From: Octopus vulgaris
Taxonomy: Eukaryota
Length of the DNA: 64,000 nt
NCBI GenBank assembly: GCA_951406725.2
Contig: OX597815.1
Coordinates: 117,428,001-117,492,000, forward strand
Reading direction: 5' to 3'
Shown here: positions 1 to 64,000 of the stretch, piece by piece
Position numbering within the stretch: position 1 is the first letter of the stretch
How the letters are laid out: each line of letters opens with the position of its first letter
Notes under the pieces: generated by a model
Databases searched by the model: none
Told to the model about the DNA's origin: nothing
The model's input: only the letters and a program-made list of their open reading frames with translations
Translations under genes and position numbers: made by a program

Positions 1-24
1 TGGTCAAGATTCTGCACTTTTGTT

Positions 25-1200
25 GTGGCCAACGCCATGCCTGACCAGCGCATGGCTCAAGTTTTCTTGACGAATCAAACCGCTACCATCCATAAACAAC
101 TGGCGAATCTGGCTACTCAACAGAGTTCGCCTAATGGTATTAACGAGCTGACGATGGAGGAAATTGTCAACTTTTTTGAATTATCAACAATTCGACCCAA
201 AACGTTTCATTGTGCGAGAACGTTTCAAGTTCTGGAGCGACATGCAACGGAAGCCAGGTGAAACTCTCCAGAAGCTGGCAGCGCGTATACGCCAAGACGT
301 TGCTACCTGTGACTTTCCTACGATCACAGGCCGTCAAGATGAAGCTCTCAGGCAGAGATTCATATGTTCTGTCAACAATGAAGCTATCTTGAAGACTCTT
401 TTCAAGATCAAGGACACAGAGCTGGATTTTGCCCCTACTGTCTAAGTCGCGATTGAGATTGAAGTCGCGGCGAAGGTTGCCAAGGAGACTGTTTACGGTT
501 CCAAGACCAAGCCTGTCAACAAGGTCAGGCAGAGACAGAACACGCGTCAATGAAAAAAACCCATCTGCAGTCTAATTCCATAGACACTGAATCGAAGTGT
601 TACAGATGTGGAAAGGCCCATAACGTGACAGACTGCCCCTACAAAGAAGTTAAATGCTACCTTTGTAACAAGAAAGGGCATTTTGAAGCTGTTTGTAAGA
701 AGAAGCAACGATAGCAACAGAAACATCGTTTCCAACGTTCCGTGAAAGAGAATCACGAAAACAGAGCTTGTAAAAATAAACCTCGGTGAAGTTTCCGACG
801 ATACTTTTTGGTTAGTAGTGTCAATCACAATCCAAGACCGACAGTTCACGATGGAACTGGACTCTGCATCTACGGAAAATTTCGTTTCTTTGCTGGTCTG
901 GAAACAACTAAGAAAACCGAAGCTAGATGATGTCAGACTTAGCTATGGGTCTACCAGCAAGCACAACCTGCCCGTGCTGGGAACTTTCATGGGCCAAACC
1001 AAGGATCCAATGATTAGTAAACAAAAGCTCAATTCTTTACATAGTCACCAAGAACTCTGACCTGAACTTGCTGGGACGAAACACTATTCAGACACTGGGA
1101 ATCTCTGTGGACAATGCTCTTGGACTGAGACGCATAGAGAGTCAAGACAAGAGCGAGGGTGCAAGAACAGCGCATCCTAAGACCTCTAACGGGTCTTATG
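25..1200 (+). mobile_element. Degenerate Gypsy/Ty3 LTR retrotransposon gag-protease fragment
   Basis: Frameshifted gag-like RERFKFWS..RKPGET..LAARIRQ..TCDF..LRQRFICSV, zinc knuckles CYRCGKAHNVTDC and CYLCNKKGHFEAVC (~595-697), aspartic-protease-like MELDSAS (~850); stops and frameshifts. Confidence 0.85.
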
Positions 1201-1386
1201 CTTCCCTATCGAGTTTCCTAGACCATACAGGGTAAATAGAATTTGATACAAGAGCATATATATTTTTAATCGACAGAAAGTTAAAAATATGACTCAAGGA
1301 CCGAAAGTTTCCTATATGCCACTTATCAAACAATCGGACAAGTGTCATGCACGAAACTCTCAACACTTGAGTCACTCTTGATTAGA

Positions 1387-1437
<51 letters not shown>

Positions 1438-1438
<1 letters not shown>

Positions 1439-2060
1439 TGCCCATATCACGAACGAATGCCCTAGACTTGCCCAAAACCGCTAAAAGTTGCGGCGATTCG
1501 ATCAGGTAGCGAAAGTGTTACATTGGAAACTGCGAAAAGTGGGGGCTAGAGAGAGGCAAGACGGGGTATGAGCACAAACCGCGGAGAGTGGCGGAATCAA
1601 ACACTAACAGAATCCTCTGGGATTTCCCAATCCAAACAGATCAGGTGCTAGAACATAACAAACCGGACCTAATGGTAGTGGACAAGATGCACCACATATG
1701 GTTGATGTTGCATACCCCTTTGACCCACAAATAGTCAAGAAAGGAAGGCGAACATATAGATGTATACTATCCTCCTAAGTATGAAATAGCCCGGCTATGG
1801 AAAATGAAGAAAGTGAAGATAGTGCTAATTATTGTTGGGTCCTTGGGAACAGTATCAGAAGGCACCAAGGGGAATATAAAGGAATTTGAAACAGAGTCCC
1901 CCAGTAGAACTGTTACGAAAGGCTTGCCTCCTTGGCATGGCCAGAATATTCAGGAAAGTACTAGATAGCTGAAAAGAATGGATAACATGGTACCGTAGGC
2001 TGCATGTAGTAAGCCCGCTACGCATGTAAGACTTCAGGAGTTCCAACAAAACCTGTAATA
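1438..2060 (+). mobile_element. 5'-truncated R4/Dong-clade non-LTR retrotransposon (RLE domain plus 3' UTR)
   Basis: Broken translation DQVAKVLHWKL..YEHKP..ILWDFPIQTDQVLEHNKPDLMVVDK..KYEIARLWKMKKVKIVLIIVGSLGTV..KACLLGMARIFRKVLDS* (TGA 1970-1972); preceded by (AAT)n at 1388-1437 and followed by a TAA-rich tract. Confidence 0.8.
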
Positions 2061-2189
2061 AAAAGAAATAATAACAACAATAATAAATCTTATACGTGGT
2101 CATCAAATTGGAAGGGTTTATACTATTGATGATCAGTTCAGACTCAGCTTCTGTGAGTAGACGATTACAATGCAAATAAATAGATAAAT

Positions 2190-2410
2190 AAATAAAAAGA
2201 AAAGGCAGAGAATCCCAGAGGGTTGGCGTTATGAGAAAGAAGGATTGGGTAGAGAGATTCGTGTAAGCCTGTATGGCAGGGAAGGATAAGATACACTGTA
2301 GATGACAAGAGGATGAAGCCGAGAAGGTGTGTGGGCTACAACTAGGTGTTAGAGGAGCAGAGGCCATTGTAGTAACAGAAAAGGAGGCATAGTGAAGAGA
2401 AAGTGTATTT
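2190..2410 (-). mobile_element. LINE 3' end relic (CR1/L2/Jockey-like)
   Basis: Minus strand reads SFFLITPTLWDSLP, resembling the SFFPRT..LWNSLP C-terminus of these LINE ORF2s. Confidence 0.5.
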
Positions 2411-3379
2411 GTAGGCTTGGACGGCGCTTTCTTTTTGGAGTAGCCTAAGGGTGTTGGTAAGGGCTGTTGTAGTGTAACCGTATGATGGTGTTGGTGGTTG
2501 GAGTCGTGGGTGTAAAATAGTCTTGTGTTGGTAACGGTGGAGGTTGCTGTGGTTGTAGGGGCTGTAATATGGTTGTCTTTCGTTGATGTTTGTGGTTGCT
2601 GCAATTGTGATTGTGATGGCGGTTCGTGGTTTTTGTTGTTGATGGTGGTTGTGGTGGTGGTGGTCATTGTAATGGTTGTGTCTTTTTTTAATATGACCAT
2701 CTGTTGGTGGTGACGGTGGGGCGATAGAAGATGTTTGTGATGGTGGTGTTGGTGTTGAGGATAGTAATGGGGAGGCTAAGCAGTAATTAGAAAAGGAGGT
2801 CTGATCATCACATGGCTTATGGTAACAATAGCATTAATTCTATGTTAGTACAGTTTGCACTTCACCACAAATCTGCCTTTCACCTTCTTATTGCTCTAAA
2901 TACTTGTCGTGTTTCACCCTCTCCCCTTCCTCTTCATCCCATCATCTACTTCATCATCATTATCATCATTACTGCCGTCGTGGTGGTGGCTGTAATCGTC
3001 GCCATCACCATCAATAACAACCGAGACGGAGCCGCTAAAACAAAGCTATATAATTTCAACAATGTCATCAACAACACTGACAATAGCATTTACGATGATA
3101 TTAAAAAGAAAAATGTTTTAAAAATATGAAAAACAGGAAAAATATGTATATGTATATATATATATCTGCAAATATATATATATAATCTGAAATGAAAATG
3201 GCGAGCAAATATTATTTTGAAAGACATGTGATCAGATAACAGTTCGCCCCCCCCTACATACCTTCCAGCATATGCTTGCTCACATACATGCATGCATACA
3301 TACGTACGTTCATTCATACAAACATATATTCATACGCACTTATACATACATACATACATACATACATACATACATACAT

Positions 3380-3414
<35 letters not shown>

Positions 3415-3969
3415 TATATACATACAATCATAATTGCGTACACGCAAACGCGCGCACGCATAATCTAAAAGAGAGATCAGCTACAGTAAGATTAATTATA
3501 TATCAGGGTCAGTACTTATTCAGCGAACAAAACAAACAGGTAATAACCTGGTTTTTATATCCAATAACAACAAAAACAATTGCGCTAATTCTAACAATTC
3601 TTCAGACATTTTGATGCTGGTGAAAAAACGAACCCTCCTATAGAACTATGGTCATTATGAAGTAAAAAAAAGAAGTCTGGTTTCAAAGTTATGCCTCATG
3701 TAACTGTTTTTAATGCCGTTTCCCAGAAATATCCATCTATAACCTCATATTGTGTTTCTTTGAGCGGATACCGCCACTTACATCTGCTGTATTTCACCAT
3801 GAATGACTGCATCTACAGGTTGATATTTCTATTTTTTCTATTATTTTTCTTTTACCTTGGATATCGACAAACATTGCCATCAAGAGGAGTAAATAGGTAT
3901 GTATATTACACATATATATAAATTTTCATATTCATTCTCTCCTTTTCTTTTTTATTATTTTCCTTGTTT

Positions 3970-5110
3970 AAGGTGGCGAGCTGGCAGAAACGTTAGCACA
4001 CCGGGCGAAATGCTTAGCAGTATTTCTTCGGTTATTTACGTTCTGAGTTCAAATTCCGCCAAGGTCGACTTTGCCTTTCATCCTTTCGGCGTCGATAAAT
4101 TAAGTGCTAGTTACGTACTGGGGTCGATGTAATCGACCTTGAGAGCCGGCGAACAGAATCGTTAGTGCGTCAACCAAAATGGTTAGCAGTTGTATGCTGA
4201 CGTCAATGTAATCGACTTAATCACTTTGTCTGTCTTTGTTTGTCCCCTCTATGTTTAGCCCCTTGTGGGCAATAAAGAAATAAACGTTAGCACGCAGGGC
4301 GAAATGCTTAGCAGTATTTCTTCGGCTATTTACGTTCTGAGTTCAAATTCCGCCGAGGTCGACTTTGCCTTTCATCCCTTCGGGGTCGATTAATTAAGTA
4401 CCAGTTGCGTACTTGGGTCGATCTAATCGACTGACCCCCCTCCCGAAAATTTCGGGCCTTGTGCCTAGAATAGAAAAGATTATTTTCCTTTTTTCTAAAG
4501 CGTCGAACTGGCAGAATTGTTAGCATGCCGGCCATAATGCTTAGCGGCATTTCATTCGTCTTTACGTTCTGTGTTCACATTCCGCCGAAGTCAACATTGC
4601 CTTTCATTCTTACACCCTCTCATGAAATTGCTGACCTTGTGCCAAAATTGGAAACCATTGTTTTCCTTTCTTCTCAGGTGGCAGAATCGTTAACACGCTG
4701 GATAAAATACTTAGCGGCATTTCATCAGTCTTTTTTCTGAGTTAAAATGCCACCGAGGCCGAATTGTCTTTCATTCTTTCAGTCTGATAAAACAAATAAC
4801 GGTTAAGCTTTGGAATCGATTTAATCAACTTGCCCCTCTCACTAAATATCGACGGCCCTGTGCCAAAATTAGAAAGAATTATTTTCCCTTGAGAGCCGGC
4901 GAACAGAATCGTTAGTGCGTCAACCAAAATGGTTAGCGGCATTACTTCGGCTATTTACGTTCTGAGTTTAAATTCCGCTGAGGTCAACTTAACCGTTCAT
5001 CCTTACAGGGTCGATAAAATAAATATCAGTTGTATGCTGACGTCAATGTAATCGACTAACACCCATATCCCACAAAATTATTGGACTTGTATCAAAATTT
5101 GAAATCAGTA
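3970..5110 (+). mobile_element. Head-to-tail cluster of ~5 tRNA-derived SINEs (Meta/MESC-like central domain)
   Basis: Repeated GGCGAGCTGGCAGAA..GTTAGC head, B-box-like GAGTTCAAATTCC and GTCGACTTTGCCTTTCATCCTTTCGGGGTCGATAAA body. Confidence 0.8.
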
Positions 5111-5564
5111 TTTTTCTCTTTTTTCTACATCAGTTGTGCCAAACTCGTTTTGCTTTGTGGACCGGGTTGAAACATAAACTTAGATTTCGTCAGGCGGATA
5201 GGGATAATTGTTTCTAAAAACATTATTCATAATCTGTGCCAAAGTGAATCGATATACAATTGTAACAACTTTATTAGCAATAAATAAAGGAAAGCAATTT
5301 GTTAGCGGAGTTCGTGTGCAGAGATGTATGGGAAAATTTCATTCACTTGATGCACACATGCATACACACACACACATACACACTCACACAGAAAAACACA
5401 CGCGCGAACACAAATGAACACATACACACATACACGGACATATGCATAGTTCTGTCCGGTAAGAGTCAAAAGATTCGCTAAAATGCACTGATTTGACTTA
5501 ATGGAAATCAGTGTTCAATCACGGCGCCATTTGTATTCCGTATCTGAATGCATGCTAGCGATAT

Positions 5565-6063
5565 ATTCTTTTATTCTTTTACTTACTTCAGTTATTAGAC
5601 TGCAGCCATGCTGGGGAATCGTCTTGAAGAATTTTAGTCGAACGAATCGTTAAAATACAGGGACGTAAATACACCAACACCGGTTGTCAAGCGGTGGTAG
5701 GGGACAGACGGGCTTCTTTCAGTTTCCGTTTGCCAAATCCACTCACAAAGCTTTGGTCGGCTAGAGTCTATAATAGAAGACACTTGCCAAAGGTGCTACG
5801 CAGTGGGACTGAACCTGGAACCATGTGGTTGGGAAGCAAGCCACTTCTGCGCTTATTTTAATTTCATTTCTTATCTCTTATTTGTTTCAGTCATCGGAAT
5901 GTGGCCATACTGGGGCACTGCATTGATGTGTTTAATAGAACAAATCGCCCCAAGTTCTTATTCTATCGGTCTCAGTAGCCGAACAGCCATATAATGGGGA
6001 CATAAACAAACCAACACCGATTATTATGTAGTGTAAAGGAACCAACGAAAGCACGAAAGCACG

Positions 6064-6099
<36 letters not shown>

Positions 6100-6270
6100 C
6101 CGGCTTCCACATAGTTTCTGCCTATCAAATTCACTCACACGACGACACGGCATTGGTTGGTCTGGGGCTATTAGTAGAAGTCACTTGCCCAAGGTGCCGT
6201 GCAGTGAAACTGAACTCGAAACCACGTGATTGTAAAGCGAGCTTCTTAACAATATGGCCGTGCCTGCGCC
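5565..6270 (-). mobile_element. Two octopus OR-type (CORE) SINE copies
   Basis: Reverse complement of CCACATGGTTCC..GTTCAGTCCCACTGCG..CCTTGGGCAAGTGTCTTCTACTAT head and ..GACTGAAACAA tail; internal (CA)n in the second copy. Confidence 0.75.
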
Positions 6271-6750
6271 CATACACCCAAAATAATCTACTCCATGCAA
6301 TAACAAAAGTTAAAAGAAACAAAAGCCATTTTTTTATTATATAACATTGAGCTGAGAGCCGGACGAAACATTTCCACGAACCGTACGTTTGACATCTCTG
6401 TACTACATAATAATGCCGCTTTAAATGAATAAAACTGCTAAATATACAGTAATCTATGAAATTTTTGTAGCAACTTTATAAACTTAGTAAAAGTGATAGT
6501 TATATTAAAACTACGTATGTCTGTATAAAATGGGAATGTAATAGAAGGGTGGAGAGTTCGTTACATCTGTTCGGAGTTTGGAAAACCAAGAAGAAGCCCA
6601 TGAATATCTACTGTACCACTTTCTTAAAAAACAGAAGATAACCCTCACTGCTTCGTTGAATACATAACTTATATACATACATACATACATACATACATAC
6701 ATACATACATACATACATACATACATACATACATACATACATACATACAT

Positions 6751-6873
6751 GCAGTAAAAATATGCAAGTTCCAACTGTGAATTTGTCAGTGTTAACTATA
6801 TCCCAAAGATATTGTTGGAAACCTGCTCTCTCCTCAGTGGAAGATTTATAATAATTAAAAAATAGAAGAGACA
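6751..6873 (+). mobile_element. Short 3' end of an R4-like retrotransposon between (TACA)n tracts
   Basis: Matches 46537-46680 (CAGTAAAAATATGCAAG...TTGTTGGAAACC.GCTCTCTCCTCA...AATTAAAAAATAGAAGAGACA). Confidence 0.6.
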
Positions 6874-7046
6874 AGCATACATATATATATACATACATAC
6901 ATACATACATACATACATACATACATACATACATACACATACATATATACATGCATAGATTTTTTAATTGTATGTGTATACATATATACATACATACATA
7001 TGCATGTGTGTATACATATATACATACATATGTACACACACACACG

Positions 7047-7094
<48 letters not shown>

Positions 7095-7265
7095 CATATC
7101 ACATACAAACGCGCCGACAGTTGTTCGACAATGAGTATTCATTTGTTTGATCAAGTGAAATATCCGCCTTTGAATTAACGTCCAAATGACGTTTTACCCG
7201 AGATACCATACGGTGGAAACGAACCGGGGACCTCGAGTCTTTGAAGCGAACTTTTAAATATTCGG

Positions 7266-7355
<90 letters not shown>

Positions 7356-7359
7356 ACGC

Positions 7360-7417
<58 letters not shown>

Positions 7418-7428
7418 CGCCATTTAAA

Positions 7429-7782
7429 CGTGGGTGTTCTATTAGAACAAACTATACTGCGGTAGTTACCAAAAGAGAAACCACTCATAATAGCTTTTGG
7501 TACAAAATGCACGCTTGCTTATATCACTAGCGAGGAGATATCTCCGCCGTTTGCAGCGCGAGACACCAAATCACGTGATTTCGACTTTTATTGGTCTCGT
7601 CAATGATGGACCCTCGACCGCTAGAGATAGTCACGTGATCTGGTGGTCTCAGCACTGGAAATAGTGAGGAGTTATCTCCCCGCTAGCGATATAAAGAAGA
7701 GTGCATTTTGCTCCAAAAGCCAATATAAAAGTTTCTGCAATGGTAACTACTGCAGTGTAGTCTGTTTAACTGAACATCCGCG
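7429..7782. repeat. ~350-bp imperfect fold-back element
   Basis: Arm pairs: GGTAGTTACCA/TGGTAACTACT, CTTTTGGTACAAAATGCAC/GTGCATTTTGCTCCAAAAG, TTATATCACTAGCGAGGAGATATCTCC/GGAGTTATCTCCCCGCTAGCGATATAA, GAGACACCAAATCACGTGA/TCACGTGATCTGGTGGTCTC. Confidence 0.9.
7564..7608 (-). ncRNA. Type I hammerhead ribozyme motif (U3 core variant, AUU site)
   Basis: Minus strand: CAUCA-UUGACGA-GAC(CAAUAAAA)GUC-GAAA-UCACGUGA-UU-UGGUG; all three stems pair and stem III is palindromic. Confidence 0.7.
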
Positions 7783-7954
7783 ACTGAGTGGGGATAAATA
7801 TTACCTCTCGGTATTAATAATGCTTGTGTTGCTAATATATATCTTTTAACACAGATGTGTATGTATGTATGTATGTATGTATGTATGTATGTATGTATGT
7901 ATGCATGTATGTATGTATGTATGTATGTATGTATGTATGTATGTATGTATGTAT

Positions 7955-8063
7955 GTCCGTCTTTGTATCGTCTATCTGTCTGTATGCTTTTGTTGTCGTC
8001 CGTTACGTTCTTATTCCGATTTTGGATTTACATATGTGTATGTGTGTATGCATGAATGTATGT

Positions 8064-8159
<96 letters not shown>

Positions 8160-8242
8160 ATATATATATGTATGTATGTAATTATGTATGTATATATGTG
8201 TGTGTATGTCGCCAACAAATCATAAATCCGAAAGAGAATTAC

Positions 8243-8309
<67 letters not shown>

Positions 8310-9030
8310 TGCTTCTCTATCAATTGGTAGGGATATCAGAAGAAGGAATTTTATTCCGAAATATCATATCAAACTATGGATGATTAAATTACAACAGTTA
8401 TTATAGTCCATTGTTTGTGTTTTAGTTTGTATATTATTGTTTGTGTATATATATATCGGAACACCTCCGTGACATCCGCCTTGCCAACGACACACCGGTC
8501 CGTGACATCCGCCATTTCCGCTCCACCGGTCACTCCTTGCAACACAATGTCTGTGTTCGGTTTGTCCTTGCATAGAGGCCATCCGGATTCCCGTTTGCGC
8601 CGTGAACAAGGATTAATCTTCTCTCTTCGCTCTTTTACGCCATTTGGTCTCAAATCTCCCCCCTCCTCATCTAACCTCCCCCCGACTCCTGCTTCTCTTC
8701 GGTCCTTCATCTTTTCACCCCTACTCTCTTTCCCTCCTATTCCCTTCTTCCCTCCTCTTCTTCCCTCCTCTCCCCTCCTTTCCCACCCCCTCCTCTTCTC
8801 CTCTCCTTCTTTATCCCCCTTCCCCCTCCCTCCTCCCCCTCTTCTCCTCTTTCCCCCTCTCACCCTCCCCCATCTCATCTCATCTCACCCTCACCCCCTC
8901 CTTCTTTCCTTCTCCCCCTTCTCCCCTCCCTCCTCCCTCCTCTTTCCTTCTCCCCTCCCTCCTCCCTCCTCTTTCCTTCTCCCCCCCCCCTCATCTCCCC
9001 CCTTCTCTTTCGGATTTATGATTTGGTGGC

Positions 9031-9068
<38 letters not shown>

Positions 9069-9320
9069 TGTATACATACATAATTACATACATACATACA
9101 TACATACATACATGCATACATTCATGCATACACACACACACACACACATGTAAATAAAAAAAAAAACGGAATATGATCGTAACGGACGACAATAAAAATA
9201 TACGGACAGGGAGACGAAACAAAGACGGACAGGAAAAAAACCAGGACGGATCATTCGTGGCCTTCTATTCATCAGTGAAGTTTCCAATTTTCATTACAGG
9301 TTCGGCCTGTTACACTTGAT

Positions 9321-9371
<51 letters not shown>

Positions 9372-9560
9372 GCACACACACAGACACGCACACATAAAGA
9401 ATAAAATATTTTGAATGACACAACAATGCACTATAAACCGATTATAGCAGCGGCTCCATCAATTCCTAGGGACATCTGAAGAAGGAATTTTATTCCGAAA
9501 TATCATATCAGACCATGGATGATTAAATTACAATAGTTATTATAGTCCATTATTTTTATT
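7955..9560. mobile_element. Penelope-like element composite (GIY-YIG C-terminus plus inverted and direct pseudo-LTR pieces)
   Basis: 8455-8655 (+) encodes EHLRDIR..HFRSTGHS..MSVFGLSLH..RLRREQGLIFSLRSFTPFGL, like a PLE endonuclease end. 7955-8020 is inverted at 9165-9232, 8208-8238 is inverted at 9003-9033, and 8305-8420 repeats directly at 9443-9555. Confidence 0.7.
9470..9515 (+). ncRNA. Minimal PLE-type hammerhead motif
   Basis: CUGAAGA-A-GGAAU(UUU)AUUCC-GAAA-UAUCAUA-UC; stem I is weak. The copy at 8337-8370 has CAGAAGA. Confidence 0.55.
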
Positions 9561-10176
9561 ATAAAGTACATTGTTGTGTCATTCAAAATATTTTATTCTT
9601 TACAAACAATACACAATACTTCAAGCGAACTACAATATTCTCCTATATATATATATATATATATATACATATATGTATCTGTATGTTCACACACATATGT
9701 ATATATACATATATGCGAGCATGTATTTATGCATATATTTCGCTTTTGTTTACGATTTGCGAAAAACTTAACGTATTCCAGGCATTTGTATGTATGTATG
9801 TATGTATGTATGTATGTATGTATGTATGTATGTATGTATGTATGTATGTATGTATGTATGTATGTATGTATGTATGTATTATTATTATTATTATTATGTG
9901 TGTATGACTGTATGTATATATGTATTGGAATAACTTTCAAATCTTCACTAATCGATAGAATATAGGAAACGAGAATCAGCCTTTCCTTTTTTTTTTTAGA
10001 AATCTCCAACGCTTCCACTCCTTTACCCAAATCTATCGTTTCATGTCCGCCTTGTAAAATATTATTACCGGTGTGGTACAAGACATTGATGTTCAATAAT
10101 AATACTTTACTACAGTCGTTCTGTTTGTATGCGAAATATAGACAAGACATTCACAGCTTTGTAGACAAGACATTCA

Positions 10177-11281
10177 CAGTAGCGTACATAGGGTAAATCG
10201 CGCCCGGGGCACGAAGTTGTTTTTCCCACGAGAGTTCCGGACCCCAGTAATGAACTCATTTGCGTACAGCCAATCAGAGCTCACCTTGAAAATCCACATA
10301 CTGTTTACGACTACAGTCAGGCATAGAATGGTGTATGCCACTCTGCGAGTACAGCATAGCAGGTCTCACTTAAGCACCACGTTCCTCACCGCCACCATCT
10401 TTATAGATCAATAGAGCACCATCTCTATATGGTGCTAACATTAGGTACCTATGCCCAGACTGAGGTTAGTGATACTGTTTGTACCTTTTGATATATGCAA
10501 GGAACGCACAATTCGACACAACGCCATATTGGTTACGATGTTTCCAGATCAACACCAACATTTTAAATTAGGAATGTACAAAATCAGTCAAAAAATGAGG
10601 AAACTACACTCATTTACATTTTCTAGTAAATTACCCAAATTGACAACACTTATGGCATCATCGGTGAGCAGCTCGCCATTCTCTTTATACACTAAATTTC
10701 ATATTAGTAACCACTATTAACCCGTTTAGGGCAGTTGGATTTTGCTATAAGGCACATTTTCCACTGAACTCAACCAGAGTATTTTCATGACTAGGTGGAT
10801 ACTAGTTTGATAGTTGAGCTCTGATTGGCTGCATGCAAATGAGTTCATAACTGGGGTCCGGAACACTCGTGGATAAAAAAATTTCGCGCCCAATGCAAGC
10901 CGCAAAAATGCTCTCCTCACCACTAATTACAAAATCCACATTACATAGTACTTATTTGTTATAAATAATTAATGTTTTAATGCAATATTTTAGGAATAAA
11001 TACTTTTACAGCCTGTAATTCAAAATATATATTTTTTAATGTTTACTTTTACAAAGCCTTTTTTGATGCCCTTCGTAAAAATGTCCAGACACGGCAGTAG
11101 ACAGCCATCATATTGCGTTTACCTTCAATAACAGCATAAAACGATATGCAGGAGATCCATCATTACAATTGCAATTTTATAAATGGAGTTTAAGCTTATC
11201 GTATTATGGTAAATTCTGCGCTCCACTTCAATCGGCACCCATGGTACGTGCCTCCCTTGCCCTCTCCTAGTTACGCTATTG
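10177..11281. mobile_element. Non-autonomous DNA transposon with internal ~100-bp inverted repeats
   Basis: Termini CAGTAGCGTACATAGG / CCTAGTTACGCTATTG, TTCA on both flanks; internal inverted repeat 10207-10285 vs 10815-10890. Confidence 0.6.
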
Positions 11282-11373
11282 TTCACAGATGATGGGAACC
11301 TGACTTCTAAAACAATGCATGGCCTCTCTAACTCCCTGAGAACAATAGTAATGTTGTTATAATATAACAACAT

Positions 11374-11606
11374 AAGGCGGCGAGCTGGCAGAACCGTTAG
11401 CACGCCGGGCGAAATGCGTAGCCGTATTTCGTCTGCTGTTACGTTTTGAGTTCAAATTCCGCCGAGGTCGACTTTGCCTTTCATCCTTTCGGGGTCGATA
11501 AATTAAGTACCAGTTACGCACTGGGGTCGATGTAATCGATTTAATCCGTTTGTCTGTCCTTGTTTGCCCCCTCTATGTTTAGCCCCTTGTGGGTGATAAA
11601 GAAACA
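11374..11606 (+). mobile_element. Full-length tRNA-derived SINE (same family as the 3970 cluster)
   Basis: Intact head and body. Further copies at ~13017-13220(+), 13730-13943(-), 20067-20275(+), 26545-26775(+), 27345-27535(-), 36520-37160(+, three), 40647-40770(+, partial). Confidence 0.85.
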
Positions 11607-12047
11607 AATGTTGTTATATTGATACCGGATTTTTAAAAATGTTTTATCAATATTGTTTATGTTCATGAGTGCAATCCTTCAACAAATTGCATTGTATATT
11701 GTTTTACTTTATTTAAAAAATTATTTAGCTTTTCATAACAAGGTAGTGGTACCTTGTAGACATTTTTACGCAATCCCTGGTGATGTAGGCGATATATTTG
11801 ACTATATCTGTGGCGTTGTGGTGGTTGGGGACAATGGTATCTCTTTCTGCTTTGTTAATCAAATATATAGTTGCTATCTCCTACTCTCGAATAGCGAAGG
11901 AAGTTTTGTAGAATCCGCTCCCCCAGTCACCGTGTCTCACATGGGTCTAGTTTGCGAGATTTACTTGTCCTTGCATAGTTTCCCGTTGATCTGACGAGGT
12001 CTTCTCAAATTTTCTCTTCGTGTAGGTTGCTGAGTTACCTTTAGGTC

Positions 12048-12600
12048 CAAGGCTGGGTTAAAACCCATAGAGGCCCTAAGCACTTAAAAGATTTTGGTGC
12101 CCCCATATATATGTAATCTAAAATATAAACAGCAATAAATCATAGAATAAGTTGTTTTTTTTATTTTTCAAAATGAAAGAATACCAACAGTAAGATGGAA
12201 AATACTGTTTATTTTTGCATACTTCCACTTTATTTATATCAGAAAAGTTCTCTTCTACTTTTCTGAATTGCGAAATTTTTGATCATACCCTCACCATTAC
12301 ACCATGAACACTTCGAAATCATATTTTCAATCATATAAACCACTTCGAATATCATTTTACCAAGTTCGAAATGATTTCTTTTGTGTCGTAAACCATTTAC
12401 CATTTTTGTTGTATCCCCTTCCCTTGATGTCCTAAGCACATGCTTATTTTGCTTAATGGTTAATCCAGTGCAACTTAGGTCATATAAAAATATCTGAACC
12501 TGCCAAAGCGATTTCTCCAACTCACATGATCTTATTTTTAGTTTTGAGTGCATGTTTGCTGTAGTCATTTCTTCTTTTACCAATTATTAAGTGTTACCTC
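12048..12600 (-). mobile_element. hAT-like DNA transposon relic
   Basis: Terminal-type sequence GGCCCTAAGCACTTAAAAGATTTTGGTGCCCCC; minus ORF ends IKNFAIQKSRRELF*, resembling a hAT transposase C-terminus. Confidence 0.35.
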
Positions 12601-14599
12601 AATGATATGATGTGGTACTCACAGGTTAACCTCATATTTCTGACTGGCACCCTATGCTTGTCATAGATGTTAAGAGGTTAAGAGTGACAGCAGAGGCGTT
12701 GTGAGATGATGAAAAGGGAGGTTGCCTCAGGTGCAATTGTGAAGGGTCGCAAAATTTTGTCTTGTCTGTAATATTTGATAATTACTAATTACACCCTACC
12801 CGAAAGTATAACGCAATTGTCCTACTTTAAGCAAATACCACGAACTGCTAAATTATTTCTGTGTATGCGGGCGGTAACAATTCGTTTTTTTTTTGTTGTT
12901 GTCTTTTTGATATGCAGCATTGAACTACTTCAAAAATTTTGCAGTCTAATCTTACTGTTTGTGAGTGAAGATTGCTTCATACATTTTTTTAGTATGATTA
13001 ACTATTACTATGCATAAGGCAGCGAGCTGGCAGAATCGTTAGCGTGCCAGGTGATATGCTTCGTCCGGCGCTACGTTCTGAGTTCAAACTCTGCTGAGGC
13101 CGACTTTGCTTTCATCTTGTCAGAGTCGATAAAATAAGTTCCAGTTGAACACTGGGGTTGATGCAATCGACTTACCCCATCCCCGAAATCATTGGCCTTG
13201 TATCAAAATTTGAAATCATTATTTTCTTATATTTCGTATCTAGTTTTAAGATACATGAATACATGTGCGATTACTTATTTACTTTCGTGTAATAACTGAA
13301 TAAATTTGCGTAAGCTAAAGAAGCAGGCTGTTAGGACATTTTCTTTATTACAATTGATCCCAATTTACATATAAGGACAGCAGTTTTGAGGAAAAGGAGT
13401 GAGCCAGTACTACTGAACCCAGTATTTTATTTTATCGACCTCGTAGGGATAAAAAGCAAAGGTGACGGTGGGATTTGAATCTAGAGGATAAACAACCGAC
13501 AGAAAGTCGCAAAATATTCCTTCCGATGCTCTAACCATCGTATCAACCAAACGATCTGTTGAAAATTAAAATAATAATAATGGTTTAAAATTTTGATTTA
13601 AGGCTAGCAACCCTGGCGGGTGGGGCTAAGTTTATTAAATCGATCTCAGAGCTCAATCGGTATCTACTTTATCGACGCCGAAAGGATGAAAGGTAAAGTC
13701 AATCTCGGCGGAATTTGATAGTAATAATCATTTCTACTATAGGCACAAGGTCTGAAATTTTTTGTGAGAGTGGACAAGTCTGTTGCATCGAGTCCAGTGC
13801 TCGACTGGTACTTAAATTATTGACTCCCAAAGGATGAAAGGCAAAGTCGACCTCGATGGAATTTGAACTCAGAGCGTAAGGACGGACGAAATGCCGCTAA
13901 GAATTTTGCCCAGCATGCTAAGGATTCTGTCTGCTTACCGCCTTAATTATGATAATAATAGTGATAAAAATAAACAAGAGAATTCCATTTTCACAGGAGG
14001 AATCTCCACGGAACATTGATGCTAAACTAAAGGAGGATGACCAAATATATATTTTATTACACATTGAACTTTGTTTTATGAAGTTTAAAACAGCAGGGTC
14101 AGTAGTTATAATAGGCGTACATCGCATAGGAATTATTGAAGTTGGAATAAATGAATTTCAACTGAAACACGATACATTTGACGCCAAACAGCGATGTTCC
14201 ATGATTGCAATTTAGTTTAAACGACGTTTCCTTTGAGTCGGAAAGATATTAATCGCTCCTGATTTTGTATTCTCGTTTAAGTAATAACACAGAATACTGC
14301 TTCTTTTTTTTTACACGTGCATATATGATATCGGATAGTTGACCGTCATACAATTTAGTCGCACTACTTTCAAAAACATGATAGATTTCCTAAGTGGAAA
14401 AAATTAAAAAGTTATAAATCAACAAAACTAGTGACAGTTATTGTGAGTTGCTTTTCTGTTTGGAAAGGAACTCAGTAACAAGTTTGTCATTAAAGTGTTA
14501 TTAATGAAGAGCTATCATGGCAATCTAGCAAATAAAAAAAAAGAGAAAATGAAAGAAGTAATCTACTGCGACGATATGCACAATATTTGGCTCATCAGA

Positions 14600-14821
14600 A
14601 TTAATCTATAAGACAGGGAACTTAACTCATGTTAGCAAACTTACGGAGGTCAGCGACGTGAAAATTGGTAAAAGTTATGGTTGAAAAGCTATTTTTACCG
14701 CTATCCGGGGGTGCCTCAGGAAAAATAAGTTGACAAAAGCACAGCCTTAGTCGTGACCAATGTCCTCCTAAAATTGGAGCGACATGCGTGCTAACTTGTG
14801 GACGTGCATATAGTACATTCA

Positions 14822-14888
<67 letters not shown>

Positions 14889-14919
14889 ACACACATCCTG
14901 CCTTTTATAGATATAGATG
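14600..14919. mobile_element. Helentron/HINE-like non-autonomous element with internal (CA)n
   Basis: Ends in CCTGCCTTTTATAGATATAGAT after a (CA)n block, typical of DINE-1/HINE-type architecture. Confidence 0.4.
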
Positions 14920-15345
14920 ATAATGTTATTGTCATGTCAAGTCGTTAGAAAGAAATTCAACTAAAAATTCTCGACAAAAATCTGAAACTGGAACATCAGT
15001 GATGATCTTGTCACATGTGACAAGAGTTAAATTATGGCAAGGGACACCACTCATTTCTTATCAAACTTTCCGTGGGGTGTCTGGAACATTACTAGGCACT
15101 TTTTTACCCTCGAGTATTTACTATTCTTGTTGTTCAAACAGGAGTTATTGTTGACATTTTTCTATTGTGTCTTCTGTTATATTGCATGCTGTTGATTCTA
15201 TTATTATAGTACTTTGGTCTATTATCTTTTACAACTACCCCCAACGGATTAGTTTCCTAGTTACAAAATCAGTGATTGTATGACACTATGCTTTCTATAT
15301 ATTGCAAGTGAGGTTAAACTGCTGCAATGCCTGGCAAACAAGTAC

Positions 15346-15393
15346 CCACCACCGAGGAGATCCAATACAGATCGAAACCACGCTGTCTGGTGG
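15346..15393 (+). ncRNA. Type I hammerhead ribozyme motif (C4 variant, GUC site) at the apex of a 15285-15460 hairpin
   Basis: CCACCA-CCGAGGA-GAUC(CAAUACA)GAUC-GAAA-C(CACGCU)G-UC-UGGUGG; 6-bp perfect stem I extended by CAAGU/ACUUG and UAUUGCAAGUG/CACUUGCAAUA. Confidence 0.7.
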
Positions 15394-16219
15394 TCTCGGA
15401 ACTTGGATGGCAAGAGTTATCTCCCACTTGCAATAAATATCGACAGAGGGAAAGCGTACTGATTAAGCAGCTGGATGAGATGTCTTCCTGGGGCTAAAAT
15501 AGCAATATCGTTGTCTCTTGGAGGACAGCCACATTAAATTGGCCATAAACAATACTTTTTGCTTTTGTTAGTTTTACAGTAGTCAGCATATTTGATGCAT
15601 ATTCCTTTTGTCTTCCACAATTATCTTAGTCCATAACGGCGGAATGGTAAACGGAGTGACAAACGGGACAAAATGTTTGACATTATTTAATTATTTAATT
15701 ATTGAATGTCTTACAGCATTTCTGTCTTAGTATATTTAACTTTGTTTTGAGTTCAAATCTACCGAAGCTGATTTAATCTTTTAATTGAAGTGATATGCCG
15801 GCAAATTTGATGGACTATACTCTCTGCTCTATTAGACAGTTTTATTGTAATGTCAAAATAAATGAATAACATTGGTAAATATCTCTTGGTTATTTCTTGA
15901 TAAGTGCCTTTAGATATTTTAGAAATTCTAATAAAATATAATTTATTCATTTCTGAGGATTCCTTGTATTTATTGAGTTAAGAGAAAGGTTTCCAACTAT
16001 TTTATATTTATCACTTGCATTTGTGTTCATTAAGGACATAACTCTGTTTAGCGGCCATTTTTTTTATCAATACAGACCTACCAAAAGAGACGCAGACTTC
16101 TGTCTTAGAAATTAAAGTTTTCATTTTATTCCTGATGCTGGCTTATCACTGATTTTCACCGCAAGGTTCTCAACAGGTTATTTATGTTTGCGTGAATCCA
16201 TAGGTTGGATTCATGGGAA

Positions 16220-16730
<511 letters not shown>

Positions 16731-17929
16731 GGTAAATATCGTTGGAAAGAAAGGACTCCAAAATATCGCAGACAAACACAAAATAAGAAAGAAAACGGTG
16801 ACAATAAACCATTTTAGTAAGGGATAGAATCGCTTAGATCAACCCCAGTACTTGAGACTGATCCTTATTTTAAGCAACCCCGGGAAGATGAACAACAAAA
16901 TCTACTCTGGTGGTATGTGAACTCAGAAAGTAGATTGATGTAAAAAAAAAAGAAGAAAAATATTTCAAGGTCTTTCGTATTAATGAGTCTGCATGCTTGC
17001 ATAAATCTCTAAATTGTTATAGTTTATAAGAAGATGCATTACAGAATGCATGTTGTATGCATGCATATAGGATACTGTTATTCACCCATATCTGCCATCT
17101 GTGGATTTCTCCAGCTACAAGGTGGATATTGCGTTAGTCAGCTTGATAGAGCTTGTTCTACTTGAAGTGATACACTTCAGTAAATGACTTGCATATCACT
17201 GCAAGCAAACAGAATTCCTCAGTTTTGCAGATTCTCTATTGTGTACAGCTGTATGCTAGGATATGTTCCATCCCAATCACAGATTAAAATTTTTTTTTTT
17301 TAACTGAACAGTTTGAAACTTCGAATACTGGTAGAATTTCTCACGTAGAACACGGTTTACCCTGAACATTTTTGACAAAATTTCGTATTTTAGAAGTTAT
17401 TTCATGTTAAAGTTGTCGTATTGGGGAAATTTCAATCAATCAACAAACTGTATTCGGTTTAAAAAATGCTACTGCTGTTTGCGATCGTAATCGAAGAGGA
17501 GCAACTTCCGGGTCATCTCTGTTAAATGTCACCACTTGGGTTCTATTCGTATAGCGAGCGAACCACTTTTATTCTTTTTTCCTTTCCTAGTCAGCGCCGT
17601 GCATTCCTTACTCTTTTCCTCCCTACTACACTAGCAACTAGCAACAAGCGAGCAAATTTATCACTTCCACTACAACTACCGTATTTTCCGGCGTATGAAC
17701 CGCTATTTGTTTTGTTTTACCTTCATGTTTTGATAATATTTTTTTATCTAGTAAAGACTTTTATATTGACGAAATGTGTTTGTTTTTGATTATAGTAAAA
17801 TAAAATCATGACAATAACAATATATCTCATACTTGTAAAATAAGGCATTTTGAAACTACATATACGTCAACAACGAAAAAGCTAGCTGCGTTCTGTGATT
17901 GACATGGAACAGATCCGTATGCTATTCTG

Positions 17930-18243
17930 CACTGGTACTCCGTCGGTTACGGCGACGAGGGCTCCAGTTAATCCAATTAACGGAGCAGCCTACTCATGAA
18001 ATTATGCGCAAATGGCTGAGCACTCCACAGACACGCGTACTCTTAATGTAGTTCTTAGGGAGATTCAGTGTGACAAGGCTGGTTTTTTGAATTACAGGTA
18101 CAACTCATTTCTGTCAGTTGAATGGATTGGAGCAACATGAAATAAAGTGTCTTTCTCAAGGACACAACACGCCGCCGGGAATCGAACTCACGACCTTACG
18201 ATCGTGAGCCGACTACCCCAACCACTGAGCCACGCGCCTTCAC
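17930..18243 (-). mobile_element. tRNA-derived SINE (third family)
   Basis: Minus strand GTGAAGGCGCGTGGCTCAGTGGTT (A box)...GAGTTCGATTCCC (B box)...CCTTGAGAAAGACACTT. Related copies at ~48085-48330, 50700-51025, 51380-51630, 59500-59720. Confidence 0.75.
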
Positions 18244-18829
18244 TATTCTATGCTATGTGTTAAGTATAAATATGACGTCAGATTTTTTTGAGAATCGTCT
18301 TAGCTATTGACATTCTTAGCTGTTGACATAACGCAAGAACTAATGACGAAATACAAGCAATTAGTCAGCCAGTAGTTTGTTTCTGTGAAGACTCAACCAA
18401 CTGGACTTTTCATACGCTTTACTAAATCATATTCAAACAAATGTAATCTCAATTATTTCGGTTATATCAAATATTATAATGGCAGAAGCTTTGTGTGGGT
18501 GCATCATTAATATTTCGAATGAAAGCTTTTTATTTCTTTTTCCCATTTTAGTTGTTAGCAATTAAAGTCACATGCAAGAATAAACTATTTACATTGAATG
18601 CGGCACCTTTTGTTTGTAATGAATTGTGTTCCTTTGTTTATCTTCTATTGTCTGTGAGTAGGTTTTCAGTCTTCTCCGAGAGAAATGAATATATAAAGTG
18701 AATACAGCATTAAAAAAAAAAATTCTAAAATAATAATGCAAATAATCCCAAGTTTTGCTGTAAAGTGTAAACTTTGCAAACAACAATTTGTATATATTTT
18801 CATTTCGTAGATAAAGGAACATAAACGGG

Positions 18830-18901
18830 ATGCCTTCTAGAGCTAATTCACCCCAGGCAGATGACATGGATCCTTTGGCTGGTCCTGACGATAACACACA
18901 G
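18830..18901 (+). CDS. Amino-acid transporter (Aa_trans, SLC32/AVT1-like), coding exon 1
   Basis: Acceptor TTTCGTAG ends 18810, in-frame TAA at 18812, ATG 18830, MPSRANSPQADDMDPLAGPDDNTQ, donor CAG|GTAAG; phase 0 matches the next exon. Confidence 0.7.
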
Positions 18902-20492
18902 GTAAGATCCTCTTCTTCTTATGCTATCACACGAAAATTCAATATTTCCCTTTTGTTATCATATTTCTGTTGAAGCAGGCTGTCTTTGTTTCAATTAATT
19001 TAGAAAATAATGAGGAATTTAGTAAAATAACTTTGCCATTTGGTGTTTAGAGCAAAAATTAGTTGGAAATTTTGTTGGAAGATTTTAATTTGGTTCACTT
19101 TGAATCGAGAAATTTGTATGAGAACCAGAGCTAGTCCCAGGCAGGTTATTATCAAAAATGTTAATCTGTGGATACAAAACAGAGAGGAATATAATTTGGT
19201 TATTGCTTTTAATTGAATATTTTGGTTAATTGGTTGAAATTACTGTAATTAGAAAATAATTTTCAAGCACATAAATGTACAAGATTTAGTATTTAATATG
19301 ACTACATTGGATTATTGCCATAAACTAGTTGTCTATGATGTTGCTTATATTGTTGTTGTAGTGTATTGTTGGTGTTGGAGTTTAGCCCTAGCTCACCTGT
19401 CTAAACAAGCTCATAATCAAAATTGTTTCAGCCATGACCATCTTTGTCATTGTATATTCTGGACTTCATTGTATTCTCCGATTCGTTTATCTCTTTTCAA
19501 GACCTTAGTGTGTAATTTGCGTGAGATTTGGCCTTATTTCTAGTAGGTCGAACAATCATGCAAAGGCTCCCACTGTGACTCATTTATATTGTAATTTGAG
19601 CAGCTAAAATCTTGTTGGTATCTGTGGTGAGGGCTGTAGAATAAGCCGTAAGTAGTCAGGTCTCAGTAATCCATTTACAATTCCTAATCGAAAATATTCT
19701 AGGTCCTTAACAATGCTGATAAACATTTAGAAAGGCATGGTCATCAAAACTTTTCATCGGGACCAATCAGAGGTACCGGTAACACGGGAAGTCGCCAGTA
19801 GCTAGGGGCGTCACTTCATTTGCCTGTGCTCTTTGAAATATCTAGAGGAAAAATGTCAAAATAATGTACAAATAAACAATAATTTTTATCACTAATAAAT
19901 TGTAGTAAATACTTTATTTGTAGTTTTTGATACATATAAAATGATTTTGGTAATTTTTCAAATGATTCTCCGTATTTAATTCTCATTTGTTTTCCTATTT
20001 TCTGCCAGCCTTCTTTTTCAAATAGGTATTGGATTTATTTATATATTATTACATATCAATGTTATTAAGGCGTCGAGCCGGCAAAATCGTTTGTACGCCG
20101 GGTGAAATGCTTAGCAGCATTTCGTCTGTCTTTACACTCAGGGTTCAAAGTTTGCCGATATCGACTTTCCCCATCATCATTTCAGGGTCGATAAAATAGG
20201 TATCTGTCAAGTACAGGTATTGACGTAATCGACTTCTCATAATTTGCTGGCTCTATAACAAAATTTGAAATTTTTATCAGTACTGTTTTTCTTTCCTGAG
20301 AGTTTTGGATTGTGTTATTGAACAACTGGAGATATCATTGTTTGTATAATTTGTTTTACCTTGCTTACGAACCACATGGTTCCGGATTCAGTCCCACTGC
20401 GTGGCACCTTGGGCAAGTGTCTTCTACTATAATCTCGGGCCGACCAAAGCCTTGTGAGTGGATTTGGTAGACGGAAACTGAAAGGAGCTCGT

Positions 20493-20539
<47 letters not shown>

Positions 20540-20859
20540 GTGTGTATGTCCCACCAATATCGCTTGACAACCGATGCTGGTGTGTTTACGTCCCCGTAAC
20601 TTAGCGGTTCGGCAAAAGAGACCGATAGAATAAGTACTAGACTTACAAAGAATAAGTTCTGGGATCGATTTGATTCAACTAAAGGCGGTGCTCCAGCATG
20701 GCCACAGTCAAATGACTGAAACAAGTAAAAGAGTAAAAAGAGGGTAAAGAGTTATAATATCTGCACATAATATAGCTCATTAGATTAAATGTATGTTGAG
20801 TTGTCACACGCTATTGCCGATTCCTTAGAATTATGACGCGTCTCTTTATGCCCTGTTAC

Positions 20860-21365
20860 TTAACGGTCTAACGAACAAAAATTAATTAAATCAGTAACAT
20901 ACTGAATCAAGCAACAGGTGAAGTCGATATTATCAACTAAATCACATGAAGGCAGCACTGTAGCATCGTCGCACACACGAAAGTGACAGAGGGTACTGAC
21001 TATAGCACCGCTTTTACTAAAAATAAGAGTTAAACAACTCAAAAGCCACAAAAGCACAGTCTTAATGACTGACAAAGGGAGGTAAGTCCCCAGCGTACAT
21101 AGTCGGATGGCGATTTCGGATTTTCATGTAGATCATCATAATCCTCATCAGCAACTTTTAACGCCTAGAGTTAAACACAACTACCTCTATCAGTCTTATA
21201 AGAAAGATCGTTGAAAACATGTGCTGATTTTCAAAACGGTATAAGAGTTAAAACAACAAATTAAAAAGGGTGCTGTTTTAACTCTTATTTTTAGCAAAAG
21301 CAGTGCTAGTCAGTAACCACTGCCACTTTTTGTGACATTTATTAATTTTGCATTAGGTTCTAATT
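20860..21365 (-). repeat. ~500-nt rod-like fold-back element carrying a hammerhead
   Basis: Arms 20980-21040 vs 21272-21330, 21063-21082 vs 21181-21200, and 20868-20892 vs 21338-21356. Confidence 0.85.
21093..21164 (-). ncRNA. Canonical type I hammerhead ribozyme (AUC site)
   Basis: Minus strand: GCGU-UAAA-AGUUG-CUGAUGA-GGAUU(17 nt)AAUCC-GAAA-U(CGCC)A-UC-CGACU-AUGU-ACGC; intact core, stem I with internal loop; predicted cut between window positions 21106 and 21105. Confidence 0.85.
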
Positions 21366-21387
21366 GCTAATAAGCCACCCATTTTAA

Positions 21388-21423
<36 letters not shown>

Positions 21424-21460
21424 AAAAAAGGAGATGTCGAACACGAGTGGTGATATATAA

Positions 21461-23597
21461 AAAAGGAAATGAAGAAAATGCTGACAAATAATTGAAGTAA
21501 TTTAAGTAATTTAATTAGGTGAATGTTCTTTTACCGGTTGCGCATTTGTTATGCTTATCAAAATATAAAAGAGAGATTAGAGTCTGTCTCTTATATGTGG
21601 AAAAAAAGAGGCTCCACTTACGCCAACTTAGTCATGGGATACCTGGAAATCACCCTCTATAATAACGTTCTTAACCAATTTGGCACCACTCTCCACACAC
21701 ACATAGAGAAGAACTGGAAGAGATATCTTGATGACTGCTTCATCCTTTGGCCCGAAACCGTCGAGAAGCTTAACGAATTTCACACTCTTATAAATGGGCT
21801 CAACACAAACATTATTTTCACAATGGAATACAGCCCTCAACAAATTCCCTTCCTCGACATCCTCATTAAAATTCACAACAAAAAAATAGAAACAGACATA
21901 TACTACAAGCCCACAGACTCCAAGCAATACCTCCCTTTCAATTCATGCCACCCTAGACACGTTAAAATTAACATTCCCTACAACTTAGCCAAGAGAATTT
22001 GCACTATAGTCTCCAATAAAAACACCCGTCTCTTACGTCTACAAGAACTCAAGGGCACATTAACAAGCAGGGATTACCCCACGTCACTAATTGACAATGG
22101 GATCCAACGCGCCCTAAAATCAGCACGCAGGAACTTAGACGCCCTAAACCTGTTACATCGAAACCCCATACTCTACCATACATCTCTACACACAACCCCC
22201 TCAACAATGAAGCTTTTGACACCATCCTCCAGAACATTCCTATATTACAAAAGGACCATAGAATGAACCAAATCCTCCTAACACACGAAATCATAAAGAG
22301 CAAAAGGCAACCCAAATCATTGAAAACCATCCTAACAAATGCCAAAGTACTGCCAACCACAACAACTAAACCCACAGTAAACAAATGCAATAGACCCAAC
22401 TGTGGTATATGCATCAACCTAATAGAAGGTCCGGAATTCCTTTTTAAACAAGGACAACGTTTCACAGTAAAACACAACTTCACATGCGCATCAGAAAACC
22501 TAGTATATGTCTTAACTTGCTCGGGCTGTAATGAACACTACATAGGCCAAACAAAAAATAGCCTCCGCCAACGCATGACTGTCCACAGATCCCAAATAAA
22601 AATACAGGAATATAGAAAAATAGCATTTAGTGCACATATTGATACCTGTGCCGCACAACTCCATCCCAATTTTAGAATCTTTCCCCTCTACAAATTTAAA
22701 GACAATGCCACTCATACCCAGCGAATAACCATGGAATCCCACCTTATTAATAAATACAGACCACTTCTAAACACATGCCCCTAACACGAACCCACAACAA
22801 ACACACTTACACCTGCACACACCCTACACACACCTTTACCCAGATATTAACACCATGACACACACAAATATATGGTTCCACACATACACATAATTGAATA
22901 CGGGTGCAAAACATCCAACACTATTTTTTGGAAATGGCTGTAAATATTGACTTCACACAAATACGTTGCTTCCCGATACAGGCACAAGGCCAGCAGAACT
23001 ATAAATATTGAAAATTGTACCCACACACACACACATATATACACGCGCGCGCCCCAACATACATATAAACACACACGCGCGCGCGCGCGCGCGCACACAT
23101 ACATACATACAGCTCTCCCTGTTCTAAACGAACTTACTTATCCAGTCAAGCGGAAAATACACTCCCTAACTAGCTAAAAAGCTATTTAAAATATCCACAT
23201 GACGTCTACTGACCAGCCTGAACAATAAGAAGTTTCAACAACACTATTTTCGAAAATTCTAAACATTCACGTGACCTCTTTATTATGGCCAATAAGAAAT
23301 TTTAGGCGGGACACTAGCCAAATTTTAACTTCTCTGGAGCCTTTTTTCTTACCCCAGCACCAACTTCCATTCAAACATTCACGTGACCCCTTCATAATGA
23401 CCAATCAAAATTTTAGGCGCGAAACCAAGCAAATCCAAAACAACTCTGGAGCCTCTTTTTTTCCACATATAAGAGACAGACTCTAATCTCTCTTTTATAT
23501 TTTGATAAGCATAACAAATGCGCAACCGGTAAAAGAACATTCACCTAATTAAATTACTTAAATTACTTCAATTATTTGTCAGCATTTTCTTCATTTC

Positions 23598-23602
<5 letters not shown>
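21461..23602 (+). mobile_element. 5'-truncated Penelope-like element (RT plus GIY-YIG) with inverted pseudo-LTR copy
   Basis: PTYANLVMG..WKRYLDDCF..IPFLDI..TDIYYKPTDS.QYL..SCHP RT and CNRPNCGIC..NLVYVLTC..C..HYIGQT..LRQRM..H GIY-YIG, with one frameshift near 22130-22265; 21461-21616 is the reverse complement of 23447-23602; (TA)n on both sides. Confidence 0.95.
23497..23537 (+). ncRNA. pLTR hammerhead, U3-A8 core with A13C lesion (probably inactive)
   Basis: UUGAUAA-GCAU(AACAA)AUGC-GCAA-CCGG-UA; antisense copy at ~21531-21562. Confidence 0.6.
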
Positions 23603-23658
<56 letters not shown>

Positions 23659-23846
23659 TCAGTAAATCATAAATCCGAAAAGGAAGCACACTCTAAGCAA
23701 TAGGGTAGTTGATTATTTAGATAAAAACAGTTATGGCCGGTTTCTAGGGTTAGCCAGGGTTTCTCGTCAGATTGTATGTATGTATGTATGTATGTATGTA
23801 TGTATGTATGTATGTATGTATGTATGTATGTATGTATGTATGTATG

Positions 23847-23899
<53 letters not shown>

Positions 23900-24671
23900 G
23901 CAGGTGGTGCCAGGAAAAGATTTATTGAAGTACAAACTATCTACTTTTCAAGTGAATTTCGAAAATGATCATATAAGTATCAATATGATTCTTTCCAGGA
24001 TCGAGTTTATCGTTCATCCTACTGTTATCAATGAAATAAGTAGCTGTGACATTCTAGGAATCAATATATTCAGAGAGACACAGACGTGTGGTTTATGTAT
24101 CATTAAATGACAATGAGTAGATATTTAGGTTGGATCGGTGTCCAGGGATTTTGGAAAGAAGGATGGGGAATGACGGTAGCGGGTTTAATATTATATTTAG
24201 ACATTAGAGTGAGTGGGGTGAATGTAGTGTTGACCATGGTAACTCCCATCCAGGAGCTTGATTTCAATGCTTGCAACAGATAAAGGATAGCTGTTGGCAT
24301 TAAATCTACAAAGCCACTTGTCCTGAAATATCCCTTTCTTTATGTTAGAACAACACACTCCATTGAATACTGAAGGCGATTAATGACAAATTTTTATTTG
24401 AAGAATATATAAACTCAATTTCTTGACTTAATTGAAAGAGACGTAGCGACATCTTTGGTTTTTGCAAGCTTTCGCTGTCAAGTGACGTAATGTCTTGATA
24501 TTTATCTCCCATTAAATCAATCTTCAGTACTTGACTGGTACTTCATTGATCATGCAGAGAAGAAGAGACAAAGTCGGCGTTGGAAAGAATCACACGAATG
24601 CCTCTATACTAATTTTAGAATCGTTTCTAGAACTATCATTTTAGTCAAAATATACCGAAACAAGAAATTTA

Positions 24672-25115
24672 GGATCTTTTCGGTTTGAACGGCAGTTTTT
24701 AACATAATTTCTAGGTAACTAAAAAATTTTAAACTTCGTATACTGGTAGAATGTGTTTATAAAACATCCTTTTCTCTTGGCTTTATTGAAAAAATTCTAT
24801 AGTTTGTAAGATATTTGTTGTTTTTTTCTTCAATTTCGGCAATTTCAACCAATCAATGACGTCCATTGAGGTAAAAAACATTCTGTGCCGTATAAATATG
24901 TCCCTCGTTTAAGAAACAGATTGGGTTTATTTACATTTGTGAAGAAAAAAAGATACCCTTCCACCACCCCTAACCCTAACTAACCCTAACCCTAACTAAC
25001 CCTAACCCTAAAACCAGATTGAAATGCAATAGATCGATACTAGGGTCATAATTATGGGTGACAATTTCATATGACACCGCTAGAAAAAAAACTGTCGTTC
25101 AAACCGAAAAGATCC
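24672..25115. mobile_element. MITE with GG termini and 8-bp TSD (Merlin/Mutator-like) containing CCCTAA repeats
   Basis: TIR GGATCTTTTCGGTTTGAACGGCAGTTTTT / AAAAACTGTCGTTCAAACCGAAAAGATCC; flanks GAAATTTA / GAAATTTG; degraded relative near 17290-17480. Confidence 0.85.
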
Positions 25116-25213
25116 GAAATTTGTGTTTAAATGTGTTGGTTGGTGTAACTTTGTGTTTGTTTTCATGAATTAGTACTTCTCATGACAGTTTTCTAAAATC
25201 TTAAATTTTACAG

Positions 25214-25322
25214 GCTTCATCTTCACATCGTGGTATTTCCTACGTTACGGCAAGTATATTTATTATTGGAGAAATTGCCGGAACTGGTCTGCTTACTCTA
25301 CCTAAGGCTTTGGAAGATACGG
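25214..25322 (+). CDS. Amino-acid transporter coding exon 2
   Basis: TTTTACAG|GCT..; ASSSHRGISYVTASIFIIGEIAGTGLLTLPKALEDT (TM1 motif); G|GTAAG, phase 1. Confidence 0.93.
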
Positions 25323-25772
25323 GTAAGAAAACTACAAACGGAATTACATTAGCACAGACACATAAGCGCATCGGCATAATGCAGCAGAAACAAGGTGGGA
25401 TGATAAAGTCAATTGCATCGAACCTCAGAGCTTCAGTAATTTAATTCATCGTTGATAGAGTACCACTCCCTGGATCTATGTGATTAGTACCCAGTGGCAG
25501 GCCGAAGCGAAATGATTAATAATCACAAGAAAGTGCCCTTCTCCTTGAAGGATGCTGTGACCGTAGCTGGGGTTCCTCACCACCGGTGGTTTTACAGTGC
25601 GTTCTGACACCAACCAAGGTTATATCTGCTCTGATGGATTATCATCACATTTACTAGTTAACGAATAATCGAGACCTTGTCAGGTCAGAGTAGACTTAAC
25701 TAGAACCCCACTACCGCATGCAGTTTAAAGTCAAACCCAGGACACACACACATGCATACATACATACATACA

Positions 25773-25807
<35 letters not shown>

Positions 25808-25808
<1 letters not shown>

Positions 25809-26287
25809 CCGAGATGGTGTCAGCCCTTCTGGTGACGTTGATGATCGCCTGGGGCTAGATGCATCAATAACACACCCACCACCCCGCCCTGTCCCTAGCC
25901 ACATTCAGATGGCTGATCCCCCTTATGTTATAGAGCAGTTACTGTTTATATCTCGCTCAGAGATTTTTTATTGTTGTCGAACGGTTTTTCTACATCAGTG
26001 ACTGTGGTTACTGTGAAAATCCATATATATCCAGCCTGTAGAGGAAGTCCCTCAACGAAGAGCGGTGCTTACCATACGTTGATAAGAGGCAAATACCTCG
26101 AAACCGGTCCGTATGTAGTATCCGTATCTTCGGGGAGGCTGATCTCCCTTTGCAGGCTGGCAAGGACACCGAGATGGTGTCAGCCTTTCTGGTGACGTTG
26201 ATGATCGCCTGGGGCTAAATGCATCAGTAACACACCCACCACCCCGCCCTGTCCCTAGCCACATTCAGATGGCTGATACCCCTTATG

Positions 26288-26292
<5 letters not shown>
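25808..26292 (+). mobile_element. Retrozyme-like / non-autonomous PLE-type unit (360-bp period, ~125-bp direct repeats)
   Basis: 25808-25932 repeats at 26168-26292 with a few substitutions; non-coding; flanked by (TACA)n/(TA)n; contains a hammerhead. Confidence 0.75.
26073..26115 (+). ncRNA. Type I hammerhead ribozyme with compensatory U3-A8 core (GUC site)
   Basis: CAUACG-UUGAUAA-GAGG(CAAAUA)CCUC-GAAA-CCGG-UC-CGUAUG; stem I extends over 26031-26160; predicted cut after 26109. Confidence 0.85.
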
Positions 26293-26338
<46 letters not shown>

Positions 26339-26356
26339 CGGGCTTGTGTATATACT

Positions 26357-26442
<86 letters not shown>

Positions 26443-27764
26443 GATATGAATGTATATGTGTGTGTCAAAAAGTTCATGTAGTAGAAATTGCAGGCGCTGA
26501 TATATTAAGTAACAGAGTCCCTATATTATTATTTATATAATAAAAGGTGGCAAGCTGGTAGAATCGTTAGCACGCCGGGAAAAATCTTAGCGGTATTTCG
26601 TCCGTCACTAAATTCCACCGAGGTCGACTTTGCCTTTCATCCTTTCGAGGTCGATAAATTAAGCATCAGTCAAGTACTGGGGTCGATCTGATCGACTTTC
26701 GCCATTCAAAAATAAATAAATAAATAAAAAAATATAAATAAAAAAAATTCAGGCATTGTGCTTATAGTAGAAAGGCTTATTTACATAATATATTATAGTT
26801 TCATGAAAGCTATATTACAAAACGGTTTCATGCCAGAAATTGAGAAGGAAATCCAACAATCATCAGAAATGGTTAAAAGGAATAGATTGGTTTGGGTTCT
26901 TTGTGATTGGAAGCCTGACAGTGGCACATCAGATTTGTTTGTATGAGGAGTATTGTAAAAGAAGAAAACGGAGCGAAATTCTTGGATGAAATCACTCATA
27001 TCAAATGCAAAAGAGAAATAAATTTGGTCCATCGGAGTTCTTTGGATTGGAGTTTAACTGTTCAGAAAACTCAGCCCCAACTGACAATCAAATGTCTTAT
27101 ATGTTAGGATGGCATTTTTGAGCATCTTAACTCCAACCTAAGGGACATAACTGCGATAGATCAAATATTCCCAACTACGAATTTCATTTTTTTTTAACAC
27201 AGTCAGAAGACCAACAAACCGGATGTGGAACTTTCAGATCTTATGATGATTGCTAGATTTGATTCTCCATTTCTGGCATCAAACTATTTGGCAATTTGCC
27301 TATCATGAGACTAAATTATATCATATAACTTATAATAATAATAATCCTTTCTACTATAGGCACAATGCCTGAAATTTTGAGGGAGGGGGTAAGTCGCTTA
27401 CACCGACCCAGTGCCGAACTGGTACTTTTTTCATCGACTCCGAAAGGATGAAAGGCGAAGTCGACCTCGGCGGAATCTGAACTCAGCACATAAGGACGGA
27501 CGAAATACAAGCGTGCTAACGATTCTGCCAGCTCATTGGGGGGACCGCTAGGATTTTGAGAGTGGTGCTTGGGTGTTGAGTGTCTTCCACGATAAGTTAA
27601 CGTCCAGGTACCAAAGCTTATAATTTGCCGAAAGAGACCCTGTGAGACCTCTGACAACAGGATGCTGTCCTCTCTCACAGAATCAACCAAAGCAAGTAAG
27701 ACGGAGATCTCTGAGAAGTAAAAAAAATGATAATATATGTATGTATATGTGTGTGTGTTTATAT

Positions 27765-28080
27765 CATCATCATCATCATCTATTGTTTTAAATCCGGGTT
27801 TTGTCCCCGTTAACGGGAGTGACCGGATCTACCTCAATGCCATAGCAACTGAGGCAGGCAGGTGCAGCCCACCCCAACCTTTGGACTGACTGGTGCCCAT
27901 TCTTCTTTACTATCAAGAGGCTTTTTGGAGTTGGATTTTCTACGGGGAGCATGCCCTTGCTTGCCCTCAACCTCAGTTTCTAGACGAGTGGTCCTGAGAC
28001 CAAGGCCTCAACCACGATTTTTAAGAATTGTAGTGGAAAACTAGCTCAAGAAAGCAGGGACGCTACTCCCTGAGACCCCT
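27765..28080 (-). mobile_element. Degenerate SINE with Nin/Deu-like domain and (GAT)n tail
   Basis: GGATTTTCTACGGGGAGCATGCCCTTGCTTGCCCTCAACC resembles the reverse of the Nin domain; (ATC)n at the left end. Confidence 0.4.
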
Positions 28081-28739
28081 TTCGGAGCCTCCCCTACCTA
28101 CCTACCTACCTACCTACCTACCTACCTTCCTACCTACCTACCTACCTACCTACCTACCTGCCTGCCTATATGTATGTATATATATATATATAGTTGTAAA
28201 ATCTCAAGAAGAGATGAGAGTCGTACCTGTACTAACTTGTAAAGTTAATCGCCACATTACTACTAGTTTCACCTCAGGCAGATATTCCACCAGCTGGTCA
28301 TCGGTGCAGCCCTGTACCCTGTTCATATATATTGGCTAGCAAGGAAAGCGAACCTCCACCATCCTCCAGACAGGATCGCGAGACTGATTCACTTTCGAGT
28401 TAGTTTGCTCATCTTTAGTCGCGAACACCTGGTCATCAAAGAGATGGTTAGAGTCCGCTCCAGCCAGCAATGTATTGTAAAGAAAGCGATCATCGGTCAC
28501 TGATTGCAGAGCTGCACCAATAATCAACTGGCGGAAGGTCCGCCTGGGGTTAACCTAGTTAGTAACATGGAAAAGCCACTTTGATGTGGTGATTAACTTT
28601 ACTTATGTATACTTTTTTGTACTCTTTTATTTGTTTCAGTCATTTGACTGCAACCATCATGATGGAGCACCCCATGGAAGTGGGTGTAATCTCAAGAAGG
28701 AAAAAATTCTCCAGAACTGACATGTCATAGACAAACACT

Positions 28740-28807
<68 letters not shown>

Positions 28808-29035
28808 GCTGCTGCTATTACTACTACTTTGCGCCGGAATCAGCTTTTGTTGTTCATTACTTTCTGGGTCGATAAAATAATGTACCAGTTAACTGTAGAG
28901 AGTCGATGCAATTGATTAAAGCCCTTCCCCTCAAAAGTTACTACTCCTCTGTCTGGAGCAGAAACCATATTTATTTCATCATAATTTGTATTACCGATCG
29001 TATTGATAATGTTAACGCTGCTATCATCGTTGCAG

Positions 29036-29204
29036 GATGGATCGGAATACTGGTTGTCACCTTAGGCTGTGCTTTATCAACTTTTACGGGAATAACTTTA
29101 TCAAAGAACTGGTGTATACTGGTGGACAGGTACTCGGAGTACATGGAAAATAACCAGCATCCTTATCCAACATTGGGCCAGATAACGTTCGGAAAATTTG
29201 GCAG
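29036..29204 (+). CDS. Amino-acid transporter coding exon 3
   Basis: TTGCAG|GA TGG; GWIGILVVTLGCALSTFTGITLSKNW..HPYPTLGQITFGKFG; AG|GTAAT, phase 2. Confidence 0.95.
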
Positions 29205-29470
29205 GTAATCAGATAAGCATGCTGCATTCTTAATTTCTAACATTGGTACAAGACCCCCCTCAAATATTCTTTTTATTCTTTTATTTGTTTCAGTCATTTG
29301 ACTGCGGCCACACTGGAGCACCGCCTTATGGTCGAATAAATCGACCCCAGGACTTATTCTTTGTAACCCTGGTACTTATTCTATCATCTCTTTTGCTAAA
29401 CTGCTAAATTACGATGTCGTAAACACACCATCGGTTGTCAAGCGATGGTGGCGGGACAAATACAAACACA

Positions 29471-29548
<78 letters not shown>

Positions 29549-30049
29549 CTTCGGGCTTCTTTCAGTTTCCGTCTACCAAATCCACTCAAAAGGCTTTGAT
29601 CGGCCATAGTAGAAGACACTTGCCTAAGGTGCCACTCAGTGGGATTGAACCCGGAACCATGTAGTTGGTAAGCAAGCTACTTACCACACAGCCACTCCTG
29701 CTCCATATTATCTCTTATATTTAATTTGTTTACTTGTTTCAGACATTAGATTGCGGCTATGCTGGGGCACCACCTTGAAGAATTTTTAGCTTATTCTATC
29801 GTACTCTTTTGCCGAACCGCAATGTTACAGGGTCATAAACACACCAATACAGGTTGTCAAGCGGTAGTGGGGGACAAACACAAACACAAACACACACATT
29901 AATACACACACACGGAAATTCACACAAAAATGCATACGCACAAACAAAACTCACTCATACACACACACACACACACACAAATACACAAATACACAGACAG
30001 ACAAAAGACAGACAGGCACACACACACACACACACATACGCACACACGT

Positions 30050-30470
30050 CAACAATCAGTCATCCCCTGTATATCATCGTCATCTGAAATCCAGATACAA
30101 ACTGTTGTCCTTAAATGCCCGTAGCTTATGCAACAGGGTACATCTTTTTGACTCTTACGTCAAAAGTATCAACCCAGATTTCATCACAGTTACGGAAACA
30201 TGGGCACATTCTGCATTCTGTGATGGGGTTTTCAGCATAGCCAGCTACAACCTGTTCCGCAAAGACCGCATCAATCGCCGTGGTTGGGGTGTGATGGTCT
30301 ACGTTCGTTCAAATCTATCGGCAATTCTTTGTGATGATTTGAACCAATCTCAAGAGGAAGTATTTTTCTGCAATATACACATGACCATGTCAACACTGCT
30401 ACTTGGAGTCGTTTACCGCCCCGCAAATTATCATCAAGACGCACAACTTTTTGATATCCTCAGAGTTGTT
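30050..30470 (+). mobile_element. LINE AP-endonuclease domain fragment (CR1/L2/Jockey-like) in an intron
   Basis: SLNARSL..FITVTETW..YNLFRKDR..RGWGVMVYVR..GVVYRP motifs; embedded in CA-rich sequence. Confidence 0.8.
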
Positions 30471-30810
30471 TATTATTCATTATTATAAATACACATACAC
30501 GGAAATACATACAAAAATGCATACGCACAAACAAAACTCACGCACACACACACATAAATATGCACACACACACACACACACACACACAAATACACACGCA
30601 CACACAAATACTCACACACGGAAATACACACAAACAACACTCACGCGTGCACACACACACACATACACACACACACACAAATACACACACAGACACACAC
30701 ACACAGTGTGTACAAGCTAATAAGCCTTAGAATTACAGAACTACACGTACAATTGTATATTGAACAAACAACACCCCCTAATATATTTATCTTTTACTTA
30801 TATTTTGCAG

Positions 30811-30990
30811 GTACATCGTATCTTGCTGTATCAACTTCACACTATTCGGCGGCTGTGTAGTCTTCCTTTTGCTGGGTGCCACATTGCTAACAGATCTGAC
30901 TGCTCCAACCTTACCTCTCTGTCATTCAGTAGTAGTAATTGCAGGAGCACTGGTTCCCATTTCCTGGCTTGGAACTCCCAAAGACTTTTG
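30811..30990 (+). CDS. Amino-acid transporter coding exon 4
   Basis: TTTTGCAG|G TAC; YIVSCCINFTLFGGCVVFLLL..PISWLGTPKDF; TG|GTAAA, phase 2. Confidence 0.95.
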
Positions 30991-31088
30991 GTAAAAGCAA
31001 TTTACGTAAACATAAGTAGAAATTGCTTATAAAGTAATAAGCAACATGACACTTACTTTATTATGTAAAATCCGAATATCTATCTATC

Positions 31089-32306
31089 GTCTCCATGACC
31101 GAACTGCAATCGTGGATCAAAAAGAGGCCGAGGAAGGGCGAATGGCACCGCGAGTGTCGCGTTGCTCTCAAGCAACTCTGCCGTCCTGGGTCAACCTTGA
31201 GTGACTCCATCACAACCAAAGCATTCTATAGGGGATTAGTGGAGGGGAGGTACGACGACGAGCTCGGGGCGAACCTGGACGTCGACGAGGAATACCTGAC
31301 CCGCCTGTTCGGGACGACTTTCGGGCCAGGGCCCATGGACAACTTTCAGAGATCCCTGGCCTGGCAGTGCTACCGAGAAGCGCTACCCGTTCGGAATAAG
31401 CTCCACAGACACGGCTCGAGAAACACGGGGCCAACCTGCCCGAGATGCAGTCAGAGCGACGAAACCGTTCTGCACGCACTCGTGCAGTGTTCAACAATTT
31501 CCGACCTGTGGGCTTATGTCGAACAACTGCTGTCACGTGTGGGACGAGTCGGTTTATCAGCTGAGCCTATCGTCAATACTGTCATGCCTCCTTCCTTCAA
31601 ACGGGAAGGAAGAGCTATTTTCATCATCCTTGTGGCTATGGCGAAAGCATGTATCTGGTGGACGCGTCTGAAAGGATTGGAGACAAACACTTTCCTCTCT
31701 GGTCAACCTCTCATCAACTTCTTCAAGTACCACTTGAAAAGGAAAGTGAGAGTAGAGAGGCAAGTTTTGTCTAGCGAACGTTTTAAAAAAAGATGGGTGA
31801 ATGTAGCAAGGATGGCACGTATGAATGACGAAGCCACCTTGAGCATAATCCTATGAACCCAGAAATTGAAAACAGAGGGTTACCCACTTGCAAACAAATG
31901 TGGTAACATATAACAATATTGACCAAGGTTACCGTGGTCTTTTTCGTAGGCTTTTCTTCTCACGGATAAACCTTACTTGCTTTCCCCTTTACACCATACA
32001 TCACTGTGATACACGATCCCTATTGATCGTTTTTTTTCCCGCTTCCCCTTTTTTCCTCTTTTTTCTTCTTTTTTCATGTTTCTTTTCTTTTGTTCCTTTT
32101 CCTTTTTTTTTCTTTTTTCTTTTCTTTTTTTGTTCTTTTTTCCCTTTTACGATCCCTCTTGATCGAAAACCTACGCCACCTTTTTTTTCTCTTTTTTTTG
32201 TTTCTTTTGTTTTTTGTTTTTTGTCTTTTTTCATCCCCCAAAAAGAAAAGCTCTACCTTGTAACTTGTCCCATCTGTGTGCAGCCCTGTGTGGCCAATAA
32301 AGAAAC
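31089..32306 (+). mobile_element. 5'-truncated L1/Tx1-clade LINE (zf-RVT C-terminus plus T-rich 3' UTR)
   Basis: Open ORF 31095-31856 with LAWQCYREALPVR..CPRCSQSDETVLHALVQC..W; AATAAA at 32296; TATCTATCTATC on the left and long (TATC)n on the right. Confidence 0.85.
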
Positions 32307-32371
<65 letters not shown>

Positions 32372-32478
32372 CAAAACACATTACACACCCACCCATACCT
32401 AGATACCTACCTACCTACCTACCTACCTACCTACCTACCTACCTACCTACCTACCTACCTACCTATCTATCTACCTAC

Positions 32479-32574
<96 letters not shown>

Positions 32575-32686
32575 AAACAAACTGATAGATAAATAGTAAA
32601 CTGTTTAGTTTATGTTACAAAAATTTATAACCAAAGAATAGTTTCATTTCGAGATAACAAATAATCATAATAAACTTTTCTTTTAG

Positions 32687-32934
32687 GCCTTTGGCTGTAG
32701 TTGCCACGTTCTCAACTGCTTGCTGTGCTGTGTGCATTCTGGTATTGATTGAGCAGGATTACGAAAACAGTGTGGTTTCTGCTGTTGAACACACACCACC
32801 GGACTTTAATTCTTTCTTCAGAGGTTTCGGAACATTTGTATACTCTTTTGGAGGTCATTCTGTTTTCCTGACCATCCAAGCTGATATGAAAGTGAAACAA
32901 CATTTCTCGAAGTCGTTGTATCTGGGATACGCTA
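32687..32934 (+). CDS. Amino-acid transporter coding exon 5
   Basis: TTTTAG|G CCT; PLAVVATFST..FGTFVYSFGGHSVFLTIQADMK..LGYA; A|GTAAGT, phase 1. Confidence 0.95.
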
Positions 32935-32979
32935 GTAAGTTTTTTTTAATTATTCAAGACAAAAATTTGTGTATGTGTA

Positions 32980-33035
<56 letters not shown>

Positions 33036-33659
33036 GGTGGAGGGCTAGATAGCTCTTTAATTGGAATTGCACCTTCGACTGCCAAACGAGCCGCTAAATT
33101 TAACACGATTGTGCTCTTGGTATCCAAGGAGCATACAAACTTCTTTCTAAAACTAGGTGAAAGTATCTCATTTATACATTATGTAAAAGATAAGCTGAAT
33201 GCCGGAACATCATATCCAAAAATCTATGTCCGTGACAAATAGACACTTCCTTTCAAATGAAACAGTTGCAGAAACAGTGTATCAGTGACAAAACTTACGT
33301 TGTTCGGTAGTGCTACGTCCTGAAATCATATAATGGGTACAGTTCTGACAGATGATTTCTGTCACGTTGATTCTTGGCTGCCCTGCACAGAACGGATTCT
33401 TAAGACCTTAAAGAATTTCGGGGACACCAAGAAACTGTGCTATCCTCTCTCACTTTATGAATATATACTCTTTTACTTGTTTCAGTCATTTGACTGCAGC
33501 CATGATGGAGTACCGCCTTTAGTTGAACAAATCGACCGCAGGACTTATTCTTTGTAAGCCTAGTACTTATTCTATCGGTCTCTTTTGCCGAACCGCTAGG
33601 TAACGGGACGTAAACACACCAGCATCGGTTGTCAAGCGTTGTTGGGTAGGGGACAAACA

Positions 33660-33735
<76 letters not shown>

Positions 33736-34106
33736 CATATATAAATATATGCGATGGGCTTCTTTCGGTTTCCGTCTACCAAATTCACTCACAAGGACTT
33801 GGTCGGCCCGTGGCTATAGTAGAAGACACTTGCCAAAGGTGCCACGCAATGGGACTGAACCCGGAACTATGTGGTTGGTAAGCAAGCTATTTACCACACA
33901 ACCACTCCTACACCTATAAAAATTATGAGGTTTCACCGAGACATGAACTCGGTTCGCTGGATTCCAGAGTGCTAATCATTACATCACGAGACCACTCCTA
34001 TGTGCATTAAATATCTTCGTTTATTGTGTTTTGCATTTAATTTCGCTTTCATAAATTTTCCATTTGCATTCGCTTCCACATGATAAATCCTTTATTTTAT
34101 TTCCAG

Positions 34107-34313
34107 TTACTTTATTGATCTACCTACCGGTCACAATATTCGGGTATTTAGTCTTCGGCAATCGCTTAACATTCAACGTCCTGGAGATCATCACAGAAAG
34201 TCGTCTTCTTTTCGCCACCAAAATAACTATCTTTGTTCATATTACTCTGGCATTTATAATACTCCTGAACCCAGTTTGTCAAGAATTTGAATATTTTCTA
34301 AATGTACCAAATC
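34107..34313 (+). CDS. Amino-acid transporter coding exon 6
   Basis: TTCCAG|TT ACT; TLLIYLPVTIFGYLVFG..VHITLAFIILLNPVCQEFE..VPN; C|GTAAG, phase 1. Confidence 0.95.
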
Positions 34314-35101
34314 GTAAGACCCGTTTACAATGTCTTTTCTTCAGTGTTTTATAACCCGTTTCAAACTATATCTAAAGTTAATTTGATTATGTTATCATTA
34401 ACATTATTATACTATCGGAAGTGTTCTATATCAAATGTATGTCTGCAAAAAGTATCAACCACAGATGTTTTGAATTCAAAATTCCACAAAGACACCCAAA
34501 GTGCTTAAATATTGGTGAAAAATGGGCAACAGAACTTCTTAAAAAGTACCCAAGACCAAAGCAATGTTAAACCAAGATAATGTTGATAAACTGGCTGATA
34601 AACTCGACCTACCACCCAAGAATCTTGAAAGCAAAGAGTCAGGACAAATACTTTATGGTATCGTCTTTAATGTTGCCAATCCTCCATTTTGAACTGGTGT
34701 TGGCCCTAGATAAATTAAAATCAAAGTTGACGGGATTTGAACTCAATGCACATAGCTAGAATAAATTGTTCAATGGATTTTGTCCTGCGCCTTACCAACT
34801 CAGCCATATCACCTATATAATACACATCAAAGGAAAGTTGGGTTTTTGAAGCTAATCTGCTTTCAAGGTTTTGACTATGCTCTGAAGCTGAGCATGTGAG
34901 ATATAAGCTGAGTATGTGATATATAAGCAATCCATTATATATTGGTAAACCAAGAACTGACCAGCATGTTATAAAGCTTACACTAGTTGACAAACAAATA
35001 CTCAGGATGATTTAAACAATTATCTAGTTACTTCAAACAAATTTTGACCTTTGATTATTATTAAACGTCCATATTTTTTCAATTTGTTTTATTTTTCTTA
35101 G

Positions 35102-35291
35102 GGTTTCATTGGAAGCGGTGCTTACTTCGTCTAATAATCATGCTCTGCATCGTATTTATGGCAGTTAGTGTTCCAAACTTTGGTTCCATTCTCTCTCTCA
35201 TCGGCAGCTCTACTATAACTCTCTTGAGTTTTCTCTTCCCGTCTTTATTCTACTTAAAACTCGCCAAACAAAAGGGTCCATGGAAACAAAT
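35102..35291 (+). CDS. Amino-acid transporter coding exon 7
   Basis: TTCTTAG|GG TTT; FHWKRCLLR..AVSVPNFGSILSLIGSSTITLLSFLFPSLFYLKL; AT|GTAAGT, phase 2. Confidence 0.95.
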
Positions 35292-36046
35292 GTAAGTATA
35301 TATACATTTATACAACAACTAATATATTCTAAAACAGGCACAAAGCTACATATTTAGCGAGATAAATAAAACGAGTTTAGTATTGGCAGGTACCTATTTT
35401 TACCGACATCAGAAGAGTGTAATGTCGACCAGACAGGATTTAAATCCACAGTGTACAGAGTTGTAGCAAAATACCGCGTAATATTTTGCCCTCCTTTTTC
35501 ACTGATTCTGTCATCAGCCCCCAAACCTTATTTCTGCAAGAATTACTTCTCATTAGATAAATATAGTCTCTACTTGATGTTTTGGGTACCTTCCTCTAAT
35601 TGTGGTTCCTTAAATGTCTAAAGGGATTACCAACAACAGTTACACACACACATACAGACACACATCATTGCTATTATGTCAAACTGTTGTATGTCCAAAT
35701 TTGGTTAAATTCGTTTTTTTTTCAATATTTAATTTTGTTTGTAAAAGCTGTTTATTTTGGTCAAACTATTGTATCTCCAGCTGCTTCGGATGCCAAGATA
35801 TGAAAATCGTTAAAGTGTGGTACAACGGTTTAGCATTTTTCAAAAGTGTAGTAAGTCTCACAAACGACAGTTTTGCAAAAAACTATTTCTGACAGAAAAT
35901 ATTATACATGCACGGAGTTATGATTTTATTCACCCAATAGAGTATTATTGTTTAGTTGAAACTGTAGCTAAAGTAAAAAGAAATGGGATGGTGAAACTAT
36001 TTCTCCGTTTCCTGAAAAAGCAACGTTTTGCTAAATACCAACAATA

Positions 36047-36118
<72 letters not shown>

Positions 36119-37273
36119 ACATAGAGGAGCAATAACACAATTTGTATTGCAGTTCCGATGTGCATTTCACCATTAGAGTTGTTTGGAACCTGCCATTGGT
36201 GTTCCAGTGCATTTAGATGCTCAACCACAACGAATCACCAGGAAACACTTTATTGCATTAAGTTACAAATAACAATATCTAAAGTTGGATAGATGGCGAG
36301 GCATTTAGTAATTATTTTGGGTGAGAAATAGAAAGAAAGCAGCTGAATGAGAAGGAAGAATACTCTGTACTAGAGAAGTTGGGAGAGTGTGAGATATGGA
36401 AAACAACTTGAGAAATAAAGGAAAAGAAAGAAAACAGAATTTGTGTGTGTGTATGATGTATGTGCGTTGGGGGGAGTGTGAGTGTATGTGTGTATTGTTG
36501 TCGATTCGCGGTGTGTTCATCAGAGTAGTGGATTGGCTGAAGCGTTAGAACGTTGGAATAATGCTTAGCGGTATTTGTTCCGGCTCTTCGTGTTCCGGCA
36601 CTTCGTGAGGGCCAGCTTGGCTTTTCATCCTTTCAGCGCTGTGGTCGATGTAATAGACTAAACATCTCCCCACCTAAAAAAAAAAAAGAAAAAAACAGCT
36701 GACAGTGTGCGAAAACTAGAAAATTTATTATCATTAAAGACGGCAAACTGGCAGAATCGTTTGCACGCCGGACAAAAATGCAGATCGCATTTCTTCCGTC
36801 TTTACATTCTGAGATCAAATTCCGCCGGTGTCTACTTGGCCTTTCATCCTTTCGAGGTCAATGAAATAAGTACCAGTTGAACATTAGGGGTTGATGTAAA
36901 CGACTAGCCCCTCCCTCAAAATATCAGGTCTTGTGCCTATTTTATAGAGAATTATTAAAGGCAGCGAGCAGACAGAATCGTCAGAATATCGGACAAAATA
37001 CCTTTCCATATTTATTCCGGCTCTCTATGTTTTGAGCTCAAATCCTGCCGAGGTTAGCTCTGCTTCCACTCTTCTGAAGTCGATAAAGTAAAATACCAAT
37101 CCAGTATTGGAAGCGTTGGTATCGATTTAACTTCTGTCAAAAAGGCTGACCTTGTGTCGTGATCAGTTTTATGCTATTAATTTAAAATAAACTATTTAGT
37201 CAGACAATGAAATTTTGCTCCACAACGATGACGAGTTCCACAATATTCTTTGAATTCTTTTGTTATTTTTCAG

Positions 37274-37406
37274 TGATATTCCACTGCATATCCTGGTCAT
37301 TCATTTGGAAATCATCGTGGTCGGATTATTTGCAGCAGCGTCAGCAACATACTCTTCTTTAGAACAAATGATCACTAGTAGCTTTGTTAGTCCTTGTTAT
37401 ACGTGA
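37274..37406 (+). CDS. Amino-acid transporter coding exon 8 (terminal)
   Basis: TTTTCAG|T GAT; DIPLHILVIHLEIIVVGLFAAASATYSSLEQMITSSFVSPCYT*; total CDS 1308 nt. Confidence 0.93.
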
Positions 37407-37990
37407 ACTTATTTAAACATTGGCTATATTTTTTTATATCATTAATGATCCATCATTATTTTAAAACTAAAAATATCATTTTTACCCACAATTCCGGGAA
37501 CATTCCAGGAAGCCTAACAGTAGCAATACTGTGCCAATTCCCGTAAAAATTTTATGCTGAAGTTATTCCGATAAAGGAAATTTTCAAAATATAGTAATAA
37601 AATTTTCAAGTGAGATTTTAAAAAAAATATATGTATTATATTTATGTCTATGCAATTTTCAAAAGTTTTTTTAATATATATAAAACAGATGCTCAATAGT
37701 AACTTCGTTAATCCTTGTTATGTGTGAATATATCTAAAACATTGAGACTACTTTATATATCATTTGCCCATTTTTAATTTATAAAATGCTGGTTACCCAC
37801 ATCTGGAATGTTCGAGAAAGTTTTAACATTAATATTATTGTAAAATTTTCAATAAAAATTTTAAGCTGAATTTATTCTCTCGGAGGAACTTTAAACGATA
37901 AAATTTTTATGTGGCGTTTAGTGAAAAATATATCAATCTAATTATATTTATGCCTATTCAATTTTCAGAGTGTATATATTATTTAAAAAA
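37360..37990 (+). repeat. Diverged ~321-bp tandem duplication of the stop region and proximal 3' UTR
   Basis: CAAATGATCACTAGTAGCTTTGTTAGTCCTTGTTATACGTGA vs CAGATGCTCAATAGTAACTTCGTTAATCCTTGTTATGTGTGA, with continued similarity downstream. Confidence 0.8.
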
Positions 37991-39024
37991 ATCCTATACC
38001 TTTTATAAAACATGTCATATCAGAAGTCAAGAGCAACGGAATAAAAACGCAGTTGAAAGGTAATACTATGCTTTACAATGTTTCGAAGCAAGAATTTGAA
38101 AAAAGATAGAAGAGACTTTAAAACAAACATTAAAACAAATATGATGTTTCGCTCATTAGACTGTGGCCTTGCTGGGGCACCGCCTTGAAGAATTTTTGGT
38201 TGAATGAATCAACCTTAGTACGTGTTTCTTTTCTTTAGGCTTGGTATTTATTGTACTCTGTCGAACCGCTAAGTTACAGGGACGTAAACACACCAAGACC
38301 TGTTATCAAGCGGTGGTAGGAGATAAACACAGACACAGACACATACACGTGCGCCTCACACACACATATACACACTCACACACACACACACACACACATA
38401 TATACGCGAGGAGCTTCTTTCAGTTTCCGTCTACCAAAACCACTTGCAAGGCTTTGATCGACCCGAAGCTATAGTAGAAGACACTTACCCAAGTTGCCAC
38501 GCAGTGGGAATGAACCCAGAACCATGTGGTTGGGAAACGAACTTCTTACCACTCAGCCATATAAGCGTTGAAATAAATTTAATACAATCGAAATTTTAAT
38601 TAAAAAATACGAGTAAAAAGGAATTAAATACATTTATTTCAAAATGTCATCAGGTCTTCAACGAGTCTCTCAAGATCGATATGCAAATAGGTGTGCGAAC
38701 TGACTTAATTTCACTGTAATCGTTCGAAAGTTAGTTGATGGCTAAAACTTATGGACTTCTGTTTGTTCTTTCTTCTTGAATTTACAGACATATTATTTCG
38801 TTGTATCTATAGTGATTGACACTCTTCTTTTAATTTTGACTCTATATCTTCTGGAGGAGTCACCTCAATCCTATATATATATATGAACCAAAATGAAGTA
38901 GATTGACAAAATTATTTTTTGAACCCGTTGAAGACACACAATTTGTCGAAATATCGTTCACTAGATGACAATAGCACTCTTCTTTTAATTTTGACTCTTT
39001 TATTATTATTATTATTATTATTAT

Positions 39025-39546
39025 TGAGTGAGAGAGCAGTGCATGCCATCAAAGTGACACTGGGGTAAAATATACGAAGCCCAGTATACCCATCATGACT
39101 ACCCGCCTGATAAGGGTACACCAGGCACATGCATCACAACCATATGTGCGCGATATGGTGATCAAAATAAACAGCACATGACCTTGCAGGTGGTGCCCAG
39201 TTAGAATTTTCTTCTGGTCGAGTAACCCATCCCACTCAAAAGGTCCCTGAATAAGGGTTATTTAAGGAAGTTAAATGAAACACCCATGTTTCCAGAGGTG
39301 AATCATTTAAACCCCAAATAATCCCCCTCAACACATGGCTATGATGCTCCCCACTACTTCTGCTCGTGATCAGAGATGCACATATCGTCAGCCACTAAGG
39401 GACATGCTCAACTGGTTAAGGTCAAACAACTGACACTTCCAATCAGTTAAGCAAATCTGTTTGACTATTGAGCAGAATATTTGCTGTAGCCCATCTTTAA
39501 AAAAAAGGTATATGTTTGTTTTATACCAAGACAAAACAATGTACAT

Positions 39547-39547
<1 letters not shown>
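39025..39547 (-). mobile_element. Non-coding interspersed element bounded by (TAA)n; second copy at 40272-40584
   Basis: Both copies begin GAGTGAGAGAGCAGTGCATGCCATCAAAGTGACAC directly after (TTA)n and are followed by (TTA)n; strand inferred from a TAA tail. Confidence 0.7.
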
Positions 39548-39597
<50 letters not shown>

Positions 39598-39680
39598 GGT
39601 CTTGATATTTATAGGATTGATGTTAAGTCTTTCAATATGATTCTGCCTATTTGCATCTATCTTCCTGTCAGTTTGAATGG

Positions 39681-39742
<62 letters not shown>

Positions 39743-39762
39743 CATTATTATTATTATTATTA

Positions 39763-39836
<74 letters not shown>

Positions 39837-39869
39837 TAAAGGATTGATGTTACCCTCCAGAAAATAATA

Positions 39870-40120
39870 AAGAAACAATAAGAAGAGCGCGATTGTTATC
39901 GAATGAACAATATTTCGACATCTCGTGTGTCTTCCACAAGTTCAAAAATAATCATCTCGATCGACTTCATTTTGGTAATATTTAAGAGGAGTGACATTAA
40001 TCCTTAAATATTACCAACATGAAGTCGATCGAGATGATTATTTTGAACTTCTGTGGAAGACACACGAGATGTCGAAACATTGTTCATTCGATAACAGTCG
40101 CACTCTTCTTATTGTTTCTT
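39870..40120. repeat. Near-perfect ~250-bp palindrome
   Basis: 39870-39988 is the reverse complement of 40000-40120 with few mismatches; older related copy at 38887-38985. Confidence 0.9.
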
Positions 40121-40214
40121 TCTTCTTCTTCTTCTTCTTCTTCTTCTTCTTCTTCTTCTTCTTCTTCTTCTTCTTCTTCTTCTTCTTCTTCTTCTTCTTC
40201 TTCTTCTTCTTCTT

Positions 40215-40245
<31 letters not shown>

Positions 40246-40582
40246 TTATTATTATTCTTATTATTATTATTGAGTGAGAGAGCAGTGCATGCCATCAAAG
40301 TGACACAGGGGTAAAATATACGAAGCCCAGTATATCCATCATGACTACCCGTCTGACAACCATATGTGCGCGACATAGTGATATCATATCAAGATAAACA
40401 GCGCATGACCTTGCAGGTGGGGTCCAGTTAGAATTTTCCTCTGGTCGAGTAGCCCATACCGCTCAAAAGGTCCCTGAATAAGGATTATTTAAGGATGTTG
40501 AACGAACCACCCATGTTTCCAGAGGTGAATTATCCAAGCCTCTAAGAATTCCTTTCAACACATGGCTATGATGCTACCCCAC

Positions 40583-40648
<66 letters not shown>

Positions 40649-40786
40649 AATTCCGCCGAGGTCGACTTTGCCTTTCATCCTTTCGCGGTCGAAAGCTGAG
40701 TGCTGGGATCGATGTAATCGCTTAGTCCCCTATCCACAAATTTCAGGCCTTGTGCCTTTAGTAGAAAGGATTATTATTATCATAAT

Positions 40787-40984
40787 TAGTTTATTTGTTA
40801 GAGTAAGACATTCTGTGATCTCTTCAATGACTATCTGTTCTTCTCTGTGTCTTCAGTTCTCTCTGGTGTTGTCCTCTCTGTTCCGGAATAGACGGGACAC
40901 GACCAGAGAGAAGAGGAGGCACGAATGACAGTCACTGAAGAGGTCACAGAATGGGTGATGAAAGAACCCTTTCAAATAAACTAA
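40787..40984. repeat. Imperfect ~200-bp palindrome centred on TTCCGGAA
   Basis: CATTCTGTGATCTCTTCAATGACT/AGTCACTGAAGAGGTCACAGAATG; TTCTCTCTGGT/ACCAGAGAGAA; TTAGTTTATTTG/CAAATAAACTAA. Confidence 0.8.
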
Positions 40985-41219
40985 TAATAATAGTAATAAT
41001 AGACTTAAAGGTGAAGATCAAATAATTAGTGAATGTTTTTATTGAAAAAAAAAAGAAAAAGAAAAAATGACCATCCCCAAATATAACGATGTTAAATATT
41101 TTCTGGTCTTGGAAAAAAAAAAGCAAGAGTTTGAGACATGATTGCAACCATGTTAAGGATGTGCTATGATTCTCAGTGTGTGTATGTGTGTGTGTGTGTG
41201 TGCAGTGTGGAGTTGGGGC

Positions 41220-41940
41220 AACGAAGGTGAGGTCCTTCTTCGTAGGGATACAGCTCGCAGAACCATAATTGCTGAGAAGAGTAGGAAAAGAATATAAGCT
41301 GAGTTATATAAGCTCCTTTCGGTGAGGAGCAGGAAGGATTGGCTGCAGTTGGAGATGCAGAATAACTTAAGAACTTAAGAGGTACGTGATTTACGAAGAT
41401 ATACTTCACGTTTTGGAAAGTGGTCTTACAAAATTGGCGATATTGAGTAAACACTGCCCAGTTTTGGCGGGAGAGTGAGTTTTTCTGTCGTTTTAAATTC
41501 GTTTATATTTATCTATGTATTTTTGGTTGAATAGCTGCAGTGCAGCTATGGGTAAACCAACTGAGAGGCTTAGGACTTTGTGTTGATATATGGTTCATAT
41601 ATAACGAGAGCATATTCTGATGGCGAGAAATTAACGTGAAAACATGAGGTGCTAACACAAGTAACTTTCTATTCTATAGGATTTTATACCGAACAAGGCT
41701 TGAGGCCACTGTAGCATAAGAGACCAGAAAGAAAGAAAAAGGGGGGTTTACAAATTCAAAAGAAGTAGATGGATAGAAAATTTAAAGGACTCAATATTAT
41801 AGAACAGGGGAAGACAAGATGAAGGTAGTAAGTTCCAGTGAATAGCAGTTCAAGAAAAGAAGCTATTAGAATAAAAAGACTTATGACTAACAGAAAGCTC
41901 AACATGGGTGCACCTGGGAAAAGAAGCAAGTGACATGTTT
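41220..41940 (-). mobile_element. Highly degraded LINE fragments
   Basis: Minus strand ~41880-41780 reads FYSNSFF..TAIHWNLLPSS..YNIESFK, like a LINE ORF2 C-terminus. Confidence 0.4.
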
Positions 41941-42901
41941 AAAGAAATGTCTTCAACATCACTATGACGATTCAACGTTCTCCCTGCTATAAATAACAAG
42001 CCACCGTCTTGAAAAGAGTAAAATATTAAATGTTGTAGGCAAACAATGCCCGAGAGAAGGTTTGATCAGTCAGTGTTGTTCTTGCGCTAAATAGCAATAA
42101 CAGCGACAGCAGCTGCGCGATTTAAATGGAGAAAATTTTAATGAAGTACGATAAATCTAACCTATGAAACTGCACGTTATTCTCATTTATTTGTACACCA
42201 AATTCATACCTGATAAAACACTCTTTTATGTTATCAATGAGAATGTAATTTCTCTCTCAAATTTATTCACTGGTTTCTTCGAGATTTTGTACATCCTTTT
42301 CTTTCCGCTCTGTTTCAGCTTTCTTCGTGCAGAACGCGGCCTTCCTAGTGTTTTATTTTCAATATTAGTCTCCCAACAAGAATTAATTTATTTTTAAAAA
42401 TCTATATTTTTGTTCATCAAAATTCACTGAGAAGTAAATTTTATCGCGTTTTTCAAGTGTAAAGAAGAAAATTTCAGAAATATTTTTTCATGCATTAAAC
42501 GAAAGAATTGCCTCCCTTACTTCAAATGTAAGGGAGATAATTCAACGGCTAAACGAAGAATCCTCTTGAATGAAGCCCCGTTGAAAGAAATTTTTCTCAT
42601 CTATTTTATGTATGCTGAAAAGAGAAAGTTTCGGGTTCTGTTCCACTGCGTGACGCCTTGGGTGAGTCACTTCTACAACTATAGTACCGGGCCGATCAAT
42701 GTCTTGTAGTTTAATTTGATTGACGGAAATAAATAAATACAATAAATAAATAAATAAACAGCTCGCTTCCCAACCACACGGTTCCGAGTTCACCTTGCCC
42801 AAGGTGCCACGCACCTTGGGTAAGTGTCTTCTACTATAGCCTCGGGTCGGCCAAAGCCTTGTGAGTGGATTTGGTAGACAGAAACTGAAAGAAGCCCGTC
42901 G

Positions 42902-42933
<32 letters not shown>

Positions 42934-42943
42934 TGTATGTATG

Positions 42944-42975
<32 letters not shown>

Positions 42976-43260
42976 TGTATGTATAATTAAATAAGGGTAG
43001 AAATTGATATTAATCAATTAAAACCAGTGGCCTAGCATATTTATTTTTTTTAAATCCGAAGATTAAAAATTTTTTTTACATATAAAATTTAGAGGACTGA
43101 CCGCTTTATTTCGTATATTTTCATTTGTCTTGCTTATTTTTACACTTTGTTTTTTTGCTGAGTTTTTTCTTGAGAACACATTCTTCGTGGAAAATGGCGA
43201 TTTTGACGTCTATATCTAGCATATAGGCTGTCCACTTTTAGTGACCAGTCTTCTAAATTT

Positions 43261-43300
<40 letters not shown>

Positions 43301-43559
43301 TGTGTGTGGGTCTGTTTGTGTGTTTGTCCCCACCAACATCGTTTGACAACCGATGCTGGAGTGTTTACGTCCCCGTAACTTAGCGGTTTGGCAAAAGAGA
43401 ACGATAGAATAAGTACTTGGCTTACAAAGAATAAGTTCTTGGGGTCGATTTGCTCGACTAAAGGCGGTGCTCCAACATAGCCGCAGCTAGATGACTGAAA
43501 CAAATAAAATAAAAGAATATATATATAGATATATATACTATTCTCTCTCTCTCTCCCTT

Positions 43560-43611
<52 letters not shown>

Positions 43612-44150
43612 GCATATTTGTGCGTGTGTGTAGCTTTGTGTAGATGTTTATATTGTTTTTGCCACTCCGCACCGCTTGACAATTGGCACTGGTTTGTTTA
43701 CGCCCCAGTAACCTAGCAGTTCGGCAAAAGAGTTCAATAGAATAAATAGAAGGCTTAAAAAGTAAGTACCACTGTCGACTTATTTGGCTATTTCTGTCAA
43801 GGCGGTGCTCCAGTATGGTCGCAATCCAGTGAATGGAAAAGGTAAAAAGAAAAAGATAAAAAAATACGGACTCATATGCGCGTCTTAAAAGGCATTTTCT
43901 TTTCTTTTTTCTTCTTTTACTTGTTTCAGTCATTTGACAGCGGTCATGCTGGAACACCGCCTTTAATCGAACCAAATCAACCCCAGGACTTATTCTTTGT
44001 AAGCCTAGTACTTATTCTATCGGTCTCTTTTGCCAAACCGTTACGTTACGGGGACCTAAGCCCACCAGCATCGGTTGTCAAGCGATGTTGGGGGGACCAA
44101 CACAGATACACAACACACCCATACATACATACATACATACATATACATAC

Positions 44151-44220
<70 letters not shown>

Positions 44221-44971
44221 ATATATATACGAACGACGGGCTTTTTTCAGTTTCCGTCTACTAAATCCACTCACAAGGCTTTGGTCGGCTATAGTAGAAG
44301 ACACTTGCCGAAGGTACCACGCAGTGGGACTGAACCCGGAACCATGTCGTTGGTAAGCAGGCTACTTACCACACAGCCACTCCTGCGCATTGGAGAATAT
44401 TTGTCGGTGATTCTATACAGGTGTTGTCGTTTAAATTCAAATCATGGAGTTTTGTTTCTTAAACAAATATTTGTATCACCTTTACTAAATTAAAAAAAAT
44501 AAGGCATCCACATCTACCTACCTACCTACCTACCTACCTACCTACCTACCTACATACATACATACATACATACATACATACATACATACATACATACCTA
44601 TCTATTACCTACCTACCTACCTACCTACCTACCTACCTACCTACCTACCTACCTACCTACCTACCTACCTACCTGCCTGCCTACCTACCTACCTACCTAC
44701 CTACCTACCTACCTACCTACCTACCTACCTACCTACCTACCTACCTACCTACCTACCTGCCTGCCTACCTACCTACCTACCTACCTACCTACCTACCTAC
44801 CTACATAGATACATACATACATACATACATACATGCCTATTTTCCTACTTGTCTACCTACCTACGTATATCCATCCATCCATCCATCCATCCATCCATCC
44901 ATCCATCCATCCATCCATCCATCCATCCATCCATCCATCCATCCATCCATCCATCCATCCATCCATCCATC

Positions 44972-45760
44972 AGTAGTGTGGGAAGATATGGTGCTGCAGA
45001 TTCAAAATATTAACTTTAAATCAAACCTTTAAAAACAAACTGCACTGTTAATTTCGTTAAGTTTTTATTTTACATGTTTGCAGTATCCCTATTCAAACAC
45101 ATCTATCCGGTCAGCTTTTTCATTGGCTCCATCGTTCCTTTCCCAAATTAATCTCCAGTCACTTTCTATTTGTTCTGTTGATGGGATGCTTTTTACTAAT
45201 ATTTTATTTTTGTTGAAGTTGTAATGGACTGATAGGGCTCTCTACCAAACAATCTATTCAGAGTTTTTCGCTTATAATCTGCAGATTTATATTTTGATTT
45301 CTCTGTTATCGCTGTTAGTTCTTGTGTCATCTGGTGGTGTTTGGAATTATGGTTTTGAGTCATCGAACTGCTTTCCTAGTTTCTCATAACTGATCATGAT
45401 GTTTCGGGAATTTGTTGATTGTGTTGTACTTGATAACTACAACAATCTGCGGGTTAATTTTACGAATAAAGAGAATTTTATTCAAGTTGTAGGCTCAGCC
45501 CGGCTCCAGGTGATTACTTCTGTCTTAACTGTGCAGCTCCAGCCGATAGCTGGTAGGCTAGCGATATTGTTGTTGACACATATATCAAAACATCTATAAT
45601 CTCGTATTTGGGTTCGGATACAATAGTCACTAGATAGCTTCCCGCTGTTTCATCTATCGCCTCCAGTTCTGATTTTGAACAAAACAAGATGTTTTCCTTA
45701 ACAATCTTACCACCAAGCCGGTGGCCGGTCAAAATTAACTCTAAATTAGAAAGAGAACAT
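44972..45760 (-). mobile_element. Degraded R4-like retrotransposon pre-RT region
   Basis: Minus strand PSTEQIESDWRLIWERND..NEKAD.I resembles the P..E....W..IW....N..A.WI motif upstream of R4/Dong RT. Confidence 0.4.
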
Positions 45761-45830
45761 ATATACATACATAATACATACATACATACATACATACATA
45801 CATACATACATACATACATACATACATACA

Positions 45831-45859
<29 letters not shown>

Positions 45860-45863
<4 letters not shown>

Positions 45864-46365
45864 GATGATTGCCACTTCTTTACAGAAGAAGTCCATCTCT
45901 TCAATTAATAAATACTGTCATGAGATGTTATATGATTAGCAAGTCCTGCTTCTGACAAACAAACTCTCCTGCAGATCTTACAAATATTTTAAAGCAGAAA
46001 AGTGTCTGGGATTGTAGTTAAGTCCTGTCTACGAAGTGTTCGTTTCAAGAGAGATTGTTCAATTCTTCGAACTTAAAATGCTTTACATCTATTGTAGATC
46101 ATTTGTTTCCAAACCAATTGATCTTGCGTCATCTGCCCCCAGTCTTCGACTTTCCCATTAAGAGTCTTAAGGTTGCTTTTGACAGCATCCCTAAAATGTT
46201 TCTTAGGTTTATGTCTCGGGGTTTGCCACGCTGCAACTCCCGTAAAACAACTGCTTTGGCGACTTGTCATCCTGCATCCAAGCAAGGTGCCCAACCCAAC
46301 GCATCTGATTGCGTATGAGGATCATTTCAATACTGGATGTGTTAGCTTGCTGAAGAACAACGGTA
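45860..46365 (-). mobile_element. RTE LINE 3' fragment; separate RTE tail at 46708-46825 (-)
   Basis: [64 protein letters not shown]; second tail C.RHCRSLAGLKSHIRSQH. Confidence 0.85.
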
Positions 46366-46451
46366 CATACATAGATGCATACATACATACATACATACAT
46401 ACATACATACATACATACATACATACATACATACATACATACATACAAACA

Positions 46452-46680
46452 AACAAGAATCCGGATAAACTGGGATTTTCAGAAAGAGAAATCGACCGGC
46501 TAATTCGTACATTACAAGTGCAATCTGTGAGTGGAACAGTAAAAATATGCAAGACTTTTCTCAAGTTCCAAATGTGAATCTGTGTTAACTACATCTCAAA
46601 GATGGAGCCTTGTATATTTGTTGGAAACCGGCTCTCTCCTCATTGAAAGATTTATAACAATTAAAAAATAGAAGAGACAT
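46452..46680 (+). mobile_element. 3' end of an R4-like (RLE) retrotransposon within (TACA)n
   Basis: [36 protein letters not shown] followed by a short UTR; (TACA)n on both sides. Confidence 0.6.
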
Positions 46681-47516
46681 ACATACATACATACATACAT
46701 ACATACATTATGGCTGCCCCCTCGTTATCGAGTATGGCCATTGCACGAAGCTTAACTGTTACTGGTGCTGTGATCGAATGTGACTTTTTAGCCCAGCTAA
46801 AGATCTACAATGTCTTGTACAAAGACATACATACATACATACATACATACATACATACATACATACATACATACATACATACATACATACATACATACAT
46901 ACATACATACATACATACATACATACATACATGCATGCATACATAAAGACATACATACATACATACATACATACATACATACTTGCCTATTTATTTACCT
47001 GCAGGCGCAGTGATTGAGAAATTCAGGTTCAGTCCCACTGCACAGCTCTTTGGTTCAATGTCTTCCGCTATAGCCCCGTGCCATTCAATACTTTGAGTGA
47101 ATTTGTTATGTGTCTACCAGTGATTCAAGTATTACAATTAATTTTTAGTCTATTTTTCTTTTATTTTCTTTATTTTCTTTTCCTGTTTTCTTTTATTTTC
47201 CAAGCAATTTTGTTTCTTTTTATGCCAATCTATGCACAATCTTGTACTTATGTTTAATGATTCTCGTGACGCTACTTCGGTTAAAATACAGTGAAGTCTG
47301 TCTTTTACTGCTGAAGTAATCATGCCAGGAATTTACGATATAACTAAAATAATATTTCACGTTAATGAATATTTCTTGCTTCACCAGCACTTAATTATTT
47401 CTGGTTAGCTTTAAATACAGCGTTCATTAAATAATTTTACACTAAATAACATAATCGGTGTAACGTTTGCCAAGTTTTGGAATTTATGACATAGGAACGC
47501 CTGCAAATGGAACACG

Positions 47517-47853
47517 ATCGTAAACACACAGCTAAAACAGAATAAAGCCTGTATCAATTTATACGCCTGATTCAAGAACAGATATATGTAAATCCTTTAA
47601 TTACTGTTATTTTTTTTAGCACAGACTGAAACCCTTGCGATTCAATCCAGCCGGGAGATCGTATTTCATATAGCTGATCAAATATCAGCTTATTCTATGA
47701 ACAGATTCGTTTCTCTCGGGCGATGTAGCTAATAAAAGAGATAAAGCAATAGTTTACAAGCATGGCTTTTCTAGTTTTGTTATCTTATATAACCAGGTGC
47801 GTATAAATAGTAATTGCAGTTTTATTTTAAATGCCTGTAAACCAAATACGATA
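47517..47853. repeat. Imperfect fold-back element
   Basis: ATTTATACGC/GCGTATAAAT, CCGGGAGA/TCTCTCGG, TTCATA/TATGAA, apex AGCTGAT-CAAAT-ATCAGCT. Confidence 0.65.
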
Positions 47854-48453
47854 AACACTAGGGAAATCGGTTATTAAATCACTGCACTGAGGCACCGGCA
47901 AAAAGTATTAAAAGGCAACATTAAATAGAAACATGAAAAAGAAAATAAAGTAAGAATAAATCTCTGAACGAGATGTAAACAGTAACCGCTCGACAACGTA
48001 AAGTATACAAGCCATATCAATATGGCTAACCACTAAGGGTTCACTCAAAAAGGGTGAAAAAAATGTACCATTACTGATATAGTTACTGGTACTTCGTCGG
48101 TTACGACGATAAGGGTTCAGTTGATCCGAACGGAGCAACCTGCTCGTGGAATTAACATGCAACTGGCTGAGTACTCCACAGTACAGTTTACACTGAGAAC
48201 TACGTTAAACGTTGTTCTCAGGGAGTTTCAGCGCGACACAGAATGTGACACAGTTGGCCCAATTGAATTATAGGTACAACTCATTTTTTGTTAGCTGAGT
48301 GGACTGGGGCAACGTGAAATAAAGTGTCTTAGCGGTACGGCAAAAGAGACTGATAGAATAAGTACTAGGCTTACAAAGAATAAGTCCTGGGGTGGATTTG
48401 TTCGGCTAAAGGCGGTGCTTCAATATGGACGCAGTCAAATAACTGAAACAAGA

Positions 48454-48491
<38 letters not shown>

Positions 48492-48721
48492 TTCTTTTTT
48501 TCTTTTACTTGTTTCAGTCATTTGACTGCGGTCATGCTGGAACACCGTCTTTTAGTCGAGCAAATCGACGCTAGGACTTAGTCTTTGTAAACCTAGTACT
48601 TATTCTATCTGGATCTTTTACCGCACCGCTAAGTTACAGGGACATAAACACACCAGCATCGGTTGTCAAGCGACGTTGGGGGGGGGGACAAACACAGGCA
48701 CACACATATATGTACATATAT

Positions 48722-50540
48722 ATGATGGCCGTCCACTCGTGACCGAGGAAGACCATTGTTGACCTTCAGGAACATTGTGCGCTCTAGGACTAACTTATAG
48801 TTTGCATTTGCAGCTCCGTTGGTGGCTAATGAGACCTGCTTTTGACAAGCATACACGACTGCAAACATTGCAAACCAAGCTTTCCCCATTCACTACACCA
48901 GAGCAGCACGCTGTAAGTTCTTCATGCAGAATACGTTCTCTTTCAAAGGTGTCGACCCCTCCTTAACCTTCCTTCATCTGTGGCGATGACAGGCATTGCT
49001 CTTCTAGTCAGTTTCCTGCATATCGCAGGCCTTTAATGAGGACTTGACACAGTCCTTAAATCGCAGCCTTGGTTTCTGCTGGGGTCTCTTTCCATTCACA
49101 AGTTCCCCATATAGCATCTGTTTAGGGATCCTGCTATCCTTCATTTTAATAAGGTGTCCAGCGTAACCGGTGCTTGTGCACTATCACCTCAATACTCAAG
49201 ATATCAGCTGTCCTCAGGAATCTGTGTGTCTGAGACATCTCTGATTAAAGTGCTCAAGGGCCCTTACATGACGTTTGTAAAGGATCCATGTCTCACATGA
49301 GTAAAGGAGTGATGTCAGTACACATGCACTGTACACAGCAATTTTTGCATGCTTTGTGATGCCATGCTGGGACCAGACACGAGACTGAAGAGACCGGAAG
49401 GAATCAGTTGCTCTCTGCGGCCTGAAAGAAATTTCATCATCCAGAGAGCAAGAACGGCTGAGTGTGCTGCCCAGGTAGACAAACTTGTCTATCACTTTCA
49501 GAATTTTTCCTTCAACCAAGATAGCTGGTTCCACATATGGATTTCCTGGTGCAGGTTGGAACATTACAACAGTCTTGTTCAGGCTAATGCTGAGTTCAAA
49601 TGCCGTGCAGGAAGCAGAAATACGATTATTAAGTATTTGCATATCATTCACTCTATGAGTGACTAAGTCACAGTCATCTGCTTAAAGGAAGTCACGAATA
49701 AGAGACAGGAAGACTTTTGAATTGGCAGCAAATCGGCGGCCAGAAAATCGATACTTGACATATATTACCAGAGACTAACCTTAGAAAAAGCATGAGTAAA
49801 AGCAACAGCAAAGTACAAGGAAAAGAGAGTTGAGGCAAGGATGTCACCCTGCTTGATACCATTCTCTACAGGAGTGGGTCCCGCCATTCCACCACCAACA
49901 TTGACCCAAGCGTCCATCCCATCATGAAAGGATTTAATTATAGATACAAAGTGATCCGGACATCCAAGTTTGTCAAGTATTTTTCATAGCAAGGCCCCAT
50001 TCACAGTACCAAAGGCCTTCGTTATATCAATGAATACCTGGACAAGATCCATACTTTGCTCATAGCATTTCTCCTGCATCTGTCTTGCAGTGAAAATCAT
50101 ATCCATTGTTCCTCTACCAGATCGGAAGCCACATTGATATTCAGATAGGACATCATTTACGAGACACCCATTCAGGCGGGTAAGAAGAATATTTGCCAGA
50201 ACCTTGCCAGCAGCTGATAGTAAAACAATACCTCTGTAGTTACCACACATTGTTCTGGCTCCCTTTCCTTTATAGAGGGGAAGAATAATTGCATCCTTCC
50301 AGTCTTTAGGTACTGCACTATTCCTCCAGACTGCATAATAAGAAGGGACTGTATGATGTAATCACCACCAAATTGCAAGACCTCAGCACAGATTCCATCC
50401 ATTCCATGTGCCCTACCAAGATTCAATTTACTTATTGATGTCATTACCTCATCTATTGAGCGCGTGGAATTTAAGGAGCCAATGATAGGTCTTTGTTGCA
50501 GAGTATCAATCACTGTTTCATCCACAACTGACTCATAAAT
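48722..50540 (-). mobile_element. 5'-truncated RTE (BovB-like) LINE, RT pseudogene
   Basis: NYRGIVLLSAAGKVLA..QCGFRSGRGTMDMIF..QEKCYEQ..FIDITKAF..KQGDILA..; catalytic YADD mutated to *ADD; FVYLGS; frameshifts. Confidence 0.92.
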
Positions 50541-50588
50541 ACATACATACCTACATACATACTTACATACATACATATATATACATAC

Positions 50589-50639
<51 letters not shown>

Positions 50640-50654
50640 TACATACATATACAC

Positions 50655-50702
<48 letters not shown>

Positions 50703-51144
50703 GGTAAAGACCCCCTTCGGTCACGACACTGACTATGGGATTGCACCTAGAAAGTTACCCTCCTAGACACAAGTCTGGGCAAGGTTGTTTATGGAAGACC
50801 AGCAGTCGCCCATGCATACCAGCCTCCCCTCTCCACGCCACCAGTGTTATCCAAGGGAAAGACAAAGGTCGATACAGCTTGGCACCAGTGACGTCGCAAC
50901 TCATTTCTACAGTTGAGTGAACTGGAGCAACGTGAAATAAAGTGCCTTGCTCAAGAACACAACACGCAGCCCGGTCCGGGATTCGAGCTCACAACCTCAC
51001 GATCGTAAGCTCGACGCTCTAACCATACATATACTTACATACATATACATACATATATATATTATATATTATACCTACTTCGTTTTTTTTTGTATCTAGA
51101 TTGCAAGATTCTTTATGTGAATTCGTGTGTTGAAGCAAATTTTG

Positions 51145-51290
51145 TCGTATCTGGGCAGAGTGATACTGCCTTAATACTTAACACACCCACAGGTTCAATT
51201 TCCACTCATTTATTTTTTGTGTCTGTTTTGGAAATTTAACCGGTGAATATTTTAGATATTAAGACAGTATGACTCTCCCTAGACACAATA
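51145..51290. repeat. Short fold-back, PLE pseudo-LTR-like relic
   Basis: CTGGGCAGAGTGATACTGCCTTAATA vs TATTAAGACAGTATGACTCTCCCTAG; a similar relic lies at 43080-43265. Confidence 0.5.
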
Positions 51291-51716
51291 AAAAAAATAT
51301 ATATTTAGTTAATTTTTATGGCTGGTCAGAGAGTAACCATTGGTTTCGCACCTATAAAGCACCTTATAGGTGTGAAGCTAATGGTCACACTCTGATCGAC
51401 CATAACAATTGTTCGTTGTTGCTCATTCCTTCTCGAGCCATGCTTGGTCTATAGGTTCCTAGATGAAAGGAGGAAAGAGTGAAAGAAGTTCGCCATTACC
51501 TTCTGCCGGAGCTTCGTGGAGCTGAAGTGTTTCGCTCATAAACACACATATCGCCCGGTCTGAGATTCGAACCCGCAATCCCTCGACCGCTAGTGCGCTG
51601 ATCTAACCATTAAGTCATATTACCTCCACGACCATAAAAATTAACTTCCTAAAAATACATTACTGATCTAATGCTTTGGAGTGTGGTTCGTTTTCGGATA
51701 TATGAAATACTGACAG

Positions 51717-51818
<102 letters not shown>

Positions 51819-52157
51819 TTGTATGGGGGAAGGCGGCGAGCTGACGGAAACGTATAGAAGAATTCGGAAGGATGGGCCACCAAATAAGCCTTTTGTGATA
51901 CCCGTAAAGCCAGGAACTTTTCAGCACTCCTCATACATGTATGCAACGTCAAACTGGTTACAAAAGGTGTTGGAAATTTTCGCCGCCACGTGTCTATGTC
52001 CCCGAAACTTAGCGGTTCGGCAAAAGAGTCAGATAGAATAAGTACTAAGCTTACAAAGAATAAGTCCCGGGGTCGATTTGTTCGACTAAAGGCAGTGTTC
52101 CAGCATGGCTGCATTTAAATAACTGAAATAAATAAAATAATAAAAGAATAAAGTTTA

Positions 52158-53043
52158 TATATACTACATATATGGAAAATTCTGTATGTGGGTGTGTTTG
52201 TGGAGTTGTTAGCTAACTCCTCCTACATCGTTTTATCGATTATGATGGATCTTGACACGTGAGTAGGACTCATATCTGGAAACATCATGGCATACTCAGA
52301 TTGTTGAAAAAAAAAATCGATAATCGGGCCCCTGGAAGGGATCCTTATATATATCTAATATATTTTATTTTAAAAGCCAAGGAAAATAACCCATTCGCCC
52401 CGGGAAGGGATCCTTATATGTAGGCAAAGGAAATAGTCCATTCATTTTCTTAAATTATTTGGTAAAAATGAAATTGAGTATGCTTATTTCTTAGTATTTG
52501 AACTGTTGGAGTTATTTTCGCAAGTTGTCCAGTACAACCCTTAAACGAGTAAATAGTATTTTCCTAAACAATAGATCCACTTATTGACGAATATATCAAC
52601 ACTAGCGCCCCTGAGGGGCATATTCTCTGGGAACGCACAAAAACCCTTTTCGTAGTTATTTACTTTGAGTTGTTATTATCTCATATCTGATTTGCCTATT
52701 ATTACGTAGCATGCTTCACGATTTTGGTATACATACCTTATTAATATTTCCTCCTAAGTTCTATATACTCTGGGAACGCATTAAATCCCTTTTCGGAGCT
52801 ACTTTATTTGAATTCTTACAATCGGGTAACTAATTTCATGTTAATACATAATTGACTTCACAATTTGGGTTTTCATGATTTATTGGGAATTCCTACAGAC
52901 AAGATCCTGTGTAAGACAGTTCGGTATTCTCAGTAAATACGCAAAAACCGTTTTAAGGGCTACATACTTTGTATTGTTGTTATTGGATTAGCGATACAAT
53001 TATGAGAACGGAACCAAGGGATATTTACCGGGTTCGTCAGCTA

Positions 53044-53044
<1 letters not shown>
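52158..53044 (+). mobile_element. Non-autonomous Helitron-like element
   Basis: 5' ATATACTACATAT..GTATGTG.GTGTG start and 3' CCGGGTTCGTCAG-CTAG|T end. Confidence 0.55.
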
Positions 53045-53080
<36 letters not shown>

Positions 53081-53132
53081 CACACGAGTAATCCCCCGTG
53101 TCTGAGTAATTAGTATTTACATACATACACAC

Positions 53133-53163
<31 letters not shown>

Positions 53164-53181
53164 CATACATACATACATACA

Positions 53182-53243
<62 letters not shown>

Positions 53244-54209
53244 ACATGCATACGTATATACATACAATACGTACATACATAACCAATCTACGTAGCCAAT
53301 TTAAGTTGTTTCTAGGTTAGAAACCATTTCCATTAGTGAGAAATTCGAAAGACAAAACCACTCAAATGTATGCCTGCGTATATGCCATGTGTATCGTATG
53401 TATGTATGTATGTATGTATGTATGTATGTATGTATGTATGTATGTATGTATGTATGTATATGTATCGTATGTATGTATGAAAATGTTTGCCCATACAAAT
53501 ATTCATTCAACACCAGTACAGAATTTTCTCTGTGTTTTCATGCTATTGCACATAGCTAAATAATATTATAGTGTATGTGCGTGTTGTGTGTTTGTGTGTG
53601 TAAACAGATAACAGAAAAGTTGCTTTGGAATTCTAAGACCACACTGCTGTTCTGATATAAGAAATACAATTTTGTAATAAATATGCTTATATTATGCAGT
53701 ACAACGGCTAGTGTACGAGATACTATTTATTTGACACATATACATGCATACGTATATGAGTGTGAGTGTGTGTGTATGCGTGTGTTTGTATGTATGTGTG
53801 TGTATGTGTGTGTGTATGTGCGTGTGAGAGAGAGATAAGGAGATTAAGATATATTCTCAAAACAAATCCCAAAGCAAATATCTTATGTAATAGAGAAAGT
53901 GCACAGCATTGGAAATGGTGCTATTACTAATGTATTATATAAAGTTACCGCAAAACGTACGCGACATACACAGTTGTAGAAGAAAACATAAATACACGAA
54001 TATTGGAATAAATTGTCTCACACACATTCACACACTGTATGTTACTGGTGGAAAAATATCACCGATAAAGAAACCAAAGGAAATAGACATCTGTACATAG
54101 AGTGTTACGTACACCTGACTAAGTATTGATATCTGAATATCTCATACTTAAATCTGTCTGATATACCAAAGTAGAAGCTGAGTCATACATATCAATATAT
54201 ATATAAATA

Positions 54210-54245
<36 letters not shown>

Positions 54246-54364
54246 GAGAGAGAAAGGGGAACAGATAGACAGATAAATACATTCATATATATATATTTAT
54301 ATATTATATATAAAGGGAGAGGGAGAGAAAGAGCTATAAAGAGAGAGATACATTTATCTGTCTA

Positions 54365-54429
<65 letters not shown>

Positions 54430-54502
54430 GTATATATATATATATATATATATAATAATAAGGGTACCGAAGATGTACCATCATGCCTGAAATAATAGTC
54501 TT

Positions 54503-54591
<89 letters not shown>

Positions 54592-54600
54592 CTATATCTA

Positions 54601-54646
<46 letters not shown>

Positions 54647-54758
54647 GCTAAAATATGAGTTTAGTAAAAATTTTGATTCAGATGAATAAGTTGAGGCACC
54701 AGAATTTAGTACGGTATTATCCATACAATTTCAAAATAAGGTGTTACTTATTTTGTTA

Positions 54759-54816
<58 letters not shown>

Positions 54817-55381
54817 AACTTTAACGTGATAAAGTATTGTGCGAGAGTGCCAAATATTACACGTGCTCCCGTCTTCATTCGAGCAATATCGCTGACTGTG
54901 AACTAAAATATTCAAATTATGCGAGAATTGATAAAATAGACGAAATGTTTATTTTAGTTAAAACTAGTTAGTGCTATAAAAAGAGAAAAAAAAGCTTCGC
55001 AAGAAAATAAGTTAAGATAAAATAAACTCAAATGTTAAATTTAGGTATAATAGAATATTTTAAGTGAACTTAGGAAATAACTATGATACAGATTAAAGCT
55101 AAAACAAAAAATCTTTTTATTTTTTTTCTATTTGAACTGAATAAAAAATTAGTTTTATTTACATAAAGGTAGAATCACAATTTAATTACAAGAAAACAAA
55201 GAGGATAAAAAGTGAAGGGAGGAGGGTTAAGTATCAGAAGATGGGTGGGGCGGGGAGTACACCTCCCCGCCGAACAAATGGTCATACGTAAGCATTAATA
55301 TTTAAACGTTTGTACATATGCGGTGCATAGATTTATGTATGTGTTGTATCTGCGTTTGTGTTGTGTATGTGTGTATGGATA

Positions 55382-55436
<55 letters not shown>

Positions 55437-55553
55437 ATGCATCTCTCTCTCTCACTTTCTCACTCTCTCACTTTCTCACTCTCTCACTCTCTCTCTCTAT
55501 ATATATATGTATATATGTACATATGTGTATGTATATATATATATATACACATA

Positions 55554-55614
<61 letters not shown>

Positions 55615-55882
55615 GTATGCATGTATGTATGTATATGTATATATCTATCTATCTATCTATAAACTTACTTGGAAATGGATGAGTGGGACAGATACAAAAC
55701 GGTGAAGGGGTGAAAAAAGAATTAAAGACAAAATGAGAGAGAAAAAACGAAAGGTGGGGTCGTTTTTATGGTTCTTGTATTGTTTTTCCATTTGTTTCTT
55801 TCGTTGTTCTCAAAAAAGAGTTTGTATTACAGGTTTTTGTAATTCATGTTGTTTACGTTTTGTGACGTCCTGTACTCATATA

Positions 55883-55942
<60 letters not shown>

Positions 55943-55960
55943 TGTATGTATGTATGTATA

Positions 55961-56783
55961 TGTACGTATTTATGCATATATATATTATTTAAATTATTAT
56001 ATGATTGAACGCCACGCATCCATTTCCAAGTAAGTATATCTTAATTCCTATCCTGTACTGTTTCCTCTCTCTTTCTTTCTCTCCTTTCGTTTCCTTTCTC
56101 TTCCTCTAATTCTTTTTATCTCCCCTTCTCCTTTGGTTTTTCTCTCTCATCCTGTCTCATTCCCACCCCCACACACCACACTCCCACATACCCCACACCC
56201 ACATGTCCCACCCCTACTCCCACACCGCACCACCACACACCACCCATCATCACACCACAACACAAAACACCATACATCACCACACCACACCACTCCATAC
56301 ACACTAGCACTTACCACTTCCCAGCACCTACACCACACTACACCACATCACACCACCCCGCACACACCAGCACTGACCACTTCCCAGCACCCACGCATTA
56401 CAGACGTACACACCTACATACGCACACGCACCTTCGTTTTGGGATCACCACTACTTTATTGTCTCCCCTTCTTCCTAGCTCTCCTGTCTGACCACCTCCG
56501 TCCAGCCAGCAGCCATGATTGACCGTTAACCGCTATGATTGACCGCTAACTGCCATGATTGATCGCTAACTGCCATGATTGACCGCTAGCAGCTAAAACT
56601 TTTTCATCCTCCCTCCTTTCTTTCTCGTGCTCCTTTTTGTTGAAGAGCCTAGCCTCGAAACGCAAAAGAATTTCTCACCATCCAGAGCGTTAAACTAATA
56701 CACCTATTTGTTCTTTATACACCAGTATTCGTCTTTTGTAAATTCCAACTATACATACATACATACATACATACATACATACA

Positions 56784-56814
<31 letters not shown>

Positions 56815-56838
56815 GCATACATATATATATATATGTGC

Positions 56839-56869
<31 letters not shown>

Positions 56870-56931
56870 CATATATACATACATATGCAAACATATACAT
56901 ATATATACATACACACATTATATACATACAT

Positions 56932-56964
<33 letters not shown>

Positions 56965-57371
56965 CATACATACATACATATATATATATATATACATACA
57001 TATGCAAACATATACATATATATACATACACACATTATATACATACATATACATACATATACATACACACATTATATACATACATATACATACATATATA
57101 TATATATATATACATACATATGTATGTATGTATATATATATATATGTATGTATGTATATGTATGTATATAATGTGTGTATGTATATATATGTATATGTAT
57201 GTATATATGTATGCATATGTATGTGTGTGTATATATATATATATATATGTATGTATGCACATATATATATATATATGTATGCATATGTATGTATGTATGT
57301 ATGTATAGTTGGAATTACATACATACATATGTATGTATATATATATATATATGCATACATACATATGTATG

Positions 57372-57422
<51 letters not shown>

Positions 57423-57504
57423 GTATATATATATATATGTATATGTATGTATATAATGTGTGTATGTATATATATGTATATGTATGTATATATGTATGCA
57501 TATG

Positions 57505-57549
<45 letters not shown>

Positions 57550-57573
57550 GCACATATATATATATATGTATGC

Positions 57574-57604
<31 letters not shown>

Positions 57605-57813
57605 TGTATGTATGTATAGTTGGAATTTACAAAAGACGAATACTGTATGTACCAATAAAAAGAATTAGAGGAAGAGAAAGGAAACGAAAGGAGAGAAAGA
57701 AAGAGAGAGGGAACAGTACAGGATAGGAATTAAGATATACTTACTTGGAAATGGATGCGTGGCGTTCAATCATATAATAATTTAAATAATATATATATGC
57801 ATTAATACGTACA
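55961..57813. repeat. Nested inverted duplication around a PLE-like tail
   Basis: 55961-56119 is the reverse complement of 57655-57813; 56723-56755 of 57614-57645, with a partial third copy at 57303-57316; four 20-bp tandem units at 56512-56591. Confidence 0.85.
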
Positions 57814-57815
57814 TA

Positions 57816-57846
<31 letters not shown>

Positions 57847-57873
57847 GTATGTATATATATATATGTATGTATG

Positions 57874-57905
<32 letters not shown>

Positions 57906-57931
57906 TGTATGTATGTATGTATGTATGTATG

Positions 57932-57965
<34 letters not shown>

Positions 57966-58426
57966 GCAAGTTAGGCCAGTCAATATACAGAAAATATTAA
58001 ATACAATTTTTGTATTAAATATATTCAATACATTTTGTCTATTGACTTGCCTAAACTTGCTTGTCCTTACATTTACTTCTCTACCAGCTCAAGTTCAAAC
58101 CTCTTGAGCACTACAAAGTGTATTCTATACAAAGAAACCATGTGTGTGTGTGTGTGTTAGTGTGAGTTTGTGTATATTTGTATGTGTGTTTGCGTGTGCG
58201 TTTGTGTATTTAGAAGTAAAATATAGAAAGTGACTTCGAAGTTTCGCCGTGACAGATTTTCTTAAACAGGTTAAAGTAGACACCCACCCCCACACATTTA
58301 TGATTTACTTAACGGACTAAAACCTAGATATCTGATCTTTTCCTTTCAAAAATAAAGGCTAATTCTTTTAACCAATGTCCTTTCAGTTTCTGTCGTTCAA
58401 CCCAACTACCACACAGCTAATTGTCA

Positions 58427-58647
58427 TACGAAGGGGTGCTGAAAAGTTCCTGGCTTTAAGGGTGTCGCGAAAGGCTTGGTTGGAGGCCCAACCACCCGAG
58501 TTCTTTTAAGGGCTTAGAAAAACTGAAGGACCGCTGCAGTAAATGTGTGAACCTGAGAAGGGGGATAAGTTGAATAAAATCATAATTATCTGATCTTTCA
58601 GTATTTTCTTTTACCCAGAGCCAGGACATGTTCAACACCCGCTCGTG
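58427..58647 (+). mobile_element. Mariner-derived MITE
   Basis: TA + CGAAGGGGTGCTGAAAAGTTCCTGGCT / AGCCAGGACATGTTCAACACCCGCTCG TIRs; internal GLEKLKDRCSKCVNL.. transposase C-terminus. Confidence 0.8.
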
Positions 58648-61600
58648 GAAGATTCTGCACAGAAAACGATACAGTAAAAATACAAAGAATGAAAAACGCA
58701 AATCTTTCTCTCTCCCTCTTTCTCTATCTCTCCCCCTCTACATATGTATTAGACATTCAAATGTGATATACTTTACTAAACTATAGCGATTGAAGAGGTA
58801 ATTACTTTACTACTCCCCACTGACGAGAAAGATATTTCCTGTGTCATCCTATATTTTATCAGTTGAATCAACATAGCTTAACTTGATTCCTCGTTTCTAT
58901 CGTATTTTCGATGAGTGTCAATAGACGTGAGGTTGACATTGTTAACGATTACACACTTTAGTAATTGAAGAAAACCTTATTTTCTTTTCCGAAATATTGT
59001 TGAATTATCGATTAATCTAATATTGTTGCATTATCGATATATTGATTTTGAAAGAAAAGAAGCTGACAGAAAAAAAAGGTTAAATTAATTTAATCAACAC
59101 CAAAAAGTAAACCAAAGTAAATTTAGCTTCTTCACAAAGCTTTATTTGTTCTTATTAAATCGGTTCACTATCTTGAAGCACAGTTTCTAAAGGATTATTT
59201 CTGCTTTCTTTTAGTGATATCTATTGATTATCAATACTAAGATGTTTTATTATATTTTGTCAACACACCCAGCCTCGGATCATCAGAGAAATATTGAGAG
59301 CCATATACACAGTCACTCAAACGAATATTTTACTTTTATTTCGTTTTAATTTTTTCTTTGTTTTTCTTTTTCTTTTTTTTTTGCCATGCCTTCTTAAACA
59401 GATTTCTTGATTGAAATAACCTACTTATTGAAAATAAATAAGCATTATATGCTGGGGAATGGCAATTTTATTTGTAGTAAAAAGTAAATAAGACTAGCCA
59501 GACATTACGACTCATAGGACCTGGTATTGATAGCGTGTAAGTGACCGAGATGACATCTCCTTTGAACGGAACGCCAGTCCGACAAAAGCTACTCATTTAC
59601 AGCCGAGTGGACTGGAGCATTGGAGCTCAACAACACAACGCACCACCCGGTCGAAGAATCGAAACAACAATCTTGCAATTGTTAGTGCAACATCCTAACC
59701 ACTAAGCCATGCGCCTCTACTCGTCCGTAGTGAACACCATAGGAAAAGAAATAGATTTTTAATTTGCGAAGATCACGATTCGGTTTCGATTCACACTTAG
59801 TTATTTGCCATCACTTTCGTTGTTAATAGACGATGGAATGATTATAAGATTGCAGCTGTCTATATTTTTTCTTTCTATAATATATAAGATCTTTGTAGTT
59901 AATCAAAATAAATCAATGCCATTAATATTTAATGAAAAAATACAAAATAACAACAAAAACAAACACGCACAAACAAAAAACACAAAACTTAAAATTGTAT
60001 TTGAATACAAGTTCAATCGTATCTAGTTGAGAATAAAATTTCTCATGTAATAATTTTATTGATATCATCTTCATAGTATTAAAGATGCAGTTTGATCTAA
60101 TATGATCGACCATTAGCCTTATTTAATGAAACTGTTTGAAGATATCAAATGTATTTGCGGAGGATATCAATCTTATTTATAGAAGAGCTAGTTAGAGAAA
60201 GATATATTTCATAGGTATTACATATTATAATTATAAAACCAATTGTATTTTTTTATTTTATATTAGTACTAATAATATATACTAATATTGATATTAATAC
60301 TATTATCATGTATATGAAATTTATAGGAAAATATCAATTTTGTTTGAGGAACATATCAATCATTTTTGACACGGAGAGAGATTCTAATTAATATTAAGTA
60401 GAAAATGTGGATCTCATTGACGTGTAACGTAATTGGTGAACCGAGATCATCGCCTAGTTTTGTTGGCAGTTAATTGAGATGCACGTTACTTTATCCAAAA
60501 ACAAAAAACAAAAATCCATTTTTAAGACACACGAACATGACACAATACCATTCATAACCTTTTAAATCTAAAGCAGTATATATCAAAACTCCATATCATT
60601 CCTCTGTTCGTTATAAACCCGAGGCGTTGTACATTTCTAAAGAAATCGATATAGGGATGAACTCTCTTTGATATATGTAACACACACAGTTGTCATGTTG
60701 CTTACTTCTGCAGTGTAAAAGAGTTCAGTTCGAATTTATTGACAAAACTTCAAATATTTCATTCCACAGAATACTACTCAAAGGAAAAATATATTCCTGA
60801 ACAAAGCACCAAATCAACTAGCAAATCCTTGCATCTTCGACGAGGTGGTTTGATTAAGCTGCACTTCGAAGATGATAATAAAAATACATTAAAAAAATAT
60901 CAACAACCCCACCACCCCTAAACACAAAAGAAAGAATAATAAAATCAACAATGGAAATATTTCGAAATGTGTTCAAAAAATTCAAAGATAACTGATGCTT
61001 TGGATTATATGAACAACGGCGATCTATTTAATCCAGTATTCGTTTGGTAAACTTGAAAGCAATAATTTCAGATATGTTATGTACAATCTAGTTAAAGAAT
61101 TGATGGATATATTTCTGATGATTCTGCTTCCGCTATTCGTGCATCGTTTCGTTTACTTATTGGCTTGCTTGCTGCCTGCCACCTTTATCTCGCAGCCCTC
61201 CTTTGAATTATCTTTCTGTGGAAGTTTATTTAATATTGTAACCGTCTGTAGGACTGTATGAAGTACCTTTAAAGTTTACATAATCACGATTCATTATTTA
61301 TATGCGTACGTACGTACCTTCCTATCTATCTAAGTTAGTAATGAACTTCATGGATAAATAATTTCTTTTAAGAGATTCAATAGTTCTCTGCCATATATGG
61401 TATATGTTATGTGGGTTGAGGCTTATATATGCTTTGGTTATGCTGATAAAGAGTTGTTTTTGGTTAGGATCTTCGTCTTTTGCATACAGATCTTTTGGTT
61501 GTGAATATGAAGAGAATTTTTTTTCTGCCGTTCATAGAAATTTGATTTCAGAGCTGCAGAACTTCAAGTCGGACAAACATACAATGGTGTATAGCAGTGG

Positions 61601-63329
61601 AATTTCAACAATGACAACACCAACGGAGCAATAACATAAAATGACCTACCGAAAAGAATAGCAGTTTAGCTACATCAAACAGAAAATATAAACCCTTCGT
61701 AGAATATAGCAAATAGAATATTAACGATTTTAAAAGTAAAATAAAAAAAAACTGTAGCAAAACAAGATATGAATGACATAATCAACACGCACATAGAGAG
61801 TAATTACTGAACTAATTCAAGCCTCTTTCGCTGTATCTACCCTGCAGACGGCACAACATCCTAAAATATCGACAAATGAAGCATTCGACTTTATTAAATA
61901 CATTCATTTGTGTCTTGAACTATCTTGTTTTTAACACTTATCTGTAAGTTTCGCAAAGTCAGCATGTTCTTTCCATATGTTATTGTCGAGTCCTTGTAAT
62001 AAGGAATAATAAGGAGTTGTTTGAATAAGGTAGTCAGATAGTTTCGTTCGTATTTCCCTCCCCACCACTCTTTGATTCTTTCCACTGTTATTTGATTTAA
62101 CAAGAAATCTATTTTTATCGTAGTGTTTTATATGTCTTTTTGTAGCTCTTTTCATCGTTTATAACTTTTGTTCATCGCTTTTGAACTTTGAATAAATTTT
62201 GCCTCTTTTCAAACATATGATGATAGAGTGCCAAGTGGAAAAAGAAATGAAAAAAAAAAAAAAAAAAAAGTGAACGAATTTATATGACAACTCAATATGT
62301 ATAAAATGGATTTTCACTTTGTAACCTTTATAATTATTATTTGAGAACAACACAGAAATTTTATGATCCCCTTACAGTTTAATGGCTAATATCAAAAACT
62401 ATTTTTCAACAGGTTCAATTAAATGCACCAGGAATCTTTAACTGAAATGATTATTGCGAATATTGTTCTTATAACTACGAGTCGTCTACATGACATTGTC
62501 ACCGTTACGAAGATGCAAATGAACAACATTCATTTTCAAATATATATTTTCTACACGAGCAGCTTGATCCCACAACGTACAATTTTATATATACAAATCG
62601 TTATATAGACATAGTATGTGTACGATCGTAATTAAGCGGTATAAACATGAAAAAGTAATAGATATTTCGGCAAATCCTGAATTAATTCTCTAAAAAGATA
62701 TGTGCGTGTAAACACGCATCTATATATGAAATTCCTTTTGCTTGTGTCTAAATCTCAAACATAAACACAATATGGTCAAGATAAGGCAACAACTGGGCTG
62801 ATGACGACGACTGAGGCAGAAACATGTGTTCTAAGCTCCTCTCTGATGACGACAACTGAGACAGAAACGTATTCTAAGCTCCTCTCTTTTCTATACAATC
62901 AAACAGACTTTCCCGATTAGTTTATAGACTGCGAAGAATTCTTGATTTTTGCAATTATTTCCTCTTCTCATTCAGTGTTGGACGCATTTAGCACGAGGTA
63001 TTTGTTTACGTTACTCTCGAAAATATCAAAAGCTATTATTCATTCGGCTATATATTCATTCGTCTTTGTCCATATTTACGCCACTGGTCGCTTTAAGTTC
63101 TTTCTCTCAGCTCTGTTGACATGTGAACAACAACAAAAGCAACAACAGTATACCGAAGCCTGATAACTTGAGATAATCAATGAAATTTATAAGTTACAAT
63201 GCTACGATGAAAGTGATCGATTTAACATAAAATCTTGTGAGTTCATCACTTTCTTCTCGCCCTCTCCCTCTCTCCAATTTATAAAGATTAAATAGTTTAA
63301 AGACATACACACCAACTCAATATTACTTG

Positions 63330-63368
63330 TTAATATACATACATGCATACAAACACACACACGTACAT

Positions 63369-63400
<32 letters not shown>

Positions 63401-63406
63401 CATACA

Positions 63407-63442
<36 letters not shown>

Positions 63443-63502
63443 TGTATGTATGTATATATATATATATGTATATATATATGTATATATATATATATATATA
63501 CA

Positions 63503-63538
<36 letters not shown>

Positions 63539-63586
63539 TATACATACATATGTATATATATATGTATATATATATATATATATACA

Positions 63587-63622
<36 letters not shown>

Positions 63623-63625
63623 TAT

Positions 63626-63724
<99 letters not shown>

Positions 63725-63767
63725 CATACATATATATATATATGTATATATATGTATATATATATGC

Positions 63768-63805
<38 letters not shown>

Positions 63806-63965
63806 GTAAGCATGCGTGAATGTATATTTGTGTGTATATGTGTCTCTATGTGTAGATGTATACACACATACGTATATGTGTGTGTATATGTACATACATA
63901 TGCATATACATATATATATATACATATACATACATATACATATCCACACTACACATACACACATA
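63330..63965. repeat. Compound (TA)n/(TACA)n microsatellite
   Basis: Directly visible; representative of many such tracts, e.g. 6670-7415, 39680-39836, 40118-40245, 44513-44970, 54200-54815. Confidence 0.95.
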
Positions 63966-64000
63966 TAGTCATGTGTTTAATTCTAAACATTCGAAATATA

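Follow-up and report, generated by a model that had tools for sequence, protein, structure and literature searches.

The window analysed here, the whole stretch of 64,000 nucleotides from the Octopus vulgaris genome, contains a gene for an amino-acid transporter with coding exons (PF01490) on the plus strand at 25214, 34055 and 35065. With the putative first coding exon (Table 1), the element described below would lie in the intron between 18866-18901 and 25214-25322, apparently the first coding intron of the gene. As proposed in an earlier, sequence-only reading of this DNA, the ribozyme is antisense to the transporter, whose coding exons are on the plus strand. Given this orientation and the lack of a ribozyme in the plus-strand piece of the element, the transporter pre-mRNA would not be cut.

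The locus at 20976-21390 is a decayed copy of a 335-base hammerhead-bearing genomic repeat together with an inverted piece of the same repeat. The 335-nt consensus unit was built from the retrieved loci, and all loci were then mapped onto a trimer of this unit. The second piece (21277-21390) is arranged head-to-head with the main segment, crosses the monomer junction and carries what we call the 'long' 3' end. Both pairs of arms noticed earlier, outer and inner, exist, and the outer arms are the stretch common to the main segment and the inverted piece (monomer positions 236-292). The view of the locus as one rod of ~500 nt had to be abandoned: the element occupies 20976-21390, so that 20860-20975 is excluded and the 3' side is extended to 21390, and the fold is branched. 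No match to 20860-20975 was detected in the other 29 of the 30 loci, and this flank is covered by one contig per DNA run vs many over the element. A run that carries another organism code also contains the junction of flank and element. The (TA)n run at 21393-21420 is likely the target sequence of the insertion. Between a (TA)n and the flank, at 20550-20760, there is a common short interspersed repeat, and similar text recurs often in the window and in the loci; this repeat may be SINE-like.

Table 1 Features of the octopus locus and its surroundings (positions in the window)
Feature	Position	Strand	Remarks
Putative first coding exon of the host transporter	18866..18901	+	in frame with exon 25214-25322
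Flank	20860..20975		outside the element
Main segment	20976..21270	-	monomer positions 2-292 of the 335-nt unit, 5'-truncated; 93% identity to consensus
'Short' 3' end of the main segment	20976		
Outer arm 1	20980..21034		monomer ~236-290 within the main segment
Inner arm, 3' strand	21060..21087	-	
Type I hammerhead motif	21093..21164	-	predicted cleavage after C 21106 (21106/21105)
Inner arm, 5' strand	21175..21203	-	extends stem I; pairs with 21060-21087; present in consensus
Inverted 5'-truncated second piece	21277..21390	+	monomer 236 to 335 to 14; 91% identity to consensus
Outer arm 2	21277..21329		equivalent monomer stretch in the inverted piece; identical to arm 1 in 48/53 columns
'Tail'	21330..21390	+	monomer ~293-14; at the long end only
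(TA)n microsatellite	21393..21420		at the long 3' end
Separate younger 5'-truncated PLE-type element	21421..23606	+	RT-like frame from 21592; GIY-YIG frame 22164-22781

The motif at 21093-21164 is, by its sequence, a real type I hammerhead. The minus-strand core is intact as claimed, with CUGAUGA at 21151-21145, GAAA at 21117-21114 and AUC with C17 at 21106, and the previously recognized 5-bp stem II (21144-21140/21122-21118) and bipartite stem I (21156-21152/21105-21101 and 21164-21161/21096-21093) were located. Stem III consists of 2 bp with a tetraloop. At 21093-21164, the elements CUGAnGA, GAAA and NUH follow one another in this order, with stem I (open), stem II and stem III in place. A hammerhead descriptor found one match in the 64-kb window and none in 20 block-shuffled windows; the Rfam hammerhead models gave no match, neither at the gathering score nor at E<=10. 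The changes specific to this copy are at 21153, where a stem I pair becomes G·U, at 21138 and 21125 in the interior of stem II, and at 21109 in the stem III loop, where the loop palindrome is lost.

When 20860-21365 was folded, the minus strand reached -163.2 kcal/mol (z -9.3) and the plus strand -130.8 kcal/mol (z -6.3). The minus strand folds better, and the rod described earlier did not appear: the structure is branched, and the hammerhead conformation is not that of minimum energy (-37.2 kcal/mol when constrained vs -42.3, that is, 5 kcal/mol above the local minimum). An energy advantage of the minus strand is also seen in the unrelated flank (-22.8 vs -15.2). The copy at this locus is likely inactive. 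A single hammerhead at the locus means one cut and no released circle, so that the locus does not count as 'active' by the two-hammerhead rule given in the accessible part of a recent preprint (Li, Clavereau, Pollet; bioRxiv 10.64898/2026.07.22.740005). Nor does the locus agree with the circle of ~500 nt envisaged earlier, the unit being 335 nt and the locus containing one hammerhead. We regard this locus as a probable fossil. No sequencing run is recorded as RNA; in one guessed to be RNA, 20848-21088 is covered by a 241-nt contig and other copies by a few contigs, from which strand, level and circularity are not readable.

A search of the genome (2.8 Gb) yielded 890 candidates, of which 40 were scored, giving 161 matches. 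Relatives of the element are dispersed in the genome as partial head-to-tail tandems. Their identity to the consensus has a median of 86% (range 70-93, n=95); among the 40 scored of the 890 candidates, the closest of the other copies reach 79-87% identity to the window copy, so that no young near-consensus copies surfaced in this set. The same 40 contain no long intact array, the longest tract being 690 nt (~2 units). The unit is low in GC, carries one type I hammerhead and contains no ORF in the ORF listing. Folded as a circle, the consensus unit reaches -94.3 kcal/mol (z -5.0) in the sense orientation and -77.6 kcal/mol (z -3.3) in the antisense orientation.

The layout was counted in 76 non-redundant loci with 122 segments, 20 of these loci having been chosen by a 22-nt motif near the long end; 11 overlapping loci, 3 near-identical duplicated loci and 10 repeats among 30 later loci were left out. 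A head-to-head inverted pair is present in 47 of the 76 loci (and in 10 of the 20 in the set picked solely by the 22-nt motif), and a tail-to-tail pair in none. Segments longer than one monomer account for 47 of the 122, and 5 span two cleavage sites. Inversion breakpoints, arm ends and arm lengths differ at each locus, and the overlap of the two inverted pieces ranges from 26 to 368 aligned columns. In two groups of loci (L066-L068, C14; L021/L053, C5), element and flank are near-identical, which identifies these as segmental or tandem duplications, not new insertions.

The 3' ends of the segments are concentrated in two intervals of the unit, positions 1-31 (50 ends) and 274-313 (45 ends), which together cover 21% of the monomer and contain 95 of the 122 ends. 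The two sites are ~50 nt apart, and the same two peaks are obtained from the first 56 loci alone (72 of 96 ends). Among the 47 inverted pairs, 22 combine one long and one short end, one has two long ends and none has two short ends; at least one end falls outside both intervals in 24 pairs. By a loose criterion applied without a control, a dinucleotide run lies within 40 nt of 75 of the 95 clustered ends. We also considered that the ends might be set by the ribozyme cut (position 164) and rejected this: 1 of the 122 3' ends and 5 of the 122 5' ends lie within 6 nt of the cut, with ~5 expected by chance. At the window locus there is no target-site duplication (TSD), the longest word common to both flanks being 6 nt, in a test to which a TA duplication within the (TA)n run is not visible; at the ends of the other loci, there is neither poly(A) nor a TSD. 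In the suggested examination of genomic copies for TSDs and tandem arrays, no TSD and no fixed terminal inverted repeat (TIR) were found; tandems do occur and are partial and short. The 5' truncation points form a cluster at unit positions 220-239 (18 of 96 segments), immediately 3' of the long inner stem, which may be a stall site of the reverse transcriptase (RT) or the 5' end of the template.

The hammerhead is an integral part of the element, as the earlier reading implied, and covaries across two subfamilies. A sister subfamily, ~73% identical to the main family, retains the core and the layout, with paired positions changed together. Its cleavage triplet is AUA, its palindromic stem III loop is longer, and stem I is followed on the 3' side by an additional hairpin; by eye, its inner arm is re-paired with different letters. 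The sister loci are L133, L135-L138, L141 and L142 (about 1340-1750, sense orientation). The covariation alignment comprised 21 sequences, namely 14 of the 39 ungapped copies of the main family (family A) and 7 sister-subfamily copies. Paired cells make up 88.5% of this alignment vs 23-49% in slid controls, and in six pairs the type changes, between subfamilies or within one, in 5-8 sequences each; this covariation rests on one or two subfamily or lineage splits, with no more doubly changed pairs than in shuffles (196 of 500). One pair of stem I varies within family A, being U-A in 24 copies, C-G in 19, U·G in 10 and another combination in 8. Judging from the covariation and the re-pairing in the sister subfamily, selection in the source lineage acted on the RNA of the hammerhead and the inner arm, and for the inner arm the earlier proposal of a selected RNA structure is borne out to this extent.

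Beyond the (TA)n run at the long end lies a young Penelope-like (PLE-type) element (Table 1), which we used as an in-genome control for the insertion signature. The GIY-YIG domain matches PF01541 (E 5.9e-7), and the RT-like frame has no Pfam or PDB match; we take it to be a reverse transcriptase from its motifs together with the GIY-YIG match downstream. The window copy is 5'-truncated and frame-shifted and has its own inverted 3' piece (21421-21616) and a one-sided tail of ~42 nt. This PLE family shows a cysteine motif in the linker (by eye), two 3' ends 42 nt apart, running into (TA)n, and inverted pieces. Many siblings are 99-100% identical in the endonuclease frame and several have open frames of 784 aa, suggesting that the family has probably been active recently. 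We considered this family as the autonomous partner of the octopus unit and rejected it: the two have no sequence in common, the monomer matches the PLE in none of its 29 other loci, and no hammerhead-like motif was found in the 30 loci scanned. Given this lack of common sequence, we regard the PLE as a neighbour that arrived later, and its role as partner as unproven.

PLE insertions occur as partial tandems, accompanied by an inverted 5'-truncated copy next to them and by a tail of 30-40 bp on one side, according to the accessible part of Craig et al. 2021 (PMC8557442). In the accessible part of PMC11167929, the tail is bounded by two internal start sites of the RT, and ribozyme cleavage is dispensable in vitro. 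The octopus family resembles PLEs, as far as the accessible parts of these two papers describe them, in its partial tandems, inverted 5'-truncated copies, one-sided tail and bias to microsatellites, as well as in two internal RT starts that bracket the tail, the ribozyme cut not being the template end. It differs in having no ORF, a unit in tandem with itself, a tail of ~50 nt and a full hammerhead. The insertion layout, the clustering of ends and the microsatellite flanks are PLE signatures, seen also in the neighbouring PLE. PMC11167929 is presumably Frangieh et al. 2024.

Altogether, the locus is most likely an animal non-LTR retrozyme in a decayed copy, with a single ribozyme and an inverted head-to-head layout, probably inserted by a PLE enzyme. 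A source array would be transcribed, and its hammerheads would cut the multimers into 335-nt monomers that would then form circles. The reverse transcriptase/GIY-YIG enzyme of a PLE would nick a (TA)n or (CA)n tract and begin two cDNAs at fixed positions within the monomer (~17 and ~300), neither of them at the cut at 164. Joining of the two 5'-truncated cDNAs head-to-head would produce the inverted arms and the tail on one end only, and the copy would subsequently decay without a preference for G·U. Segments of more than one unit require a circular template or an uncut multimer, and the data fit both. The more specific proposition, that the insertion ends record how a PLE reverse transcriptase began at two fixed sites on a ribozyme-made circle and copied more than one round in the octopod lineage, is tentative and appears somewhat doubtful. 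Against a PLE-mobilised retrozyme stand the failure to find an autonomous partner, with no match of the monomer in the 29 other loci of the neighbouring PLE, the lack, by eye, of a common upstream flank at 22 free 5' ends, and the tail of ~50 nt vs the 30-40 bp given for PLEs.

The insertion signatures, all of the PLE type, would also be expected if the monomer were the pseudo-LTR (pLTR) of an autonomous PLE and the loci extremely 5'-truncated PLE insertions. Of 55 other loci, 5 have PLE-like coding fragments in their flanks, and, in the accessible parts of PMC8557442 and bioRxiv 10.64898/2026.07.22.740005, pLTRs contain hammerheads and are related to Xenopus retrozymes. We nevertheless consider this origin unlikely. 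Upstream of the monomer comes the previous monomer, not coding sequence, as in the 47 of 122 segments that exceed one unit; the coding fragments in the flanks are not joined to the 5' side of the unit in a common way and are found in 0 of 20 further loci; and stems I and II are full here, in contrast to the minimal PLE hammerheads of PMC7229834, so far as its accessible part describes them.

Returning to the retrozyme insertion, its outer arms raise the question of strand-specific pairing. All six transitions between the arms had been read as G·U pairs on the ribozyme strand, and the ~500-nt inverted repeat could accordingly be one RNA rod or circle selected for pairing on that strand. Five of the six stand. 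The outer arms contain three G·U and no A·C on the minus strand (20986/21323, 21009/21302 and 21016/21295), and the inner arm contains two G·U, one of them, 21187/21075, being a feature of the family consensus; we take the sixth to be an ambiguous junction column. Within their 53 aligned columns, the outer arms further show two transversion mismatches and a 2-nt indel, so that the arms differ by more than transitions. All three outer-arm transitions, and all three in pairs of the ribozyme stems that are Watson-Crick in the consensus, yield G·U on the minus strand, the minus strand folds better than the plus strand, and the core of the window copy is intact, which agrees with such selection.

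If the arms were kept as RNA of the ribozyme strand, G·U would be in excess of A·C across copies. No such strand bias was found elsewhere in the family, an outcome that the earlier reading itself had listed as refuting its view. Direct alignment of arm to arm gives a G·U:A·C ratio of 220:220 (31 of 35 inverted loci, 4 being without an alignable overlap), counting via the consensus 267:274, and 8 of 10 further independent loci 36:28. For the 45 Watson-Crick pairs of the ribozyme and the inner arm, 59 loci not selected for the core, with the window left out, give 156:149, and a second count gives 177:182. Among 66 copies with at least three such transitions, 4 (the window copy included) are all G·U and 9 are all A·C; thus, a run of G·U as at the window locus occurs by chance in some copies. 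The two outer arms are two copies of monomer 236-292 produced by the inversion, with breakpoints specific to each locus, so that they are not maintained as RNA structure in the way first suggested. With arm lengths that vary by locus, transversions and an indel in the arms, an energy advantage shared by unrelated flank and one ribozyme providing one cut and no circle, the selected rod is largely refuted at the family level and, for this locus, very unlikely.

After insertion, the copies decay without a G·U preference. An ADAR footprint, an excess of A>G on the sense strand, was considered and rejected: A>G and T>C are both at 0.0398 per site, and these equal rates mean that there is no editing footprint. 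The core is slightly better kept than expected (80 changes observed vs 101.7 expected, p=0.01), and the whole core is kept in 26 of 66 copies. From this, a weak constraint on some copies is possible; variation among the source elements outside the core could also cause the excess conservation.

Mobilisation of a retrozyme by a LINE appears highly improbable. LINEs are left open as helpers in the accessible part of PMC7229834. The inversions would then have to be explained by twin priming. Twin priming of the L1 type makes head-to-head 5' inversions, and its two pieces do not duplicate each other. In the octopus loci, both pieces reach the 3' end region of the unit and overlap, and the tail is one-sided, with neither poly(A) nor TSD. 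That the locus is a miniature inverted-repeat element (MITE) with a hammerhead captured by chance, as 55-bp inverted arms, AT-richness and many dispersed copies might suggest, can be dismissed for practical purposes, as the earlier reading had held, on account of variable arms that are not fixed termini, the lack of a TSD, the head-to-tail tandems and the integral hammerhead that covaries in two subfamilies. The likeness to MITEs is one of short, non-coding, dispersed elements with a fold-back look; the octopus element differs in having no fixed TIRs and no TSD, in its tandem unit and in its 5' truncation.

The class of animal non-LTR retrozymes, to which the element most likely belongs, is already known (Cervera and de la Peña 2020, PMC7229834). 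As described in the accessible part of that paper, these have in common with the octopus family a type I hammerhead with a 2-bp stem III and a tetraloop, a low-GC head-to-tail repeat of 150-450 bp with a self-paired monomer, no evident LTR, PBS or PPT, and a genome that also contains PLEs; the units of mussel and axolotl measure 330-390 bp. The octopus arrays differ in being short (~2 units) and old (median 86%) and in having no TSD. The main text of that paper, in its accessible part, mentions no octopus or other cephalopod, no inverted pieces and no tails. The octopus family is apparently undescribed: searches of the openly accessible papers returned no description of a cephalopod retrozyme. 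Such a family may be listed in the supplements of PMC7229834 and of bioRxiv 10.64898/2026.07.22.740005.

So far, the case for which enzyme moves animal retrozymes has been built on co-occurrence and homology. In the accessible part of bioRxiv 10.64898/2026.07.22.740005, retrozymes are argued to be non-autonomous PLE derivatives. The octopus family agrees with that account in the PLE link and in monomers and dimers dispersed over chromosomes, many of them intronic. The evidence there is co-occurrence and pLTR homology in vertebrates, whereas here it is the structure of the insertions; a homologous pLTR was not found here, in a comparison with one PLE family. The accessible main text of the preprint contains no analysis of inversions, tails or target sites. 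The octopus family thus adds evidence for PLE mobilisation at the level of insertions, namely the inverted head, the one-sided tail and the microsatellite targets. Its ends ignore the ribozyme cut, and it provides a defined RNA with two predicted start sites. Were the circular-template reading true, the family would be direct genomic evidence that animal retrozymes move via circular templates with PLE machinery. The family is also a warning that loci of this kind, when read singly, resemble MITEs or viroid-like rods.

Elsewhere in the window, broken frames at 150-1060 look, by eye, like a gag/protease region that includes a CCHC zinc knuckle, and broken frames on the minus strand at 49768-50720 resemble, also by eye, a LINE reverse transcriptase.
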